From a bacterium (GTDB taxonomy: Bacteria; Patescibacteriota; CPR2; UBA1875; JAJYID01): DNA of 64,000 nucleotides. Position numbers and translations under genes: made by a program. Position 1 is the stretch's first letter, and every line of letters begins with the position of its first letter. Shown here in pieces: positions 1 to 64,000 of the stretch. The stretch covers positions 26,125 to 90,124 of the forward strand of contig JAJYID010000002.1 of the NCBI GenBank assembly GCA_021790235.1, read 5' to 3'. The notes beneath the pieces are model-generated. The model ran no database searches, had not been told where the DNA came from, and saw nothing but the letters and a program-made list of their open reading frames with translations.

Positions 1-267
1 ACCCATTCCGGGAGGAATGATTACCACATCTCCTTTTTGAAGTTTAACGATCCCTTTAAGGTAATTTCTCCAACACCTAATATCGCCAAGTGCGCAGCCC
101 ACATTTTTCGTAAAGTGGACCAAGATGTCGGTCTTCTCCCCAAACTCATCCATGACAGTCTTGAGTTGTTCACCTGTTAAATCAGATGAAGCAACCAAGA
201 TCACCCTTTGCCCCCTGTACCTTTTTATGCTTGTCTGTTTTTCAGTTCCTGCCTTCTTTTCCTTCAT
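1..267 (-). CDS. hypothetical protein (partial, runs off window start)
   Basis: Minus-strand ORF MKEKKAGTEKQTSIKRYRGQRVILVASSDLTGEQLKTVMDEFGEKTDILVHF...VVIIPPGMG. The ATG is at 265-267 (rc) and GGAGG (rc of 273-277) lies 5 nt upstream. It is absent from the ORF track because it has no stop in the window. It displaces the antisense track ORF 125..376. Confidence 0.5.
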   Translation of the reverse strand, partial: MKEKKAGTEKQTSIKRYRGQRVILVASSDLTGEQLKTVMDEFGEKTDILVHFTKNVGCALGDIRCWRNYLKGIVKLQKGDVVIIPPGMG

Positions 268-499
268 TTTAGCCTCCCGACAGGTAATACTCGACTTTGC
301 CTCTTTTAACGTACGAGCTTCTATTATAGCAGTTATGTCTTATCTCGAAAAGCTTTTCATTAAAAAACAACCTTAAAAGGCCGTTCCAATCTAAATATAA
401 TATACCCCATTACTTTAGTGTTCGCAGTCCCGCCTTCGTCCGACAACCGCCGGACTAAACTCACTCGAAGCGGTACAAAGTTACCTTCATCCGCTCAAA

Positions 500-586
500 T
501 GGTGCCGAAGGGGGGAGTCGAACCCCCAAGGGCGTAGGCCCACACGATTTTGAGTCGTGCGCGTATACCAGTTCCGCCACTTCGGC
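500..586 (-). tRNA. tRNA-Leu(CAA), long variable arm, CCA encoded
   Basis: The rc reads GCCGAAGTGGCGGAACTGG...CGACTCAAAATCGTG...GGGGTTCGACTCCCCCTTCGGCACCA. The acceptor stem GCCGAAG/CTTCGGC is 7 bp, the anticodon loop is CTCAAAA and the T-loop is GTTCGAC. Confidence 0.9.
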
Positions 587-808
587 ATATTTATTTTAAA
601 GTTGCATGTTTGGCACCAGAAGGTAAGTCTGCCTTTTCCGTCAGATAGCAGTTTATTATATTTTTCAGAAGAAAAACCGATATAATTTAAAGTTTCTATG
701 ATAAAATTCAGATAGTTGAAATTATACCTTATTTTTCAATCATTTTCAACGAAAATCATAGTAAAAATTATTGACTTTTAATTTTTTTTATGTTAGAATA
801 AAAAAATT

Positions 809-1996
809 ATGGCAGAAATTCATAATGATAAAAAACCCCGCCATACCGAAGAGCCAAAAATATCAGAGATAGAAAAGCTGATTCGCATTTTTCAAGATGC
901 CCATGGTCATGAAAAGCTCATGGAAATCATAAAACCATTTACTGACTTTAACCATAAAAATACAAATCCCAAGAAAAAATATGCGCATCAAGACCAAGAA
1001 CTAAAAATTACTGAGTTAGAAAATCTTTTTAAAGATTTTAAAAAAGAGTTTGGGCATGAAAAACTTATGTCTTTTCTTAAAGAAGTTACAGATGATATTC
1101 ATAAAAAACACAAAACGGCGAGCACCCAAGATCATGAAATTTATATCACTGAGGAACAAAAAAATCCTGTTAACTTAAAAAATGAAGACTTCTTTGAGCT
1201 ACTAAAGAACATTTTGACTCAAGTTATCCGGCTTTTTAAAAACATTAAAAAGATAATGGCCAAGAAGCGATACCGTTATCCAGTTTTGGCATTTAGCCTT
1301 TTCATGTCAATTTACATACTCTTTAATCTACCGGTTATTTATAGCAGGATCAGCTGGCATAAGCCAGATAACACTCAGAAACTAGTAGTTACAACCCAGG
1401 AAGTAGTTCAGCAAAAGATGGCTGATTCTGCCGCCCTAGCTCCGGGTGAAGTCATCCCGAACCAAAGTACTATTGTAATACCAAAAATCAATGTCAGCGC
1501 GCCTATTGTATATTCAGATACGACAGACGAAAACAAAGTACATGATGAACTTCATAATGGTGTGGTGCATTATGCCGGGACAGCCATGCCGGGAGAAGTG
1601 GGGAACTCTTTTATTACCGGACACAGTTCAAATTACTGGTGGGATACCGGTAAATTTAATTACGTTTTCGTAAACTTAGATAGACTTGTACCAGGAGACC
1701 AAGCAATAGTTTATTATAATGGCAAGAAATTCGTTTATACTGTAAAAGATAAAATAGTTGTGGAACCTACTGATATGAGTGTGTTAGCTTCTACTGATAC
1801 ACCGGTTTTAAGCCTTATGACTTGTACTCCTCCGGGGACTAGCTGGAAACGTCTGGTTGTCCACCTGGACAGGACTGATCCTGTTTATTATAAACCGCAA
1901 ACCATAACAAAAAAGAAAGTCGTAGCAGTACCGAAGCCAAAGGAAGAAAATAAAGGATTTTTCAGTAAAGTCTTATCATTAGTTATCCCCAACTAA
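809..1996 (+). CDS. sortase family transpeptidase with N-terminal tandem-repeat region and one TM helix
   Basis: Catalytic-domain motifs are present: FITGHSS (His) and VLSLMTCTPPGTSWKRLVV (TLxTC-like Cys plus Arg). There is a TM segment YPVLAFSLFMSIYILFNLPVIY. Confidence 0.85.
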   Translation: MAEIHNDKKPRHTEEPKISEIEKLIRIFQDAHGHEKLMEIIKPFTDFNHKNTNPKKKYAHQDQELKITELENLFKDFKKEFGHEKLMSFLKEVTDDIHKKHKTASTQDHEIYITEEQKNPVNLKNEDFFELLKNILTQVIRLFKNIKKIMAKKRYRYPVLAFSLFMSIYILFNLPVIYSRISWHKPDNTQKLVVTTQEVVQQKMADSAALAPGEVIPNQSTIVIPKINVSAPIVYSDTTDENKVHDELHNGVVHYAGTAMPGEVGNSFITGHSSNYWWDTGKFNYVFVNLDRLVPGDQAIVYYNGKKFVYTVKDKIVVEPTDMSVLASTDTPVLSLMTCTPPGTSWKRLVVHLDRTDPVYYKPQTITKKKVVAVPKPKEENKGFFSKVLSLVIPN

Positions 1997-3405
1997 AACT
2001 TGACTGTATATCTTGAGAGTATCGAATCTTTGGCTCCTAAGTTTGAAAAAAAGAAAATATCACCATTATCGGAAGAATAAAATGGTATCTCTCCTGCAAT
2101 TGACTGGCCAAGAGTAACTTGGTTTGTCTCGTCGAAATCCATAATAATGGCTTTACTACCTTTTTCACCCAGAATATGGCGCGAGTCATACCAAATCAAA
2201 TTTGAATAACCACTATCCGGCATAGAGTATTCAGTGCTTGATTTTTCAATCTCATCATTTTCAAAAACTTTAACTTTCCCGTCCCCTTGATATAATAAAC
2301 GTTCACCATCGGGAGACCATGAAAAATCTGAAACATTCTTAGAAAATGTAATCAGCATGTTTTTCCCATCCGTTTTAGTAATCAGATATAATGTATTATC
2401 CGCTGTTTTAAAGGCGACTTGTTGGCTCTGGAACTCAACCTTCGCTTCATAAGAAGGGCTCACGGGGATACTGTCAGCTAAAGTATTTTTGCCACTGAAA
2501 TCCCCGTTAGCTTGTATAAAAGATCTCTGTCCGGAGTTGTCTTTCACATAATAAATTTTTCCGTCATCAGCAAAAGTATAATATACCACTTGACTCTCTA
2601 AAGCCGGCGAAACTTTCCTAGTTCCCAGATCTATATTCATTACCAAGCCTCCTGACAAACCATACAAAAGACTGCTATTAGCCGGGTCAAATCGCAATTG
2701 ATCAAATTTCACAGGTGTGATTGAACTAAAATCTGTAAGAGTTTTTGAATCTGTATTTAAAATATAAATCACTTCCTTCCCGCTAACAATCCCGGAAAAA
2801 AGAATATATCTTTTATCATTTGACCAGTCTAAAAGTCTGGGATCTGTAATTTTCTGGTCTGGCGGCAAAGCAGCCGTATCAAGAATTATATTGCTTTGGC
2901 TAGTCGCATCATTAAAAACAGAAATTTTGTAGGAGTCATTCAGTTTAATCAAGAATATTTGAGACTTATTATCCAGTGAGGTCAAACTGTCGATTAGCGT
3001 GCCGGAAATATTTACTTTATCAATGGTTGGATTTTTAGGGAACATTAAAATATAGTTTGCCCAAGTCACCATTTCTGGCTCTATCGGAACATTTTTTTCC
3101 CACGAGTAGTATCCATCTTTTGTAAGTTTCAAATGATACTTATCCTTACCCAAGTTATCAATCTTAATTGAGAAAAACCCCGTTGTATGGGTAGTATCTT
3201 TTCCATTCAAGAAAATCTTAGCGCCGGTCGGCTTTGAGCTGATAATCAGCATGCCTGTCTTATGAAATGTAATACCATCGGCACCAATGCGTATGTTATA
3301 TCCTCTGGCAGATAAAATGAAAAAAAGACTCAAAACAATAAATGTTATAGCTGCCAAAGGGTAGATTAAAAACCAATATATTTTTCGCCGTTCAACCTTA
3401 ATCAC
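1993..3405 (-). CDS. membrane-anchored PEGA-domain protein with beta-propeller-like C-terminal region
   Basis: An N-terminal TM helix is followed by IISSKPTGAKIFLNGKDTTHTT, which is PEGA-like. The rest is a long repetitive beta-rich region with WSPDGERLLY, reminiscent of TolB/WD-like blades. Confidence 0.6.
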   Translation of the reverse strand: MIKVERRKIYWFLIYPLAAITFIVLSLFFILSARGYNIRIGADGITFHKTGMLIISSKPTGAKIFLNGKDTTHTTGFFSIKIDNLGKDKYHLKLTKDGYYSWEKNVPIEPEMVTWANYILMFPKNPTIDKVNISGTLIDSLTSLDNKSQIFLIKLNDSYKISVFNDATSQSNIILDTAALPPDQKITDPRLLDWSNDKRYILFSGIVSGKEVIYILNTDSKTLTDFSSITPVKFDQLRFDPANSSLLYGLSGGLVMNIDLGTRKVSPALESQVVYYTFADDGKIYYVKDNSGQRSFIQANGDFSGKNTLADSIPVSPSYEAKVEFQSQQVAFKTADNTLYLITKTDGKNMLITFSKNVSDFSWSPDGERLLYQGDGKVKVFENDEIEKSSTEYSMPDSGYSNLIWYDSRHILGEKGSKAIIMDFDETNQVTLGQSIAGEIPFYSSDNGDIFFFSNLGAKDSILSRYTVKF

Positions 3406-3536
3406 AAAGATAATTATACATTTTCCAGTATGATTTGTAAATGTGAGACCACCATAAAAATTTTAGAAAATAAATCTATATCAGTTGATAAACATATGTG
3501 TTATAATCAGTCCTGTTTTAATAGGAATCTTATTAA

Positions 3537-4796
3537 ATGTCTAAGCTTCAGATCAACGGTCCGGTCAGACTAAATGGGACGGTCAAGATAAGCGGCTCGA
3601 AAAATGCCGCTCTTCCTATCATCGCCGCAACCCTTTTGACTCGGGGTAAAAATACAATTGAAAATGTGCCTGATATCACCGATATTCGTAATCTTTTAAA
3701 AATCGTCGAAAAACTCGGCGGGAAAACTAAATTTGACCATAATACGCTCGAAATTGATAACAGCTTGATTAACGGCCATGATCCTGACAAGGACCTAGTG
3801 AGAAAGATTCGCGCCTCGGTACTTCTTCTCGGACCACTCCTCGCCAGAAATAAAAAGATAAAAATGTCCGCGCCGGGAGGATGTTTTATCGGGAATAGAC
3901 CTCTCGATGATATTTTTGATATGCTCGAACAGCTCGGCGCAACGATAAAAGAAGAAGGGGAGATATATAGTTTTAATGTTAAATCTCTAAAAGGTGCTAA
4001 CATTACCTTGCGACATATGAGTGTAACAGCCACAGAGAATGTCATCATGGCGGCAGTGATGGCTGAAGGGAGGACAGTTATTCGCCTGGCAGCCTGTGAA
4101 CCGCATGTTCAAGATTTATGCAGATTTCTAAACAAAATGGGAGCGAAAATCTCCGGAATCGGCACAAATGAACTGAAAATAGAAGGTGTCAAAGAACTAA
4201 AACCCGTAAAGTATAAAATAGTTTCCGATGAGATAGAAGCAGCCACATACATCATAGCGGCCGCAGCGACAGGCAGTGAGATCACGATAAAAAATATTGA
4301 AACTTCTACCATTGAATATTCAATACTCTCAAAGTTTAAAGAAGCCGGCGTAATTTTGGAGATAGGCAAAGATAATATTCAAGTCAAAAGAAGTACCCGT
4401 ATCGTACCGGTTAAGAAACTCTGGACTGCTCCTTGCCCGCATTTTCCAAGTGATCTCCAAGCTCCCTTTGCTGTTCTAATGACTCAGTCAGACGGTTCAA
4501 CCCTAATTCATGAAACTATGTATGAAGGACGGCTGAATTATATTAAAGAATTAAAGAGGATGGGTGCAAATGCCTCTATACTTGACCCGCATCGAGCGAT
4601 TATAATAGGACCAGCCACTCTTTACGGTAAAAAAATTTCAAGCTTAGACTTAAGAGCCGGAGCCACTTTGATTATCGCGGCCATGGTTGCAAACGGTCAG
4701 AGTGAAATTGCGAATGCTGAAATAATTGACAGGGGCTATGAAAATATTGTAGAAAAGCTCCAGAAACTTGGAGTTCAAATAGAGAGGATTAACTAA
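3537..4796 (+). CDS. murA: UDP-N-acetylglucosamine 1-carboxyvinyltransferase
   Basis: 419-aa ORF. The N-terminus INGPVRLNGTVKISGSKNAALPIIAATLL and the overall length are typical of MurA. Confidence 0.95.
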   Translation: MSKLQINGPVRLNGTVKISGSKNAALPIIAATLLTRGKNTIENVPDITDIRNLLKIVEKLGGKTKFDHNTLEIDNSLINGHDPDKDLVRKIRASVLLLGPLLARNKKIKMSAPGGCFIGNRPLDDIFDMLEQLGATIKEEGEIYSFNVKSLKGANITLRHMSVTATENVIMAAVMAEGRTVIRLAACEPHVQDLCRFLNKMGAKISGIGTNELKIEGVKELKPVKYKIVSDEIEAATYIIAAAATGSEITIKNIETSTIEYSILSKFKEAGVILEIGKDNIQVKRSTRIVPVKKLWTAPCPHFPSDLQAPFAVLMTQSDGSTLIHETMYEGRLNYIKELKRMGANASILDPHRAIIIGPATLYGKKISSLDLRAGATLIIAAMVANGQSEIANAEIIDRGYENIVEKLQKLGVQIERIN

Positions 4797-5797
4797 TGCT
4801 ACAAAACAGAATAGGAATAGACCTAGGCACGGCCAATGTACTCGTTTATGTTCCCAAGAAGGGAATAGTTATAAACGAACCTTCAGTTGTGGCCGTAAGC
4901 GAAGACAATAGAGTACTGGCGGTTGGAGAAGAGGCTAAAGAAATGGTCGGCCGAACTCCGGAGTCAATCACTGCTTACCGTCCGCTTCGAGATGGAGTAA
5001 TCGCCGACTACCGCGTCACCGAGTCTATGATCCGCCACTTTATCAATAAAGTTTCCGGTGGTGTAAGACTTTTTCGTCCTGTAGTAATGATTAGTGTTCC
5101 GGCCGGCGCCACATCTACCGAAAAAAGAGCGGTAATAGACGCCACTAAACAAGCCGGAGCCAAAGCTGCATATATCATTCCGGAACCAATCGCGGCAGCC
5201 CTCGGCGCAGAAATACCTATAGACACACCAGCCGGAAATCTAATAGTCGATATCGGTGGGGGAACTACTGAAGTATCAATATTATCACTTGGCGGAATAG
5301 TCGCTTCGAGCTCTGTAAGAGTCGGGGGAGACAAGCTTGATCAGGCGATTTCTGACTATATTCGCAAAAAATACGGTCTCGCTGTCGGCGATAAAACTGC
5401 AGAAGAAATAAAGATAGCTATCGGGAGCGCCGTACCTCTAAAGAAAGTGACAGAATATGAGATTAGAGGCAGAGATATGCTTCAAGGTTTACCGAAGACT
5501 ATTACCGTTAATTCAGCTGAAATTACAGAAGCTTTGCAGGTCCAGCTTGAGAAAATCATTTTGTCAATCCGAAGTGTCCTCGAAAAAACTCCTCCGGAAC
5601 TGGCGAGCGATGTTCTGGACCGTGGTATGATTATGACCGGCGGCAGTTCCCGGCTTAAAAATCTGGATAAGCTGATTTCAAAAGCTACTGGGGTAGCCGT
5701 CGCTATTGCTGACGAATCGCATTTATGCGTAGCCAAAGGCACCGGCATGGCCCTCGAAAACCTCGACGACTACAAAAAGAGTTCCCTCTGGAAATAA
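4796..5797 (+). CDS. mreB: rod shape-determining protein MreB
   Basis: Actin-fold motifs IGIDLGTANVLVYV and LIVDIGGGTTEVSILSLGG are present. The start overlaps the murA stop. Confidence 0.95.
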   Translation: MLQNRIGIDLGTANVLVYVPKKGIVINEPSVVAVSEDNRVLAVGEEAKEMVGRTPESITAYRPLRDGVIADYRVTESMIRHFINKVSGGVRLFRPVVMISVPAGATSTEKRAVIDATKQAGAKAAYIIPEPIAAALGAEIPIDTPAGNLIVDIGGGTTEVSILSLGGIVASSSVRVGGDKLDQAISDYIRKKYGLAVGDKTAEEIKIAIGSAVPLKKVTEYEIRGRDMLQGLPKTITVNSAEITEALQVQLEKIILSIRSVLEKTPPELASDVLDRGMIMTGGSSRLKNLDKLISKATGVAVAIADESHLCVAKGTGMALENLDDYKKSSLWK

Positions 5798-6334
5798 ATG
5801 AGCATGAAAGTTTATTTTATTAGGCACGGCCAGACTAACTACAATGTTCTGGATTTGTGCAATGACGATCCGACGAAAGATGTACATCTCACAAAATTTG
5901 GTATAAAACAGGCAAATACAGTTGCAAAAAAATTAAGGGGGGTAAAGTTTGATGCCGTATTTGTTTCTGATCTAAAAAGAACCCGAGAGACCGCCAAAAT
6001 TGTAATCGGCAATCAAAATTTAAAATTCACAGTTGATAAAAGAATAAGCGATCGAAAGACAGGTTTTGACAGCAAGCCTGCTTCCGATTTTTTCAGAGCC
6101 ATGGAGAAGAACATTCTTAACACAAAAATCAATAATGGTGAGTCGCTTGCAGAAGAAAAAGAGCGAGTCGTTTCCTTCCTAAAAGATTTGAAATCTCTAA
6201 AATTCAACAAGATTTTAGTATCCACTCATGGTGAAGTACTGAAAATTGTTTACGGATATTACAATCAGTTACCAAACAATGAAATGTGGGAAACAAGTAT
6301 AGACAACTGCCAGGTACTAGAGTTTGATCTTTAG
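5798..6334 (+). CDS. histidine phosphatase family protein (phosphoglycerate-mutase-like)
   Basis: Carries the RHG catalytic motif (VYFIRHGQTNYN), then KRTRETA and a late STHGEVL His. Confidence 0.8.
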   Translation: MSMKVYFIRHGQTNYNVLDLCNDDPTKDVHLTKFGIKQANTVAKKLRGVKFDAVFVSDLKRTRETAKIVIGNQNLKFTVDKRISDRKTGFDSKPASDFFRAMEKNILNTKINNGESLAEEKERVVSFLKDLKSLKFNKILVSTHGEVLKIVYGYYNQLPNNEMWETSIDNCQVLEFDL

Positions 6335-6400
6335 TCAACATCACACTAATATAGTTTAGCATAGTGAATTTTCTTCATTAAACTTAACTAAGTAGAGATT

Positions 6401-6438
6401 AGGAATAGTACACCAGACTAGTTTAGTGTACTATTCCT
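6401..6438 (+). terminator. 13-bp perfect stem hairpin after the phosphatase gene
   Basis: AGGAATAGTACAC (6401-6413) pairs with GTGTACTATTCCT (6426-6438). There is no strong T tract after it. Confidence 0.45.
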
Positions 6439-6506
6439 CATAAAACTCAACTTAAAAAAATTGTTAACTGTTTACTGTTTACTGTTATTTTTCTATAATA
6501 AGAATT

Positions 6507-7484
6507 ATGAAAAAACTTTTTGTGGAAGATTTGAAGGCCGGCGACAGCGTTTTTGGTGAACTCTTTGCGGTAAAAAATTATAAAAAAACCGCCACCAGAA
6601 ACAACCGCCCCTATATCGACATCACACTTTCCGACAAGACCGGATTTATCAAAGGCAAAATCTGGTCGGATGACATGCCAAACTGCGAAACAGTAGAGGA
6701 GGCTGATGTGGTCAGTGTGTCGGCCAGTATCGAGGACTTTAACGGCGCGCCGCAAGCCAAGATTACAAATATGAGCAAGGTTGACAAATACGACCTTACC
6801 GATTTCCAGCCGTCGACCGACAAAGATATAGAAAAAATGTTTGATGAAATCACGGACGCAGCTAGCAAGATCAAAAACCCGCAACTACAAAAACTGCTTC
6901 AGGAATTTTTGAGCGATAAAGATACGGTTGAGAAATTTAAACGTGGCGCCGGCGGATACACTGTTCACCACGATTATCTGGGTGGCCTTCTGGATCACAC
7001 CACCGAAATGCTCAGTTATGTCCCGGCTATTGCAAAAACCCACTCAAAGATTAACAAAGATATACTGACCACCGGAGTAATCCTGCACGACATTGGTAAA
7101 GTCCACGAGTATGAAGTCTCAACATCAATCGTTATTACCCCCAAACTGAAACTTCTGGGGCATATCTTTATGGGAGCCGAGATGGTGAAAAGATACGGAG
7201 AGAAGGCCGGAGTTGAAGAAAAACTGCTTGATGAAATTCTGCATATGATTTTAGCCCATCAGGGCAGAATAGAGTTTGGCAGTCCCGTACTTCCTAAAAC
7301 CCCCGAAGCTATGGTACTTTATAGATTGGACGACATGTCAGCCAAACTAAACACTGCATTCAAACTGCTTGATTCAGGAGGAAGTGACGGCGATCTTTTC
7401 ACGAGTTATCAGAGAAACCTTGAAACAGAATTGTATAGATCACCTTACGTCGACGATTTAACAAACGAAGATATACCATTTTAA
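6507..7484 (+). CDS. OB-fold plus HD-domain phosphohydrolase (YhaM-like 3'-5' exoribonuclease)
   Basis: The N-terminal OB-like segment is FAVKNYKKTATRNNRPYIDITLSDKTGFIKGKIW. The HD motifs are HHDYLGGLLDHT and ILHDIGK. Confidence 0.75.
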   Translation: MKKLFVEDLKAGDSVFGELFAVKNYKKTATRNNRPYIDITLSDKTGFIKGKIWSDDMPNCETVEEADVVSVSASIEDFNGAPQAKITNMSKVDKYDLTDFQPSTDKDIEKMFDEITDAASKIKNPQLQKLLQEFLSDKDTVEKFKRGAGGYTVHHDYLGGLLDHTTEMLSYVPAIAKTHSKINKDILTTGVILHDIGKVHEYEVSTSIVITPKLKLLGHIFMGAEMVKRYGEKAGVEEKLLDEILHMILAHQGRIEFGSPVLPKTPEAMVLYRLDDMSAKLNTAFKLLDSGGSDGDLFTSYQRNLETELYRSPYVDDLTNEDIPF

Positions 7485-7544
7485 ATTTTCAAATTACAAT
7501 TCACTAATTTAAAAAGTAAAATTCTGGTTAGACCGGGATAACAA

Positions 7545-8237
7545 ATGGAGGGCAGGTTGTACTGCAAACATTGTAGCGAAGAACAAGAAACGGTAACTAT
7601 CGCAGGAGTTACTTACTGCGCCAGTTGTTCGACAATCTTGTCTGAAAAAAAAGATTCTGTTCAAGTCGAAGCACCGAAACATAAAATGCCAAAACTAGAA
7701 ACAACTGACAACGAGATTCGAAACGAGGTAATAGAAAACCCTCCGCGAAAGAAAGATTTGTCTGTTCAGGAAATGGAGGAGAACCTCGACATCCCTGCAA
7801 TAAAGAAAGATGAGCTTGGAGGCAGTGCCATACTGCTCGACATCTTAGAGACTAAGGCCAAAGAAGAGACTGATGAACATACCTTGGAGGAAGACAAAAA
7901 ACTTTCAGAGGCAAGCGGCGAAGTTTTAGATATTTTAAATTCTAAACCAAATTCAGAGAACCATAAGGAAAAAAGATCTTTCACACCAAAACCGAATGGG
8001 ATGGCCATGAATGATATCAGGCCCGCCAGCCATACAAAAAATAAGGAACATCTTCAAAAAAAGAACAAGGAAATTTTGAAATCTGCTGAAAACGAGATTA
8101 AAGACGAAGCTGAACAGTTTGCCCGTATTGTTTCGAGTCAAAGTGGCTATACCAGAGAGTATGACATGATGATTATGACTATTGCCATAGCAGTACTTGC
8201 CACGGTAGTTCTGGTAATTTACCTAACATTTAAATAA
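7545..8237 (+). CDS. hypothetical protein, N-terminal zinc ribbon and C-terminal TM anchor
   Basis: CKHCSEE...YCASCS gives a CxxC...CxxC pattern. The middle is charged low-complexity sequence and the C-terminal TM is MIMTIAIAVLATVVLVIYL. Confidence 0.5.
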   Translation: MEGRLYCKHCSEEQETVTIAGVTYCASCSTILSEKKDSVQVEAPKHKMPKLETTDNEIRNEVIENPPRKKDLSVQEMEENLDIPAIKKDELGGSAILLDILETKAKEETDEHTLEEDKKLSEASGEVLDILNSKPNSENHKEKRSFTPKPNGMAMNDIRPASHTKNKEHLQKKNKEILKSAENEIKDEAEQFARIVSSQSGYTREYDMMIMTIAIAVLATVVLVIYLTFK

Positions 8238-8301
8238 AAGGAGTTGTAATACAAACAAGTAAAACGATCAAACAATTGTAACGTTTACAACGGAGCTAGT
8301 A

Positions 8302-8655
8302 ATGACTGACGAAAAATGGGAAGACTTAAAAGAAAATATTAGAGAAAAGTTTAAGGTGCTGGGAGAAAAAACAGAGCCTGACATTATAACGGATGACATC
8401 GGAAATAAAATAAAGGGTGAGAAAGATATCATTATTTTCGAGGGTCCAACTGGAAAAATGGAGGTGACTAAAACTAAGCGACCGGTAATTTTGGATAAAA
8501 AATCTCATTATCATAAAACTCAAGCCGGCAAAGCCTTAATAGAATATATCGTCTCAGATACAGAGTTTACAAACAAGATTGAAGTGTTCACTTGGGATAC
8601 GATCGCAAACGATTGGAAAGAGTTCGACACCCGGGGCGAAAACATAAGTTTCTAA
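8302..8655 (+). CDS. hypothetical protein
   Basis: 117-aa ORF in a coding-like context with no recognisable motif. Confidence 0.45.
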   Translation: MTDEKWEDLKENIREKFKVLGEKTEPDIITDDIGNKIKGEKDIIIFEGPTGKMEVTKTKRPVILDKKSHYHKTQAGKALIEYIVSDTEFTNKIEVFTWDTIANDWKEFDTRGENISF

Positions 8656-8676
8656 TACCTTAAATCTGAAAATTCT

Positions 8677-8751
8677 CTCTCTACCATCCCGAGCCCACCT
8701 TCGCAAGGCTGCTGAACAGGTAAACTCTGTGGGTGGTAGAGTTGAAAGATC
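8677..8751 (+). repeat. hairpin repeat, GTCATyCCGAG family (long variant)
   Basis: Contains CCATCCCGAGCCCAC...GTGGGTGGTAGAGTTGAAAGATC. The stems are CTCTACCA/TGGTAGAG and CCCAC/GTGGG. Confidence 0.55.
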
Positions 8752-8858
8752 TATTTTTGTTATTTTTTATTTCTTAGTTTTTAATTTTCATTGAATTAAT
8801 TTTTAACATTGGATTATTGATTTATTTACCGGAAATTGTGAATTGAAAATTTTTATCA

Positions 8859-8899
8859 GGGATTCTCCCACTCACCATTAGTGTGGCGGTCGAAATGGC
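8859..8899 (-). repeat. hairpin repeat, GTCATyCCGAG family
   Basis: The rc reads GCCATTTCGACCGCCACACTAATGGTGAGTGGGAGAATCCC. It aligns terminus to terminus with the copies at 34578 and 35221. Confidence 0.55.
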
Positions 8900-9002
8900 A
8901 ATCTGTAACTGTACCTTTTATAAACAGGTAAAATTAGACAAAAGATGTTAAAATGAAAGATAATGGAATTGAAATTAGTTTAAATAATAAACAGAGGAAA
9001 AA

Positions 9003-9503
9003 ATGAAAAATCCAAACCAAAGAGTAGCAATATTTATAGACGTGCAAAACTTATATTATTCAGCTAGAGCTTTATATGAGAAGAAAGTAAACTTCGGAGA
9101 AATCTTGAAGATAGGAACAGCCGACCGTCAGCTCATCCGTGCTATCGCCTATACTATCCGAGCTGAGTCACCGGAAGAGCAAACATTTTTCGATGCTTTG
9201 GGAAAGATGGGATTTGAGGTCAAGACAAAAGACCTGCAAACCTTTGCCGGCGGACACAAAAAAGGCGACTGGGATGTAGGTATAGCCGTAGATATGCTGA
9301 AAATGGCGTCCAAACTCGATGCTGTTATTCTATGTTCAGGCGACGGTGACTTTGCAGACCTTCTGCACCACACAAAGGCGGAAGGATGCCGGGCCGAAGT
9401 TATCTCATTCGGCCGAAGCACTTCGCAGAAATTAATAGATGAAACAGACGACTTCACCGATCTGGACCAGATAAAACAGAAAGTACTATTAAATAAAAAA
9501 TAA
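9003..9503 (+). CDS. NYN domain (LabA-like) protein
   Basis: Motifs VAIFIDVQNLYYS, GDWDVGIAVDM and ILCSGDGDF match the acidic active-site pattern of NYN/LabA nucleases. Confidence 0.8.
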   Translation: MKNPNQRVAIFIDVQNLYYSARALYEKKVNFGEILKIGTADRQLIRAIAYTIRAESPEEQTFFDALGKMGFEVKTKDLQTFAGGHKKGDWDVGIAVDMLKMASKLDAVILCSGDGDFADLLHHTKAEGCRAEVISFGRSTSQKLIDETDDFTDLDQIKQKVLLNKK

Positions 9504-9550
9504 GGAATAGTTATCCAATGGGATAACTATCTAATTACCATAGGGCAACT

Positions 9551-10981
9551 ATGACAGTTCGCACCAGATTTGCACCATCACCTACAGGGAAACCACATAT
9601 CGGAAATATTCGGACAGCTATTTTCGAATACCTTTATGCCAAGTCCAAAAACGGCGAATTTATTTTGCGCATAGAGGATACGGATCGCGAAAGATTTATT
9701 CCGGAAACTATCAAGTACATAGAAGAAAGCCTAAAATGGCTAGGACTTACGTGGGATAATGAAAATATTGTACATCAATCAACACGTCTCGATATTTACA
9801 AAAAATATTCGGAAAAACTCCTCGAGGAGGGAAAGGCTTATAAATGTTTCTGTTCAAAAGAAAGGTTAGCTGAGCTTCGAGAAAAACAAACCAAGGAAGG
9901 AAAGGCACCGGGATATGACGCTTGCTGCCGAAAGTTAAACCCCGAGGATGTCGAAAAACTAGAAAAGGGAGGAAAAACTAGTGTCTTAAGATTTAAAATT
10001 CCGGAAACTCCCAAAAAAGTTATCTGGGAAGATCTGGTTTGGGAAACAGTTTCCATCCGCGCAGATACCCAGGAAGACTTTATAATCATGAAATCAGACG
10101 GTTATCCGACCTACAACTTCGCCAATGTTATTGATGATCACGATATGGGAATCAGCCATGTCATAAGGGGTGAGGAATTCATTCCCTCCACACCTAAACA
10201 TATCCTCTTATATCTGGCTTTCGGTTGGCAGCATCCAAGTTTCGCCCATTTACCTTTAATTATTGGTAAAGACAAGAAAAAACTTTCAAAAAGACACGGC
10301 GACACAGATATTTTGGATTATAGGGAAGAAGGTTATCTGGCAGAGTCAATGCTAAACTTTCTCGTTCTACTGGGCTGGAATCTAGGTACAACCCAGGAGC
10401 TTTTTAGCTGCAAAGAGCTGATTAAATATTTTGATATAAAAAGGGTAGGGAAAGCGCCGGCCGTGTTCGACCTTGACAGGTTAAATTGGATAAACGGCGA
10501 GAAAATCCGAGCCATGAAAGTCGATGATTTAATAAAAGAAGTAGCAAGTTTCAATTCCAACTTTATGAAGAATAAGGATAGAGACCTGCTTCAAAGAGCA
10601 CTAATCGTAATGCAAACAAGGATGGTAACACTAAAGGATTTTACAGATGGCTCAGGCTTTTTCTTTGAGGATATCAAATATGACCCCAGGCTTTTAATCT
10701 TCAAAAAAAGCACTCAAGATGATAGTTTGGGCGGTCTAAAAAATGTTTTGGAACTTTTAGGACAAACCAAAGAAATAAAGAGCCCCAAAGACGCAGACAA
10801 GATCATGAAAAAAGCGGTTGCTTCACAGAGTTTATCAAATGGCGATGTTTTCTGGCCAGTGAGAGTCGCGCTATCCGGCCAAGAAAAAAGTCCTTCACCG
10901 GGAGAAATCATGTGGGCGCTTGGTCTGGCAAAATCAAAAGAAAGATTAGAAACAGCTGTTAAACTACTGGAAAATCCATGA
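9551..10981 (+). CDS. gltX: glutamate--tRNA ligase
   Basis: Has RTRFAPSPTGKPHIGNIRTA (HIGH) and KLSKRHG (KMSKS). It ends in TGA, overlapping the next ATG (ATGA). Confidence 0.95.
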   Translation: MTVRTRFAPSPTGKPHIGNIRTAIFEYLYAKSKNGEFILRIEDTDRERFIPETIKYIEESLKWLGLTWDNENIVHQSTRLDIYKKYSEKLLEEGKAYKCFCSKERLAELREKQTKEGKAPGYDACCRKLNPEDVEKLEKGGKTSVLRFKIPETPKKVIWEDLVWETVSIRADTQEDFIIMKSDGYPTYNFANVIDDHDMGISHVIRGEEFIPSTPKHILLYLAFGWQHPSFAHLPLIIGKDKKKLSKRHGDTDILDYREEGYLAESMLNFLVLLGWNLGTTQELFSCKELIKYFDIKRVGKAPAVFDLDRLNWINGEKIRAMKVDDLIKEVASFNSNFMKNKDRDLLQRALIVMQTRMVTLKDFTDGSGFFFEDIKYDPRLLIFKKSTQDDSLGGLKNVLELLGQTKEIKSPKDADKIMKKAVASQSLSNGDVFWPVRVALSGQEKSPSPGEIMWALGLAKSKERLETAVKLLENP

Positions 10982-11589
10982 GTGAAGGGGAAAAATCTGA
11001 TAAAAAAATTTATACGTTTTTAGCACATGCCGTGACTTACGCCACAACTCCGGCCATCGTCGGCGGGTTTCTGCTTTTTTATACTCTCTATATTTTCAGC
11101 CCAAACGAAAAGCTTTTTTTAGAAACGTTCGGAGCTATTTGTTTTTTTTCAATCATCATGCCGGTGCTTTTTACATTTTATTTAATGAGAAAAGAGAAGG
11201 TAGGCAACTTTCACATGAAAGAAAGAGAAGAGAGAACCATACCCTTCGCCTTCGCTATGGCAGTATCCGCCATCTCACTCCTCGCCGTAAAACTCTTAGG
11301 TACAAACCATGAATTTTTTAGAATAGTCCTCACTTTCTACCTCATGGGACTTGGCTACGTCATCATAAATATTTTAAGGTTTAAACTCAGCGGCCATATC
11401 TTTGTTTTCACCGCTTCGCTTCTAATCCTGACATTCTTTGTCGATGTCCGCTTCGTCTTTTTAGCCCCGCTGATAATCCTGATTGGTTGGTCAAGAGGAC
11501 GATTAAAAGAGCATACATTTGGTGAGGTTGCAGGAAGCTTAGCCTACTCCCTAGTCTCCTTCATTATTTTTTCGTTTTTGTTTCAATAG
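10978..11589 (+). CDS. integral membrane protein, function unknown
   Basis: 203 aa with about six hydrophobic segments. Translationally coupled to gltX. Confidence 0.5.
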   Translation: MSEGEKSDKKIYTFLAHAVTYATTPAIVGGFLLFYTLYIFSPNEKLFLETFGAICFFSIIMPVLFTFYLMRKEKVGNFHMKEREERTIPFAFAMAVSAISLLAVKLLGTNHEFFRIVLTFYLMGLGYVIINILRFKLSGHIFVFTASLLILTFFVDVRFVFLAPLIILIGWSRGRLKEHTFGEVAGSLAYSLVSFIIFSFLFQ

Positions 11590-11602
11590 GTTGAGAATTA
11601 AA

Positions 11603-12439
11603 TTATTTAGGGTTAGACAAGGGTTCTTTAACATCAATTGAATTTTTACAATCCCTATAACCAAGTTTCATGTTATCTATTAAAGCTTTTTTGTTATTGT
11701 TGAGATTTCTAGCCTGCAATCTTCTACTGGGGGATAGAGTGATAATATTGATGCCTCGAGGCACAGTAAAGACTTTGACTTTCCTCTTTTGCTCCACATA
11801 GTTCTTTCTAAAAAGTTTATTTCTAAAGAAAAACCAAACGTGAAATATGGACCCTGCTAAATGATTATCGTTAATTGTGTCTATAACTAAAATATCAGTT
11901 GCTCCCATTTCAACAGCTTTCATAACATGGCTACCCACCTCAGCTGACAAAGAAGTATCACAGTATTTTTCTCCTTGAATCATTATTTTTTTATTAAAAA
12001 TAATAGGTACAGCTTTTGTCGCTCGCAATGCTTCAAAGATGTCATCATGATTATTATTCGAGAAATATTCTATCTTTCCTGTACGCAGATTTGTCGCTGA
12101 AATAAGATATTTAATATTTGAAGAAGAAACTTTCCCTACATCTAGGGAAGCCTGTTTTTTAAATACATTATCAATTAAGTAATCGACGTCCATGACCCTC
12201 CAGAAACGTATGGGGTTAATAAATTTTCTTGTAGATAAAAGATTTGTCCAGATCTTTGTAATAAGATCGTATTGTCCCGCCACAAAGTAAGCCATCGTGC
12301 CTGCGCCTCCGGATCCGGTAATAACAATGTCAGGTTTTGTTAGATGAAACTCCTTTACAAGGGCACTGGTTGCACCCGCCCCATAACTAGAGGACATTCC
12401 TCCACCAGATACTACTATTGCAAGTTTTTTCTTAATCAT
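11603..12439 (-). CDS. patatin-like phospholipase family protein (tentative)
   Basis: The N-terminal glycine-rich loop LAIVVSGGGMSSSYGAGA and ITGSGGAGTMAY sit where patatin GGGxxG and GxSxG motifs occur. The nucleophile motif is non-canonical. Confidence 0.55.
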   Translation of the reverse strand: MIKKKLAIVVSGGGMSSSYGAGATSALVKEFHLTKPDIVITGSGGAGTMAYFVAGQYDLITKIWTNLLSTRKFINPIRFWRVMDVDYLIDNVFKKQASLDVGKVSSSNIKYLISATNLRTGKIEYFSNNNHDDIFEALRATKAVPIIFNKKIMIQGEKYCDTSLSAEVGSHVMKAVEMGATDILVIDTINDNHLAGSIFHVWFFFRNKLFRKNYVEQKRKVKVFTVPRGINIITLSPSRRLQARNLNNNKKALIDNMKLGYRDCKNSIDVKEPLSNPK

Positions 12440-12528
12440 TAATATTTATTCTAGCACTAAAACGCCTTTGCATTTAATTGAAAAATAAGCTCTTAGATGA
12501 TAAGATATCATAGTTAATTTTAAATTGC

Positions 12529-12602
12529 TCGGGAGTAGCCAAGTGGTAAGGCAACGGGTTTTGGTCCCGTGATCGCAGGTTCGAGTCCTGCCTCCCGAAC
12601 CA
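12529..12602 (+). tRNA. tRNA-Gln(TTG), CCA encoded
   Basis: TCGGGAGTAGCCAAGTGGTAAGGCAACGGGTTTTGGTCCCGTGATCGCAGGTTCGAGTCCTGCCTCCCGAACCA. It has a U1-A72 acceptor, anticodon loop TTTTGGT and T-loop GTTCGAG. Confidence 0.9.
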
Positions 12603-12686
12603 AAACGAGCGCATGTAGCGCTCGACATGTCTATAGGTAAATACATTCCTCGAGAATATATTTAATGGGTCTTTTTAATTTAAGTC

Positions 12687-12715
12687 TTGAAGAAATAGAT
12701 AATTAGTGGTAAAAT
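12687..12715 (+). promoter_or_regulatory. sigma-70-like promoter upstream of the PqqD/rSAM cassette
   Basis: TTGAAG (12687-12692), a 17-nt spacer, then TAAAAT (12710-12715), about 65 nt upstream of the GTG start. Confidence 0.5.
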
Positions 12716-12780
12716 CCTGGTGGAAATTTAAAGAAGGGTACAAGGCCCTTTTTTGTTTAGAATCTTGAAAGGAGTGTACA

Positions 12781-13083
12781 GTGGAAGATCTATACCTTGC
12801 GAAAGGCATTAATGTGTCTTCGCGCATTATTAATAATGTTGCCTACATCTACCTCGAGGATAGGAACGACCTTATATCCTTGAACGAAACAGGCAGTGAA
12901 GTGTGGCGCCTAGTGAATGGCAAGAGAAGGACAAGCGACATAGTCGACCATATCATCAAGTGCTATGATGCAGAGCCATGCGAGGTAAGGGATATTATCT
13001 ATAGTTTTATCCTTGACCTAATAGGTAAGGGCGCCTTAAAAACGTCTTCTGTCCCGTTTGAAGGAGTGATGGCTTATGGATAA
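12781..13083 (+). CDS. PqqD-family peptide chaperone (RRE-type)
   Basis: 100 aa with a GTG start after GGAG. LNETGSEVWRLVNGKRRTSDIVDHIIKCYDAEPCEVRDIIYSFILDLIGKGAL is the typical PqqD pattern. It overlaps the next gene by 8 nt. Confidence 0.8.
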   Translation: MEDLYLAKGINVSSRIINNVAYIYLEDRNDLISLNETGSEVWRLVNGKRRTSDIVDHIIKCYDAEPCEVRDIIYSFILDLIGKGALKTSSVPFEGVMAYG

Positions 13084-14131
13084 CGTCCTGGAGGTTAGAG
13101 ATTTAACCAGAATGGCGATAAAAGAGGTAATCCCCATCTCTGTTTTGATTGAAGTCTGCCATACATGCAATGAGAACTGTATTCATTGTTATTTGGCAGA
13201 CCATACGAGGAGGGGCATGACAACTGGGCAGTATGAGATGCTCTTCGATCAGCTCGTTGATGCGGGCACCTTCTTCGTGATTTTGACTGGTGGTGAGCCA
13301 TTTATGCGACGCGACTTTATGGAGATCGTACGGATGGCGAGGCGCCGCCGCATCTCTGTAACAATCTTCACCAATGGAACCCTCATAACAGAGCAGCTAG
13401 CAAGAGAGCTCGCCAGTCTATGGGTCCAAGAGGTTCATATCAGTGTCTATGGAGCTGACGCCTCAATCCACGACGGTATCACAAGGGTTCCAGGATCATT
13501 TAAGAAAAGTATGACGGCAGTTGATCTCCTGAAAAAAAACGGCATAACAGTGAGATTCAAATCCCCGCTAATGAGCAGAACTGCAGACGGCATTTCTGAA
13601 CTGAAGGCGTTGGCTGAAAGCAAGGATGTGGATCTGCAGTTCACGGCCGTGATAACAGCGATGAACGATGGGAATATGGCAACTACGAATCTACGACTGA
13701 CTGATGCTCAGCTCAAGGACCTCCTACTGGACGAGAAAATTGATAGCCACACATCTCAAGCAATTGAACGCCCGTCAACATGCGACTGTGTACCCTGTGA
13801 CACCGTATATAATGGTGGGGCCATTGACCCGTTTGGAAATGTCTTTCCATGCAATCAACTTCAGGTGTGTGGAGGGAATGTTCTTGAGCAGTCATTTGGT
13901 GACATTTGGTCAAACTCTTTTGCCTTTCGCAATCTGCGAGAGATGAGAGTTGACGGACTGGATGATTGTGATGGATGCAGTCTATTTCTCCAGTGTACAC
14001 GATGTCCCGGGTTGGCCCTGCTAGAAGACGGGGACATACGAGGTTGCTCATCCGCTGCTAAGAGGATAGCCAAGATTAGAAGATCTCTTGGAACATATCC
14101 TTTGCAGAACCATATCTTCAGCAAGATCTGA
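13076..14131 (+). CDS. radical SAM/SPASM domain peptide-modifying enzyme
   Basis: Has CNENCIHC (CxxxCxxC), GGEPF, and a C-terminal SPASM region CDTVYNGGAIDPFGNVFPC ... CDGCSLFLQCTRC ... GC. Confidence 0.9.
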   Translation: MDNVLEVRDLTRMAIKEVIPISVLIEVCHTCNENCIHCYLADHTRRGMTTGQYEMLFDQLVDAGTFFVILTGGEPFMRRDFMEIVRMARRRRISVTIFTNGTLITEQLARELASLWVQEVHISVYGADASIHDGITRVPGSFKKSMTAVDLLKKNGITVRFKSPLMSRTADGISELKALAESKDVDLQFTAVITAMNDGNMATTNLRLTDAQLKDLLLDEKIDSHTSQAIERPSTCDCVPCDTVYNGGAIDPFGNVFPCNQLQVCGGNVLEQSFGDIWSNSFAFRNLREMRVDGLDDCDGCSLFLQCTRCPGLALLEDGDIRGCSSAAKRIAKIRRSLGTYPLQNHIFSKI

Positions 14132-14171
14132 CGAAAAGGGGATATGGAATCTAAGGAAGGGAGGTGATGAC

Positions 14172-14249
14172 GTGAAACCGACAAAGAAGCAATTCGAACC
14201 ACCCAAGATCAGTACACACTCTAAGGAAGTCCGCCGGCTCAATTCTTGA
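14172..14249 (+). CDS. candidate small peptide ORF (25 codons) downstream of the rSAM gene; possible RiPP precursor
   Basis: GGGAGG (14159-14164) lies 7 nt before GTG 14172. The peptide is (M)KPTKKQFEPPKISTHSKEVRRLNS, followed by TGA 14247-14249. The same frame continues TRAGCQGK to TAG 14274-14276. It lies inside the same terminator-bounded unit. Confidence 0.4.
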   Translation: MKPTKKQFEPPKISTHSKEVRRLNS

Positions 14250-14315
14250 ACGCGTGCGGGCTGCCAGGGCAAGTAGTGCCCCGAAGCTGCCAGGACATGT
14301 AATGTCCTGAAACGG

Positions 14316-14346
14316 AGGCCCCTCCGCGAGGAGGGGCCTTTCTTAT
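14316..14346 (+). terminator. rho-independent terminator closing the cassette
   Basis: AGGCCCCTCC-GCGA-GGAGGGGCCT gives a perfect 10-bp GC-rich stem, followed by TTCTTATAT. Confidence 0.85.
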
Positions 14347-14373
14347 ATATATAAAACAAAGTAATATATTATT

Positions 14374-14817
14374 ATGAACAAAAAATATTTATATAAACTC
14401 AATCAATTTGTTATTGATTATTATAATTCGAGATCTAGCAAACCCCTTTGGGTTGTGTCGGAATTTAGTTGTAGTGAAATGTCTAGGTATATTGGCTATC
14501 ATGTGCTGAATGATTTACGGTCAGCAAAGGCGTACATTTTGAAGGGCAACATTTCTAAATCTTTATCTCATGATATTTTGTTAATTGAAACAGAAGGAAA
14601 ATTTACACTAATAGATCCAACAATATGGCAATTTTTCAAGAATAAAAAAAGTATCTTTGTTGATGATTATTGTGACTTAGAATCAGCAGTTGTTGGGGCA
14701 AAAAAAGTTTATACAGGTGACTGGAGTATTTCGGAAGAACTAAATAAAGGTACACTCAAAAGAGAGGTACCGGAAATGCTAAATATAATTAACAAAAATA
14801 TCAAAAACAACGATTAG
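14374..14817 (+). CDS. hypothetical protein
   Basis: 147-aa ORF with very low GC (about 27 percent in a hand-counted 100-nt sample) and no recognised motif. Confidence 0.5.
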   Translation: MNKKYLYKLNQFVIDYYNSRSSKPLWVVSEFSCSEMSRYIGYHVLNDLRSAKAYILKGNISKSLSHDILLIETEGKFTLIDPTIWQFFKNKKSIFVDDYCDLESAVVGAKKVYTGDWSISEELNKGTLKREVPEMLNIINKNIKNND

Positions 14818-14877
14818 CAACTCTATCGTCAAATTTGACATGTAAAGATTCATATTAGAATAGTAAATAGTGCTATA

Positions 14878-14960
14878 GTGTTCTCGAGCGGAGTGCTGAA
14901 CCAATAAGAGCACCAAAGGTGAGCGTAATACCTATGCCGTTAAGAATTAGAGCCCAACTG
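14878..14960 (+). repeat. decayed direct copy of tRNA-Gln 3' end region (R1)
   Basis: GTGTTCTCGAGCGGAGTGCTGAACCAATAAGAGCACC...TAAGAATTAGAGCCCAACTG aligns with R2 (16697-16779), and more weakly with 12578-12645. Confidence 0.6.
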
Positions 14961-15008
14961 TATAGAGTTAACTAGGGTATATTCATACAATATCAGGCGG
15001 CTGTGGTG

Positions 15009-15593
15009 TTACTTCCAGCCAACTTTTTTTAGTAACTCCCTGGAGGGCGGACCAAAACGTTGATATGCGTACTCAGGAAAAAGTTTTGAAAAATTGTTTA
15101 TCAGAAAATAATCAACCAACCTTTCTTTATCCTCGTGTACAATGTTAAGTTTATTTATTATTGGAATTTCAATTATGCAGTGAACGAATTCATGGACCAG
15201 GGTGTTATGAGGATTGTGGACATTGTGAATATTCATGATAATTTTCTGGGGTGGGTTATATGACCCCCCAACCCCATATTGAGTAATTAGTATGTTAATT
15301 TCGGTGGGGATATCGCAGTTTAGCCCCTCTAGTCCTTTTAATACAGTGTCTTGATGCTCGTCCCACCAGATTTTGATATCATTAATAAACAGATCAACTG
15401 TGGCATGATTCATCTCTTTCGCTATTATCTTTGTTATCTTATTAACATCCGCCATGTCTCGAGTCGTTAAACCATTTGGAATCTTAGGAGCATATCCATG
15501 CTCCACATAAAAATCCCTTTTACCTAAAGTGTATATGACCCTGCGGGCTTCATTCTCAATATCATAAGTAAAATCTAATTTTACTTTGCTCAT
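15009..15593 (-). CDS. hypothetical HExxH-motif protein (orphan family member A)
   Basis: 194 aa. It has LVHEFVHCIIE, preceded by a W-containing helix and a G..G.Y.P segment, and is colinear with ORFs 16836..17540 and 62863..63546. Confidence 0.55.
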   Translation of the reverse strand: MSKVKLDFTYDIENEARRVIYTLGKRDFYVEHGYAPKIPNGLTTRDMADVNKITKIIAKEMNHATVDLFINDIKIWWDEHQDTVLKGLEGLNCDIPTEINILITQYGVGGSYNPPQKIIMNIHNVHNPHNTLVHEFVHCIIEIPIINKLNIVHEDKERLVDYFLINNFSKLFPEYAYQRFGPPSRELLKKVGWK

Positions 15594-15817
15594 AGTCCCT
15601 TCTATGTTTTATCTGTTCCTCACTAAACTATACATCATAGTGCCACATTCGCAAAGTTTGCTCATGTTAAGGTGGCGAAGGTTCTAAGACATTGTCAAAC
15701 CTCCACTATCTTTCGGTCATGAATCGCTAACTTTACGTTTAGATTTTTAACAAGTTGTATCTTTTCGGAGTCACTGCCTTTCTTGAGCATGTACTGTCTT
15801 TTCTTCAAAATATGATG

Positions 15818-16561
15818 CTAAATTAATGTGACTATTTCTAATGCAGCTTTGAATAGTTTCTCTGGATCTCGTTCATTTTCGTGCAAATTCTGCCCATCAA
15901 TATTATCATCAGTGATTAAAAAACTAGCAAAACTTATATTACGAAATTGTGCAACTGCAATCAATGACGCCAGCTCCATATCGACAGCTATACAACCATT
16001 ATTTTTCATAGTCTGCAACTTTCCGACTGTCTCTCTATATACAGCATCAGTTGTCCAGACTTTACCATTTAAAAAATGTACGTCATATTTAGAAAAAAAT
16101 TTATTCATTACAATTATTGAATTGGCATCTTGAGTGACTTCATCGCTTGGTGGTAAATAATGATAGCTCACGCCTTCTTCTCGGTAAGCTGAAGTAGGAA
16201 TAATGATTGTATTTTTAGATATTTTTTTATCCATTGCTCCACATGTGCCAAATGCGACAATTTTATTTATTCCACTAGCAATTAACAGCTCCATTTCTAC
16301 GGCAGACATGGCAGAACCACCAACTCCATCGGCTGATGATACTAGTAATATATTTTCTTTGCCAGCTTTATATATCATAAAATTATCAAATACTCCTTTT
16401 TCGTCGTTTTTAACAGGCGACACTTCAATATTGTCTTGTTTTTTTATATAGTCTTCCCACACCTCATCATCAAATATCATTAAGGCCTTTGTTGGATTAC
16501 CGAATAAATCAAGACTAGTGGGACTGAATAATGCGTTCTTATCAGGATCAAATTTAATCAT
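15818..16561 (-). CDS. nucleoside phosphorylase family protein (PNP/UDP-1-like)
   Basis: The segments VGGSAMSAVEMELLIASGINKIVAFGTCGA, REEGVSYHY and AVDMELASL match the uridine/purine nucleoside phosphorylase fold pattern. Confidence 0.7.
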   Translation of the reverse strand: MIKFDPDKNALFSPTSLDLFGNPTKALMIFDDEVWEDYIKKQDNIEVSPVKNDEKGVFDNFMIYKAGKENILLVSSADGVGGSAMSAVEMELLIASGINKIVAFGTCGAMDKKISKNTIIIPTSAYREEGVSYHYLPPSDEVTQDANSIIVMNKFFSKYDVHFLNGKVWTTDAVYRETVGKLQTMKNNGCIAVDMELASLIAVAQFRNISFASFLITDDNIDGQNLHENERDPEKLFKAALEIVTLI

Positions 16562-16696
16562 TTATTCACTTTCCTTTTGAAGTTAAGTTAATAGCTTTAA
16601 TAAAAAATATTATAACATCTTTTTGCAGTGTCCCAAATGTCAAAAATAGTCTATCACTGTACCAGATTGTGCCATTTTATGGTAATATTGCCCTAA

Positions 16697-16779
16697 GGTT
16701 CTAGGGCGGAAAGCTGAACCAATATGAGCGCCTATTGCGCTCGACGTGCCTAGTAGATTAATAAGATCAGAACCAACTG
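16697..16779 (+). repeat. direct copy of tRNA-Gln 3' end plus downstream hairpin (R2)
   Basis: GGTTCTAGGGCGGAAAGCTGAACCAATATGAGCGCCTATTGCGCTCGACGTGCCTAGTAG compared with 12578-: GGTTCGAGTCCTGCCTCCCGAACCAAAACGAGCGCATGTAGCGCTCGACATGTCTATAGG. Confidence 0.7.
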
Positions 16780-16835
16780 ATCGACCTACTATGATATGGT
16801 GAATTGATTCCTTCCCGCTTAGGGTAAAATTAAAA

Positions 16836-17540
16836 ATGAGTTATCCAAAAATAAAATTTGCAATTAACAAATCCTTAGATAAAAGGATGACTTATGAATT
16901 CCTGAAGGATGGGACCAAGGCTGGGCTTAACTTTGCTGAAGGTGTTCTTAAAATACACCCTGATCTTAAAATAGCTCAGCGACTTCAAGGCAAAGAAAAA
17001 ATATCTGCAATAAATAAATATGTCGATAAATACTATGATGAAAACAGCAATTCATTGCTTCTGGCGAAAAGCACATTTCAAAAAGAGTGGGATGTTTATG
17101 AGAAAAATTTTTTTCAAGCAGCCGAGGGGGTATTTGGTAGAATCTCTTGGCCCAAAGGACAGTATAAGGGTTTCATTTCTATAATACCCTCGGGTCCTAG
17201 ATTTATAGGTACTAAAACGTGGCAGACACCCTATCTGACTCCTCAATATTTTAAGGCTCAGGTAATACATGAGGTTCTGCATTTCCAGTTTTTTAACTTA
17301 GTCAATAAACTAAAAATTTCGGATCAGCTGACCGAAGATCAACTTTGGCATTTATCTGAAATCTTTAATGATATTGTCCAGAGAGAACCTGAATTCGAAA
17401 AAATCCAAGGCTACAAAAAAAATATTGGATATCCCGACCACATTTCTATTCATAAAAAATACTTATCTATCTGGCAAAGATCAAAAAATGCCAAGTTATT
17501 CATCCTTAATGCAATGAAAGAGATAAGAAAAGATTTTTAA
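16836..17540 (+). CDS. hypothetical HExxH-motif protein (orphan family member B)
   Basis: 234 aa with VIHEVLHFQFFN. The upstream F.KEW...FF......FG segment is colinear with member D. Confidence 0.55.
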   Translation: MSYPKIKFAINKSLDKRMTYEFLKDGTKAGLNFAEGVLKIHPDLKIAQRLQGKEKISAINKYVDKYYDENSNSLLLAKSTFQKEWDVYEKNFFQAAEGVFGRISWPKGQYKGFISIIPSGPRFIGTKTWQTPYLTPQYFKAQVIHEVLHFQFFNLVNKLKISDQLTEDQLWHLSEIFNDIVQREPEFEKIQGYKKNIGYPDHISIHKKYLSIWQRSKNAKLFILNAMKEIRKDF

Positions 17541-17611
17541 GATATTCCGTTCACATAAATTTCATCCAGTTACAAACTTCATGATTAACTAATTAGGGCA
17601 AAACGACCTCG

Positions 17612-18985
17612 ATGATGCAAAAATCAAATTATCATTTTATCGGAATAGGGGGGATTGGGATGAGCGCGCTGGCTCAAATACTTTTGGAACGAGGATACAA
17701 GGTTAGCGGTTCGGACTTGGTCGAAAACCCTATTACTAAAAATCTGCAGAACATGGGAGCTCGGATTTACTTCGGCCACAACGAAAAAAATATTTCTAAA
17801 GATACAGATTTAGTGATTGTAAGCGCGGCGATTACAGAAAAAAATCCGGAAATAAAAGCCGCAAAAAAACTAGGAATTCCTATCATTACCCGCGGCGAAC
17901 TGCTAGGGAAACTCATGGATGAAAAAGTAGGAATTGCCGTCACAGGCACACATGGTAAAACTACCACTTCAAGCCTGCTGGCAGAAATATTTGAACATGC
18001 AAAACTCGACCCGACTATTGCCATTGGCGGAGAAGTGGGAAATATCGGCGGAAACGCTAAAAGCGGGAAAGGGAAGTACTTTATCGCCGAAACTTGCGAG
18101 TACAAAAGATTTTTTGCTGATATCAGCCCGCACATCGCTATTATTACAAATATCGAGGAAGACCATCTCGACTATTATAAAGACTTGGATGATATCAAGA
18201 GAGCTTTTTCGGATTTTACAAAAAATATAAAAAAAGACGGTTTTCTTCTGGCCTGTTTTGATGATGATAATACGCGAGAAATCGCCGAAGATTTTGATGG
18301 AAAGGTGATTTCCTACGGCATCTCTAAAGAAGGCTTAAATTATCAATCTTGCAATATTAAGGTTGAAGACCATCTGCAAAAGTTCAGTGTCTCAAAAAAC
18401 GGATCGGATCTGGGAGAATTCGAACTAAGAGTACCAGGCATCCACAGTATTTTAAATGCCACAGCGGCCATCGCAGTATCTCTGGAATGCGGCATCAAAC
18501 TTGGGATCATTAAAGAAAGTATTGCAAACTTTAACGGTGCGGTTCGAAGGATGCAAGTCAAAGGAGAGTTTGAAGGAATAACGGTAATCGATGACTATGC
18601 TCATCATCCGACAGAAATAAATGCCACTTTGCAAGCACTCAAAAGTTTTTATCCGAAAAGAAAAATATGGTGTATTTTCCAGCCGCATCAGCACTCAAGA
18701 ACCAGAATGCTCCTGGATAGCTTTGTCAGCTCTCTACACCTGGCAGATGAAATTATTATCCCGAAAATCTATCCGATCCGTGATACGCCGGAAGATATCG
18801 CAAGCGTTTCAGGGGACAACGTAGTGAAACTTCTAAAGATGCAAGGCAAGTCCGCAAAATATATTCCTGACTTTAAAGATACGGTCAAGGAACTCAGAGC
18901 CAATGCTAAAGAAGGTGATATTATCCTTACAATGGGTGCTGGTCCTGTCAATAAAATCGGGGAAATGTATTTGAATATCAAGTAA
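17612..18985 (+). CDS. murC: UDP-N-acetylmuramate--L-alanine ligase
   Basis: Has HFIGIGGIGMSALAQILLERGYKVSGSD and GTHGKTTTSSL (P-loop). 457 aa. Confidence 0.95.
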   Translation: MMQKSNYHFIGIGGIGMSALAQILLERGYKVSGSDLVENPITKNLQNMGARIYFGHNEKNISKDTDLVIVSAAITEKNPEIKAAKKLGIPIITRGELLGKLMDEKVGIAVTGTHGKTTTSSLLAEIFEHAKLDPTIAIGGEVGNIGGNAKSGKGKYFIAETCEYKRFFADISPHIAIITNIEEDHLDYYKDLDDIKRAFSDFTKNIKKDGFLLACFDDDNTREIAEDFDGKVISYGISKEGLNYQSCNIKVEDHLQKFSVSKNGSDLGEFELRVPGIHSILNATAAIAVSLECGIKLGIIKESIANFNGAVRRMQVKGEFEGITVIDDYAHHPTEINATLQALKSFYPKRKIWCIFQPHQHSRTRMLLDSFVSSLHLADEIIIPKIYPIRDTPEDIASVSGDNVVKLLKMQGKSAKYIPDFKDTVKELRANAKEGDIILTMGAGPVNKIGEMYLNIK

Positions 18986-19002
18986 TCCACATTTTATCCA
19001 CA
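18983..19002 (+). promoter_or_regulatory. two tandem DnaA-box motifs
   Basis: TAATCCACA (18983-18991) has one mismatch and TTATCCACA (18994-19002) is a perfect consensus. Their starts are 11 nt apart. Confidence 0.5.
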
Positions 19003-19011
19003 ATAAAGATA

Positions 19012-19038
19012 TTGACATGACTTTTCTTTACCTATAAT
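19012..19038 (+). promoter_or_regulatory. consensus-hexamer promoter between murC and the HD gene
   Basis: TTGACA (19012-19017) and TATAAT (19033-19038), but the spacer is only 15 nt. Confidence 0.4.
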
Positions 19039-19084
19039 ATTTTTATAACGTTCCTTTTTGAGAGGGACAGGAACGACAGAGGTC

Positions 19085-19093
19085 TGTGGATAA
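19085..19093 (-). promoter_or_regulatory. DnaA-box motif, inverted orientation
   Basis: TGTGGATAA is the rc of the perfect consensus TTATCCACA. Confidence 0.5.
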
Positions 19094-19204
19094 ATAATTA
19101 TATATGTGTATCCTTTCAGACAACTGAAAAAATTAACTCTCAATCACCCCCAAACAAAAAACGCTCGTAAGAGTGTTTTTTGTATTTTATGTTATACTTT
19201 TTTT

Positions 19205-20155
19205 ATGGTAATTAAAGATGAGCTTTATGGAGAAGTTGAGGTAAGTAATCCTGTTCTTTTAGAACTCATAGGTTCAGACTCACTGAAAAGACTAAAGGAG
19301 ATTTCTCAATATGGAGTCCCTGACCAATACTACTTTAAGAAAAATTTTAATCGGTTTGATCACAGTATAGGAGTAATGCTGCTTCTAAAATCGTTGGGTG
19401 CTTCTTTGGAAGAACAAGTTGCAGGGCTTCTTCATGATGTAAGTGTCACATCTTTCTCTCATATTGCAGATTGGGTTCTTTCTGAAGGCCATTTGGGTCA
19501 AGAAGATTATCACGATTCAATCCACGAAACTTTTGTTAGTAAAACAGATATACCGGGCATTCTAAAGAAGTATAAATTTTCGACCGAAAGAATACTTGAT
19601 GATAAAAACTTCCTCCTCCTTGAAAATAATTTGCCCTATATCTGCGCCGATAGAGTTGATTACGCTTTAAGAGAGATTTTTTATACTTATGATCCAGAAA
19701 TAGTTAAAGAATGTTTATCAGCACTGACTGTCAATAAAAACATACTTGTTTTTTGTGAACTCTCGGCTGCCGGTTTATTTGCAAATAAGTTTTTAGATCT
19801 CCAAATCACCCACTGGGGATCGGAAGAAGCTGTGAAAAGATATTTTTTCTTCTCAAATGCTCTAAAGAGGGGGATTAAATTAAATATCCTATCTCCCGGC
19901 GATTTCTGGAAAAGTGAAAAAGAAATCTTACAAATCATAGAAACTAACAAAGACCAACAAATTAAAGAAATTTTAAAATCTTTGTCAAATGATGATATGC
20001 CGACAGTGGGAGAGAAAGTATATAAAAAGTTTAGATATGTTGATCCTTTTGTTTCTACGGGTCAAGGTTTAAAAAGAGTGAGCTCATTGGATAAAAAATT
20101 TGCAAAAAGGCTAGAATATGAAAGATCATCTAATCTCAAAGGGATATTAGTATAA
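19205..20155 (+). CDS. HD-domain metal-dependent phosphohydrolase
   Basis: Has FNRFDHSIGV and GLLHDVSVTSFSH. The ATG at 19205 (MVIKDELYGEVEV) is preferred over the GTG at 19106 in the track because the family N-terminus starts there. Confidence 0.75.
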   Translation: MVIKDELYGEVEVSNPVLLELIGSDSLKRLKEISQYGVPDQYYFKKNFNRFDHSIGVMLLLKSLGASLEEQVAGLLHDVSVTSFSHIADWVLSEGHLGQEDYHDSIHETFVSKTDIPGILKKYKFSTERILDDKNFLLLENNLPYICADRVDYALREIFYTYDPEIVKECLSALTVNKNILVFCELSAAGLFANKFLDLQITHWGSEEAVKRYFFFSNALKRGIKLNILSPGDFWKSEKEILQIIETNKDQQIKEILKSLSNDDMPTVGEKVYKKFRYVDPFVSTGQGLKRVSSLDKKFAKRLEYERSSNLKGILV

Positions 20156-20156
20156 A

Positions 20157-20984
20157 TTGGAAAAGATCAGAGACATTCTGCACGAAACATTCATCCCAAG
20201 CAGCCGGAACGACCACCGTCCGCATGCATTTCGGCACTTTATGCTCTCAATATATTCTTTGGCGCTTTTGGCATCGCAGTTCAGCTTCGGTATGATACAG
20301 TTTTCACCGGTTGCCGCAAATCCGACACAAATGCAGAAACAGATATATACAGAAATCAACAGTCAAAGGCACCTTAATGGAGAAGAAAATTTAAAAGAGA
20401 ACATCTTACTCGATAACGCTGCAAAAGCCAAACTAAAAGATATGTTTAGTAAAAACTATTGGGACCATACTTCGCCGTCCGGAGAAAAGGCCTGGGACTT
20501 TATTAACCAAACCGGCTATTCGTATAAAGCGGCCGGAGAAAACCTGGCAAAAGGATTCTTTACAACAGATCCGATGATTAAAGCATGGATGGCCAGCCCA
20601 TCTCATAAGAAAAATATTTTAGATCAAGAATTCACTGAGACCGGTATAGCAGTGGGTAATGGATCCATAAATGGCAGGGAGACAACGATAGCCGTCCAGC
20701 TCTTCGGCGCTCCCGCGCCGGTAATGGCAAGAAATCAGGCACTAGTTGCCGGAGAAAAATCCGATTCTCTAAACTTTGGTCTTTCAAATCCGGCTGCACC
20801 GGGTAGAATACCATTTTTCACTCTATATCTCATAATCTTCACACTTATTATTTTCGACGGGATAATGATCCGAATCAATAAATCTCAAAAGAACAAAAAA
20901 CACATGCTGGCCTTTAGAACATCCCTCGGAATTAATGTTTTAGTATTAGCTGTTTTGTGCCTCAATATAACCCAAATTTGGTAA
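20157..20984 (+). CDS. CAP/SCP (PR-1-like) domain protein with flanking TM segments
   Basis: NYWDHTSPSGEKAWDFI, GENLAKGF and WMASPSHKKNIL are CAP motifs. It uses a TTG start, so the start is uncertain. Confidence 0.7.
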   Translation: MEKIRDILHETFIPSSRNDHRPHAFRHFMLSIYSLALLASQFSFGMIQFSPVAANPTQMQKQIYTEINSQRHLNGEENLKENILLDNAAKAKLKDMFSKNYWDHTSPSGEKAWDFINQTGYSYKAAGENLAKGFFTTDPMIKAWMASPSHKKNILDQEFTETGIAVGNGSINGRETTIAVQLFGAPAPVMARNQALVAGEKSDSLNFGLSNPAAPGRIPFFTLYLIIFTLIIFDGIMIRINKSQKNKKHMLAFRTSLGINVLVLAVLCLNITQIW

Positions 20985-21056
20985 AGCTAATCTTGCCATA
21001 ACAATGAATTTAGAATAAAATAAATCGGTAACTAAATATTTGAAGAAAGGTTTTGC

Positions 21057-21950
21057 ATGTACGATCTTATTATTCTTGGCACGGGTCCGTCCGGGCTGTC
21101 GGCTGCTGTCTATGCGGCCAGATACAAAATGAATTTTTTATGTATAGGCGCGATTCCCGGAGGAACTATCACCCAAGCTCATCAGATAGAAAATTATCCC
21201 GGCATAGAAAGTGTTACCGGCATAGAGCTGGGAAAGAGAATGGAGGAACATGCCAAAAAGCTTGGGGCCGAAATAGTGGCTGATTCCATTAAAAAAATTG
21301 AGAAAAAAGACGACCATTTTATCCTGCACGGAAATAAAGAATACGAAGCTAAGCGAATTCTGCTGGCAATCGGAGCAGAGAGAGCAAAGCTGAAAATCAA
21401 AGGAGAGGAAGAATTCTTAGGCAAAGGAGTCTCATATTGCGCCACTTGCGACGGGCCGTTTTTCAAAGACAAAATCGTATGTGTGGTTGGCGGCGGGAAT
21501 GCGGCTGTCACAAGCGCGCTATACATGGCGGAACTGTCTAAAAAAGTTTATTTAATATATCGAGGTGAAGAACTGAAAGCAGAACCAGCTTGGATTGAAC
21601 AACTTAAAAACCAGAAAAATGCTGAAATTATTTACAATTCTAATGTCACCGAGATACAAGGTAAAGAAAGAGTCGATAAAGTAATTTTAGATACTAACAG
21701 AGAGATAGAACTGGATGGAATATTCATAGAAATCGGATCCACACCAAGTAAAGCTCTAGTTGCAAACCTAGGCCTTAAAACAGATGAGCGCGGTTATATC
21801 AAGGTTGACTCTGAAATGAAAACAGATGCTGAAGGCATCTGGGCAGCCGGAGATGTCGCCTACGATCATTTTAAACTGCGACAAGCGGTTACAGCTGCTG
21901 CAGAGGGTGCTCTGGCCATTTACAGTGCTTATTTAGACACTAAAAAATAA
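21057..21950 (+). CDS. trxB: thioredoxin-disulfide reductase
   Basis: Has YDLIILGTGPSGLSAAVYAAR (FAD), CATCDG (redox disulfide), GGGNAAV (NADPH) and AAGDV. Confidence 0.95.
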   Translation: MYDLIILGTGPSGLSAAVYAARYKMNFLCIGAIPGGTITQAHQIENYPGIESVTGIELGKRMEEHAKKLGAEIVADSIKKIEKKDDHFILHGNKEYEAKRILLAIGAERAKLKIKGEEEFLGKGVSYCATCDGPFFKDKIVCVVGGGNAAVTSALYMAELSKKVYLIYRGEELKAEPAWIEQLKNQKNAEIIYNSNVTEIQGKERVDKVILDTNREIELDGIFIEIGSTPSKALVANLGLKTDERGYIKVDSEMKTDAEGIWAAGDVAYDHFKLRQAVTAAAEGALAIYSAYLDTKK

Positions 21951-22097
21951 AAAAATATTTTACCTACACAATAGGATAAATCATTCAACTAAGTATAGTC
22001 TGTGCTTGTTTTTCCACATTTTGTTCTTGACAAAGCTTTTTCGCTCGTTCAGGATAGCATTAAAGTAAAAAACATTAGTGGAAAGGAGGTGATAATT

Positions 22098-22253
22098 ATG
22101 GCAGATGCAACAATGGGTTACTGTGTAAAATGCAAAGAGAAAAGAGAAATGCAAGATGCACAAGAAGTTACCATGAAAAACGGCCGAAAAGCTATGAAAG
22201 GTAAATGCGGCGTTTGTGGTACAGGAATGTACAAGATTTTGGGTAAAGCTTAG
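22098..22253 (+). CDS. small zinc-ribbon protein (DUF5679-like)
   Basis: AGGAGG precedes the ATG at 22098. MADATMGYCVKCKEKREMQDAQEVTMKNGRKAMKGKCGVCGTGMYKILGKA carries CxxC...CxxC. The longer ORF in the track has no support upstream. Confidence 0.7.
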   Translation: MADATMGYCVKCKEKREMQDAQEVTMKNGRKAMKGKCGVCGTGMYKILGKA

Positions 22254-22380
22254 GCTTAATTTTTTGAGAACTTTAAGAGCCTGCTCAGGGTTTCATATTG
22301 AGTTAGAATATATGGAGCTGTGAACAGGCTCTTAGTTCAGGTATTTTTAAATAGTTTTATTTTTATGTTAAAATACACAT

Positions 22381-23715
22381 ATGAAAAATACAGAAACCAA
22401 AGAATCTTCAACAGAAGATGATAGAGTTAATGAAGTTGATACTGGTAAACAAAAAATTGATGGAACTTTCGAGAATATTATAGCTAAAATAGACGCTAAC
22501 CCCTATATGCAGAAAGAAGATAGTGAAACCCCTCCCCCAATTCAACCAAGTACGATTTTCGATGCCAGAAAAGAACTGAGAGATATTTTAAAAGCATCAG
22601 GTAAAGAAAGGCGAGTACTTCTCAAAGTCTTCAAGGAGAGGCTTGCATATCAGAAAAAAGGCATTGCAAAGATACAGGATAACCTAGTGGATATTGCATA
22701 CAAAAACCCTGATCTTCCAGATGGTTTTCTGATAGAAAAGGCTGAGGAAATGATGGATAAGTATGGCTTCACCGAAGAACAGAGAAGGTATGTGGGTATA
22801 GTGACTAGAAACTTTGAGATAATCAGAGGTTATATCAGCGAAATCAAGGAAGAGTGCCCAGATCCTAAAAGTTTATTTGAACAAATCTTCCACCAAATAC
22901 CTAAAAAAGATATAAGATTGGTAAAAAGTCCTGTATCATTCTACTTTCAACTTAGCACTATTGATTTTTTACAGATTTTTGAGGGTAAAACGGATTTCAA
23001 AACATTACCGGTGGCAGTAACCTCTCAAACTACTTTAGTTACTATGCGCAGAGGTAAAATAAAAGAGATTAATTTGCCATTCATATTAGAAAGAATGGAT
23101 CACCAATATAAAGATAGAGCAAAATTAGCTGGAAAAGACATTAATTGTCATTATGGGGTAATTACTGATAAATCTAACACTAAACTACATGAAGAACAAC
23201 ATGTCATATACAAATTACTGCAAATTGATAAGCTTATAGATCACACTTACTATAAGAACAAGCCAAATTTATTAAAAAATGGCAATACCGAAGTAGATTT
23301 AACAAAAATCAATGACAAAAAATATTTTGAAACCCTTCTTGCGCAAGAAAGACAAAAAGTAGAAGAAAAGGTGAAAAACGAGCTTCTAGCATTCATAAAA
23401 GGAGGCAGTACAACTTTCTTTTATGAACACATACTTATGCAAAATCCATCAGGGTGCTTATATAACTTCGCGTCAGCAAAGCTTACAAATGCCATTATGC
23501 ATTTGCATGAAGGGGAGTTCTCAGAAGCCATGGATAAAAGAATGAACTCTTTTAGAGAGATAAATCACAATATCCGAGAGGCAAGGGTGGCTTTCCAAAA
23601 TCTTTGCCGGGAAGGATATTCTGAGAAACAAGCTATTACTATCCTAACCACCGAGCCGCTCTCAAAGTGGCCAAAGGCCGTAAAAAGATTAAAGGAAGCA
23701 AAACAAACCCTTTGA
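22381..23715 (+). CDS. hypothetical protein (444 aa) with HEEQH motif
   Basis: Long uninterrupted ORF. The only recognisable element is KLHEEQHVIYKLL (HExxH). Confidence 0.5.
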   Translation: MKNTETKESSTEDDRVNEVDTGKQKIDGTFENIIAKIDANPYMQKEDSETPPPIQPSTIFDARKELRDILKASGKERRVLLKVFKERLAYQKKGIAKIQDNLVDIAYKNPDLPDGFLIEKAEEMMDKYGFTEEQRRYVGIVTRNFEIIRGYISEIKEECPDPKSLFEQIFHQIPKKDIRLVKSPVSFYFQLSTIDFLQIFEGKTDFKTLPVAVTSQTTLVTMRRGKIKEINLPFILERMDHQYKDRAKLAGKDINCHYGVITDKSNTKLHEEQHVIYKLLQIDKLIDHTYYKNKPNLLKNGNTEVDLTKINDKKYFETLLAQERQKVEEKVKNELLAFIKGGSTTFFYEHILMQNPSGCLYNFASAKLTNAIMHLHEGEFSEAMDKRMNSFREINHNIREARVAFQNLCREGYSEKQAITILTTEPLSKWPKAVKRLKEAKQTL

Positions 23716-23982
23716 GACATTAAGAACATTCAAAGTTCTTGGGCCGATTCCCAACAGTTCAATCTTTTTATACTAAATATTCAAAACCTTGCCGAGTTTT
23801 TTCAATATTAAACCAACTGTAAAGTAGATCAACTAGTGACTACATTAAAATTCATTATTAATTGAGACCGCGGTGTTTGCGGTGAAAGAATATACAAAAC
23901 TTAAAGCAAATAATATTTGAGGACTTTTTGGGCTCTCATTTTTAAGATAAACAATCCGACATTTCGCCGGGTTGTTTATTTG

Positions 23983-24011
23983 TTGAAGAAAAAGCTAAAT
24001 TTTGCTATAAT
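23983..24011 (+). promoter_or_regulatory. sigma-70-like promoter for tRNA-Glu
   Basis: TTGAAG (23983-23988), a 17-nt spacer, then TATAAT (24006-24011), 10 nt before the tRNA. Confidence 0.6.
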
Positions 24012-24021
24012 TTTCTAGTCT

Positions 24022-24098
24022 GCCGCGTTCGTCTAGTGGCCTAGGATACCTGGTTCTCATCCAGGAGACCACGGGTTCGAATCCCGTACGCGGTACCA
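24022..24098 (+). tRNA. tRNA-Glu(CTC), CCA encoded
   Basis: GCCGCGTTCGTCTAGTGGCCTAGGATACCTGGTTCTCATCCAGGAGACCACGGGTTCGAATCCCGTACGCGGTACCA. The anticodon loop is TTCTCAT. Confidence 0.9.
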
Positions 24099-24101
24099 TA
24101 T

Positions 24102-24128
24102 AAAAATTCCATACGGAATTTTTTTGTT
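24102..24128 (+). terminator. rho-independent terminator after tRNA-Glu
   Basis: AAAAATTCC-ATAC-GGAATTTTT followed by a T run. Confidence 0.75.
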
Positions 24129-24197
24129 TTTCTTAACACCATAATATTTATGCTTTAAATTATTGCTATAAAAACAAAAATAAAGGATGAATAAAAA

Positions 24198-24305
24198 ATG
24201 GTAGATTCAATCTTTAGAGACGAAAATAACCAAGACCAGCAAGTAAATCCGGACCAAATGCCGACAAGTCAAGTTCCTCAGCCTGCAAAAAACATAAGTT
24301 TCTGA
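24198..24305 (+). CDS. possible 35-aa upstream ORF coupled to the next gene
   Basis: MVDSIFRDENNQDQQVNPDQMPTSQVPQPAKNISF. Its TGA overlaps the next ATG (TGATG). It could equally be the detached N-terminus of the downstream membrane protein. Confidence 0.3.
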   Translation: MVDSIFRDENNQDQQVNPDQMPTSQVPQPAKNISF

Positions 24306-24862
24306 TGCCGCTTTTGACAATCTTGGCGGTTATTTTAGTAGCCGGTGGAGTTGGATTTGGTGTCTGGTATTGGCAAAATGGAGAACTAAACAAACAGAGG
24401 TCCAACAATGACACCCGAATTGCTGCGCTACAAAAACAGATTGGCACAAAACCCTCAACAAGTGCACCAAAAGAGCAAACAAATCCTTCAAATGACATTT
24501 GGCTGAAAAAGGTTAAAGAACTAAAGGTTAGAAATATTGCACTAGCAAATAACAATCAAATTGATGTTTTGCAAGACCCATCCAATAGCAATATCTTTTA
24601 CTATACTGAATGGGGAGCCACCGTAGACCAGGGCAAACAAGGACCAAATGCAATTTATAGATTCGATGTATCTAAGGCTAAAAACTTCGCAGAAGACGAT
24701 TATGCATCTTTTTCATTAGCTCAAGGAGATCTCATTTACCAAAGAGATGCAGTTGGGCTTAAACAAAAAAATTCATTATTGAAACTAGTTGGTTTTGATG
24801 GAAGAAAACTTGTTTTCTTTGAAATGAATGCCGGTCGGTTTCACATTGGATGCCCTATTTGA
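24305..24862 (+). CDS. hypothetical membrane-anchored protein
   Basis: N-terminal TM LLTILAVILVAGGVGFGVWYW followed by a soluble domain with no known motif. Confidence 0.5.
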   Translation: MPLLTILAVILVAGGVGFGVWYWQNGELNKQRSNNDTRIAALQKQIGTKPSTSAPKEQTNPSNDIWLKKVKELKVRNIALANNNQIDVLQDPSNSNIFYYTEWGATVDQGKQGPNAIYRFDVSKAKNFAEDDYASFSLAQGDLIYQRDAVGLKQKNSLLKLVGFDGRKLVFFEMNAGRFHIGCPI

Positions 24863-25487
24863 ATACGACTTAACGATTGAAGCAGAAGAAATAATCCCCG
24901 TTGTTCACTTTCTCCTTGGAACAGAAGGAACTAAGAAACCAGATATTAAATACCTTTACGCCCACACTCAGGCATATTCGCAATGCGAAAAATACATCAG
25001 AAAGAATCTGCCAAATGCAGAGGTCCTAGAGACAACCTCAAATGGGGAGTCGGCAAGGCTCGCATCTGCCAAGGGACGGACCCTTGGCAAGCAAGGATAC
25101 GCCGCAATAGCCCCGGAAATTGCTGCAGAAATTTATAATTTAGAAATTTTGCAAAAATCGATTCAGGACAGTAAAGATAATGTCACAAAATTCATTGTAA
25201 TTTCAAAGCACGAGACAAAATTCTCCGGATACGACCGAACCTCGATCACTGTTTATCCACAAACAGATAAGCCCGGACTTTTGTATGAAATTCTTGGTTA
25301 TTTCAAAAGCGAAAACCTAAACTTGTCTAAAGTTGAGTCGCGCCCAAGCAAAGGAAAACTCGGAGATTACATTTTCTACATCGACTTCAATGGCCACACA
25401 AGCGAAAAACCTGCGCAAAATGCTATAAGCGCGCTCGAAAAAGTTGCTTTTGTCAAAACCCTCGGCAGCTACAAGCGGAAATATTAA
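24828..25487 (+). CDS. pheA: prephenate dehydratase, N-terminally truncated (PDT C-terminal part plus ACT domain)
   Basis: TLDALFEYDLTIEAEEIIPVVHFLLG, AHTQAYSQCEKYI and DSKDNVTKFIVIS are followed by an ACT-like TSITVYP...PGLLYEILGYF. About 65 N-terminal residues of a normal PDT domain are missing, and a stop lies immediately upstream in frame. Confidence 0.7.
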   Translation: MPVGFTLDALFEYDLTIEAEEIIPVVHFLLGTEGTKKPDIKYLYAHTQAYSQCEKYIRKNLPNAEVLETTSNGESARLASAKGRTLGKQGYAAIAPEIAAEIYNLEILQKSIQDSKDNVTKFIVISKHETKFSGYDRTSITVYPQTDKPGLLYEILGYFKSENLNLSKVESRPSKGKLGDYIFYIDFNGHTSEKPAQNAISALEKVAFVKTLGSYKRKY

Positions 25488-25525
25488 TTTTGACTAAAGC
25501 GCTTATTTTATAGATAATAGAATCC

Positions 25526-26470
25526 ATGAAGAGAAAGCTTATCATTGGGGGTTTGATTTTGGCCGTTTTTTTTGCACTTTCGATTTTTCTAGGTAACAAG
25601 AGCAACACTGCGGCAGATCAGGAGGGCAAGGCTAATCTAAAAATCGCCGCGCAAAAGGCAGCCAACGAGAAAAAAGAGATAGCTCAGTACAAGAAAAAAT
25701 ATTCTCTAAATGAAGATAACGTTTATTACAATGATTTTATGATCCAAGCCAAAGAGGGAATAGTGGTTGACGCTGAAAATGGCAAAGTGATTTACGAAAA
25801 AGATGCTCATACACCGCTTCCTCCGGCTTCGATTACAAAAATCTTGACCGGTACTATCGCCCTTGAAACTTATAATATGAATCAAAAATTGACTGTATCT
25901 CAGCACGCTGCCGATATGGAAGCCTACAATATGTCAACTCGCGCAGGCGAAAAACTGAAAGTTGAAGACATAATGCACGGACTTTTTATGATCTCGGCAA
26001 ACGATGCCGCAATGATTTTGGCTGAAGGAATTGATGGTAATGAAAAAACGTTCATGAATCTAATGGATGAAAAAATTAGATTGCTTGGCCTCAAAAACAC
26101 AACCTTTAAAAATCCAAGCGGGCTCGATGAAGACGGCCATGTTTCAAGCGCTTATGATATTTCCAAGATTACATATTACGCCTTGAAGGCACATCCGGAA
26201 ATTTTAAAGTATATGGGAGACACTCAACCATATTCAATCGCCAAAACAGATGAAAACGACGCACACTACTGGCCCGGACACGTCTCGCTTACAATGAGAA
26301 CTTATCCGGAAATGCTGGGGGCTAAGACAGGTTTTACCGATAATGCCAGAAATACATTCATCGGTGTGGCTCAGAAAAACGGGCACAAGTTTATATTCGT
26401 CTTCATGGGTTCAGATCGTGGTAATGAAGATGCCCATACTCTCTTAAACTACGGCCTAAGTAAAATATAG
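25526..26470 (+). CDS. D-alanyl-D-alanine carboxypeptidase (peptidase S11)
   Basis: Signal/TM sequence, then PASITKILT (SxxK), ISANDAA (SxN) and KTGFT (KTG). Confidence 0.85.
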   Translation: MKRKLIIGGLILAVFFALSIFLGNKSNTAADQEGKANLKIAAQKAANEKKEIAQYKKKYSLNEDNVYYNDFMIQAKEGIVVDAENGKVIYEKDAHTPLPPASITKILTGTIALETYNMNQKLTVSQHAADMEAYNMSTRAGEKLKVEDIMHGLFMISANDAAMILAEGIDGNEKTFMNLMDEKIRLLGLKNTTFKNPSGLDEDGHVSSAYDISKITYYALKAHPEILKYMGDTQPYSIAKTDENDAHYWPGHVSLTMRTYPEMLGAKTGFTDNARNTFIGVAQKNGHKFIFVFMGSDRGNEDAHTLLNYGLSKI

Positions 26471-26629
26471 AGAAATTTTCAATAGCCTATTGCCATAATG
26501 TAAATTAAAAATTGATAATTGAAAATTAACTGTCGTTTGCCAAAAAACCATCGGCAAGTGTATAATTGTTTATGTAAGTTGAGTTATTATCATTGAGCTT
26601 AAACTGGAGGGTATATAGAGCTTATTAGC

Positions 26630-28306
26630 TTGGGCGATATAGAAAACCGAGATAAACTTGCTAATATCAGCAAATATTTTTCTTATTTTATATTTGTTCT
26701 CAACCTAATTATTGTTTTATTTTTTTTAATTTTGTTTTTTTTGACCAAGAGGAGCGCGACCTCAAATATCCTCATCCAAATTATTGCAGGGGTTGCATCC
26801 TTTGGAATTCTTGTTTTCTTTATATCATTAGCACTCTCTATCAATAAAAAGGAGCCTAAGTCAAACTTTATAATGCAAGCTTCTTTTGTTTTCATTTATT
26901 TTATTGCCCTTCTAGAGTTAACCGGCGGGGTAAAAAGCATCTTTTTCCCCTTTGCATACTTGCTTTTGATACTGACAGCATTTTATTCTTTGATTGTAAT
27001 TCTATTTGTGGGGTTTGTGCTGTTTTTGTATGTTGTATACCACGGATTAATTTGGGACGGCAGTTTGCAATCTTTTATTTCTTCAAATATTTCAAATCTC
27101 TTAGCTCTTATCACTATTGGAGGTTTTTCAACTTTCATAGGAATTAAATATAGAGAAAGTATTAAAGGAAAATTAAGCCTCGAAGAATTTTCTAAGGACT
27201 TTTCAATTGATAGATCAAAAGATGAGGCTATTTTCGCCAACATTGGTGACGGTATATATGCAGTAAATACAAAAAGAGAAATGATACTTTTTAACCAAAG
27301 CGCGGAAAATATCACAGGCTGGAAATCGAAAGACACTTTAGGGCTTTCATGCAAGGAAATTATGAATTTTAAAAATGAACAGAGTGTAAGCGTATGTGAT
27401 AAAGATTGTCCGGCGCTCGCAGTTTGGAATACAGGAGAAAATATCACAAGAGATGACCTCTGTTTTTTTGGCAGAGATAAGAGAGACACCCGCCTCGAAG
27501 GAACTTACGCACCTATAAAAGACAAGGATGGCAAAGTTACAGGAGCTGTCTGTGTTTTTCGCGATATTACTAAAAAGAAAGAAGTTGAGAGAATGAGATC
27601 GGAATTTGTTTCTACCGCTTCCCACGAACTTCGCACACCCATTACAGCAATATCTGGTTATGTAGAGTTAGCTATGAACGACAAAGTTTGTAAAGTCGAT
27701 GATAAAGCCAAAGAATATCTAACAAAAGCATTTAAAACTACCACATCTATGTCTGAACTCATTAAAAATCTCTTAGTTGTTACAAAAATAGAAGACAGAA
27801 AGATTGAGTACCACATCACAAATTTTCCTGTGAAAGATCTGGCAGATGAGGTTATAGAAGTTTTTTCTGGAAAAGCCAAAGAAAAAAATGTCGAGTTGAG
27901 GTTCGATTCAAACCTAAACCTCACTGTAAAAGGCAAAGTCATCGGACGATCTTTAAATGTAAGGGCTGACAGAGAACAAATCAGAGAAGTACTAAATAAT
28001 CTAGTGGAGAATGCTATTAAATTTACATCGAATGGAGAAATCACTGTTTCAATAAGTTATGATAATGACTTCGCTACAGTGTGTGTCAAAGACAGCGGAG
28101 TCGGTATACCAGAGTCTGGCCAGAAACATCTTTTTGAGAAATTTTATCAAGTGGATAACTCAGCTACGAGAGAAGTTGGAGGTACAGGACTTGGCTTATA
28201 TATCACAAGATCAATTATTGAAGCATTTGGAGGCAGAATTTGGGTAGAGAGTATAGAAGGCCAAGGCAGCCAGTTTTTCTTTACTATCCCAAGAGCTCTC
28301 GAGTAA
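26630..28306 (+). CDS. sensor histidine kinase (multi-TM, PAS, HisKA, HATPase_c)
   Basis: There are about 6 TM helices and a PAS-like region. The H-box is SHELRTPITAISGY, and N, G1 and G2 boxes are present (NLVENAIKFT, DSGVGIP, GGTGLGLYI). TTG start. Confidence 0.9.
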   Translation: MGDIENRDKLANISKYFSYFIFVLNLIIVLFFLILFFLTKRSATSNILIQIIAGVASFGILVFFISLALSINKKEPKSNFIMQASFVFIYFIALLELTGGVKSIFFPFAYLLLILTAFYSLIVILFVGFVLFLYVVYHGLIWDGSLQSFISSNISNLLALITIGGFSTFIGIKYRESIKGKLSLEEFSKDFSIDRSKDEAIFANIGDGIYAVNTKREMILFNQSAENITGWKSKDTLGLSCKEIMNFKNEQSVSVCDKDCPALAVWNTGENITRDDLCFFGRDKRDTRLEGTYAPIKDKDGKVTGAVCVFRDITKKKEVERMRSEFVSTASHELRTPITAISGYVELAMNDKVCKVDDKAKEYLTKAFKTTTSMSELIKNLLVVTKIEDRKIEYHITNFPVKDLADEVIEVFSGKAKEKNVELRFDSNLNLTVKGKVIGRSLNVRADREQIREVLNNLVENAIKFTSNGEITVSISYDNDFATVCVKDSGVGIPESGQKHLFEKFYQVDNSATREVGGTGLGLYITRSIIEAFGGRIWVESIEGQGSQFFFTIPRALE

Positions 28307-28356
28307 GTCTTGCATTATAAACAGTTTTTAAATAATATTGTTTTTAAGAGAAAATA

Positions 28357-28749
28357 ATGATGACAAAAGTATTATTAGTTGAGGATGATATAGCCCTTAG
28401 AGAAATTTATTCAGCCAGGTTTACAGCTGAAAACTTTGAAGTAATAACGGCTGATGATGGAGAACAGGCACTTTCTCAAGCTATAAAAGAAAGGCCCGAT
28501 ATTATTATTCTTGATATCATGATGCCAAAAATCTCAGGCTTTGACGTTCTGGATATCCTAAGATCCACACCGGAAACGAAAAATGTAAAGGTTATCGTTA
28601 TGAGCGCTTTGTCACAGGAATCAGATATTCAGAAAGGAAAGCAGCTCGGCGCCGATGCCTATCTGGTAAAATCTCAAACTACCCTGTCTGATGTGGTTAA
28701 TAAGGTCCAAGAAATCCTTGCAAAACCGCCAAGGGGAGCAAGCGCGTAA
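28357..28749 (+). CDS. response regulator, receiver domain only
   Basis: LLVEDD, DIIILDIMMPKISGFD and MSAL ... K give a CheY-like pattern. 130 aa with no output domain. Confidence 0.9.
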   Translation: MMTKVLLVEDDIALREIYSARFTAENFEVITADDGEQALSQAIKERPDIIILDIMMPKISGFDVLDILRSTPETKNVKVIVMSALSQESDIQKGKQLGADAYLVKSQTTLSDVVNKVQEILAKPPRGASA

Positions 28750-28845
28750 ATTTTCTACTAAACCGAAATTCGAAAGATCCCCTGTCGAGGGTTTTTTATT
28801 AGCCAATTTAAGTAAAGATGGTATAATTTTCAAAGCAAGGAAAAC

Positions 28846-30147
28846 ATGAAAAGAGTCTTAAGTTCTGAGATAAATAAAAATATCGGAAAGGAAATCCTGC
28901 TTGAGGGCTGGATCCACAAACTTCGAAAGCTTGGCGGAATAAGCTTTATAGTCCTCCGCGATCGAGCCGGACTGGCTCAAGCTGTAATTGACGGGGCAAA
29001 AGAAAACGATAAGCTAAAGGAGTTGACTACCGAAACGGTTGTGAAAATTACCGGTAAAGTCGTTAAAGAAGAAAGAGCCCCACATGGTGCCGAACTGCAT
29101 GATGCAAAGATTGAAATTCTCTCACCAGTCAAGGAAGATATCCCGATTGCAATTAACAAGAAGGAGATGAATGTCAATCTGGATACTTTGCTCGACAATA
29201 GACCCATTACACTCAGAAACCCCAAACAAAGGGCGATTTTCAAGGTTCAAAGAGAAATCCTCGATGCATTTCGTTCCTTTTTTGAAGAACATGAATTCAC
29301 AGAAGTAAATACACCAAAAATTGTCCGTTCAGGCGCTGAGACGGGCGGAGCCGAAATGTTTGAGGTCAAGTATTTCAAGAGGAAAGCCTTGCTTGCCCAA
29401 AGTCCACAACTGTATAAACAAATTATGGCCGGCGTTTACGAGAGGGTTTTCGAGACAGCCTACGTTTACCGCGCAGAACCCCATGCCACCTCAAGGCATA
29501 TAAACGAATACATGAGCTTGGACATGGAAATGGCCTTTATCAACAGTTGGGAAGACCTAATAGACATACACCAGGATTTGGTAAAATATATGATTGAGTG
29601 GCTCGAAAAAAAATCAAAAGAAGATTTTAAGCTGCTCGGCGCTACCATTCCCAAGTATGTCAAAATTCCACAGCTGAAATTGAGAGAAGCCCAGGAAATT
29701 CTCAAAAAAGAGTATGGAGAGAAATGTATCGGAGACCCAGACCTCGAACCGAAACATGAGAGACAAATTTGTGAATATACTGCAAAAAAATACGGCAGCG
29801 ACTTTGTGTTTATCACCCATTATGCAAGCAAAAAGAGACCATTTTATACAATGGATGATCCTCAAAACCCGGAAGAAACACTTAGTTTTGATGTTCTTTT
29901 CAGGGGAGTTGAGATCACGACCGGTGGGCAAAGAATGCATCTATATGCAGATTATCAAAGCAAAATGAAAAAACGAGGAATGAGTGAGGAAGGTTTCGAA
30001 GATTATCTTTCAATCTTCAAGTACGGCATGCCCCCGCATGGCGGATTTTGCCACGGCCTGGAACGATTGACTATGAAATTTTTGAATTTGAGCAATATAA
30101 AAGAAGCCAGCCTTTTCCCGCGCGACATTAACCGCCTGAGGCCATAA
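28846..30147 (+). CDS. aspS: aspartate--tRNA ligase, archaeal/type-2 form
   Basis: 433 aa with an N-terminal OB fold. Class II motifs are QSPQLYKQ, FRAEPHATSRHINEYMSLDMEMAF and GGFCHGLERL. Confidence 0.9.
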   Translation: MKRVLSSEINKNIGKEILLEGWIHKLRKLGGISFIVLRDRAGLAQAVIDGAKENDKLKELTTETVVKITGKVVKEERAPHGAELHDAKIEILSPVKEDIPIAINKKEMNVNLDTLLDNRPITLRNPKQRAIFKVQREILDAFRSFFEEHEFTEVNTPKIVRSGAETGGAEMFEVKYFKRKALLAQSPQLYKQIMAGVYERVFETAYVYRAEPHATSRHINEYMSLDMEMAFINSWEDLIDIHQDLVKYMIEWLEKKSKEDFKLLGATIPKYVKIPQLKLREAQEILKKEYGEKCIGDPDLEPKHERQICEYTAKKYGSDFVFITHYASKKRPFYTMDDPQNPEETLSFDVLFRGVEITTGGQRMHLYADYQSKMKKRGMSEEGFEDYLSIFKYGMPPHGGFCHGLERLTMKFLNLSNIKEASLFPRDINRLRP

Positions 30148-30834
30148 ATGCTAGCCGTGAGGGATAAAACATTTGAGGGACCGCTTGATCTTCTTTTAAG
30201 TTTAATTGAAAAGGAAAAGCTTGATATTTCAAAAATTTCTTTGGCAAAGATAACGAACGATTATCTTGATAAGATTCAGAAAATGAATATCTCCTCCGAG
30301 AAGTTGGCTGAATTCCTAGTTGTTGCATCCAAGCTTTTGTATCTAAAAAGCCAGGCTGTCCTGCCACCCCTATCACCCGAGGAAGAAGAAGTCGAAGATC
30401 TGGAAACACAGCTTAAAGAATACAAAAAATTCAAGGGGCTTTCTCTAAAGTTTGCGGAAATCATCGATCAAAACCAGCGCTCCTTCGAACCGGGTGTCAG
30501 AAATTTTCAAACAGACTTATTTCTGCCTCCAGTCGGTATAGATCTCACATATTTAATGAATGTTTTAAATGACATTTTGAAACGCATGCCAAAGGAAGAA
30601 AAAAAAGAGGAGAGAAAAGTGGAGGTCAAGGTCACGCTTGAGGAAAAGCTAGAACAGCTGCAAACCCTAATTAAGAAGAATAAAAAGTTTTCATTCCATT
30701 CCATCGTCAAGGAATCAAGGAGCAGGGGGGAAGTAATAGTGACTTTTTTGGCATTGCTTGAAATGATAAAAAGAAAAACCGTCAAAGTCCACCAGACGAA
30801 AAATTTTGGCGATTTAACCGTACAGGGAATATAA
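30148..30834 (+). CDS. scpA: segregation and condensation protein A
   Basis: FEGPLDLLLSLIEKEKLDISKISLAKITNDYL is a typical ScpA N-terminus. Confidence 0.9.
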   Translation: MLAVRDKTFEGPLDLLLSLIEKEKLDISKISLAKITNDYLDKIQKMNISSEKLAEFLVVASKLLYLKSQAVLPPLSPEEEEVEDLETQLKEYKKFKGLSLKFAEIIDQNQRSFEPGVRNFQTDLFLPPVGIDLTYLMNVLNDILKRMPKEEKKEERKVEVKVTLEEKLEQLQTLIKKNKKFSFHSIVKESRSRGEVIVTFLALLEMIKRKTVKVHQTKNFGDLTVQGI

Positions 30835-30909
30835 AATGACTACTTTTAATGCCACTTGCTATGCTCTAATGTTTTTGCAAAAAGGAATTTATAAAGAAAG
30901 GGTAGTGGA

Positions 30910-31425
30910 ATGCCAAAAAGCAACCTAAAATCACAAATCGAAAGTCTGCTGCTTGCCTCCGGAAAGCCCATTTCATTGAAGGAAATGGCGCGCATCATCG
31001 GACAGAACATGGTGGACATTCAAAAAGAGATTAATTCTTTGACTCAAGAATATAGGGAGCGGGGGCTTCGCATCATTAAACAGGGCGAGAGCTACTTTAT
31101 GGTAACGGCCAGAGAAAACGCGGAAACAGTCGCAAAATTTCTAAATGAGGAGCTGCGCTACGAGCTTTCACCAGCGGCACTCGAAGTGCTGGCAATTGTT
31201 GTCTATAAACAGCCGATTACCAGAGCAGAAATAGAAGACATACGCGGCGCCGACTCGTCAAAGTCGCTCAGAACTCTTATGATGCGAGGATTAATTTGTG
31301 AAACGGGACGAAAAGAAGCTCCAGGCCGGCCAATCCTCTACGGCACAACAGTGAAGATGATGGCATATTTAGGAATAGAGAATGAAAAACAACTGCCGAG
31401 ATTAGAAGAGCTCCAATCAGCTTAA
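30910..31425 (+). CDS. scpB: segregation and condensation protein B
   Basis: Has IESLLLASGKPISLKEMA, LEVLAIVVYKQPITRAEIEDIRG and PGRPILYGTT. Confidence 0.9.
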   Translation: MPKSNLKSQIESLLLASGKPISLKEMARIIGQNMVDIQKEINSLTQEYRERGLRIIKQGESYFMVTARENAETVAKFLNEELRYELSPAALEVLAIVVYKQPITRAEIEDIRGADSSKSLRTLMMRGLICETGRKEAPGRPILYGTTVKMMAYLGIENEKQLPRLEELQSA

Positions 31426-32093
31426 TGAGAATTAACCAATATATCTCAAGAAGTACAGGATATTCCCGCCGCAAGGCCGAAGAGTTAATTTTGGCTGAAA
31501 AAGTTAAAGTAAATGACGAAATAGTTCGTGATCTGTCTACACAAATTCAAAGTTCAGATAAAGTATATTTGAATGGTAAACTAATCAAGCCACAGAAATT
31601 TGTTTACTATGCGCTCAATAAACCGGTCGGTTATACCACAACCATCGCTGACCCTCACGCAGAAAAGCTAATTACAGAGCTTGTACCGAAGGATCCGCCC
31701 GTTTTTCCGGTCGGCCGTCTAGACAAGGAAACCTCTGGCTTAATTTTTATCACAAATGACGGCGATTTCGCCCAGAAAATGACCCATCCAAAGTACGAGA
31801 AAGAAAAAGAATATATCGTCGAAACTAATAATAAATTATCAGATGAATCTTTAAATAAATTACGAAACGGAATTATACTAAAGGACGGCATGACCGCACC
31901 TGCCAAGGTTCGGAACCTTGGCAGTAAAAAATATTCGATCATTATTCACGAGGGCCGAAACCGCCAAATCCGTCGTATGATCGAAGCCGCCGGAGCAAAA
32001 GTGGTCAGTTTGAAAAGAATTAGAATTGGAGACTTTGAACTGGAAGATTTGAAGGAAGGAAAATATAAGAAATTTGATAAAATAGAACTATGA
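31425..32093 (+). CDS. pseudouridine synthase, RsuA/RluB family
   Basis: S4 domain MRINQYISRSTGYSRRKAEELI, catalytic GRLDKETSGL, and HEGRNRQIRRM. Confidence 0.85.
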   Translation: MRINQYISRSTGYSRRKAEELILAEKVKVNDEIVRDLSTQIQSSDKVYLNGKLIKPQKFVYYALNKPVGYTTTIADPHAEKLITELVPKDPPVFPVGRLDKETSGLIFITNDGDFAQKMTHPKYEKEKEYIVETNNKLSDESLNKLRNGIILKDGMTAPAKVRNLGSKKYSIIIHEGRNRQIRRMIEAAGAKVVSLKRIRIGDFELEDLKEGKYKKFDKIEL

Positions 32094-33013
32094 AAACTTT
32101 GATAATAGCCGCTCTGATATTCTTAGACCTAATCCCACATAGTATTCCTTATGTATCAGATATTCGAAAAGGTCTCGAAAATAAGGTTAGGGTGGAAACG
32201 CATCAGGTTACAGACAAGACCAATAAACCACCTAATTTCTCACCCTTGCCTTATCAAAACAATAAATACTACACCCTGACCGCAAACGCCAAGGCATATA
32301 TGGCAATTGATATGGGAACGGGAGAGACTTTGTTGCAAAAAAATCAGGGCCAAAAACTTGAGATCGCCAGCCTAACGAAGTTAATGACAGCGCGGTTGCT
32401 TTTGCAAGATGGGGATTTAAACAAAACTGTCATGGTTAAGGCAAGGGACTTAAATAAAGTGCCGGCCGAGGAGGCCAGAATGTGGCTAGCCGTAGGCGAC
32501 AAAGTCACATACAACACTCTGCTCCACGGCCTTTTAATAAATTCCGGCGCCGATGCTGCCGTAACAATTGCCGACAACCTATATCCGGGTGGTTACAGCG
32601 AATTTATTGCTAAAATGAATAATGAGGCGCAAAGTATGAAACTGGATAGCACTCACTATGATAATCCCGTGGGATGGGACAGTACACAAAATTATTCTAC
32701 CGCTCAAGACCTAGAAATCCTGGCAAGAACATTGCTTCAAAACGGCACTTTCAACAAAGTCGTTGGTACAAAAAGCGAAACCGTATATTCCGAGAACGGC
32801 AGGCCATATAATCTGCAAAATACCAATGAACTCCTTGGCATCGACAATATTTTTGGCGTCAAAACCGGCTTTACAAATAGCGCGGGTGAGTGTCTTATCA
32901 CCGCCGGCAAAGTCAAAGGACAGGACGTTTTGACGATTGTACTAGATACAGGAGATAGGTTCGGGCAGACAAAAAATCTTCTTTCTTGGGCAGATTTGGT
33001 GTACAATTGGTAA
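32090..33013 (+). CDS. D-alanyl-D-alanine carboxypeptidase paralogue (S11) with altered SxN motif
   Basis: IASLTKLMT (SxxK) and KTGFT are present. The SxN position reads NSGADAA, with Ala in place of Asn. Confidence 0.75.
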   Translation: MKTLIIAALIFLDLIPHSIPYVSDIRKGLENKVRVETHQVTDKTNKPPNFSPLPYQNNKYYTLTANAKAYMAIDMGTGETLLQKNQGQKLEIASLTKLMTARLLLQDGDLNKTVMVKARDLNKVPAEEARMWLAVGDKVTYNTLLHGLLINSGADAAVTIADNLYPGGYSEFIAKMNNEAQSMKLDSTHYDNPVGWDSTQNYSTAQDLEILARTLLQNGTFNKVVGTKSETVYSENGRPYNLQNTNELLGIDNIFGVKTGFTNSAGECLITAGKVKGQDVLTIVLDTGDRFGQTKNLLSWADLVYNW

Positions 33014-33021
33014 TCACGGAT

Positions 33022-33123
33022 CAAATTCTAAGCACTAAATCCTAAATCCGAAACAAATTCAAATAACCTAAACAAGTGTTTAGAAAAGAAGATATTGTTT
33101 AGACTTTAGATATTAGAATTTTG
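33022..33123. repeat. long imperfect inverted repeat
   Basis: CAAATTCTAAGCACTAAATCCTAAATCCGAAACAA (33022-33056) against TTGTTTAGACTTTAGATATTAGAATTTTG (33095-33123). Confidence 0.45.
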
Positions 33124-33184
33124 AATTTAAAGTCAGCAAATCACATAGGTTCCCGCCTTTGTGGGAATAATAGGAGAAAAACCA

Positions 33185-34552
33185 ATGTTCAAGGTTGCCT
33201 TGGTCGGACGGCCGAATGTCGGCAAAAGTTCGATATACAACCGAATTATAGGTAAAAAACAAGCCATTACCACTGATGTTCCCGGTACCACGCGTGACTG
33301 GAATGAGGAAATCGTTGAGCTGGAAGGTGGGGTTTTTGATCTTGCCGACACTGCAGGCATAGAAAAGCATGCCAAAGAAGAGTTAAAAAAGAAAGTTAAA
33401 GACCAATTTGACCAAAACATCGAATCGGTTGATTTAATATTTTTTGTCGTCGATGCTTCAACTGGAATTACTTCGGAAGATCAAAGCATTACCGATTATT
33501 TAAGAAAGTTGAAAAAAGAAGTTTCGCTAGTCGTAAATAAAACCGATTTAGCCAAAAGCCAATCCGAGATAACAGAGTTTTATAAACTTGGTTTTGGCAA
33601 GCCAGTGCAAGTTTCAGCCAAAAGAAAAACAGGTACTAATCAGATTATTAAAGCTATGAAAGAATTTGCTAGCGAGACTAACAAGGTTCAACCGCACACA
33701 GGGCTGAACCTTACAAAGCAAAAAGTGCCTGCAATTCAGGTTTCTATCCTTGGGCGGCCAAATGCCGGAAAGTCTTCCTTCCTAAACAAACTGATTAATG
33801 AGGAAAAGTTTATCGTCAGTGAAGTTCCCGGCACCACACGAGATGTGAACTCGACTGAAGTTGCATACAAAAATTATGAAATAATCTTTCTGGATACGGC
33901 CGGCCTGAGACGCCGAGGTAAAATAGGAAAGATGCCGGGTAAAAATCGTGAAGGAATAGTTGAAAAATTCTCGGCCGATAGAACAAAGGGAGCTTTGGAA
34001 GAATCAGATATCGCTATTTTAATCATTGATGCCACCGACGGCATCACTTCGCAAGACATGCACGTGGCCGGTTTTATAAAGGATGCAGGCAAAGGAGTGA
34101 TTATTGTAGTAAATAAGTGGGATTTAGCCGACAAAGGCTTCCAACATAGTTTTGACGAAGTTGAAAGCTTTACCCGGCTGGCTCGGTATAAATTTGAATT
34201 TTTGCCATACGCTCCTTTAATCTTTGTTTCATCTCAAACGGGCAAGAATGTGCAAAAAGTTTTAGATTTGATATTAGAAATTAAGGAAAAGAGAGAACAG
34301 AGAATTCCAACAGCAGAGTTGAATAATTTCTTAACTAAAATTTTATATACTAAGCCGCCGGTTTCAATCGACAAACACCAAGTGAATATAAAATATGCGA
34401 CACAAGTGGATACAAATCCTCCGTCATTTGTCTTTTTCGCAAACTACCCGGAGAAGGTGCATTTCTCATACCGGCGCTACCTCGAAAATCGCATTCGTGA
34501 AAACTGGGACTTTACCGGCACACCGATAAAAATCACCTTCAAAGCAAAATGA
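33185..34552 (+). CDS. der: ribosome biogenesis GTPase Der (EngA)
   Basis: Two G domains (GRPNVGKSS...DTAG; GRPNAGKSS...DTAG...NKWD) and a KH-like tail. The ATG at 33185 (MFKVALVG) is preferred. Confidence 0.95.
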   Translation: MFKVALVGRPNVGKSSIYNRIIGKKQAITTDVPGTTRDWNEEIVELEGGVFDLADTAGIEKHAKEELKKKVKDQFDQNIESVDLIFFVVDASTGITSEDQSITDYLRKLKKEVSLVVNKTDLAKSQSEITEFYKLGFGKPVQVSAKRKTGTNQIIKAMKEFASETNKVQPHTGLNLTKQKVPAIQVSILGRPNAGKSSFLNKLINEEKFIVSEVPGTTRDVNSTEVAYKNYEIIFLDTAGLRRRGKIGKMPGKNREGIVEKFSADRTKGALEESDIAILIIDATDGITSQDMHVAGFIKDAGKGVIIVVNKWDLADKGFQHSFDEVESFTRLARYKFEFLPYAPLIFVSSQTGKNVQKVLDLILEIKEKREQRIPTAELNNFLTKILYTKPPVSIDKHQVNIKYATQVDTNPPSFVFFANYPEKVHFSYRRYLENRIRENWDFTGTPIKITFKAK

Positions 34553-34577
34553 TTCGTGATACAAAAACTTCCTTAGT

Positions 34578-34615
34578 GTCATCCCGAGAGCAGCGATAGC
34601 GGAGCCGAGGGATCC
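34578..34615 (+). repeat. hairpin repeat, GTCATyCCGAG family
   Basis: GTCATCCCGAGAGCAGCGATAGCGGAGCCGAGGGATCC. Confidence 0.6.
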
Positions 34616-34624
34616 TTTTCCTTT

Positions 34625-34652
34625 CCTGTCGTTCTGAACTTGATTCAGAATC
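34625..34652 (+). repeat. hairpin repeat type B (CCTGTCG...TTCAGAATC)
   Basis: CCTGTCGTTCTGAACTTGATTCAGAATC has a perfect TTCTGAA/TTCAGAA stem. A related copy lies at 55822-55858. Confidence 0.55.
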
Positions 34653-34710
34653 TATATAGCTGTTGATTCAATATTGATGATTTGTATCGAGCCCGGGAAG
34701 TACTACAGAC

Positions 34711-34758
34711 AGCACCTGGTTATAACCTCGAGGTGAATTAGACGCCCCCGAGAACCGG
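34711..34758 (+). repeat. copy X3 of the tRNA-3'-end-like repeat
   Basis: AGCACCTGGTTATAACCTCGAGGTGAATTAGACGCCCCCGAGAACCGG aligns with 41121-41166, AGCACCTGGTTCGAGTAAGTGCCGATTACGCCCACCAGAAAACCGG. Confidence 0.5.
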
Positions 34759-34956
34759 GATCAGTCCTTCTGGGGAGATGTCTTTGTCAGGAGTATCTTC
34801 TTCGAGGATCTGGAAGCAAAGGGCTTCGGGACAAGGCAGAGCATGCTGGAACCAGGAGAATCCCGAGAAAGAGAAGGATTCACGATCAGGGAAGTACAAC
34901 TCCTAAGCGAGGATGAATTCGAGCAGCTTCTGTTCGACTGGGCATGGATCTAGTGA
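34726..34956 (+). pseudogene. GC-rich gene remnant without a start codon
   Basis: Open frame PRGELDAPENRDQSFWGDVFVRSIFFEDLEAKGFGTRQSMLEPGESREREGFTIREVQLLSEDEFEQLLFDWAWI-stop. A TAA lies directly upstream, there is no start or RBS, and the GC content is visibly higher than the flanks. Confidence 0.35.
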
Positions 34957-35059
34957 GGTCATCCCCCTAGAGCGGTAAAGAATAGCAATACGGAAATTGC
35001 GGTTCTTCTGAGCCGCTTTTTCCTTTGTTAGGGAACTGTTTTGGTCTATAATAATTCTT

Positions 35060-35686
35060 ATGAATGTAAAAACTTTAATAGTCGGGCTTGGGAATCCCGG
35101 CAGCAAATACGAGAAAACCAGACACAATGCCGGATTTATAGTGCTAGATTCTTTGTGTAATGATTTTAAATTTGAGAAAAAATTTAATGCGGAAATTTGC
35201 AAAGTAATTCAAAAAGGAAAGGGATTCCTCGACTCGTCGCTCCATGAAGTCGCTCGGAATGACAGAGAAGAAGCTGGTAAAATTATCTTCTTGAAACCAC
35301 AAACATTTATGAATCTATCCGGCAAAGCCGTGAAATCATTTGCCGATTTTTACAAGGTAAGCCCGAAGAACATCTGGGTTATCCATGACGACATTGATAT
35401 CCCCTTTGGTGAAATAAGAATTAAGGAAAACGGAAGCTCGGCCGGACATAAGGGCATCCAATCAATCATTGATAATCTGGGAACAGAAAATTTCTGGAGA
35501 TTTAGAATTGGTATAAAAAATGAGAAGCTGGGACAAATCGAAACAGAGGATTTCGTGCTTCAAAGATTTTGTTCTGAAGAAGAAAAAGTGTTATCGGAGA
35601 TTATTGGGAAATGCCGAAATGAAATAGAAAAGTCAATTGAAAGAGGCTTTCCTGAAAGAAAAATTACGAGTATAAAAAAATTCTAA
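35060..35686 (+). CDS. pth: peptidyl-tRNA hydrolase carrying an in-frame repeat-derived insertion
   Basis: LIVGLGNPGSKYEKTRHNAGF, FLKPQTFMNLSGKAV and HDDIDIPFG are Pth motifs. About 20 extra residues (KGFLDSSLHEVARNDREEAG) sit between them. Confidence 0.9.
   Translation: MNVKTLIVGLGNPGSKYEKTRHNAGFIVLDSLCNDFKFEKKFNAEICKVIQKGKGFLDSSLHEVARNDREEAGKIIFLKPQTFMNLSGKAVKSFADFYKVSPKNIWVIHDDIDIPFGEIRIKENGSSAGHKGIQSIIDNLGTENFWRFRIGIKNEKLGQIETEDFVLQRFCSEEEKVLSEIIGKCRNEIEKSIERGFPERKITSIKKF
35221..35263 (-). repeat. hairpin repeat, GTCATyCCGAG family, inside pth
   Basis: The rc reads GTCATTCCGAGCGACTTCATGGAGCGACGAGTCGAGGAATCCC. The stems are ATTCC/GGAAT and CGAC/GTCG. Confidence 0.65.
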
Positions 35687-35865
35687 GGGAACGACCTGCA
35701 GAAACCGTCAAGAACAGAACTGCACATTGAATATAAAATAAGAAAAGAACCAGATTGGCTCTCTTCTTATTTTCAAAAAATCTCCCGTTTACTCAACATC
35801 TGTCACGAAGACTTAACCAAGTCACTGCATGTGTGCTGACTGGCGTGTTGCAGGGAGAAACCTAC

Positions 35866-35926
35866 CAACAAGCAAGCAACTTAAAGGAGGGTGATTTAAG
35901 AAAGCTGAACTTGTTAGTAGGTTTCT
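35866..35926 (+). other. 17-bp near-perfect stem-loop in the pth-dprA intergenic region
   Basis: AGAAACCTACCAACAAG (35866-35882) pairs with CTTGTTAGTAGGTTTCT (35910-35926) with one mismatch. The 27-nt loop contains AAAGGAGGG. Confidence 0.5.
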
Positions 35927-36044
35927 AACCTACAACGTTTCATACCTGCTTTAGGGTACGATAGAACATGTTAACATATTAAATTACTTATGTCAATACT
36001 TTTTTGCAAGGAAAATTAAAAAAAGTCAAAAATCGTGCTTAAAA

Positions 36045-37133
36045 ATGATAAAAAATAGAAAAGAACAAATATATATTCTCGCTCTCGATATGGCCTTAAA
36101 CACTTTCGGTTTTGAGAGGTTAAAGAAAATAAAACAAAGCGGACTGAGTTTTGAGGAAGTTTGGGAAATGCCCGGAGAACAACTGGAACAGAAGCTCGGT
36201 AAATATGACTTTATTGAAAAATTGATCAAGGAAAGGGGGAAAATAGACCCAGATAGGGAATACGGGAAACTGGAAAAACAAAAAATAAGTTTTACTACTA
36301 TCTATGACGAGGATTACCCTAAAAATTTAAAAGAAATTTTTTCACCTCCTGTTGTTCTTTATTATAAAGGCGATTTAAATGTCTTAAATGAAGTTTGCTT
36401 GGCAGTAGTAGGTTCGAGAAAATTCACAACATACGGAAAAAACGTGGCAGAAAAGGTTGTATACAGTCTGGCTGAAAGCGGATTTACAATAGTCAGCGGG
36501 ATGGCTCTCGGGATTGATACTTTCGCCCATACTTATGCATTAAATGCCAAAGGTAGCACGGTTGCCGTGCTCGGCTGCGGACTTGACCATCCTTATCCTT
36601 CATCAAATGCAAACCTTTTCCGGCAAATCATAGACTCCGGCGGACTGGCGCTCAGCGAATACATGCCAGGGAAACCGCCCCTTCCACAGCATTTTCCTGC
36701 TAGAAATAGGATTATTTCCGGCCTTTCTAAGGGTATTTTAATAATAGAAGCAGGTATAAAGTCAGGTGCTCTAATAACCGCGAGAGACGGATTTGAACAA
36801 AACAAGGACATTTTTGCCGTGCCTGGCACAATCTTTGGAGAATCATCAAGCGGCACAAATCAGCTTCTGAAAATGGGAGCAAACCTAGTCACGAGCTCGG
36901 AAGATATTATTGAATATTACGGTTACAAAACTAAACCTAAAAAGGTGATGAAACCTGCAAACAACAAAGAAAAAGCTATTTTTGAAGCTTTAAAAGATGA
37001 AAAAATGCATGTCGATAAAATCATTAAAGAAAGCGGACTTGAAGCCCAAAAGGTTATTTCGAGCTTGACACTAATGGAGATAAAAGGTAAGGTAAAAAAC
37101 TTAGGAGGTATGGTTTACACGTTAAATTCCTAA
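36045..37133 (+). CDS. dprA: DNA-processing protein DprA (Smf)
   Basis: Has VVGSRKFTTYG, GMALGIDTFAHTYAL and PARNRIISGLS, plus a C-terminal winged helix. Confidence 0.9.
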   Translation: MIKNRKEQIYILALDMALNTFGFERLKKIKQSGLSFEEVWEMPGEQLEQKLGKYDFIEKLIKERGKIDPDREYGKLEKQKISFTTIYDEDYPKNLKEIFSPPVVLYYKGDLNVLNEVCLAVVGSRKFTTYGKNVAEKVVYSLAESGFTIVSGMALGIDTFAHTYALNAKGSTVAVLGCGLDHPYPSSNANLFRQIIDSGGLALSEYMPGKPPLPQHFPARNRIISGLSKGILIIEAGIKSGALITARDGFEQNKDIFAVPGTIFGESSSGTNQLLKMGANLVTSSEDIIEYYGYKTKPKKVMKPANNKEKAIFEALKDEKMHVDKIIKESGLEAQKVISSLTLMEIKGKVKNLGGMVYTLNS

Positions 37134-37134
37134 A

Positions 37135-37770
37135 ATGAAAGAAAATAGAAAAATAAACAGAAAGCCAGTAACAATTAAAATAATTGAGAGAGGCTCAGAA
37201 GAAAAAACAAAAGAAGTCGAAGGAGCACTTCAAAAATATGATATTCCTGAGATGGTCAGTGAAATGACGGGTCTAAAGTGGAAAAAGAACTCTATCAAAC
37301 TACAACAAATTGAAAACGGCGCTAATTTCGAGAAAGACTATATCGTGCTTATTAATCTAAATATGGGGATTTATTGTTTAAGTGGTATTACCCACGAAAC
37401 AGTACATCTAATATTAAGACAAAACAATTGGCTCGAAAATGAAGAAATTCATAATTTTGTCAATAAATATCCGGAGATGAAAAAATATCCTAAGGATAGA
37501 GAAGGTTATCCACTTGAACAAATGATTGCTTATCTGATAATGGAAGATATTTCTAAACCGATTGGCAAAAAAGAAGGCCTAGAAAAATTAGCTGAAACGG
37601 GCGGTCATGGCAGTTTTGAAAAGATATTAGAAAGAGAATTTGGTACCGAAACAAAAGAAAAGATAGGAAAAATGATAATTGAAAAATGGCCGGAACACAA
37701 GAACTATTCAAATGTGATAGAATGGCTTGAATCGATAATAAAACAATTTGAGGAAAGAAATAAGGTATGA
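37135..37770 (+). CDS. hypothetical HExxH-motif protein (orphan, member C, weaker similarity)
   Basis: 211 aa with GITHETVHLILRQ. It is packed between dprA (2-nt gap) and topA (4-nt overlap). Confidence 0.45.
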   Translation: MKENRKINRKPVTIKIIERGSEEKTKEVEGALQKYDIPEMVSEMTGLKWKKNSIKLQQIENGANFEKDYIVLINLNMGIYCLSGITHETVHLILRQNNWLENEEIHNFVNKYPEMKKYPKDREGYPLEQMIAYLIMEDISKPIGKKEGLEKLAETGGHGSFEKILEREFGTETKEKIGKMIIEKWPEHKNYSNVIEWLESIIKQFEERNKV

Positions 37771-39740
37771 AAAACTTAGTAATAGTAGAATCACCGGCAA
37801 AGTCAAATACAATAGAGAAATACCTTGGCAAAGATTACAAGGTTATGGCTTCCTATGGTCATGTTCGTGATCTGCCAAAAAGCAGAATGGGTATCGATAT
37901 AGAACATGACTTTGAACCAGAATATATCATTCCCATGAAAGCCAAGAAAAACTTAAATAATATCAAGAAGCGGGCTAAAGAAGCAGAACTCGTCCTGCTT
38001 GCCACCGACCTTGACCGGGAAGGGGAGTCCATTGCCTGGCATATAGCCGGATCCATAGAAAACAAACATATAAAAAGAATCACTTTCTCGGAAATTACAA
38101 AGGACGCGATTTTAAGTGCCATAAAAAATCCGGGTACTTTAAATGAAGATTTGTTTAATGCCCAGCAAGCAAGACGAGTGCTTGATAGGCTTGTCGGTTA
38201 CTCTCTAAGCCCACTTCTTTGGCAAAAAGTGCGAAAAGGATTATCTGCCGGCCGAGTCCAGTCAGTGGCAGTGAAAATAATTGTAGACCGAGAAAGAGAA
38301 ATTCAAAGTTTCAAAGCCGAAGAATATTGGGAAATTGCTGTTGAATTAGATAAAAACCAGAATAAATATCTCGCTCATTTAATTAAAATAGGCGGCAAAC
38401 AAGCAGAAATCAAAAACAAAAAGGAATCGCGCAAGGTTGAGTCGGAAATCCAAAACGAAACTTTCAAAGTTACAGATGTAACAAAAAAAGAAATCAAAAG
38501 ATCACCGGCACCGCCTTTTATAACCTCAACACTTCAGCAGGAGTCGGCAAGAAAGCTGGGATTTTCGGCCAAGAAAACCATGATGCTTGCCCAGCAGCTT
38601 TATGAGGGCATCAATGTAGGCGAAGGCAGCGAAGGCCTCATAACATACATGAGAACGGATTCTTTGAATCTGTCGGCACAGGCAAGAAACCAGATTAAAG
38701 AATATCTTTTAAAAAACTTTGGCAAAGATTATGTGAGTGAAAAGGCCAGAACATACAAAAAAAGCAAGGGTGCCCAGGAGGCGCACGAAGCCATCCGGCC
38801 AACACACATCACCAACACCCCAGAAAATATCAAGGGACACCTTACACCTGATCAACTGAAACTTTATACTCTGATCTTTAACCGGACACTGGCTTCGCAA
38901 ATGTCGGATGCTAGGTATTCGCAAGTGACAGCTAAGATTGAAGCTGGTAAATACCTTTTCAGAACAGGTGGAAGGGATTTACTTTTTGGAGGCTTCATGA
39001 AGGTTTATCTGGAAAAAGCAGAAACTGAAGAAAAGGATGCCAAATTCTCAAATCTGAAAGAACTAGTTAAAGATGATATTTTGAAACATTTAAAGACGAT
39101 TCCAGAACAGAAGTTCACTTTGGCCCCTCCGAGATTTACTGAGGCATCTCTCATTAAAGTGCTCGAAGAAAATGGTATAGGCAGACCTTCAACCTATGCG
39201 CCGACTATTTCAACCATCATAGATCGCGGATACGTGAAGTTAGAAGAACGGAGATTTTATCCTACTGAAATTGGTTTCATCGTTACAGATATGCTGAGTG
39301 AAAATTTTCCCTTTGTAGTCAATGTAGATTTTACGGCTAATATAGAAAACGAACTTGATGAAATAGCGATCGGCAAAATGAAGTGGCAAAAGGCCATTGG
39401 TGACTTCTACCATCCGTTCAAAGAAGAACTAGATAAAAAATCCGAAAAGATCGAGAAAGTGAAACTGCCAGAAAGAGAAACGAGTGAGAAATGTGAGAAA
39501 TGCGGCGGACCAATGGTGATCAAACTCGGAAGATTCGGCGAGTTCATGGCCTGCAAAAATTTCCCTGAATGCAAGTTCACAAAAGCGATCGTGAAAAGTA
39601 CCGGCGTAAAGTGTCCTGAGTGTGAAGAGGGAGATATCATCGAGCGAAAAACCCGGAAAGGCAGGACTTTCTGGGGCTGCAGCCGCTATCCGGACTGCAA
39701 ATACGCCACTTGGCAAGATCCAAACAAAACTAAAAAGTAA
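37767..39740 (+). CDS. topA: DNA topoisomerase I
   Basis: TOPRIM LVIVESPAKSNTIEKYLG and ATDLDREGE, the active-site region YMRTDS, and C-terminal CxxC zinc ribbons. Confidence 0.95.
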   Translation: MKNLVIVESPAKSNTIEKYLGKDYKVMASYGHVRDLPKSRMGIDIEHDFEPEYIIPMKAKKNLNNIKKRAKEAELVLLATDLDREGESIAWHIAGSIENKHIKRITFSEITKDAILSAIKNPGTLNEDLFNAQQARRVLDRLVGYSLSPLLWQKVRKGLSAGRVQSVAVKIIVDREREIQSFKAEEYWEIAVELDKNQNKYLAHLIKIGGKQAEIKNKKESRKVESEIQNETFKVTDVTKKEIKRSPAPPFITSTLQQESARKLGFSAKKTMMLAQQLYEGINVGEGSEGLITYMRTDSLNLSAQARNQIKEYLLKNFGKDYVSEKARTYKKSKGAQEAHEAIRPTHITNTPENIKGHLTPDQLKLYTLIFNRTLASQMSDARYSQVTAKIEAGKYLFRTGGRDLLFGGFMKVYLEKAETEEKDAKFSNLKELVKDDILKHLKTIPEQKFTLAPPRFTEASLIKVLEENGIGRPSTYAPTISTIIDRGYVKLEERRFYPTEIGFIVTDMLSENFPFVVNVDFTANIENELDEIAIGKMKWQKAIGDFYHPFKEELDKKSEKIEKVKLPERETSEKCEKCGGPMVIKLGRFGEFMACKNFPECKFTKAIVKSTGVKCPECEEGDIIERKTRKGRTFWGCSRYPDCKYATWQDPNKTKK

Positions 39741-39911
39741 AGATCATCTCCTGATCAATCTATCCCGAGTGACGATCCCTTGACTCATGTTTGATGAAAT
39801 TAATCAGAAACTCAACTTTACAATAACTACATCGATGTAGTTGATGTAGATGCTGTTCCGCATTTTTTTTTGCGACTACTGCTTTACCAGACTACATTAG
39901 TTGATCAAAAT

Positions 39912-39980
39912 GTTCGAGCCCGATCACGCCCACCAGATTTGTGTCTTGATATAATGCCTTTCCTGAGGCATTATTATTTT
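39912..39980 (+). repeat. copy X1: tRNA-3'-end-like segment plus terminator hairpin
   Basis: GTTCGAGCCCGATCACGCCCACCAGATTTGTGTCTTGATATAATGCCTTTCCTGAGGCATTATT. Confidence 0.6.
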
Positions 39981-40071
39981 CTAAAATCCTGACACCATTT
40001 CGGCATTCGAACTTTTGTACTCAAAAGCGATTGAAACTTAACTAAAGGTTTATTAGTGTTATAATCTATTC

Positions 40072-41034
40072 ATGAATGAACAAATGGGTTCGATTGAATT
40101 CGATGATAAAAAGAGTTTGGAGAATCTTAAAGAATCCAAAAGTTTTTATCTTGACCAAGATTTACAGAAGGAGTTGCGAGGATTGACAATAGGGAGCGCG
40201 GAAGTTCTGGAAGAAAATTCAAAAAGAATTTTACAAAATTTACAAGAACTGAGACAAAGCAATGGCCGATACAGAATTGCATATGAAAATAATATAGATA
40301 GGGCTAGGGAATATACTTCTGTAATAAGGCCCTGCCACGAAACCTCTGGTAAAGCACTGCTGCAAATCCTGGAAGATGGCAAATTTTTACCACATTATGA
40401 AGCTCGCAGGCAATATCCTGACATCAATGCGAGAACAACAGAGGCTGATAAAGGAATAAACTCCGATTTATCTATATTCTGCGGGCTCGAGCTCTTTAAG
40501 GGTTTGGGCGATAAATATTCGGTGGTTTTCAATAAGGAAGTCTTAGAAAGACCTACTACATATCTTGCCTTCAATGATTTGGCTGAATGCTTATCTACCT
40601 CTGCTAGTCAATATAAGAGCAAGAGCTATTTAGATCAATATCGAAAAAGAATAATACCCGGCAGAGATGCACGTAAGATTTTGTCAGAATCATTAGCCAC
40701 TTTCCAGCAGAGTTATTATACAGATTTCAATGAACGTGCATTGATGGGTAATCATGAAAAAATGGGCGTTCCTGAATCATGCGGGACCGGTGACTCCGGT
40801 AGACCTGAGATCCAACTCTTAAATCCAACGGTACAGGACATTGAAGCCGTCGTTATCCGCGATGTTTCGGGAAGGAAGATTAATAACGATGTGGACGAAA
40901 AGGTTCTGGTCGAGAGGCTCCAAAAGCTTGATATCCCAGTGAAGTATTTGAGCGACATTAAAGAGGTCAAAGGAGAAAAATCTGCCTGGGGATCAGAGAC
41001 TTTCTTTAAGGAATTAGAGCAAAATCAATCTTAA
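40072..41034 (+). CDS. hypothetical protein (320 aa) bracketed by repeats X1/X2
   Basis: Uninterrupted ORF. The segment RPCHETSGKALLQILEDGKFLP, with later SIFCG and RPEIQLL, loosely recalls H-Y/F-E ADP-ribosyltransferase-type strands. This is speculative. Confidence 0.5.
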   Translation: MNEQMGSIEFDDKKSLENLKESKSFYLDQDLQKELRGLTIGSAEVLEENSKRILQNLQELRQSNGRYRIAYENNIDRAREYTSVIRPCHETSGKALLQILEDGKFLPHYEARRQYPDINARTTEADKGINSDLSIFCGLELFKGLGDKYSVVFNKEVLERPTTYLAFNDLAECLSTSASQYKSKSYLDQYRKRIIPGRDARKILSESLATFQQSYYTDFNERALMGNHEKMGVPESCGTGDSGRPEIQLLNPTVQDIEAVVIRDVSGRKINNDVDEKVLVERLQKLDIPVKYLSDIKEVKGEKSAWGSETFFKELEQNQS

Positions 41035-41118
41035 TAAAGATGATTGGAGAGATAATGATTTTCTCTTTTTGCCCTGCTAAGCGGCTAATTTCACAACTAT
41101 TTTCTCCAACTGATTCAC

Positions 41119-41200
41119 AAGCACCTGGTTCGAGTAAGTGCCGATTACGCCCACCAGAAAACCGGTTGATAAAAATGCCTTTCTATGGGCATTTTTTGTT
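41119..41200 (+). repeat. copy X2: tRNA-3'-end-like segment plus terminator hairpin
   Basis: AAGCACCTGGTTCGAGTAAGTGCCGATTACGCCCACCAGAAAACCGGTTGATAAAAATGCCTTTCTATGGGCATTTTTT. Confidence 0.6.
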
Positions 41201-41343
41201 TCAAACTCATTTTACAGAGAATTAGATTAGGATGTCTTTTTTAGTGAAGTGTCACGGTTCGAAATGGAATTTATGAAAAAATATTTGACATTTGAGCTTG
41301 AGTTGTGCTATAATTATTAAAACTTACCGATAGCAAGTAAAAA

Positions 41344-42408
41344 ATGAAAAATATTGAAACAATTAAGAAAGGTACATCCAAGGGAAATTCCGATGATTTT
41401 GGGAGAATGGCTGGTTCAATATTATCCGGGAAGATTTTAAAAAAAGACCGTGATAAAGAGATATTATCCGAAAGGTATGGACTTTCAGGGGAAAAACCCA
41501 AAACTCTCGAAGCTATAGGGAAAAATCTCAAGGTAACGAGAGAAAGAGTGCGTCAAATAGAGAAAGTGGCACTTAAAAAACTTGAAAATCAAGCTTCAAA
41601 TATTGAAGAAATTAACTTATTTCACCAGAAAGTAAATAAAAAGATTCAAGAATTTGGCGGCTTCGTAAATGAAGAACGCCTTATTTCTGCATTCTTAAAA
41701 ACCAAAGAACAAGACAGCTCGGAAATAAACTCTTTTCTTTTTCTGGTGCAATTAGATTCGAATTTGACTAGATATGGTGAAAATAAGGAGACAAGAAGCT
41801 ATTGGATTTCGAAAGATAGCGATAATAAGAAAATGCAATCGCTTTCAAAGACGATAGATACTTTTTTTGAAACAAAAAAGAAAGTTCAAAGTGCCGAAAG
41901 TATTGCAAAAGAACTATCTACATCACCTATAAAAGTTGAATCACTTTTGTGGGTCAAAAAGAACACACTTCAAACAGAAGAGAAAAAATGGGGTCTTATA
42001 ACTTGGCGTGAGGTCAATCCGAAGAGTATTAAGGATAAAACATATATTATTATGAAGAAGCATAAAAAACCGCTTCATTATAGTGATATTACTAAAAAAA
42101 TTCTTGAGCATAAATTACAGAAAAGACCAGTTACAAAACAAGCTGTACATAATGAACTGATAAGAGACGACCGTTTTGTTTTAATTGGACGCGGTATTTA
42201 TGCACTTAGCGAATGGGGTTACAAACCCGGAGTCGTTGAAGAAGTCATTGTAGAAATTTTAAGAGAAGCTGGACGCCCTATGCATAAGAACGAGATTATC
42301 AAAGAAGTAAGCAAACACAGGATAGTTAAGGAAACAACAGTTATTTTGAATCTGCAGAAAAACTCTTTCAAAAGGGTCGCCAGAGCAACTTACACCCTGG
42401 CAAAATAA
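41344..42408 (+). CDS. sigma-70 region-4 plus HARE-HTH domain protein
   Basis: LSERYGLSGEKPKTLEAIGKNLKVTRERVRQIEKVALKKL is sigma region 4. The C-terminal KPLHYSDITKKILEH...RFVLIGRGIYALSEWGY is the HARE-HTH pattern. Confidence 0.7.
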   Translation: MKNIETIKKGTSKGNSDDFGRMAGSILSGKILKKDRDKEILSERYGLSGEKPKTLEAIGKNLKVTRERVRQIEKVALKKLENQASNIEEINLFHQKVNKKIQEFGGFVNEERLISAFLKTKEQDSSEINSFLFLVQLDSNLTRYGENKETRSYWISKDSDNKKMQSLSKTIDTFFETKKKVQSAESIAKELSTSPIKVESLLWVKKNTLQTEEKKWGLITWREVNPKSIKDKTYIIMKKHKKPLHYSDITKKILEHKLQKRPVTKQAVHNELIRDDRFVLIGRGIYALSEWGYKPGVVEEVIVEILREAGRPMHKNEIIKEVSKHRIVKETTVILNLQKNSFKRVARATYTLAK

Positions 42409-42478
42409 AGTAAGTTAGTGGGTGGCTAAGGTTAATATGTTAGTAAACCTGTGACCCGCTAAACAATTAACCAACAAT

Positions 42479-45400
42479 ATGTTAGAAGTTTTTATATACA
42501 TTGCCAAAGGAATCTTTCAACTACTTATGTGGACTTGGTGGATTATAGTCCCCATAATAGCTATTATTGCTTTTCAAAATCATAGAAAAACAAGGTGGGT
42601 TGAAAAACTTGAAAGTATCATACTCTCAGTCAAAATACCAAAAAACAGTGAAAAAGGCCCAACGTCCGCCGAAATGATGTTTGCCAGCCTTCATGGCATT
42701 TTAAGACCGACTCAAGATCTGAAAAAGGAAGGAGCAATCCAGGAGCATATAAGTTTCGAAATGGTCGCTGATGCAAAATCTATAACATTCTATGTATGGA
42801 CTCCAAAACACCTCCAAAACTTTGTTGAGGGCCAAGTATATGCTCAATATCCAACAGCAGAAATATCTGCAGTTGATGATTATACAAAAGACGTCGATAT
42901 TGACCATGACGGTAAAGAGGATTGTATTGCCGGATGTGAACTGAAACTAATCAAACCTGATTATTTCCCAATAAAAACTTTTATGAACTTTGAGGTTGAC
43001 CCTCTGGCCGGCATAACCGGAGCATTATCAAAGATAGAAGATCATGCAGAAAGAATGTGGATCCAAATCCTTACTCGTCCTGTATCTGATAGTTGGAGAA
43101 ATAAAGGGCTTCAATACGCTGAGAACCTTAAAAATGGGACTGGCCCAAGTCCATTTTCAAAAGCCGGGGCTATGAAAGGGCTCTCATCGCTGCCTATAAC
43201 TTTATTGCATGGGATATTCGATCTTTTGATGCCTTCTGAAGATTCCAAGGGTGGTGGTAGCCAAGTTAAGTTGCCGCACAATATGGAAACCTCTCTGGCT
43301 TGCCTTGAGGAAAAGGCAAATAAACTTGGTTATGAGGTAAAAATAAGGCTGGTTTACATCGCAAAGTCTAAAGAGCTGGCACGCCAACACCTTCGGATTA
43401 CAGCCGGCGCTTTTAAACAATTTAATACAACTATTGGTAACGGTTTTATTCCGACAAAAATTAGAACAGGACAAGATGTTTTAGATGAATACCGAGCCAG
43501 ACTTTTTGTGGACAAAGGATTTGTTCTAAATATTGAGGAGGTTGCCAGCCTTTATCATCTCCCCCATGCATCTGTTGAAACTCCAAATATAGTTTGGACT
43601 TCATCCAAAAAAGGCGAGCCCCCTTCGAACCTACCATATGAAGGTGCAGTGAATTCTGAAGACTTAACTGTTTTTGCCGAGACCACTTTCCGCGGTCAGC
43701 CGAAAAGATTTGGAATTCAAAAAGACGATAGAAGAAGACATATGTATATCATCGGTAAGAGCGGCACCGGTAAATCTAAATTATTAGAAATTTTAGCAGT
43801 AGATGATATAGAGAGAGGGCACGGTATCGGTATAGTTGATCCGCATGGCGAACTGGTTTTTGATGTTTTAAAAAGAATCCCGGCAAATAGAATCAATGAC
43901 GTAGTTTACGTAAATCCGGCAGATAAAGACTTTCCAGTTGGTTTTAACCCTCTGGAAACCACACCAGAGTTTAGAGAAGAAACAACATCTGGGTTTATTG
44001 TCGCGCTAGAAAGACTCTTTGGCTATAGCTGGGGTCCGAGGCTTGAGTATGTTCTTAGATATACAGTGTTAGCCCTCACTTACACAGAAGATGCCACCAT
44101 GCTTTCAATCATTAGGATGCTTACAGATAAGGATTACAGAAAGAGAGTCCTGGAAAACGTTGAGGATCCGGTAGTAAAAACGTTCTGGCTCAAGGAGTGG
44201 ACCACTTATAATGACCGCTTCCAGGCAGAGGCAGTAGCCCCTATTTTAAACAAAGTTGGTCAGTTTACTGCGTCTCCCATTATCAGGAATATTGTAGGAC
44301 AAGCAAAAGGCACCATAGACTTCGCTGAAGCGATCAATAATCAGAAAATATTGCTTGTAGATCTTTCGACCGGAAAAATAGGGGAGGATAATGCCGAACT
44401 TTTGGGGTCTTTTATCATTACTAAACTCCAGCTCGCCGCTATGGCTAGATCAAAGATGCGACCTGAAGATCGTAAAGACTTCTATCTTTATGTTGATGAG
44501 TTTCAAAATTTTGCAACTACGGCTTTCGCGACTATTCTGTCTGAAGCTAGAAAATATAAGCTAAACCTTACACTTGCAAACCAGTACATTGCCCAAATGG
44601 AAGAAACAGTTCGTGATGCTGTTTTTGGCAATGTTGGCACTTTAATTTCATTTAGAGTAGGTGCAACCGATGCTGCTTATTTAGAAAGAGAGTTTAGCCC
44701 TGTTTTTGAAAAAAATGACCTGATTAATTTGGATAATCAACATCTTTACCTAAACATGTTAATTGATGGCATCACTACTATACCATTTAGTGCAAAAACT
44801 ATATTTGCTACCCCGGCAGATCCGTCGGGGGACAATACCGAAAAGATAGTCCAGGCTTCAAGAGAGAGGTATAGCATTACTCGACAAGAAATTGAAGATA
44901 AGATTGCTAGGTGGACTAACATAGATAAAATAGATGTTGGAGCTCGCATCGATAAACAAGAAAAATCAAGGTTTGAAAAAACTAATATGGAGATAGAACA
45001 GGAAATGGCCGAAAAAAAGAATTTTCGAATTAAAAAACCCTATGAACAAAGGAATATTCAAAATGACCTACAGAAAGTTCAAGTTAAAAAAAGTATCAAT
45101 CCTGATGAACTGAAAAAAATAATTCAAAGAGTAACTCAACCCTCAGCAGAACAAAACCAAGTCAGCACACTAAAGAAATCAGAAATATCAGAAAATAATT
45201 TAAGACAAAGTGGAGAAGAGGAAAGTAGAAAAATCCAAAGTATTCCTGAAAAATCAGAAAAGGAAGAAAATATTAAATCCCCTTTGAAACTGCCAGTCTC
45301 CCAAAATACTAAAAATTATGAGCAAAAAGAAACTATAAGAGAGAAATTAGAAAATCAGCTGGGCAATGATACAACAGTTGAAAATAAGAGGAAAACTTTT

Positions 45401-45898
45401 ACCAACGAGGTCAAGAAAGAGCCCGCTATTCAACAAATGAAAATAAAAGATAATAACCAAAAAAGTAATTTCTCAGATGGAAGAAAGCAGACAACAGTAG
45501 CCGGTTCTAATAAACCAAAAACTGAATATTTTAGGACTGAAAAAAATAAGATAGAACCTGCTTCTTTAGAAAAAGAACAAGCTGCTGAAAATAAAGTTAA
45601 ACCATCCATCAAAATCATCAGATTTTCCGGGTCTGCATCAGCGGAAAAAGCGGCATTTCCTAAACCTGCAAATCAGACTCAACCAATCAAAGCAGATAAA
45701 GATAAACAACAGAATGCAACACCCATTCGGGTTTCAAATTTAAATCAAAATAAGAAAGTTATAAATCCGGCTGGCATCCCTGCAATAATGACAAAAAAGT
45801 TTATTCCAGACGATGACAACATCAGAAAGCTCACTAGGGAAGAGTTCCTGAAACTTAGAGAAATCCAACCAAATGAAAAAATTGTTATTGTTGATTAA
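42479..45898 (+). CDS. VirD4/TraG/TraD-like (type IV coupling protein-like) P-loop ATPase with 2 N-terminal TM helices and long low-complexity tail
   Basis: Walker A HMYIIGKSGTGKSKLLE, VDPHGE, and Walker B FYLYVDEFQNF, with a downstream ANQY...VGTLISFRV. The last ~310 aa are K/E/Q/N-rich. Confidence 0.7.
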   Translation: MLEVFIYIAKGIFQLLMWTWWIIVPIIAIIAFQNHRKTRWVEKLESIILSVKIPKNSEKGPTSAEMMFASLHGILRPTQDLKKEGAIQEHISFEMVADAKSITFYVWTPKHLQNFVEGQVYAQYPTAEISAVDDYTKDVDIDHDGKEDCIAGCELKLIKPDYFPIKTFMNFEVDPLAGITGALSKIEDHAERMWIQILTRPVSDSWRNKGLQYAENLKNGTGPSPFSKAGAMKGLSSLPITLLHGIFDLLMPSEDSKGGGSQVKLPHNMETSLACLEEKANKLGYEVKIRLVYIAKSKELARQHLRITAGAFKQFNTTIGNGFIPTKIRTGQDVLDEYRARLFVDKGFVLNIEEVASLYHLPHASVETPNIVWTSSKKGEPPSNLPYEGAVNSEDLTVFAETTFRGQPKRFGIQKDDRRRHMYIIGKSGTGKSKLLEILAVDDIERGHGIGIVDPHGELVFDVLKRIPANRINDVVYVNPADKDFPVGFNPLETTPEFREETTSGFIVALERLFGYSWGPRLEYVLRYTVLALTYTEDATMLSIIRMLTDKDYRKRVLENVEDPVVKTFWLKEWTTYNDRFQAEAVAPILNKVGQFTASPIIRNIVGQAKGTIDFAEAINNQKILLVDLSTGKIGEDNAELLGSFIITKLQLAAMARSKMRPEDRKDFYLYVDEFQNFATTAFATILSEARKYKLNLTLANQYIAQMEETVRDAVFGNVGTLISFRVGATDAAYLEREFSPVFEKNDLINLDNQHLYLNMLIDGITTIPFSAKTIFATPADPSGDNTEKIVQASRERYSITRQEIEDKIARWTNIDKIDVGARIDKQEKSRFEKTNMEIEQEMAEKKNFRIKKPYEQRNIQNDLQKVQVKKSINPDELKKIIQRVTQPSAEQNQVSTLKKSEISENNLRQSGEEESRKIQSIPEKSEKEENIKSPLKLPVSQNTKNYEQKETIREKLENQLGNDTTVENKRKTFTNEVKKEPAIQQMKIKDNNQKSNFSDGRKQTTVAGSNKPKTEYFRTEKNKIEPASLEKEQAAENKVKPSIKIIRFSGSASAEKAAFPKPANQTQPIKADKDKQQNATPIRVSNLNQNKKVINPAGIPAIMTKKFIPDDDNIRKLTREEFLKLREIQPNEKIVIVD

Positions 45899-45935
45899 TA
45901 ATTTATAAAAAACAGGGGATATAAAAGAGTAGATT

Positions 45936-45959
45936 GATAAGTCTGCTTTTTTACTTATC
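45936..45959 (+). terminator. hairpin after the ATPase gene
   Basis: GATAAGT-CTGCTTTTTT-ACTTATC. Confidence 0.4.
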
Positions 45960-46220
45960 TTCTAAAACCATAAAGGCACTACACTTAAAATTACCAGATA
46001 ACTAAAGAATAGCTTATTCCCCTACTTTTTAGTTTAAAAAATAATATAAGACAAATTACACAAAATAGAAGTTAAGATAATTATTTTTAATAATAATTAA
46101 ATAAACAAAAGTAGAACTCTATTTTGTGAGATGGGCTCGAAGCAGCATAATAAAATTATTATCTATTCAAAAAACCTCTTATACTTTAAAAGAGAAAGGT
46201 AGTTGTACACGTCTAAATAT

Positions 46221-46250
46221 AATGTCGCACAATGTATCTTCTGCGACATT
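46221..46250. terminator. 9-bp perfect hairpin between convergent genes
   Basis: AATGTCGCA (46221-46229) pairs with TGCGACATT (46242-46250), 38 nt past the ftsQ stop. Confidence 0.5.
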
Positions 46251-46287
46251 AGCTGCATAGGTAACAGCACTTAGGTTTTCTACAAAT

Positions 46288-47109
46288 TTACTTATAAAAA
46301 ACCTTATTATTAATGCGCATATCCAGATAAGTAAGTTTTTGACCCTTTATTTCTTTACTGTTCAACACAGTTGTTAGATTCGTAAGTTCATGTACCGGAT
46401 CTCTAGCAGTGTCAAAAATAATATAAAATCCAAGGTTTGAATAGATTGTAATTTCATTAAAACTTTCATTGATTTCAATCTTAGAAATCTGCGCGCCTGT
46501 ATCCTTTGTAAAATTCCGATTTAAATAATCAATAAAATTAATAAATTCAGATGTCACCAGACTCTTCCCTACTTGAACAGGCAGATTTTTTTTATCTGTT
46601 ACAACAGGTAAATTTTTTCTTTTTTTATCTGTAGGCCCTACTACTTTTCCCTTTTCGTCTACTAGATAATACTTGTGATTACTTAACCACTCTAGTTTTA
46701 TAATGTACTCTTCTAATTTCAGATTTATAGTATCAGGATATTGTTTTTTGATCCTTAAACTTTTTAATGTGTATTTTTTCTTTAAATTTATTTCTTCATT
46801 ATCAGTATCAAAAAGTAAAATATTTTTTTTAAAGATTTCGTGGTCCAGATCAGATTCTACGTCAGATTTGATCTGTTTTTTTGAAATTTCTCTTGTGCCT
46901 TCTATATTTACTTTTGTGACCTTAAAAACTCCAGAAAAAAATATTAAATACAAAATGCCTGCAATAGATATAAAGATTAAGGGGTAATATAATTTATTTA
47001 TAGAAAAACTTGAAACAGACTTGTCTATGTCAGTCCTTTTATACACAAGTTTATTATTGCTTTTTTGTTTTCTTGCTTTATCAATTCTTTTTGTTGTTCT
47101 TCTTTTCAT
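46288..47109 (-). CDS. ftsQ: cell division protein FtsQ (POTRA domain)
   Basis: Basic N-terminus, one TM helix, then FKVTKVNIEGTREISKKQI (POTRA). It is the last gene of the dcw cluster. Confidence 0.75.
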   Translation of the reverse strand: MKRRTTKRIDKARKQKSNNKLVYKRTDIDKSVSSFSINKLYYPLIFISIAGILYLIFFSGVFKVTKVNIEGTREISKKQIKSDVESDLDHEIFKKNILLFDTDNEEINLKKKYTLKSLRIKKQYPDTINLKLEEYIIKLEWLSNHKYYLVDEKGKVVGPTDKKRKNLPVVTDKKNLPVQVGKSLVTSEFINFIDYLNRNFTKDTGAQISKIEINESFNEITIYSNLGFYIIFDTARDPVHELTNLTTVLNSKEIKGQKLTYLDMRINNKVFYK

Positions 47110-47118
47110 TTCTTTTAA

Positions 47119-48261
47119 TTATCTTAACTTCTTGATCATAAAAAAAGAGATTTCCTTAGCAATAACAGAAGCCGCATCTTCCTTATACAGACTATGAACT
47201 TTATTTGAAAGAAAAGCTAGCTCGTCATTATCATTTAAAAGTTTGTCAACTTGGCTAAAGAGTTTTTCAGGGGTCAGATGGCTTTGCAACATCATATAAG
47301 CGGCACCTTCTCTTGAATAGGCTTTTGCATTCGCTAGTTGATGATCGTTCGCAGACGATTCAAGGGGAATAATAATCGCCGGTTTTGATAAGGCCGAAAT
47401 TTCAGTTAATACATTATTGCCTGCCCTTGAAATAACGATATCAGAAACTGCATAAGCGTCTTTTAAATCATTCGTCAAAAAACTAAAAAGTTTATATCTA
47501 TCTCTATGTGAATATTTATCACTCTTATAATCCAACCAATCATAATCAAAATCTCCAGAAATATGAATAACCTGATATTTGGCTAGATAAGCTTCTAATT
47601 TCTCAGAAAAAATTTCATTAATTTTCCTTGCCCCCTGGCTTCCTCCTAATACTAAAATAGTTTTTAATTTTTTGTTAAACCCAAATTTATTATAAGAATC
47701 ATTTTTGTTTCCTGAGTTAAACAGATTTTTTCTAAAAGGATTACCTGAGTATATTAGTTTTTCTTTTTTTATTGTCGGAAAATTTTTTAATGGATAAGAG
47801 ACAAAGATTTTATCGGCCTTTTTAGCTAAAATTCTATTCGCGAGTCCGGGTATAATATCAGATTCATGAATAAAATACGGATATCCCTTCAATGAACAAG
47901 CAATCCCAAATGGAAGACTTACATAACCACCTTTCAAAAAAACCACATCAGGATCTTCCCCTTTCAAAATTTTTAATGAGTCAAAAATACCTTGAATAAA
48001 TTTTTTAAAATCCAAAATGTTTTTAAATATTGTTGTCGGATCAATAACATTTAAAATATTATTTTTATGGTATCTTCGAAATTTTCCACTATGGATAGAT
48101 AAGGTTTTTATATCAGTTTGAGGAATAAGTTTCTCTTCAATACCTCCCTTTGAACCAACATAAACTATTTGTGTTTTGATATTTTTATTTAGTTCATCAA
48201 TGACTGCTAAAAGCGGCGCTACGTGTCCTCCTGACCCTCCTCCCGCTACTATGACTTTCAT
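47119..48261 (-). CDS. murG: undecaprenyldiphospho-muramoylpentapeptide beta-N-acetylglucosaminyltransferase
   Basis: MKVIVAGGGSGGHVAPLLAV, LVLGGSQGA and SRAGNNVLTEI. Confidence 0.9.
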   Translation of the reverse strand: MKVIVAGGGSGGHVAPLLAVIDELNKNIKTQIVYVGSKGGIEEKLIPQTDIKTLSIHSGKFRRYHKNNILNVIDPTTIFKNILDFKKFIQGIFDSLKILKGEDPDVVFLKGGYVSLPFGIACSLKGYPYFIHESDIIPGLANRILAKKADKIFVSYPLKNFPTIKKEKLIYSGNPFRKNLFNSGNKNDSYNKFGFNKKLKTILVLGGSQGARKINEIFSEKLEAYLAKYQVIHISGDFDYDWLDYKSDKYSHRDRYKLFSFLTNDLKDAYAVSDIVISRAGNNVLTEISALSKPAIIIPLESSANDHQLANAKAYSREGAAYMMLQSHLTPEKLFSQVDKLLNDNDELAFLSNKVHSLYKEDAASVIAKEISFFMIKKLR

Positions 48262-49387
48262 TATCTCCCCTTTCCTTAGTGTTTCTAGAAATGTTTAATA
48301 AAATACCGCACGAAGCTATTACCAAGACTACAGATGTCCCGCCAAAACTAATAAAGGGCAAAGTAACCCCGGTTAAAGGTACGAGTGATAGCGCTGCGGC
48401 AATATTTAAAATTGATTGAAAAACTATCCAACTGGTAATTCCAACAGCTAACAGCCTAGTATAAGTATCACCAGCACGATTGGCAATCTTAAACCCAAAA
48501 TAACCAAAAAGCACAAATAATACTAAGACAAAAACAGTGCCTATCAAACCTCTTTCTTCTCCTATAATAGCAAAAATTGAATCAGTTGCTGCTTCAGGCA
48601 AGTATCTATATTTTTGCAATGATTGTCCAAATCCTCTACCAATGATTCCACCCGAACCTATAGCGATCAAGGCCTGTTGTGTCTGATAACCTACAGCATG
48701 GTTAGCATAATGGCTTGGATTTAAAAAAACAAGAAATCTTTGCATTCTATAAGGCGAAATTTTAACTAACAAAAGAAGTCCTCCAAATCCTGTGACAATA
48801 AGTGAGAGAAGATGACTTTTCCGCGCCCCAGAAACAAAATACATTACGCCGGATATAATAATAATAATAAGCAAAGATCCCATATCGGGTTGCGCCATGA
48901 TTAAAATACCCATTACTCCAAGTAATACTAAAAAAGGGATAAAACCGTTATAGAGATCGCGTACTTCTCTCCCTTTTTTTTCAAAAAGAGTAGCCAAGTA
49001 AATGATTACTGAAAATTTTAGAAAATCTGAAGGTTGAATTTGGATTGGACCTATATCTATCCAACGTCTAGCACCTCCATGCTGTACACCCAAACCAGGA
49101 ATAAACACAGCAACCAAAATAATAATACTTACAACCATCGCCGGAAAGGCAAGCTTCTTCCAAAACTTAAGATCAAGCTTATAAAAAATACCCATACCAA
49201 CAAAACCAACTATAATAGCCAGTACTTGCTTCATAAACATATACCGAGAATCTCCATACTCTTGGAAACTAATAACACTAGAAGCTGACGAAAGAAAAAT
49301 GACACCACTTATAACTAAAAGTATAATCACTATCAAAAGATTAACATCCGGCGAATTTTTACGAAGTAGCCTTATGGGTTTATTCAT
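48197..49387 (-). CDS. ftsW: SEDS-family lipid II flippase/polymerase FtsW
   Basis: About 10 TM helices with GARRWIDIGPIQIQPSDFLK and LPEAATDSIFAIIGEE. It sits in the dcw context and its 3' end overlaps murG. Confidence 0.9.
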   Translation of the reverse strand: MNKPIRLLRKNSPDVNLLIVIILLVISGVIFLSSASSVISFQEYGDSRYMFMKQVLAIIVGFVGMGIFYKLDLKFWKKLAFPAMVVSIIILVAVFIPGLGVQHGGARRWIDIGPIQIQPSDFLKFSVIIYLATLFEKKGREVRDLYNGFIPFLVLLGVMGILIMAQPDMGSLLIIIIISGVMYFVSGARKSHLLSLIVTGFGGLLLLVKISPYRMQRFLVFLNPSHYANHAVGYQTQQALIAIGSGGIIGRGFGQSLQKYRYLPEAATDSIFAIIGEERGLIGTVFVLVLFVLFGYFGFKIANRAGDTYTRLLAVGITSWIVFQSILNIAAALSLVPLTGVTLPFISFGGTSVVLVIASCGILLNISRNTKERGDNESHSSGRRVRRTRSAAFSSH

Positions 49388-49390
49388 TTT

Positions 49391-50416
49391 CTATCCGTAT
49401 ACAAATCTTAATATTACACCGATAACAGCCACCATTGCTCCAATAACCCAAAAGCGCATAGTAACTTTTGTCTCCGGCCAACCAATTGCTTCAAAATGAT
49501 GATGGATTGGCGCAGATAAAAAGATTTTCTTTCCTCTAATTTTCTTTGAGGAAAGTTGTAAGATCACTGATAGAGTTTCCATGACAAATACTAAACCGAT
49601 TATTGGCAGCACCAAGACCGAATTTGTAAGCATTGCCACGACTCCCAGAGTGGCTCCAAGAGACACAGCCCCAGTGTCTCCCATGAAAAACCTAGCCGGA
49701 AAGATATTAAACCATGTATAAGCAAGAATGGCTCCAACCAAAGTGCCACAGAAAGCTGCAATTCCATAATTCCCTTGGAAAAATGCTATTATAAGGAAAG
49801 CAAAAAAAGATGTAGCGAGCAACCCACCGGACAATCCATCTAAGCCATCTGTAATATTGACTGCATTAGCACTGGAAATTATGACAAGTATAAATAGCAA
49901 GATATACAACCAACCTATATTAAAATTACCAATAAAGGGCACACTGATCATATTATAGTCAAGTTTAAAGTAGAACCACAAGGCTCCTGAAAGGGCTATT
50001 AAAATTAGCCAAATCATTTTGATTTTAGCCTTTAGACCGGCATGACCGTTTGATGATTTAACATTAACAATATCATCCACTATTCCTAAAATGCCAATGG
50101 AAACTAAGGTAAAAAGCGGAAGCCATGTCTGTGATCTATTTAAATTAAAAAACAGAGTCATAATTAAAACCGCTCCCCAAATCAATATACCTGCCATAGT
50201 CGGAATATTCCTTTTGTGTTTTTCTTTATGCAGTTTATTGAACACAGTCGTGCTCTTCCCATCTACCGCTTCTGTCTTCATCTTCTTCCACCATTTATAC
50301 CTATAAGCAAAATAAGTATAGACTGGTGTCAGTATCATTGTTAAAAGGAATGACCCTGCACTTAGCAAACCGACTTTTAATATTTGTGAAACTATCTCAG
50401 GACTTGTAATATTCAT
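49391..50416 (-). CDS. mraY: phospho-N-acetylmuramoyl-pentapeptide transferase
   Basis: KRNIPTMAGI, NAVNITDGLDGL, MGDTGAVSLG and HHHFE. Confidence 0.95.
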   Translation of the reverse strand: MNITSPEIVSQILKVGLLSAGSFLLTMILTPVYTYFAYRYKWWKKMKTEAVDGKSTTVFNKLHKEKHKRNIPTMAGILIWGAVLIMTLFFNLNRSQTWLPLFTLVSIGILGIVDDIVNVKSSNGHAGLKAKIKMIWLILIALSGALWFYFKLDYNMISVPFIGNFNIGWLYILLFILVIISSANAVNITDGLDGLSGGLLATSFFAFLIIAFFQGNYGIAAFCGTLVGAILAYTWFNIFPARFFMGDTGAVSLGATLGVVAMLTNSVLVLPIIGLVFVMETLSVILQLSSKKIRGKKIFLSAPIHHHFEAIGWPETKVTMRFWVIGAMVAVIGVILRFVYG

Positions 50417-50442
50417 ATTCTACTTTCCATTCCCTTTTAATC

Positions 50443-51693
50443 TTATCTTTTCCTCCATTCCTTACCTTGACGGCAAAGCAAAACAGAGGCTTTCCCCGGT
50501 TCTTTCATAATCTCTTTTACAGCTTTCTCCATCCTGGCAGCATTTTGAGAACCCTTCAGGAGAACTACATCTTTACTCTTTAAAATCCCTTTCAAATATT
50601 TACCGGCGCTCGAAGAATCATGAAAACTAAAAACATTTTCTCTGGGGAAACCTGCTGCTAAAGCAGATTTAGCCAAGTGTTTTTTTGCTACATCGCCTAC
50701 TGTAACTAGAATATCACATTTTCCGGTTAAATATGAGCCTATTTCCTCATGAGCCCTTTTTTCTTCAATACCTAATTCACCCATGGTACCAAGAACAGCA
50801 ATTTTCTTTTTTCCCAGAAATTTCTCTAAGATATCCAAAGCGTTTTTCATAGATTCTGGACTGGCGTTATAAGAATCATCAATAAGAATAGAGCCATTCA
50901 CTCCTTTTATGATATTTAACCTCCCTCTAACTGGAGTATATTTTTCGAGGCCTGCTGATATCACATTAGTTTCAACTTTCTCCGAAATACCAACCGCAAC
51001 AGCGGCCGCAAAGATATAAAGTATGTGTTCTCCTAAAGCTACTGAATTTAAAATTAAATCCTTACCATAGACTTTTAGGTAATTTTTAGAGCCATCTGCT
51101 TGAAAATCCTGTTTTATAATCTTAATATCATTCGAATGTTTCCCGAAAGTAAGTTTTTTTATCCCAGTGGGCACTGTTATTTTGCTTATAAAATCACTAT
51201 CAATATTTATAATCGCTGTACCGCCATTTGTTAATGCTGATAATATTTTTTCTTTTTCTTTAGCGATATCTTCCACTGTACCAAAATTTTCTAAATGCAC
51301 ACCGGAAACATTGGTAATAATGGCAATATCGGGTTTTGCAAGTGATGTTAAATATTCAATATCTCCCGGGCGATCAGCCCCCATTTCCAAGACGGCATAA
51401 TCATAATCTCTTTTCTTAAGGGCTACAAAAGGTGAAATAATTATTAATTTCAACCAACCAAACTTTGATTTTGGTATTTTTTCCTCGAGAAGAATAAGAG
51501 GCAGTCCAATTTCTGTGTTATAACCTTCTTCTTCAAATGAGAGAACCTTATATTTTTCGCGCAAAACTAAAGAAACGGCCTTTTTTGTGGAGGTCTTTCC
51601 TACGCTTCCGGTAATGGCTACTACATTATATTTATTGCGCCTTAGTGTTATTTTAGTAGAAAGATTTAATATGATTTGTGCAATTTTTTTCAT
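50443..51693 (-). CDS. murF: UDP-N-acetylmuramoyl-tripeptide--D-alanyl-D-alanine ligase
   Basis: ITGSVGKTSTK, NTEIGLPLILL and DDSYNASPESM. Confidence 0.9.
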   Translation of the reverse strand: MKKIAQIILNLSTKITLRRNKYNVVAITGSVGKTSTKKAVSLVLREKYKVLSFEEEGYNTEIGLPLILLEEKIPKSKFGWLKLIIISPFVALKKRDYDYAVLEMGADRPGDIEYLTSLAKPDIAIITNVSGVHLENFGTVEDIAKEKEKILSALTNGGTAIINIDSDFISKITVPTGIKKLTFGKHSNDIKIIKQDFQADGSKNYLKVYGKDLILNSVALGEHILYIFAAAVAVGISEKVETNVISAGLEKYTPVRGRLNIIKGVNGSILIDDSYNASPESMKNALDILEKFLGKKKIAVLGTMGELGIEEKRAHEEIGSYLTGKCDILVTVGDVAKKHLAKSALAAGFPRENVFSFHDSSSAGKYLKGILKSKDVVLLKGSQNAARMEKAVKEIMKEPGKASVLLCRQGKEWRKR

Positions 51694-51695
51694 TT

Positions 51696-53423
51696 TTATT
51701 TATTCTCTGTTGGTGGAATCTGATAATAGTTGAGAAGCTTTTGTAGCATTTCTCCCACTGTTGGCGCGGCTGAAAGTTCGGCCCAGTCTACATTTTTAGG
51801 CTCATCAATTTTTGCCATAACTACAAATTTCGGATTATCTGCAGGAGCAAATCCAACGAATGACCCAATTTCTCTATCAGAATAATAACCACCATTGGGA
51901 TCTGGCACTTGAGCTGTACCGGTTTTGCCAGCCACTCTATACCCAGGTACTTTTGCTAAATGACCTTCACCATGGTCTACAGTATCTACAAGCATCTGAG
52001 TGAGTTTCGCCGCTGCTGCTTCAGAAATAATTTGTTTGCCTGGTTTTTCATCACTGCCTCCTACATCATGCCCATCAACGACCTTACCTTCCAGTAAATA
52101 TGGTTTCATCATTTTACCACCATTTGCAATAGCTGAATATGCGGTAATCATCTGGAGGGGTGTTACAGCAATACTCTGCCCGAAACTCATTGTTGCATAA
52201 GTATGATCATTGGAATCAGCCGGTTTATTGAGAATTCCACTAGCTTCAGTTCCTTCCGGTGCTTCGATACCAGTAGGTATACCAAAACCAAATTTTTCTA
52301 AATAGCTATAAAAAAGATCTTTACCTAAAAGCCTTTGCACATAAGTTGACCCGGTATTTAGTGAATATTCCAGAACAAATGTCATATTCACCTTGCCATA
52401 TGCCTTTAGAAGGGCATTTTTTATAGTATAGCCGTCTAAGGTGATACTCCCCGTATCTGTAAAAGAAGAATCAGGCGTTATCTTCCCTGTGTCGAGTCCT
52501 GCTGCTAAAGTGACTGCTTTAAAAATTGATCCCGGCTCGTATACATTACTGATCGTTGAGTTTTTAAAGAGAGAGTAATCTTTAACGTCATTATAGTTGT
52601 TTGGATCAAAAGTTGGGTTGTTAGCCATGGCAATAATTGCGCCGGTTTTAGGATCCATGACTGTTATTGATCCAGACTTACCGCCATACTTTTTAATCGC
52701 GTTTGCAAGCGTTTCTTCAGCCATAACTTGAACATCACGATTAATAGTCAGAACAATATCTTGACCATCTTTTGCAGGTACAGAAACATCTCTGCCTGTT
52801 AAAATTTTATTGCCCAATGAATCAGATTCTGCTTTATATAAGCCCGGAGTACCTTTCAGTTCATTATTAAAATACTCTTCAATACCGCCCACACCATTAT
52901 CATCACCATTAACATAACCTAAGACTTGGCTTGCTAGAGTATCCTCGGGATAAACTCTCCAAGACTCAGGTTCCAGACCTATAGCCGGATCATCAAGATT
53001 TTTAATGGCCTGCGTTTCTTGATCAGTGAGTTTGTTTTTTATTGGGATATATCTCCTAGAAACAGGATTCTTGAAGAGGTTTAAAATAGTATTTTTATCT
53101 ATACTTAAAATATTCGCCAGATTTTCTGCCGTTTTGTCTTGGTTATTACAGTTAGCGAGATCAACAAATGCCTTATTCAGTGTGACGTCAGTGGCTAAAG
53201 GATAAAGACTGCCATCCATATCTTTAACATAAATAGTTCCTCTTTTGGGTTTTATTTCATACTGAGACCAATGCTGTTTTTTCGCAGTTTCTGCATAGGT
53301 TTTATATTCTAAAATCTGGAGCTGAAAAAGTCTGCCAAAGGTTATAACTCCGATTAAGGCAAATATTAAGAATAAATATTTAGTTCTCTTTTTCTGAAGT
53401 TGCAAATCAGTATGACTAACCAT
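51696..53423 (-). CDS. ftsI: penicillin-binding protein 2/FtsI-type transpeptidase
   Basis: N-terminal TM and dimerisation domain, then EPGSIFK (SxxK), SLNTG (SxN) and KTGTA (KTG). Confidence 0.9.
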   Translation of the reverse strand: MVSHTDLQLQKKRTKYLFLIFALIGVITFGRLFQLQILEYKTYAETAKKQHWSQYEIKPKRGTIYVKDMDGSLYPLATDVTLNKAFVDLANCNNQDKTAENLANILSIDKNTILNLFKNPVSRRYIPIKNKLTDQETQAIKNLDDPAIGLEPESWRVYPEDTLASQVLGYVNGDDNGVGGIEEYFNNELKGTPGLYKAESDSLGNKILTGRDVSVPAKDGQDIVLTINRDVQVMAEETLANAIKKYGGKSGSITVMDPKTGAIIAMANNPTFDPNNYNDVKDYSLFKNSTISNVYEPGSIFKAVTLAAGLDTGKITPDSSFTDTGSITLDGYTIKNALLKAYGKVNMTFVLEYSLNTGSTYVQRLLGKDLFYSYLEKFGFGIPTGIEAPEGTEASGILNKPADSNDHTYATMSFGQSIAVTPLQMITAYSAIANGGKMMKPYLLEGKVVDGHDVGGSDEKPGKQIISEAAAAKLTQMLVDTVDHGEGHLAKVPGYRVAGKTGTAQVPDPNGGYYSDREIGSFVGFAPADNPKFVVMAKIDEPKNVDWAELSAAPTVGEMLQKLLNYYQIPPTENK

Positions 53424-53448
53424 AAACTTGCCTCAAAAATCAGAACTG

Positions 53449-53787
53449 CTAACGATTTACCGCAAGACCTGCGTCTGAGTTTACATAATCGACCTGTTTT
53501 GTTGGGACCATATCCGTTTTCGAAACATCTTTTTGGATTTCTTGAACAGACTGTAACCTTGCGGCCTCTACTTCAAGTATTTGATTTTCATCTGTTAACT
53601 CTTGCTTTTTCTTCTTCAGTTTTGCAATCTGATCACCCTTCATAGTCATTTGATTTGTCTGAGAAAGAAGAAAAATACAAAGAGGTAAAATCACAAATAT
53701 TGCCGTAAAACCTATAGTTATTTTCCCCATCTTAAATTGTTTTCTATAATTTGTATTAAATGTTTTTTTCCTTTTTCTGTCTCTCAT
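53449..53787 (-). CDS. ftsL: FtsL-like cell division protein
   Basis: 112 aa. It has one TM helix (ITIGFTAIFVILPLCIFLL) followed by a coiled coil, and lies between rsmH and ftsI. Confidence 0.6.
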   Translation of the reverse strand: MRDRKRKKTFNTNYRKQFKMGKITIGFTAIFVILPLCIFLLSQTNQMTMKGDQIAKLKKKKQELTDENQILEVEAARLQSVQEIQKDVSKTDMVPTKQVDYVNSDAGLAVNR

Positions 53788-53855
53788 TTTTTCTCCTTTT
53801 TTGTTTTTGTTTTATCACCCTCCTTTAAGGTGTTTGCTAACTTTTGTATTTATTT

Positions 53856-54800
53856 TTACAACTTTTCCATTACCCTTAGTTTTGCACTTCGAGAACGCGG
53901 ATTTTCTAGTATTTCCTCTGAGTTTGCAATAGTTGGCTTTTTTGTCAGAATATTGATTCTCTTTTCGTGTCCGCACTTACATATCGGATAATCACTTGGG
54001 CAAATGCATCCGCGCGCTTCTTTTTGAAAAAAATCTTTAACCAGACGATCTTCCAATGAATGGAATGTTATTACCGCTAGTTCCCCCTTTCTTGACAAAA
54101 GTTCAATTGCCTGTGGCAAAAACTTCTCTAAGTTCCTCAACTCATCGTTCACTTCTATCCTAAGTGCCTGAAATACTTTGGTAGCCGGGTGGATTTTACC
54201 GATTTTAATACCCTTTTCTCGGTAAATCTCCTCGATCAATCGCGTAAGCTGTAAAGTTTGCTCAAATGGCATCTTGGCTCTTTTTTCTACAATCCTATAC
54301 GCAATGGTTTTTGATAATCTCTCTTCTCCGTATCGGCTAAAAATATCAATTAATTTCTGTTCGCTATAACTTGCTAAAATCTCTGCTGCTGTCACTCTTT
54401 GGCTCTGATCCATTCTCATATCAAGCGGACCAGATACTTTAAATGAGAAACCTCTCTGTGGCTCATCCAGTTGAGCAGAAGAAACCCCAATATCAGCAAG
54501 AATACCATCTACTTCTGCAAAGCCTTTTTTCTTGGCGATTTCCTCTACTTTGGAAAAATTTGCTTTTTCTAAAACTAGATTTGGATATCTATCTTGTAAA
54601 TTGGCCCCCAACCAATTTAGCGCTTTCATATCCTGATCTAATCCTAAGAGTTTCCCCCTAGGTCCAATCTTTTTTAAGATAGCCTCTGTATGACCACCAA
54701 ACCCCACTGTAACATCAATAAAAACTTGTCCGGGTTTTGGATCAAGTAAGCGGATAACTTCTTGTAAAAGTACACTCTTATGTATTTTTTGCTTTTCCAT
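53856..54800 (-). CDS. rsmH: 16S rRNA (cytosine1402-N4)-methyltransferase
   Basis: HKSVLLQEVI, DVTVGFGGHT, DIGVSSAQLD and FHSLEDR. Confidence 0.95.
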   Translation of the reverse strand: MEKQKIHKSVLLQEVIRLLDPKPGQVFIDVTVGFGGHTEAILKKIGPRGKLLGLDQDMKALNWLGANLQDRYPNLVLEKANFSKVEEIAKKKGFAEVDGILADIGVSSAQLDEPQRGFSFKVSGPLDMRMDQSQRVTAAEILASYSEQKLIDIFSRYGEERLSKTIAYRIVEKRAKMPFEQTLQLTRLIEEIYREKGIKIGKIHPATKVFQALRIEVNDELRNLEKFLPQAIELLSRKGELAVITFHSLEDRLVKDFFQKEARGCICPSDYPICKCGHEKRINILTKKPTIANSEEILENPRSRSAKLRVMEKL

Positions 54801-55029
54801 AAGTACCCGGCAGCAACCAAATGTGTTTGAACTTTTTAAGTTCTTATTTTTATTTTTGTTTTTTAGAACAAAAAGCAGGATTTTATTGGGCTTAAATTTT
54901 TGAGAACAACCCGCCAGTGGGCGAATTAAATTTAAGAGATGGATGTTGTTTTATTAAAGCCTTAAACAGACTTTTTAGGTTCATGATTACTACCGGATAT
55001 CTACGGAAAATATTTATTTTTCAATGTGC

Positions 55030-55461
55030 TTACATTCCAAAGGAATCAAGCTGCTCTGCGATCTGACCGGAATCTTTTTCTATCCTTGACTGATACTCTT
55101 CCCATTCCTTTACATCCCAAATTTCAATTCTTGAATAAACTCCCACAACTACTGCATTGGTTTTCAGTCCTGCAAACTCTCTCAAGTTTTGCGGAATGTT
55201 TATTCTCCCCTGTCTGTCAAGCTTACAATCGTGGGCGCCTGCCAAGACCATTCTTGAAAACGCTCTGGCATTTGATTGCGTATATGGCATGCGGGCTATA
55301 TCATCGGCTATTTTCTCCCATTCATTGTTTGTGTAAACCACGAGTGAATTTTCAAGTCCTTTCGTGATTACTACTCCATCAGCAAGCTTCCCTCTAAACT
55401 TTGCCGGAAGAGCTACTCTTCCTTTCTCATCTATTGAATGTTTGTATTCTCCGATAAACAT
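55030..55461 (-). CDS. mraZ: transcriptional regulator MraZ
   Basis: MFIGEYKHSIDEKGRVALPAKFR and a second DRQGRINIP repeat. The start is set at the family-typical MF. Confidence 0.9.
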   Translation of the reverse strand: MFIGEYKHSIDEKGRVALPAKFRGKLADGVVITKGLENSLVVYTNNEWEKIADDIARMPYTQSNARAFSRMVLAGAHDCKLDRQGRINIPQNLREFAGLKTNAVVVGVYSRIEIWDVKEWEEYQSRIEKDSGQIAEQLDSFGM

Positions 55462-55633
55462 TTTTGTTCCCCACTTTTCACCACTTTCTCCCATTTTATA
55501 CCACTCATTAATACTTTGTAAAGACTTTTTTGCTTATGTCCTCACTTTTTGAATCTTTTAGAACTAATTTAATAATACTTTTATTTTTTACCTTTACATA
55601 AGGAAAAAAAATAATATTATATTAAACAAAACA

Positions 55634-55662
55634 AAAAGAACGGTTCAATGAGCCGTTCTTTT
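55634..55662. terminator. palindromic terminator between the rplKA unit and the dcw cluster
   Basis: AAAAGAACGG-TTCAATGAG-CCGTTCTTTT has A/T runs on both sides. Confidence 0.7.
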
Positions 55663-55821
55663 GTATACTAGTTTTCCACAGGTTTATATAGCATAAAAAA
55701 TATTTCAAGGCATCAATCCCACCGAATTGGTGAAACTAAAATCACTTCAGAACTTCATAATTTGTCCTTTAGGTGATTACTGACCGTATAATTTTATCAG
55801 GATGCTAGAGCACTCTCTTAT

Positions 55822-55858
55822 CCTGTCGAAGTTTGCAGGTAACTCACCTTTCTGAATC
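55822..55858 (+). repeat. hairpin repeat type B variant
   Basis: CCTGTCGAAGTTTGCAGGTAACTCACCTTTCTGAATC shares the CCTGTCG... and ...TTCTGAATC termini with 34625-34652. Confidence 0.45.
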
Positions 55859-55962
55859 TTCCGGCATAAACTCATGTGGGTATTCGGGTTGAGATCCCAT
55901 GGCTGTCGCCTTGGATTTCTGAAATATTGGAATGATTTACGCTGGTTCTAACACAAAATTGC

Positions 55963-56817
55963 TCATATCGCCATTTTGATTCCAGGTCCCATCGTTGTCG
56001 CTAAGGTTACTGACTTTATGTAAGTCCCTTTTGTCCCGGATGGCTTAGCATGTTTAAGCGCATCTAAAAATGTACTGTAGTTAGTTTCCAACTTCTTTTC
56101 ATCAAATGAGACTTTGCCAATCACTTGATGTACAATAGCATTTTTATCCAATCTGAACTCAACTCTGCCAGCTTTTAGTTCTTTGACAGCCTTTGCCACG
56201 TCAGGTGTAACAGTCCCTGCCTTAGGATTCGGCATTAATCCTTTTGTGCCAAGGATTTTACCCAATTTACCGACTTTCGCCATCATGTCCGGAGTGGCTA
56301 CCAGCGTGTCAAAATCAAGTTTGCCCTTCTCAATTTCGCTAATCAACGTATCACCGCCAACCCTATCTGCCCCGGCGTTTTTAGCTTCTTTTTCTTTATC
56401 CGGACCGCATATTACCGCCACTTTTTTGGTTTTACCTATTCCTTCAGGCAAAACAACTGTCCCCCTGAGCTGCTGATCTCCTTTAGAAGGATCCAAACCT
56501 AACCTGATATGGATTTCCACTGAAGAGTCAAACTTGGTAATCGAAGTCTTTTTAATTAAACTAAAAGCTTCCTCTTGTGAATAAAACTTGTCTTTCTCAA
56601 GGAGAGACATAACCTTTCTGTATTTCTTTGAATACTTTCGATCTTCCTTTGAAAGTTTTGTTTTTTCTTTAGATTTTTTCTCTACTTTTTCAGTCGTTGT
56701 AGTTTTTTTAATAGTTTTTCCGGATTTTTTTACCTTTTCCTCAGTTGATTTTTCCTTTTTGTTCGTCGGTTCTTCAGTTATTTTATCTTTCTGTTCTTTT
56801 GTTTCTTTCTTTGGCAT
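55963..56817 (-). CDS. rplA: 50S ribosomal protein L1 with Lys/Glu-rich N-terminal extension
   Basis: [19 protein letters not shown] and [21 protein letters not shown]. The ATG at 56817 follows GAGGAG. About 62 extra N-terminal residues. Confidence 0.9.
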
Positions 56818-56907
56818 TTTAATTTCTCCTCGTGGTATTAGCGGCAAATCGCCTCCCACATTAATGTTATATAGATTCCCGCCTCCGCAGACATGACAAT
56901 GATGGAA

Positions 56908-57336
56908 TTATTCCTCTACCTCAACTCCCATGCTTCGGGCTGTTCCGGCAATGATGTTTTCAGCATGTTCAATGTCATTTGCGTTCAAATCTTCCATTTT
57001 CGCTTCTGCAACTTTTCGAAGCTGTTCCTTAGCCATCTTGCCTACCTTTTCTTTCTTTGATGAACCAGAACCTTTTTTTAAACCAATTTCCTTTTTAATC
57101 AGTTCTGCTGCCGGTGGCTGTTTGGTAATAAAATCAAAGGTCCTGTCTTCATAAACCGTAATTACAACCGGAAGCTTCGTGCCTGTCATCTCCTTTGTCT
57201 TTTCATTGAAAGCCGTACAGAAATCCATGATATTTAAACCATGCTGGCCCAGAGCCGGACCAACAGGAGGTGCAGGATTTGCCTGCCCAGCTATAACCTG
57301 TAGCTTAATTTTAGTTTTAATTTTTTTTGCCATCAA
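56908..57336 (-). CDS. rplK: 50S ribosomal protein L11
   Basis: [36 protein letters not shown]. Confidence 0.95.
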
Positions 57337-57412
57337 ATATCCTTTCGTCGATTATCCAATAACTGTTTCCTTTAGTCGTCTTGTTGCCTTGCTCCTCAGC
57401 CACTGAATTAAT

Positions 57413-57955
57413 TTACACTTTTTTAACCTGCAATGAATCAAGCTCAACCGGCGTTTCTCTACCAAACATACTAACCAGAACTCTTATCTTACCTTTTTCT
57501 TCATCTACAAAATCAACAGTGGCATCAGACCCCTTGAAGGGTCCATCTGTTACATTTACAAGATCACCTTTTCGAAGATCAATCTTATATTTTGGTTCCT
57601 CAACACCCATTCTTTTTTGAATATTCTTAATTTCTTTTTCTGAAAGTGGGATCGGGATAGTACCTGAACCGATAAAACCGGTCACTTGAGGAGTATTTCT
57701 GACAATATACCATGAATGATCAGTTACAATCATTTCAACCAGAACATAGCCCTGGAATATTTTCTTTTCTACGACACGTCTTTTCCCGTTTCGGATTTCA
57801 ATCGTTTTCTCTTTTGGTACTATCACACCAAAAATAAGATCCTGCATTCCAAGACTTTCTATCCTCTGACGTAAGTTCTCTGCTACTTTCTCCTCATAAC
57901 CTGAGTAGGTATGAAGTGCATACCAGTTTTTACCTTCAGAATGTTGTTTTGCCAT
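57413..57955 (-). CDS. nusG: transcription termination/antitermination protein NusG
   Basis: WYALHTYSGYEEKV, with a C-terminal KOW GDLVNVTDGPFKG. Confidence 0.95.
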   Translation of the reverse strand: MAKQHSEGKNWYALHTYSGYEEKVAENLRQRIESLGMQDLIFGVIVPKEKTIEIRNGKRRVVEKKIFQGYVLVEMIVTDHSWYIVRNTPQVTGFIGSGTIPIPLSEKEIKNIQKRMGVEEPKYKIDLRKGDLVNVTDGPFKGSDATVDFVDEEKGKIRVLVSMFGRETPVELDSLQVKKV

Positions 57956-58001
57956 ATAATATTACTCCTTGATCCTTCCGCAGGCTCCTGATACAGAAGG
58001 A

Positions 58002-58262
58002 TTACTTAAGAATAAAAGTTAAACCTTTTAATAAAATAAAATCAACAGCTCCCAGAAATATTGCGACAACTCCCGAGATGATAATAACGGCAATAGTCAT
58101 ATTTAGAGTGGTCTTTCTGTCCGGCCATACAACCTTCAGAAGCTCGTTCCTCGACTCTATAAAATAACTGAGACTTTTTCTAATGTTTTTCATTCTATCC
58201 TTAATAACTTTCAAACTAATTTTAAAGGATTTTAAAAAAGCCTCTCGGCTTTTATATTTCAA
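58002..58262 (-). CDS. secE: preprotein translocase subunit SecE
   Basis: ESRNELLKVVWPDRKTTLNMTIAVIIISGVVAIFLGAVD. The true start may be the internal Met near 58193. Confidence 0.8.
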   Translation of the reverse strand: MKYKSREAFLKSFKISLKVIKDRMKNIRKSLSYFIESRNELLKVVWPDRKTTLNMTIAVIIISGVVAIFLGAVDFILLKGLTFILK

Positions 58263-58345
58263 TATTATCCAATTTACCCGAATTTGTCAATATTTTCTTT
58301 TTGGCGCCCCAGATAATATATCCGGGGCGCCAAAACCATCGTATG

Positions 58346-58909
58346 CTACTTGGAATAATCCAGACCGAATCTCAACCGAAGACCTAGAAAAGCCAGCTTG
58401 TTTCTGATGACTCGTCCCGAAATCCATGATTGCCAATGATAGCGGCCAAGATTATCTACAAGAACCGTAAAGAGGTTATTTCTGTTACCACCTTTAATGT
58501 CTGCCACTAACTGATCGCCAACCATGACAATCTGATCAGGTATACAACCAAGTAAACTAATAGCTCTCTGAAAACCGATGTTTTTCGGTTTCCTCTCTCG
58601 ATAATTAAGACAAATACAGTCTACCTGAAGACCAGTCTGAGCAGCTATTAGCTTGGCAAAATACTCGGCTCTCCTCTTTTTCAATTCCCTAGCATTCGTA
58701 TTGGTCAGAAAAACAAGGTGCTTAAGACCTGCTTCCTTATATGTCTTTAAGGAATTCACTGCTTCTACACTCAAACTGTGAACCTTATAATTCTTTAAGA
58801 TTACAGTTTGATCAAGATCAGAGACCATGTAATGCTTATTTTTAAAAAGCTGCGAGGGTATTTCTGCGAAATTCCGATAATAACCATCTGGCAAAAGAGT
58901 TTTAAACAT
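58346..58909 (-). CDS. HAD-superfamily phosphatase (YqeG-like)
   Basis: VSDLDQTV (DxD), VFLTNTN and MVGDQLVADIKGG. Confidence 0.7.
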   Translation of the reverse strand: MFKTLLPDGYYRNFAEIPSQLFKNKHYMVSDLDQTVILKNYKVHSLSVEAVNSLKTYKEAGLKHLVFLTNTNARELKKRRAEYFAKLIAAQTGLQVDCICLNYRERKPKNIGFQRAISLLGCIPDQIVMVGDQLVADIKGGNRNNLFTVLVDNLGRYHWQSWISGRVIRNKLAFLGLRLRFGLDYSK

Positions 58910-59228
58910 TAATGTTCCTTTGGATTCATTTTTTCAGGTCTTTTTTAAAATACACCAAATCTATACAAAATTAAAGACTCCCTGAAAAAATTTTTAATCA
59001 TCTATATCATGGAGTAAAGATGCAAGTTCGATAATAAAAAGGTCAGTTTTTTTCTTCCTTCGCAATTACCTTCGCTAGCTGTCACACTCTATAAGTATGT
59101 CACTATAAAGAGAAAATTCATTATGCGTCTTCAGCACGGATTTTCAACTGCCACCCTGTAAGACAAAAATCCCATCAAAGAATGTAAGCTTTGTCTTGGC
59201 AAGGATAGTGGGCTTCATCCCGCACTTT

Positions 59229-59304
59229 TGGCAGGGGTACTAGGATTCGAACCCAGACTTAGGGTTTTGGAGACCCTCGTGCTAACCATTAACACTATAC
59301 CCCT
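59229..59304 (-). tRNA. tRNA-Trp(CCA), CCA encoded
   Basis: The rc reads AGGGGTATAGTGTTAATGGTTAGCACGAGGGTCTCCAAAACCCTAAGTCTGGGTTCGAATCCTAGTACCCCTGCCA. Confidence 0.9.
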
Positions 59305-59499
59305 ATAAAAAATGCGGAATTGGAGACTGATGTTCTTTCATACAAGCTACCCTTTTTTTGATAATGTTCAGTTTACCAATTAAGCTTATTAAAAAATCAA
59401 AGCTTTGTCCAACTGTTCCGACATTTTTGATCAAAACTACGACAAAATTATCTGGAAAACACATCCTTGCATAAAGTCAAAGACGCAAAATAATTTAAA

Positions 59500-59664
59500 C
59501 TACTTTATCTCCTTATGCGTTGTATGCTTTCTTTGTTCTTTGCAATACCTCTTTAGCTCTAACTTATCTGTAGTATTGCGATCGTTCTTTTTTGTAGTGT
59601 AGTTTCTTCCTTTACACTCAGTGCATTCGAGTGTAATAATCTTTCGTGGTCCTTTTTTCGCCAT
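59500..59664 (-). CDS. rpmG: 50S ribosomal protein L33
   Basis: It is not in the ORF track because it is under 60 aa. The minus-strand ORF reads [54 protein letters not shown]. Confidence 0.85.
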
Positions 59665-59691
59665 AATTCCTTCTCGTTTAATTTTCTATTC

Positions 59692-59767
59692 TGGAGCCCA
59701 CCACCGGGATTGAACCGGTGACCTCATCCTTACCATGGATGTGCTCTACCGACTGAGCTAGGTGGGC
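59692..59767 (-). tRNA. tRNA-Thr(GGT), CCA encoded
   Basis: The rc reads GCCCACCTAGCTCAGTCGGTAGAGCACATCCATGGTAAGGATGAGGTCACCGGTTCAATCCCGGTGGTGGGCTCCA. Confidence 0.9.
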
Positions 59768-60181
59768 ATTTTCATATAACTTTTTATATCTTCAACTTTC
59801 CCACTTAAGCAAATTGGTTTCATTGATTTAATTTCATCCGTATAATCCATCAGGGGAACATCATTTAACAAATATATCGGTTTGTCCTGAATATGTGCGA
59901 AAGCCATTTCTATTAAGCTATTAGCTCCAATGTAATCTTGAATGTCATTTTTTGTAATGTTTGTCACCAAAACTCCATCACACGAACTAACTGATTGATA
60001 GTTATCTTTTATCAGTTCAAAATCTTTTTTTTTGATCGGTATGAGTTTTATTGATCTCCCCTCTGCTAAGTTCATCAACATATAAAGGTAGTAAAACATC
60101 AAACCCAATACGCTCAAGTTTCCCTTTAACCTCACAAAATTCTTTGTGAAACTGCATACTTCCAATGACGAATATTTTCAT
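59758..60181 (-). pseudogene. frameshifted gene for a small Rossmann-like protein (nucleoside 2-deoxyribosyltransferase-like, tentative)
   Basis: Frame A gives MKIFVIGSMQFHKEFCEVKGKLERIGFDVLLPLYVDELSRGEINKTHTDQKKKRF-stop. Frame B continues KKKDFELIKDNYQ...IGANSLIEMAFAHIQDKPIYLLN. The switch falls at the 9-nt homopolymer at 60025-60033. Confidence 0.6.
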
Positions 60182-60195
60182 GGTTTTGTTTTTTA

Positions 60196-60281
60196 TGGTG
60201 GCGGGGGAGGGATTCGAACCCCCGAAGGCTAATGCCAGCAGATTTACAGTCTGCCCCGGTTGACCGCTTCGGTACCCCGCC
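60196..60281 (-). tRNA. tRNA-Tyr(GTA), long variable arm, CCA encoded
   Basis: The rc reads GGCGGGGTACCGAAGCGGTCAACCGGGGCAGACTGTAAATCTGCTGGCATTAGCCTTCGGGGGTTCGAATCCCTCCCCCGCCACCA. Confidence 0.9.
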
Positions 60282-60309
60282 AGGATTAATTATTAATTCC
60301 AATTATCAT

Positions 60310-60384
60310 TGGAGCCGCCTGTCGGATTTGAACCGACGACCTACTGTTTACAAAACAGTTGCTCTACCACTGAGCTAAGGCGGC
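60310..60384 (-). tRNA. tRNA-Thr(TGT), CCA encoded
   Basis: The rc reads GCCGCCTTAGCTCAGTGGTAGAGCAACTGTTTTGTAAACAGTAGGTCGTCGGTTCAAATCCGACAGGCGGCTCCA. Confidence 0.9.
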
Positions 60385-60509
60385 ATACTCAAATCTACTC
60401 TCTTTTTCAAAAAGTGCTAAATTATACTGCTGAGCTAGGATGACAAAATCACTGAAATATTATACTCGTTTTTCGCTCTGTGGTCAATTATATGAACAGA
60501 ATTTATTCG

Positions 60510-61268
60510 CTATCGCCTAGCAAGTTGCCTTTTCACGTCGGCATCTTCGGGATCTATCTCTAAAATATGAGTTAAGATGCGAGTATATTTATCAGACTGC
60601 CCGTTATCTTTATAAGCATCAGCCAGCATTTTGAGATGTTGAACATCCGGTTCTGCCTCGAGTGATGTGAGACTCTCTAACGCTCTTACTGCTAGTTTTT
60701 TGTTATGATTCTTTTTCGCAGCAAGGGCTAAATTGATGTAACGGCTGCTGATATCCGGATTAATGGCTACCGCCTTTTCGAAAGCAGAGACAGCATTTTT
60801 ATAGTCTTTCATTTTTAGATAGCTAAGCCCTAGATTATTAAAAGCCGTATCATTGACCGGATCATACTCCACAGTTTTTTGGAAAGCATTCACTGCATCC
60901 TCAAGATTATTCTCTTTAAAGAAGATATTCCCGAGTGCAAGATAGGCGTGGTGATTTTTTCTATCCGCCTTTATAGCATCTATCAAAAGTGTTTCAGCTT
61001 CTCGCAAATTTCCCTGTTCAAGTTCGCTATGAGCGTCAGAAATCAGCCGGTCAGCACTCTTCTCATCGTTTGATTCTTCCTCCAAAAGCCCTTCCTCGAT
61101 AAGTTCTTCTTTATCAACATCAACATTCAGTGATTTTTCCTTTTGTTCCTCTACAGGTTTAACTTCTTTTTCTTTTTCAAACGTATCTTCCATACCGTTA
61201 AAATTGATTTTTCGGATTATATAATAAGATATACCGATAATAATCGCAAAAGTGATGATTTCCCACAT
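60510..61268 (-). CDS. TPR-repeat protein with N-terminal TM anchor
   Basis: TM helix MWEIITFAIIIGISYYII, an acidic linker, then several 34-aa TPR-like units (AYLALGNIFFKENNLEDAVNAFQKTVEYDP...). Confidence 0.75.
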   Translation of the reverse strand: MWEIITFAIIIGISYYIIRKINFNGMEDTFEKEKEVKPVEEQKEKSLNVDVDKEELIEEGLLEEESNDEKSADRLISDAHSELEQGNLREAETLLIDAIKADRKNHHAYLALGNIFFKENNLEDAVNAFQKTVEYDPVNDTAFNNLGLSYLKMKDYKNAVSAFEKAVAINPDISSRYINLALAAKKNHNKKLAVRALESLTSLEAEPDVQHLKMLADAYKDNGQSDKYTRILTHILEIDPEDADVKRQLARR

Positions 61269-61934
61269 TTACTTTTTATCCTCCGCTGGTTTTTTCTTTT
61301 TATGCCCATTTTCATAAGCCAAACAGCACATAAGTCTCCCGCAAATACCGGAAACTTTGCTTGCATTTCTCAGCCCTTCAAACTGTTCTCTTAACATATC
61401 CATAGAGATATTATCAAGTTGGGTCAGAAAATTTTTACAACAAATCGGTCTTCCACAAGGTCCAAAACCATCTAAGATTCTAGCCTCATCGCGCTGGCCC
61501 ATCTGACGAAATAAGACTGTTTTTTGGAGTTGTCTGGATATTTCTCTAACCAAATTTCGAAAGTCCACTCTAGAGTCGGCTGTAAAGTAGAAAGTCACTT
61601 TCTCACCGTCCAGAGAAAACTCAAAATCAACAAACTTCATAGACAAACCATGTTCTTCCGCTTTTTTTCGAAAAACATCAATATAACCCTGATGGTCTTC
61701 TTTTAATCTTTCAAGCCGTGCCACATCTTTATCACTTAAAATCCTCTGGATATCTTTGAGCGATTCATCTTTTGATGTTTTGGCTTCTTTACCAACATAC
61801 CTAACCTTACCAACTTCTTCTCCATAAACCGTTTCAACTAGGACAAAATCCCTTACCTCCACATCTCCTTCGGGCGCGCGAAAATCATAAATTTTGATAC
61901 CTGATCGAAACTGTACCCCTATAACTTTTGCCAT
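61269..61934 (-). CDS. ricT: PSP1-domain protein (YaaT/RicT-like)
   Basis: VIGVQFRSGIKIYDF and VETVYGEEVGKV, plus the C-terminal Cys cluster GPCGRPICC ... GICGRLMCCLAYE. Adjacent to holB, as in many bacteria. Confidence 0.85.
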   Translation of the reverse strand: MAKVIGVQFRSGIKIYDFRAPEGDVEVRDFVLVETVYGEEVGKVRYVGKEAKTSKDESLKDIQRILSDKDVARLERLKEDHQGYIDVFRKKAEEHGLSMKFVDFEFSLDGEKVTFYFTADSRVDFRNLVREISRQLQKTVLFRQMGQRDEARILDGFGPCGRPICCKNFLTQLDNISMDMLREQFEGLRNASKVSGICGRLMCCLAYENGHKKKKPAEDKK

Positions 61935-62722
61935 AACACTCCCATATTTAAAACCAAATTCTCTAAAACAAATTTAGCTGAAACGTTTGCTCTGAGATAA
62001 CCTCGCGATCTCTGTACCAGTTCCAATAATTTAATAATATTTCTTTCGTTGTCTTGCCCTTGCAGCAGTCTGCTTCTTAAATTTACTTCTAAACTATCCA
62101 AGAGATCTTTTACTAAGCTTTTATCTTTAGCATATTTTTGAACCAGAGAAAATTTCTCATAAACCCTACTTTCTTTCCCTAAAATCATCTTAAGCTCTTG
62201 CTCATCAACCTGGCTATACTGTGCTTTGAGCGCGATGCCGAAGTTGACAACCTGACTTCTGGAAACAATCGTTCCTGGTAGCAATGTTTTATCTGAAACT
62301 GTCATGATAATAATACTGTTTTCCGGCGGTTCCTCCAAGACTTTCAGCATAGCATTGGCGCTTTCTTCGGTTAAGAAATGCGCATCTTTAATAATTGCAA
62401 CCTTATACTTAGCTTGATACGGCTTCAAAAATAAATTCTTCTGAATATCCCTAATCTCAGTGATTTTGATCGCTCCTTCTCCTCCAACCCTCAAAAGATC
62501 TGGATGATTACCTGTATTTGTCAGCTTGCAATTTCTGCAAGACAAGCAAGCTTCGTCGCTTCTCTTTTCACACAAAACAACTTTTGCAAACTCAAGGGCT
62601 GAATCTTCTTTACCAATGCCCTCTTGGCCGACAAAAAGCATAAAATGAGCAAACTCTCCGCTCTTAAGCTGATTTTTTAAATATTCATTATTTTTTATAT
62701 TTGCAAAAGTAATATTATCCAT
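61919..62722 (-). CDS. holB: DNA polymerase III subunit delta-prime
   Basis: HFMLFVGQEGIGKEDSALEFAKVVLC, a zinc module C..C..C, and LKVLEEPP. Confidence 0.85.
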   Translation of the reverse strand: MDNITFANIKNNEYLKNQLKSGEFAHFMLFVGQEGIGKEDSALEFAKVVLCEKRSDEACLSCRNCKLTNTGNHPDLLRVGGEGAIKITEIRDIQKNLFLKPYQAKYKVAIIKDAHFLTEESANAMLKVLEEPPENSIIIMTVSDKTLLPGTIVSRSQVVNFGIALKAQYSQVDEQELKMILGKESRVYEKFSLVQKYAKDKSLVKDLLDSLEVNLRSRLLQGQDNERNIIKLLELVQRSRGYLRANVSAKFVLENLVLNMGVLWQKL

Positions 62723-62862
62723 TTGTGAGACTAATTATAGCAGTTTAAGACCTAAAAATCTACTTAGACCTCAGAATGTTACTCACATAAACTAAACTCG
62801 AGTAATTTATTGAATAGTTCAGTCACTACACTAACATATACTAGTGTAGTGAAAGCCAAAAA

Positions 62863-63546
62863 TTATGACGGTCCTATCTTTTTAAAAGCGTCAGCATGTA
62901 CGGCCAGTTCAATAATTTCATCCATTGGCTTGCTTTTGATAGTTTGAAGAAATTTTTTCAGTTCTATGGTTTCTGGCTTATTATCGTCATCACCGGTTAA
63001 CACTGGTAACGCCTCCTTCAAAACCATTAGTCTATGCTGGCTAAAACCTCTTGTCTTCAGGTTTTCTAAATAATAATAGTAATACATGAAATGATTCAAC
63101 TCGTGTAGTGCAACAGAAACAACTCTTTTCTCATCAGCATTTTCATATGCCATAAACCATAACTCATTATAATTATAAGGGCAAATACCTGCAGTAGTCA
63201 GATAAACTCCTATTTTCCTGAATGGAAACTTTTTACCAAATAAGCTCTCAAGGTCTCCTATTATTTTTTCTTTGTTTAAATCTAAAAATGTTTGAATTTC
63301 CTTAATTTTCTTCTCAAATGCTGGTTTGTTTTCTGCTAATCTTCTTTTAAGAAAATCAAGAATAACTTTTTTCGCTTCATCTTCTGTTTTTGCCGCCATG
63401 ATCTCTACTTTAAATTTTTCAGGAAATTTTTCTAATAGTCTTTCTTTTAAATTTGCACGTCCGAAAGATTTAAACTGCATCTTCCAAATAGCCTTTAGAT
63501 AAGGTATTGTGTCTTTTTCTATTGAGTAATCAACTAGAAATTTCAT
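62863..63546 (-). CDS. hypothetical HExxH-motif protein (orphan family member D)
   Basis: 227 aa with VALHELNHFMYYYYY. It is colinear with member B upstream of the motif. Confidence 0.5.
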   Translation of the reverse strand: MKFLVDYSIEKDTIPYLKAIWKMQFKSFGRANLKERLLEKFPEKFKVEIMAAKTEDEAKKVILDFLKRRLAENKPAFEKKIKEIQTFLDLNKEKIIGDLESLFGKKFPFRKIGVYLTTAGICPYNYNELWFMAYENADEKRVVSVALHELNHFMYYYYYLENLKTRGFSQHRLMVLKEALPVLTGDDDNKPETIELKKFLQTIKSKPMDEIIELAVHADAFKKIGPS

Positions 63547-64000
63547 TTTCTGTTCCCATTAAATAATTATTTAAATCTTCCGGTAAATCCGACTTGAAGT
63601 AATACTTTTTGCCGAAAAGTTTAAATTTCAGTTCGCAGGCATGAAGGAATTGCCTATCTAGTCCCGAAGAATCGTCTTTTTTGCCATATGTTTTGTCACC
63701 CACAACCGGATATCCGATGCCGGCAAGATGAACACGTATTTGATGGGTGCGGCCTGTTATAAGCCGAACCTGAAGTAAGGTCATATCCTCATAATAATTA
63801 ACGACCTTATACTCTGTCACAGACTCCCGGCCACTAAATGTCGCCTCCATTTTTTTGCGGTCTTTTTCGCTACGTTTAATAGGAATGTCAATACTTCCCT
63901 TCTCTGGTTGAATTTTTCCCCAAACTAAAGTAAGATATGTCTTTTCAAATTTCCTATCTTTAATCATCCTTTTTAATTCTTCCTCTGACTTTGAATTTTG
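63530..64000 (-). CDS. pseudouridine synthase, RluA family (partial, N-terminus beyond window end)
   Basis: KTYLTLVWGKI, TGRTHQIRVHLAGIGYPVVGDKTYG and FLHACELKF. The frame stays open to position 64000. Confidence 0.85.
   Translation of the reverse strand, partial: QNSKSEEELKRMIKDRKFEKTYLTLVWGKIQPEKGSIDIPIKRSEKDRKKMEATFSGRESVTEYKVVNYYEDMTLLQVRLITGRTHQIRVHLAGIGYPVVGDKTYGKKDDSSGLDRQFLHACELKFKLFGKKYYFKSDLPEDLNNYLMGTENEISS

What the first reader, a model, noticed from the sequence alone, without database searches (positions are those of the whole stretch)
12529..16779. Composite island at tRNA-Gln bounded by decayed direct copies of the tRNA 3' end plus its hairpin
The T-arm and acceptor end of tRNA-Gln, together with the GAGCGC-n5-GCGCTC hairpin after it (12578-12645), recur twice downstream as direct repeats. 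R2 lies at 16697-16779 and matches in roughly two of three positions, including GAACCAA, GAGCGC...GCGCTCGAC and CTA.TAG. R1 lies at 14878-14960 and is more decayed, but it aligns with R2 over about 83 nt, including the tail TAAGAATTAGAGCCCAACTG / TAAGATCAGAACCAACTG.

This is the footprint expected from two successive integrations into the 3' end of a tRNA gene. Segment 1 (12603-14877) carries the PqqD/rSAM cassette plus a very AT-rich 147-aa ORF. Segment 2 (14961-16696) carries an HExxH orphan and a nucleoside-phosphorylase-like gene on the opposite strand. No integrase or excisionase remains, so the island appears fixed or decayed.
Basis: partly seen in the sequence, partly recalled or inferred. 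Interest (0 to 1): 0.6.

Follow-up and report, generated by a model that had tools for sequence, protein, structure and literature searches.

The report
Integrase-less gene cassettes at tRNA-Gln
Just after a glutamine tRNA gene, this uncultivated bacterium has gained at least two blocks of foreign genes, each ending in a short repeat that marks similar insertions in related genomes, yet no enzyme for moving them is encoded in any of them.

Summary
The repeats are real. The tRNA 3' flank vs R2 and R1 vs R2 both beat all 1000 shuffles; the tRNA flank vs R1 does not on its own. The repeat is not a decayed T-arm. It has three parts: a conserved ~40-nt arm ('P-arm', TAGTGCTATAAT-GTTCTCGAGCGGAGTGCT), a 6-nt core equal to the last six tRNA bases (GAACCA), and a ~55-nt copy of the hairpin trailer that follows the tRNA.

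Relatives keep gltX-203aa...murC synteny, but the interval between differs in every genome. One relative (L136) is the predicted empty site: tRNA-Gln runs straight into the R2 trailer and the 234-aa gene, at 88.7% identity against 68-76% for core genes. So 4.1 kb (12603-16715) is inserted in the window.

The same arm ends cassettes in at least four other organisms; a fifth copy (L134) has no left boundary. One holds the same PNP gene alone; another holds a retron. Sequence modules switch exactly at the core, and the core co-varies with the tRNA end. No recombinase lies in any bounded segment.

Best reading: a tandem array of cassettes inserted by site-specific recombination, with the recombinase supplied in trans (CIME- or integron-like). 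This is a new variant of a known kind and of moderate interest.

The parts
10978..11589 (+). 203-aa membrane-protein gene after gltX; the conserved left anchor of the variable interval
   Evidence: It follows gltX in L088, L090, L092, L093, L135 and L136.
11603..12439 (-). Patatin-like phospholipase gene on the 5' side of the tRNA; variable, and not part of the 3'-end array
   Evidence: Pfam Patatin, E 8e-11. It is absent from all the syntenic relatives.
12529..12602 (+). tRNA-Gln(TTG), the attachment-site gene; its last six bases, GAACCA (12597-12602), are the shared core
   Evidence: ARAGORN; Rfam tRNA 67.5 bits; 98.8% identical to the L088 tRNA.
12603..12656 (+). Trailer copy 1, with the hairpin CGAGCGC-n5-GCGCTCG at 12606-12624
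   Evidence: nhmmer trailer profile 12597-12656, E 6e-12. The hairpin appears in the fold and in the terminator scan.
12781..14131 (+). PqqD-family chaperone (12781-13083) and radical SAM/SPASM maturase (13076-14131); G+C 0.48 against 0.38 for the window
   Evidence: Pfam PqqD, Radical_SAM and SPASM; NCBIfam; G+C. The unit is 69% identical over 1.9 kb to L137.
14172..14276 (+). Candidate precursor peptide: 25 codons, then TGA at 14247-14249, then 8 more in-frame conserved codons and TAG
   Evidence: Homologous peptide and conserved post-TGA codons in L137; hairpins downstream of the UGA.
14314..14341 (+). Strong intrinsic-terminator-like hairpin
   Evidence: 12 pairs, 8 of them G-C, followed by a T run.
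14374..14817 (+). 147-aa ORF of unknown function; a conserved partner of the PqqD/rSAM unit rather than a separate module
   Evidence: Homologous 150-aa ORF at the same position in L137 (tblastx 57% over 158 aa). No Pfam, NCBIfam or PADLOC hit.
14863..14959 (+). R1: P-arm (14863-14897), core GAACCA (14898-14903) and an L093-type trailer (14904-14959)
   Evidence: nhmmer P-arm E 2e-12 and trailer E 5e-9. The arm matches L130 and L134 at 31-32 of 35 nt. The trailer's GAGCACCAAAGGTGAGCG is 18/18 with the L093 tRNA trailer.
15009..15593 (-). 194-aa HExxH protein of unknown family
   Evidence: No family hit. It is 36% identical (E 7e-35) to the ORF just 5' of tRNA-Gln(CTG) in L130.
15699..15773 (.). 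Conserved 75-nt spacer element, or a 31-aa minus-strand ORF
   Evidence: 81% identical to L134 465-539; alignment score 80 against shuffles 19+-2.5.
15818..16561 (-). 247-aa nucleoside-phosphorylase-superfamily gene; a self-standing cassette elsewhere
   Evidence: Pfam PNP_UDP_1, E 7e-29. It is 83.4% nucleotide-identical to L130 7697-8504, where it is the only gene between tRNA-Gln(CTG) and R.
16680..16778 (+). R2: P-arm (16680-16715), core GAACCA (16716-16721) and the native-type trailer (16722-16778, hairpin 16726-16742)
   Evidence: nhmmer P-arm E 1e-10 and trailer E 4e-16. The trailer and downstream DNA are collinear with the L136 tRNA trailer.
16836..17540 (+). 234-aa gene of unknown function; with the R2 trailer it forms a module (16717-17607) shared with L136
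   Evidence: 88.7% identity over 893 nt against 68-76% for core genes. It is absent upstream of murC in L004, L005, L088, L090, L092, L093 and L135.
17612..18985 (+). murC, the conserved right anchor of the variable interval
   Evidence: Synteny.

Best explanation
The 6-kb interval between the 203-aa gene and murC is a hypervariable locus anchored on tRNA-Gln.

**Proposed structure.** In the window, 4.1 kb (12603-16715) was inserted between the last base of the tRNA and its native trailer. It consists of at least two cassettes placed in succession.
- Cassette 1: PqqD, rSAM/SPASM, peptide and the 147-aa ORF.
- Cassette 2: the HExxH and PNP genes.

**Proposed mechanism (inferred).**
- Each cassette carries a ~40-nt P-arm at its distal end and a trailer at its proximal end.
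- In a circular form these would meet as P-arm-GAACCA-trailer, an attP-like site.
- Recombination with the identical 6-7-nt core at the tRNA 3' end inserts the cassette, restores the tRNA and pushes older cassettes outward.
- On this model R1 is the junction between the two cassettes. R2 joins the older cassette to the native trailer.

**The recombinase.** No R-bounded segment encodes one. I infer that the enzyme is supplied in trans, by the host or by an autonomous relative, as for CIMEs, integron cassettes or Xer-dependent elements.

**Shown:** the insertion, the repeat family, the exact breakpoint and the lack of a recombinase in cis.
**Inferred:** the circular intermediate, the type of recombinase and present-day activity.
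For: 1. **Repeats beat chance.** Two of the three pairwise alignments exceed all 1000 shuffles.
2. **Empty site.** L136 has tRNA-Gln, then the trailer, then the 234-aa gene. This is collinear with window 16717-17607 at 88.7%.
3. **Variable interval.** Its content differs in the window, L088, L090, L092, L093, L135 and L136 while the flanks stay syntenic.
4. **Recurrence of the arm.**
   - P-arm copies end segments that start at a tRNA-Gln in L088, L093, L127 and L130, always in the tRNA's orientation. L134's left boundary lies off the contig.
   - A 20-base pattern gave 8 metagenome hits. Four were true R copies from three loci (L132 duplicates L130), and two of those loci have a tRNA-Gln upstream.
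5. **Modules switch exactly at the core.**
   - L130_R vs the L136 tRNA flank: 11/35 to the left, 35/35 to the right.
   - L130_R vs L134_R: 34/35 to the left, 9/35 to the right.
   - R1 carries an L130-type arm but an L093-type trailer.
6. **Core co-variation.** L093's tRNA ends in CAGCCA and so does its R copy. All the others have GAACCA in both.
7. **The same cassette at a different tRNA-Gln gene.** The PNP gene is 83% identical in L130, next to the CTG isoacceptor with unrelated flanks.
8. **The arm is better conserved than core genes.** It is 89-95% identical to L130 and L134, against 66-71% for core genes shared with L134.
9. **No recombinase in cis.** The segments encode PqqD, rSAM, the 147-aa ORF, HExxH and PNP (window); a 168-aa ORF (L088); a surface protein plus an ABC transporter (L093); a retron RT (L127); and PNP (L130). 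tblastn with XerD, the lambda Int C-terminal part, IntI1 and gamma-delta resolvase found nothing in the window or in the loci fetched up to then (L004-L134).
10. **Composition.** Cassette 1 has G+C 0.48 against 0.38 for the window.
Against: - No recombinase has been identified anywhere, so the in-trans step is pure inference.
- No circular or autonomous element carrying the arm was found in viral contigs, phage records or plasmid records.
- Only seven R copies from six genomes are known.
- Cassette 2 holds two genes with no R between them, although PNP alone is a cassette in L130.
- The PqqD/rSAM unit in L137 lies next to neither a tRNA-Gln nor an R.
- The 234-aa module has no P-arm at its right end.
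- The arm looks like a -35/-10 promoter and might be conserved for that reason.
- R2's arm is more diverged (24/35), so some copies may be inactive.
Confidence: 0.58

Rival explanations
1. These are ordinary integrase-bearing islands or prophage remnants. Each once carried its own tyrosine integrase at tRNA-Gln and later lost it by deletion. On this reading R1 and R2 are inert scars and the island is fixed.
For: - tRNA 3'-end integration with tandem accretion and later decay is the commonest known route to such islands, for example tycheposon islands with partial tRNAs and fragmented integrases.
- Other repeats of the classic kind exist at this tRNA. L135 has a 22-nt repeat of the tRNA 3' end around a 150-nt remnant, and L127 has a 17-nt repeat.
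- R2's arm is partly diverged.
Against: - None of the R-bounded segments in five genomes keeps an integrase or a recognisable fragment of one.
- The arm is 89-95% identical between genomes whose core genes are 66-71% identical. That does not fit neutral scars.
- The cassettes are very small (0.6-1 kb in L088 and L130), with clean ends.
Confidence: 0.2
2. The cassettes spread by homologous recombination. DNA taken up from relatives is exchanged using the conserved tRNA-Gln, its trailer and the arm as short homology blocks. No dedicated site-specific recombinase acts today.
For: - The conserved blocks (the 74-nt tRNA, the ~55-nt trailer and the ~40-nt arm) flank every cassette.
- The trailer plus 234-aa module is 88.7% identical between genomes whose core genes are 68-76% identical. 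This is the pattern expected for allelic replacement.
- Two related species (the window organism and the L088 type) occur in one sample, SRR13170411.
Against: - Homologous exchange does not explain a breakpoint fixed to the same 6 nt in all comparisons.
- It does not explain why the R core changes to CAGCCA where the tRNA end does.
- It cannot create the first duplication of core plus trailer.
- The homology blocks are short.
Confidence: 0.14
3. R is a functional small-RNA gene or a promoter module, or a relic of tandemly duplicated tRNA-Gln genes. Its position next to variable genes is incidental.
For: - The arm contains a TTGTGC-n18-TATAAT motif in L130, with close variants in L134 (TTATGC) and L093 (TATAAC). 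A 10/12 promoter match lies at R1 (14835-14864).
- The trailer has a hairpin that is kept, with one compensatory change, in the R1/L093 variant.
- The arm shows weak similarity to the T-loop region (7-10 of 19 nt).
Against: - There is no Rfam family and no tRNA-like fold.
- R1 folds no better than shuffles (z -0.76).
- The genes downstream of R are as often antisense as sense.
- Three copies lack the trailer altogether and break off exactly after the core.
- L136 shows the R-free ancestral arrangement.
Confidence: 0.06

Closest known systems
tRNA-gene-targeting integrative islands built by tandem accretion, e.g. tycheposon islands of Prochlorococcus (bioRxiv 10.1101/2020.12.28.424599)
   Same: - Insertion occurs at the 3' end of a tRNA gene and restores the tRNA.
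- Later arrivals push older elements outward.
- Repeats of the attachment site separate the blocks.
- The cargo is variable and niche- or defence-related, and an empty site exists in relatives.
   Different: - Those elements carry their own tyrosine recombinase, and the islands keep integrase fragments. Here none of the bounded segments has one.
- The duplicated tRNA part is only 6-7 nt; most of the repeat is non-tRNA sequence (arm plus trailer).
CIMEs, cis-mobilizable elements of Streptococcus ICE families (ICEberg 2.0, PMC6323972)
   Same: The elements are bounded by attL and attR sites, lack integration and transfer genes, and sit in tandem at one attachment site.
   Different: - CIMEs are defined relative to a known ICE that supplies the integrase and shares the att sites. 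No such parent element has been found here.
- The host lineage is a candidate phylum with small genomes.
- The cassettes are much smaller (0.6-6.4 kb).
Integron gene-cassette arrays, and arrays lacking a nearby integrase (CALINs); from my own knowledge of Cury et al. 2016
   Same: - Small recombinase-less cassettes each end in a conserved recombination site.
- They are stacked at one platform, the newest next to it.
- The recombinase acts in trans.
   Different: - There is no intI, no attI, and no attC architecture with a GTTRRRY core.
- The platform is a tRNA gene.
- Cassettes may hold several genes on either strand, with their own promoters and terminators.
IMEX elements that use host XerCD at dif; from my own knowledge
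   Same: Integrative elements without their own recombinase that use a host enzyme and can stack in tandem.
   Different: - The target here is the tRNA-Gln 3' end, not dif.
- No Xer homologue was found in the 64-kb window.
- No dif-like 28-bp site is involved.

Membership tests
tRNA-targeting integrative genomic island (tyrosine-integrase type) | Inserted at the 3' end of a tRNA gene that remains intact | tested here: met
   The intact tRNA-Gln at 12529-12602 is immediately followed by the inserted DNA.
tRNA-targeting integrative genomic island (tyrosine-integrase type) | Direct repeats (attL/attR) that contain the 3' part of the tRNA | tested here: inconclusive
   The direct repeats are significant. 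However, only the last 6-7 nt of the tRNA are repeated, and the T-arm part matches at 9-10 of 19 nt.
tRNA-targeting integrative genomic island (tyrosine-integrase type) | Empty site in related genomes | tested here: met
   In L136 the tRNA-Gln is joined to the trailer and the 234-aa gene.
tRNA-targeting integrative genomic island (tyrosine-integrase type) | Integrase gene next to one att site | tested here: not met
   There is no recombinase domain in any island protein. tblastn with XerD, lambda Int, IntI1 and a resolvase found nothing in the window. The same holds for L088, L093, L127 and L130.
CIME (cis-mobilizable element) | Bounded by att sites and devoid of integration and transfer genes | tested here: met
   
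CIME (cis-mobilizable element) | A related autonomous element with the same att sites exists and supplies the integrase | tested here: inconclusive
   None was found in viral contigs, phage records, plasmid records or the one metagenome scan. The lineage is very thinly sampled.
CIME (cis-mobilizable element) | Demonstrated excision or mobilisation | not testable with these tools
   This needs read-level or experimental data.
Integron cassette array / CALIN | attC sites: imperfect palindromes with an RYYYAAC...GTTRRRY core | tested here: not met
   R reads GTTCTCG...GAACCA. Neither box fits the consensus, and R1 does not fold better than shuffles.
Integron cassette array / CALIN | Mostly promoterless single-ORF cassettes in one orientation | tested here: not met
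   The cassettes include multi-gene and minus-strand units with their own promoter- and terminator-like sites.
Integron cassette array / CALIN | IntI integrase with an attI platform | tested here: not met
   There is no IntI1-like sequence in the window or in loci L004-L134. The rest of the genome could not be examined.
Tycheposon | Family-specific integrase and replication modules | tested here: not met
   No integrase, helicase or primase genes lie in any bounded segment.
IMEX (Xer-dependent element) | Integration at the chromosomal dif site | tested here: not met
   The site is the tRNA-Gln 3' end.

The most novel reading that the evidence does not exclude
Candidate-division WS5 relatives and neighbouring uncultivated lineages may possess a dedicated cassette-capture platform anchored on tRNA-Gln genes, a functional analogue of the integron.
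- A chromosomally encoded recombinase, not linked to the cassettes, would recognise the ~40-nt arm. The arm has three RTGCT repeats about 20 nt apart.
- It would recombine the arm with the last 6 nt of tRNA-Gln.
- This would stack, shuffle and exchange small cassettes between species. The cassettes seen carry a RiPP maturase unit, a nucleoside phosphorylase, a retron and a surface protein with a transporter.
- The arm's outward promoter could express whatever lies downstream.
Probability: 0.25. Interest if true: 0.75.

Novelty: new variant of a known kind. Interest (0 to 1): 0.5.

Why it matters
How genes move between the small, streamlined genomes of uncultivated candidate phyla is poorly understood. 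These genomes are reported to hold many genomic islands, but I found no mechanism described for them: PMC12455944 never mentions tRNA, integrase or integron.

This locus offers a concrete, testable route.
- It has a defined 6-nt crossover point and a conserved recognition arm.
- An empty site and the same cassette at two different tRNA-Gln genes are in hand.
- If a trans-acting recombinase exists, the arm is the handle for finding it, by co-occurrence across genomes.
- The system would then be a second, independent invention of an integron-like cassette platform.

If instead the arm is only a scar, the locus is an ordinary tRNA-linked island.

Tried and rejected
- **Decayed T-arm copies.** Rejected. 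The significant alignment starts at GAACCA, and the 5' part is a separate conserved arm.
- **R as a tRNA-like or known RNA.** The Rfam E-value scan of 12000-17500 gave only the tRNA and a sub-threshold BjrC68 match. R1 folds no better than shuffles.
- **Further decayed R or trailer copies**, for example between the HExxH and PNP genes. nhmmer found none. The spacer shows no trace of a tRNA when aligned to the L130, window or L136 tRNA regions.
- **The two HExxH-containing proteins (194 aa and 234 aa) as paralogues.** BLASTP found no similarity.
- **murC as an anchor.** It gave only two short close contigs (L004, L005), with a different upstream gene. The patatin gene as an anchor gave only distant, non-syntenic relatives. 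gltX was the productive anchor.
- **Autonomous parent element.** Four DNA-pattern or blastn searches of viral contigs, phages and plasmids found nothing. The 33 and 39 viral pattern hits are chance matches without the rest of the arm.
- **Coding look-alikes.** Four of the eight metagenome pattern hits (L128, L129, L131, L133) are an unrelated G+C-rich coding family.
- **Recombinase search.** There were no hits in the window or in the loci fetched up to then (L004-L134). This is a weak negative.
- **Defence-system annotation of the cargo.** PADLOC hit only the L127 retron RT, plus a generic viperin-like radical-SAM match.

Full report
**1. Checking the observation**

ARAGORN places tRNA-Gln(TTG) at 12529-12602, and Rfam agrees. 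I aligned 12560-12670, 14860-14980 and 16680-16800 pairwise, with 1000 dinucleotide shuffles as controls.
- tRNA 3' end plus hairpin vs R2: score 44, shuffles 14.6+-2.2, none reach it.
- R1 vs R2: score 43, shuffles 15.6+-2.4, none reach it.
- tRNA 3' end vs R1: score 18, reached by 99 of 1000 shuffles, so not significant alone.

The motif GAACCAANANGAGCNC occurs exactly three times in the window.

The significant tRNA-R2 alignment begins only at GAACCA, the last six bases of the tRNA. By contrast, R1 and R2 resemble each other for another 40 nt upstream. Over the 19 nt before the core, R1 and R2 match the tRNA at 9 and 10 positions. This is a weak echo, mainly the GTTC of the T-loop.

**2. 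The organism and its relatives**

- The window is identical to an ENA contig (L002).
- murC gave only two close but short contigs, and the patatin gene gave only distant relatives.
- GltX homologues at 64-79% identity identified the lineage. One is named candidate division WS5.
- Six relatives keep the order NYN-gltX-203aa ... murC-316aa-CAP-Pyr_redox.

The interval between the 203-aa gene and murC differs in every genome:

| Genome | Size of interval | Content |
|---|---|---|
| window | 6.0 kb | patatin(-), tRNA-Gln, PqqD, rSAM, peptide, 147-aa ORF, R1, HExxH(-), PNP(-), R2, 234-aa gene |
| L088 | 1.2 kb | tRNA-Gln, 168-aa ORF, R copy, 160-aa ORF |
| L090 | 1.4 kb | inverted tRNA-Gln, PGDYG protein, 153-aa(-) ORF |
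| L092 | 1.0 kb | 166-aa(-) ORF, inverted tRNA-Gln, 96-aa ORF |
| L093 | 7.9 kb | 115-aa(-) ORF, tRNA-Gln, 1415-aa surface protein, ABC transporter, R copy, 150-aa(-) ORF |
| L135 | 0.6 kb | tRNA-Gln, a 150-nt remnant bounded by a 22-nt repeat of the tRNA end, 96-aa ORF |
| L136 | murC not in range | tRNA-Gln, trailer, 234-aa gene, ABC-F gene |

**3. The empty site**

In L136 the tRNA-Gln runs straight into a trailer and the 234-aa gene. L136 12236-13126 aligns with window 16717-17607 at 88.7% over 893 nt, while the core genes of the two genomes are 68-76% identical.

In the window, 12603-16715 (4.1 kb) lies between the tRNA's last base and what is elsewhere its immediate trailer.

The unusually high identity of the trailer plus 234-aa module suggests that it too has been exchanged recently.

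**4. What the repeat is**

A metagenome scan for TTCTNGNGCGGANNGCTGAACCAA (20 specified bases) gave eight hits.
- Four belong to an unrelated G+C-rich coding family.
- Four are true copies from three loci: L127, L130 (L132 is a duplicate) and L134.

Together with L088 and a diverged copy in L093, there are seven copies in six genomes. The unit has three parts.
- **P-arm.** About 40 nt, consensus AAATAGTGCTATAATGTTCTCGAGCGGAGTGCT. It carries three RTGCT repeats about 20 nt apart and looks like a -35/-10 promoter.
- **Core.** Six nt, identical to the tRNA's last six bases.
- **Trailer.** About 55 nt with a hairpin (GAGCGC-n5-GCGCTC, or the variant GAGCACCAAAGGTGAGCG). It is optional, and it also follows tRNA-Gln itself in the window, L130, L093 and L136.

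**5. The breakpoint lies at the core**

Ungapped identities over 35 nt to the left and 35 nt to the right of the core:

| Pair | Left | Right |
|---|---|---|
| L130_R vs L136 tRNA flank | 11 | 35 |
| L130_R vs L134_R | 34 | 9 |
| R1 vs L130_R | 32 | 18 |
| R2 vs L136 tRNA flank | 13 | 26 |

- R1 combines an L130-type arm with the L093-type trailer, which is 18/18 over GAGCACCAAAGGTGAGCG.
- The copies in L088, L127 and L134 break off into unrelated sequence right after the core.
- In L093 the tRNA ends in CAGCCA, and its R copy also has CAGCCA. Every other tRNA-R pair has GAACCA.

Two independently assorting modules joined at one fixed 6-nt site that co-varies with the target are the signature of site-specific recombination.

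**6. The cassettes**

- **PNP.** L130 has tRNA-Gln(CTG), a trailer, a single minus-strand PNP gene and then R. The PNP segment is 83.4% identical to window 15818-16624, while the flanks (BipA, cytochrome b5 protein, MFS transporter) are unrelated to the window locus.
- **Retron.** L127 has a retron-type reverse transcriptase between tRNA-Gln and R (PADLOC RT_III-A, 4e-34).
- **Transporter.** L093's 6.4-kb segment holds a surface protein and an ABC transporter.
- **RiPP unit.** The window's PqqD, rSAM/SPASM, small peptide and 147-aa ORF form one conserved unit. It is found 69% identical in L137, but there it is next to neither a tRNA-Gln nor an R.
- **Composition.** This unit has G+C 0.48 against 0.38 for the window.

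No bounded segment encodes a recombinase. This is a weak negative.

**7. Mechanism**

The most economical reading is successive site-specific insertion at the tRNA-Gln 3' end.
- Each element has an attP-like site of the form arm-core-trailer.
- The newest element lies next to the tRNA.
- R1 is then an element-element junction, and R2 joins an element to the native trailer.

Every cassette lacks a recombinase, and the arm is better conserved (89-95%) than core genes (66-71%). I therefore favour mobilisation in trans, as for CIMEs or integron cassettes, over simple decay of integrase-bearing islands such as those described for tycheposons.

The insertion, the repeat family and the breakpoint are shown. 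The circular intermediate, the enzyme and present-day activity are inferred.

The rivals are decayed classical islands, exchange by homologous recombination through the conserved blocks, and a promoter or small-RNA role for R. They are weighed in their own sections.

**8. Comparison with known systems, and novelty**

- The locus behaves like a tRNA-linked island built by accretion, but it fails the integrase criterion.
- It meets the structural definition of CIMEs, but no parent element is known.
- It resembles an integron array in logic, but not in site architecture or platform.
- I found no description of this arm. The paper library returned only general accounts of genomic islands in Patescibacteria.

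I rate it a new variant of a known kind, of moderate interest. The interest would rise sharply if a dedicated trans-acting recombinase were found.

**9. Limits**

- The lineage is thinly sampled, with seven copies in six genomes.
- The caps on genome, metagenome and contig look-ups were reached.
- The rest of the source genome could not be read.
- No read-level data were available.

Noticed in passing
window 14172-14276 (+); L137 4009-4113: The small ORF after the rSAM gene reads (V)KPTKKQFEPPKISTHSKEVRRLNS-TGA-TRAGCQGK-TAG.
- The homologous cassette in L137 reads MPVLKKTFVPPTIETHTKEVRRLNS-TGA-SRAGCQGK-TAA.
- The eight codons after the TGA differ only by synonymous or conservative changes, and nucleotide conservation stops at the second stop codon.
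- Both sequences have a hairpin 9-16 nt after the UGA.

This could be a read-through or selenocysteine-containing precursor peptide for the PqqD plus rSAM/SPASM pair. The host otherwise uses TGA as a stop codon. Only two sequences could be compared.
   Followed up: partly
window 15699-15773; L134 465-539: A 75-nt stretch in the spacer between the HExxH and PNP genes is 81% identical to a stretch in L134's array (alignment score 80 against shuffles 19+-2.5). It may be a 31-aa minus-strand ORF (MLETGSDSEKTQLVKNLNIKLAIHDRKIVEV in L134) or a small RNA.
   Followed up: partly
L127 2265-2345; L134 1365-1435: Two different cassettes share a ~70-nt G+C-rich hairpin element just before their R copies (aaacccgca..ttggagacccgca...cgagggcgggttttctcttt). 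One cassette holds a retron-type RT and the other a 192-aa zinc-ribbon protein. The element could be a retron non-coding RNA or a conserved cassette end.
   Followed up: no
window 22336-25483 (tRNA-Glu at 24022-24098): tRNA-Glu(CTC) is inverted relative to L088, L090 and L092. Its surroundings span 3.1 kb in the window against 0.9 kb in L088. This is a second tRNA-linked variable spot in the same window.
   Followed up: no
window 11603-12439 (-): The patatin-like phospholipase gene lies between the 203-aa gene and the tRNA-Gln promoter only in this genome. Its closest homologues are 50-56% identical. In L084 a patatin gene directly follows a tRNA-Gln(CTG).
   Followed up: partly
window 15009-15593 (-); L130 6918-7487 (-): The HExxH protein is 36% identical over its full length (E 7e-35) to the ORF immediately 5' of tRNA-Gln(CTG) in L130. 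HExxH gene, tRNA-Gln and PNP are therefore neighbours there too, but with the tRNA in between.
   Followed up: partly
L135 11940-12135; L127 645-785: Other repeats at the same tRNA are of the classic kind. L135 has a 22-nt copy of the tRNA T-loop and acceptor end 150 nt downstream. L127 has a 17-nt copy 113 nt downstream. These show that a second class of element also targets tRNA-Gln.
   Followed up: no
L001 (= window 10637-12558): A Logan contig of the same strain from SRR13170411 stops in the middle of the tRNA-Gln gene. This may reflect low coverage or strain heterogeneity at the site. The L088-type relative occurs in the same sample.
   Followed up: no

Follow-up and report, generated by a model that had tools for sequence, protein, structure and literature searches.

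Palindromic repeats that carry a CGTC tag were described in 2013 by Di Nocera, De Gregorio and Rocco as CGTC-tagged REPs (CGTC-1 to -4), and were equated with the dRS3 repeat of Neisseria and with RPE-6 and RPE-4 of Rickettsia conorii (PMC3733652). In these repeats the tag is one-sided, a stem of 8-9 bp beginning with A-T followed by T-A encloses a loop of 4-5 nt, and a short unpaired C-rich tail (CCA) follows; the copies are many and mostly intergenic, with opposed pairs among them. In-frame copies were reported in genes of known proteins from R. conorii and other species, and the insertion into many unrelated proteins was argued to be evidence against functional constraint. The same study proposed transcription, and a possible role as RNA, for many intergenic members of the class, and stated that CGTC-type repeats had no known dedicated enzyme (PMC3733652). 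In 2025, Ssn nucleases were tied to the short form of these repeats known as NTS: Chenal et al. reported that the Neisseria NTS (CGTCATTCCCGCGMAVGCGGGAATCYRG) contains the dRS3 repeat and that SsnA, a GIY-YIG nuclease of 94 aa, binds the NTS and cuts a few nucleotides upstream, acting on single-strand DNA only and not binding RNA (PMC11893778). The three bases before the palindrome (GTC) were key for cutting and the C after it for binding, and the main text of that paper does not use the terms 'in-frame', 'intragenic' or 'open reading' (PMC11893778).

In the GTAG REP/RAYT system (REPtrons), inverted hairpin repeats flank the gene of a presumed single-strand-DNA-acting protein, and solo copies are scattered over the genome and occasionally lie inside genes, much as described below; the system differs in its GTAG tag and its IS200/IS605-type tyrosine transposase, which stand against a TGTC tag and a GIY-YIG nuclease here, and transposition by Ssn is putative. 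In Rickettsia, palindromic repeats are said to have been found in frame in housekeeping genes, where they are tolerated as surface loops (reportedly by Ogata et al. in 2000 and 2002), and RPE-1 has a length of about 100-150 bp.

In-frame CGTC-type repeats in loops of functional proteins are already established. The present case adds a candidate-phylum (WS5/Patescibacteria-like) host beyond the five phyla of the 2013 CGTC-REP survey, a long form of the repeat with a direct ssn association, and the repeated use of one hairpin tip of peptidyl-tRNA hydrolase (Pth). Our literature search, in which subscription journals were largely outside the scope, found no publication tying these repeats to Patescibacteria or to in-frame insertion there.

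The repeat copy inside pth

The DNA analysed was a stretch of 64 kb (hereafter, the window). A hairpin-repeat copy is embedded in frame in its pth gene, which lies between der (33161-34552) and dprA (36045-37133), and the gene order der-pth-dprA-topA is kept in relatives. The features considered here are as follows.

35060..35686, + strand: pth, peptidyl-tRNA hydrolase (Pth1 family), 208 aa, intact; open reading frame whose identical protein P0001 has PF01195
35210..35278, + strand: whole lineage-specific loop, codons 51-73, at the beta2-beta3 hairpin tip; made up of the repeat and, beside it, extra codons of about 19 nt
35220..35266, - strand: long-form ('e-type') TGTC-tagged hairpin repeat, solo, a candidate Ssn-related motif; full-length match to model R1, 57.9 bits, E = 1.6e-14
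34575..34617, + strand: intergenic long-form copy, 23 nt past the der stop codon; R1, 39.7 bits, E = 3.3e-9
34628..34652, + strand: short 25-nt superfamily member GTCGTTCTGAACTTGATTCAGAATC beside the preceding copy; regex hairpin scan
8858..8902, - strand: degenerate intergenic long-form copy; R1, 23 bits, E = 2.3e-4

The covariance model R1 was seeded with seven intergenic copies, all from foreign genomes, and both the pth copies and the copies of the window were left out of the seed. Run on the window with filters off, R1 picked 35220-35266, 34575-34617 and 8858-8902 as significant and gave no other match below E = 2, so that the three sites which the first-pass annotation had assigned to one repeat family do belong together, and the similarity of the pth copy to the intergenic ones, which the annotation had thought might prove insignificant, is significant under an independent model. 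The 43-mer reported there is present letter for letter at 35221-35263, in frame within the 208-aa Pth ORF on the + strand. Other particulars need revision. The element is not 43 but 47 nt long (35220-35266), with the consensus TCTGTCAT...ATCCCT; the supposed insertion of 20 residues is, for the repeat itself, a stretch of 16 residues read in frame from the opposite strand (K54-GFLDSSLHEVARND-R69) within a full extra loop of about 22; and the pth copy, described as the reverse complement of both intergenic copies, is so with respect to 34575-34617 and has the same orientation as 8858-8902.

The pth copy reads TCTGTCAT and carries its tag at one end only (a CGTC-type tag, TGTC or CCTC variants being accepted), and GTCAT is invariant across the seven seed copies of R1. 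GTC lies directly 5' and C directly 3' of the palindrome (GTC-ATTCC...GGAAT-C). The inner 4-bp hairpin, which is intact in the pth copies of the sister genomes (TCGC/GCGA), reads TCAT/GCGA in the window copy. Compared with shuffled sequences, the folding energy of the window copy gave z = +0.98 as DNA and +0.05 and +0.74 as RNA; since this single copy folds no better than a shuffle, 'hairpin' is a property of the family and the window copy is decayed.

Four family members in all lie within the 64-kb window, and pth is the only gene that holds one. The 3' end of the long copy after der, together with the neighbouring short copy (34603-34657), is 96% identical to the post-der stretch of a related locus (L007), and the short copy itself differs by one base from L007 2686-2710 (GTCATTCTGAACTTGATTCAGAATC); short members in relatives also show compensatory stem variants (CCGGA/TCCGG and CCTGAA/TTCAGG). 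The copy at 8858-8902, between the ORFs 8302-8655 and 9003-9503, has decayed to GCCAT in place of GTCAT and has one mismatch in the outer stem, and its closest likeness is the GACCGA...GAGTGGAGG subtype of two related loci (L014 and L015). A generic repeat finder run on the whole window did not report the family, because the interior indels differ between copies, and the 11-mer GTCATYCCGAG was not enriched in the window (3 matches versus 1.1 expected). A search of Rfam, run with gathering thresholds and again with permissive E-value limits, returned tRNAs and noise only and no known RNA family. An intein, an intron and a MITE were considered and rejected for an element of 47 nt that codes for nothing itself and whose terminal inverted repeats are the hairpin only.

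The host protein is an intact Pth. The conserved Pth1 positions N12, H22, N85, D110 and H130, catalytic His and Asn/Asp among them, are invariant in 25-113 homologues. AlphaFold2 on an alignment of 113 sequences gave a model with a pLDDT of 92.2 and a pTM of 0.89, and in a Foldseek search against the PDB the top 48 matches listed were all bacterial Pth (E down to 1.5e-21; TM 0.86-0.90 for the best matches, normalised on the target). Residues 51-73 of the model are coil with a pLDDT of 55-64, flanked by strands 44-50 and 74-80. The insert is thus predicted to be translated as a floppy or disordered surface loop, a low-confidence coil at the tip of a beta-hairpin in a confident Pth fold, which is what the annotation had expected a structure prediction to return. 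The loop exceeds that of insert-free orthologues by about 22 residues (a segment of 30 residues versus 8), and about 19 additional bases besides the 47-nt repeat restore the frame, 47 not being a multiple of 3; as deletion of the 47 nt alone shifts the frame, the original insertion event is not reconstructable.

An identical Pth protein is found on contigs of three independent assemblies (ENA ERZ27233565, ENA ERZ27236928 and Logan SRR13170411), which excludes an assembly artefact; NCBI is also named as a source of the identical protein, and the insert is orthologous in two sister genomes.

The long form, its superfamily and the ssn genes

Judged by sequence, the long form belongs to the superfamily of Neisseria dRS3/NTS, Rickettsia RPE-4/-6 and the Ssn-related motifs, whose members have a (T/C)GTC tag, a stem beginning with AT and a C-rich tail. 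Several subtypes occur in the loci of relatives: a 24-nt form (GTCATTCCCGCGAAGGCGGGAATC), which is the dRS3/NTS sequence and is present in relatives' pth, a 23-nt form (GTCATTCTGGCTTGGCCAGAATC), a 25-nt form (GTCATTCTGAACTTGATTCAGAATC), a 45-nt form and the long form of 41-48 nt. The layout of the long form is GTCATYCC-GA-S-CGAC-[small inner hairpin]-CGAG-S'-GA-GGRATCCCT. Like the CGTC-REPs, it has a one-sided tag, a stem that starts with A-T and then T-A and a short unpaired C-rich tail, and it is present in multiple, mainly intergenic copies, often as opposed pairs and with a minority inside genes. It departs from them in its stem and loop: in place of the 8-9-bp stem and the 4-5-nt loop, the window element of 47 nt has five Watson-Crick pairs, a tandem G.A/A.G, one more covarying pair and an interior of 24-26 nt with the small hairpin, and the long-form tail is CCT, not CCA. 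The short copy at 34628-34652 and the short members in relatives' pth do have the CGTC-type stem and loop.

Since the folding of single sequences as RNA or DNA was no better than that of shuffles, the evidence for structure was taken from covariation. The outer stem is 99.3% paired in 143 distinct long-form copies from many phyla, in an alignment fitted to the model, which favours structure; the covariation exceeded that of all 500 shuffles, and slid controls, a partial guard against this fitting, all scored far lower, at 12-64% paired. Compensatory switches were found at pair 9-118 (CG in 80, TA in 58) and at pair 14-113 (GC in 122, CG in 19), and the stem starts with AU in 137 and UA in 141 of 142 copies. 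Covarying pairs almost never show G-T wobble (3 of 142 copies at pair 9-118), a scarcity that fits pairing as DNA rather than as RNA.

The exact long-form pattern, searched in one genome per species, gave at least 120 stretches, and among those listed were Omnitrophota, Gemmatimonadota, Acidobacteriota, Gammaproteobacteria, Planctomycetota, Bacteroidales, Anaerolineales, WOR-3 and many Patescibacteria lineages. The model gave 181 matches in loci that total 728 kb and come from many phyla, with opposed pairs frequent among them. The long form avoids long stop-free frames: 30 of 150 copies lie inside such frames, against 104.5 expected at random positions.

The ssn genes of sister genomes were reached through a scan of genomes for the DNA pattern, followed by a search of the ORFs with SsnA; a direct protein search with Neisseria SsnA returned proteobacterial proteins for all of its best 120 matches. 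The SsnA query came from a Neisseria gonorrhoeae record in which nine NTS copies crowd around ssnA within 1.4 kb. At each of the six loci examined (L030, L138, L139, L073, L019 and L136), three of them from sister genomes, inverted long-form copies lie 2-60 nt from both ends of an ssn gene placed by Pfam GIY-YIG and by homology to Neisseria SsnA. The flanked ORFs encode 93-121 aa, with a GIY-YIG Pfam E-value of 4e-16 to 9e-14 and a match to Neisseria SsnA at E = 5e-23. A link between the long-form repeat and ssn is thereby shown at the level of gene arrangement. In one case the link leads directly to pth: L030 belongs to assembly GCA_021796415.1, the same genome as that of the sister Pth P0002; the repeat directly 5' of its ssn (repeat at 5443-5485, ssn at 5496-5786) agrees with the genome's own pth copy at 39/43 positions, and the inner hairpin TTCGCGGAGCGA is common to both copies. 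Another ssn homologue (P0245) is on the same 635,771-bp contig as the sister Pth P0004, and a third (P0263) is on a contig of 287,129 bp, the contig of Pth P0017 ('candidate division WS5') being also 287,129 bp long. In two relatives ssn adjoins comEC or a comEA-like gene.

With NTS and SRM the long form shares the bases on either side of the palindrome (GTC 5', C 3') and the repeat-ssn-repeat architecture; it differs in that the published string does not match it, and the Ssn proteins of WS5/Patescibacteria are predicted from their genes. The SRM string HGTCWYN(0-2)YYVSBRHN(0-5)WNVSBRGN(0-2)RNCYNB had no match in the window and five in the loci of relatives, in L007, L009 and L014 only, compared with six in the Neisseria ssnA locus. 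The string misses the long form because the interior of the latter is too long, and this mismatch makes the long form an unlisted variant of the SRM class of motifs.

A GIY-YIG regular expression and phmmer, the latter with an approximate consensus and the real Neisseria SsnA as queries, gave no ssn in the 64-kb window or in loci L001-L016, of which L001-L003 are from the same genome as the window, and none of the best 120 ssn homologues is on a contig of 322,722 bp, the length of the window's own. The window was also searched for hrcA, grpE, comEC, comEA and other neighbours of ssn as an empty ssn site, and none was found. Small ORFs between der and pth in L007, L009, L014 and L015 were considered as ssn candidates and rejected, no GIY-YIG domain being present in any. 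A cognate Ssn nuclease in the organism of the window is thus unproven.

Filled and empty sites in Pth and other proteins

Of 113 Pth homologues, 87 have 6-11 residues between the conserved Cys and LKPQTF, where the Pth of the window has 30. The nearest insert-free orthologues (P0005 and P0007) are 71-72% identical to it and have a turn of 8 residues, so that the insert is lineage-specific, as an alignment of orthologues had been expected to reveal. The long-form insert is common to the window Pth, P0002 and P0003 only, the last two sharing the copy at 40/43 identity. Upstream of the long-form copy there is a second repeat, of the NTS type in P0003 and of the 45-nt form in P0002. P0004 and P0008 combine at this site a CTGG-type copy with an NTS-type copy that runs in the opposite orientation, and P0006 has a CTGG-type copy alone; the fillings of the site thus occur in both orientations. 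An equally long loop of unrelated origin in close relatives would have spoken against the original proposal, and all the long loops of close relatives that were checked in DNA are superfamily repeats. Insert-bearing and insert-free proteins are interspersed on a neighbour-joining tree of this single gene, computed with the insert columns removed and without support values, and the distribution of the repeats points to at least two gains or losses at this hairpin tip, and probably more. Comparison of filled and empty sites, which are too diverged and differ by a repeat of 47 nt that is not a multiple of three, established no target-site duplication.

Superfamily copies also lie in frame in other genes of relatives. 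RluB has such repeats at two sites in L004 and at two different sites in L009, ScpA has one in L004, and Der has them in L014 and, with the peptide GFLHSSLLDVSRNN, in L009; the window orthologues of RluB, ScpA and Der are without those repeats. Long-form copies read in frame are carried by the gene of a class-IV aminotransferase in the P0003 genome and by those of PriA, transketolase and TsaD in other Patescibacteria. In the window pth stands alone, and the search of other coding genes proposed with the original observation thus found its further cases in relatives. The proposal itself, that a repeat was absorbed as a surface loop of an essential enzyme, is supported by the alignment, the structure model and these other genes.

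The pth insert behaves like the RPEs of Rickettsia: a palindromic repeat lies in frame in a housekeeping gene of a small-genome bacterium, the ORF is intact, and the element forms a predicted surface loop compatible with the fold and is patchy among orthologues; the loops of RPEs are compatible with function as well as fold. The likeness is one of behaviour; RPE-1 is a longer element of Rickettsia, whereas the present insert is found in uncultured bacteria of a candidate phylum.

In a comparison of the window with its sisters, the repeat proved better conserved than the rest of pth, with an identity of 93% versus 76% over 42 aligned bases. At third codon positions the values are 86-93% for the repeat and 57-59% for the rest of the gene (binomial p about 0.005-0.02). 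A purely neutral relic does not predict such an excess, which could stem either from constraint that acts on the DNA site or from correction of the copy by other repeats.

Origin and maintenance of the insert

The explanation that we favour, at a probability of roughly 85%, is that a solo long-form TGTC palindromic repeat was fixed at a permissive loop of Pth and has been tolerated since, likely without function. One repeat copy and about 19 extra bases would have been fixed in pth of the common ancestor of the organisms of the window, P0002 and P0003. The insertion would have survived by virtue of its place at the solvent-exposed beta2-beta3 tip, a net length that is a multiple of three and the lack of a stop in this orientation and frame. 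Pth is essential in bacteria where tested, and for this reason only such harmless insertions persist. The insertion itself may have involved a single-strand DNA process with an Ssn nuclease, by analogy with REP/RAYT, a route of spread suggested by the repeat-ssn-repeat architecture together with the single-strand specificity of SsnA. With its broken inner hairpin, only four family members in 64 kb and no ssn in the window, the pth copy looks like a relic; we infer that the loop is neutral, and its approximately 22 residues most likely do nothing for the enzyme.

The conservation excess, third codon positions included, is what selection at the DNA level would produce, if the pth copy were a working Ssn site on the antisense strand that marks der-pth-dprA for cleavage in transformation or repair. 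Such a role is modelled on Neisseria NTS/SsnA, and the protein loop would be its mere price. The GTC and the C that are critical for SsnA are intact in the window copy, the near-absence of G-T wobble suits pairing as DNA, and the com genes next to ssn in two relatives accord with such a role. Yet the excess comes from only 42 aligned bases and would arise equally if other copies had converted this one or if the repeat had been inserted later; the window copy has a broken inner hairpin, no ssn was found in the window, and many relatives are without any repeat at the Pth site. We regard this role as unlikely. A wider version, which is speculative and likewise improbable, is that Ssn-type hairpins in essential genes are kept as single-strand DNA recognition marks that control the replacement of housekeeping alleles by transformation. 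Ssn, adjacent to comEC or a comEA-like gene in two relatives, might then cut incoming or displaced single strands, a step that we hold to be doubtful at present, and the four repeat subtypes at one Pth tip might reflect targeted insertion beside existing hairpins and not mere tolerance, for which the odds seem similarly poor.

Recruitment of the loop for the function of the protein, for example as an extra contact with tRNA or the ribosome, would keep the repeat for its peptide. The peptide GFLDSSL(H/R)EV(A/T)RND is indeed nearly identical in three lineages, and the similar GFLHSSLLDVSRNN occurs in Der of L009. However, unrelated proteins contain these peptide words too, because they translate the same DNA in that frame, the loop is unstructured in the AlphaFold2 model, and sister lineages hold unrelated repeat peptides or an empty site. 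Together with the spread over many unrelated proteins, which speaks against constraint (PMC3733652), this renders recruitment very improbable.

Slightly less credible again is a regulatory hairpin in the pth mRNA with an effect on translation, pausing or stability: many intergenic members of the class may be transcribed and act as RNA (PMC3733652), but the sense-strand RNA fold is weak (-12.2 kcal/mol, the z = +0.74 given above), no Rfam family matched, both orientations are found inside genes, SsnA does not bind RNA (PMC11893778) and the covarying pairs avoid G-U. Chance similarity or an assembly chimera, by which the loop would be an ordinary lineage-specific extension, could appeal to the silence of the repeat finder and the unenriched 11-mer, and is already refuted by the E-value of the independent model, the 39/43 identity to the ssn-flanking repeat of a sister genome and the same protein in three independent assemblies and NCBI.

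Tolerance of a fixed repeat at the Pth loop extends the phenomenon of selfish palindromic repeats as loops of housekeeping proteins, known mainly from Rickettsia, to small-genome candidate-phylum bacteria. It also gives the repeat a partner, in that a longer, unlisted form brackets ssn in Patescibacteria-like, Omnitrophota and other genomes. The peptide words GFLDSSL..VARND, DSRLRGND, CHSREGGNL and DSGQARMT in proteins of metagenome bins are repeat-derived and ought not to be taken for lineage-specific functional motifs. The beta2-beta3 tip of Pth is a naturally validated permissive insertion site, and the pairs of filled and empty sites in close relatives are material for the question of how such repeats spread.

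Covariation in the outer stem of the long-form repeat

We aligned the copies of the long-form repeat (a TGTC/CGTC-tagged palindrome of 41-48 nt, present in pth at 35220-35266, minus strand) from loci L018-L117 and examined their outer stem. One of the two covarying pairs alternates between C-G and T-A and the other between G-C and C-G; wobble intermediates were nearly absent (3/142), and a tandem G.A/A.G was conserved between them. This sequence pattern is compatible with recognition of the long form as folded single-strand DNA.

Neighbourhoods of ssn in relatives, and putative islands in the window

The gene ssn, which encodes a small GIY-YIG single-strand DNA nuclease and is flanked by inverted long-form repeats, was located in three related genomes (loci L138, L139 and L030):

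L138, 1960-2904, phage-integrase/XerC-like gene adjoining ssn
L138, 3001-3291, ssn, directly upstream of comEC
L138, 3361-5662, comEC, with DUF4131/Competence/Lactamase_B domains
L139, 3001-3282, ssn, directly upstream of a comEA-like gene
L139, 3387-3824, comEA-like gene (HHH_3 protein)
L030, 5496-5786, ssn, between hrcA and grpE

The context of ssn differs in all three genomes, suggesting that the repeat-ssn-repeat unit is mobile. In two of these relatives (L138 and L139) a competence gene lies directly downstream of ssn, a neighbourhood that echoes the role in transformation shown for the Neisseria homologue.

Three direct repeats in the window are similar to the 3' end of a tRNA, and each is followed by a GAGCGC...GCGCTC hairpin (repeat-finder families D6 and D9):

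12529-12599, tRNA
12577-12633, 14866-14914 and 16684-16752, direct repeats

These repeats match the pattern expected of attachment sites of small integrated islands adjacent to tRNA genes.

Upstream of pth, the non-coding and GC-richer stretch 34659-35034 has 86% identity to positions 3237-3619 of locus L007, where an intact ORF of 98 aa (3234-3530) is found; the matching frame is disrupted in the window. A second ORF of L007 (2898-3215, 105 aa) is wholly absent from the window, and the edge of the resulting gap touches the short repeat at 34628-34652.

The Pth hairpin tip and repeat-derived peptides

Residue 131 of the window Pth is Lys (GHKG) throughout the clade, independently of the insert, at the position of Asn114 (GHNG) in E. 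coli Pth; the alignment of homologues showed that Asn is retained in more distant ones. Segments of 29-44 residues occupy the hairpin tip that holds the insert in the window Pth in six Pth homologues from other Patescibacteria (P0042, P0043, P0065, P0071, P0096 and P0118), in which no CGTC-repeat-type peptide was obvious at the protein sequence level.

The peptide ending VARND[KE] or VSRNN, encoded by the long form in the pth-like orientation and frame, recurs in unrelated proteins:

L009, 7757-9184, Der
L032, 678-1781, TsaD
L063, 1007-3388, PriA
L093, 5420-7072, transketolase

Such a repeat-derived ending could pass for a common motif in annotation.
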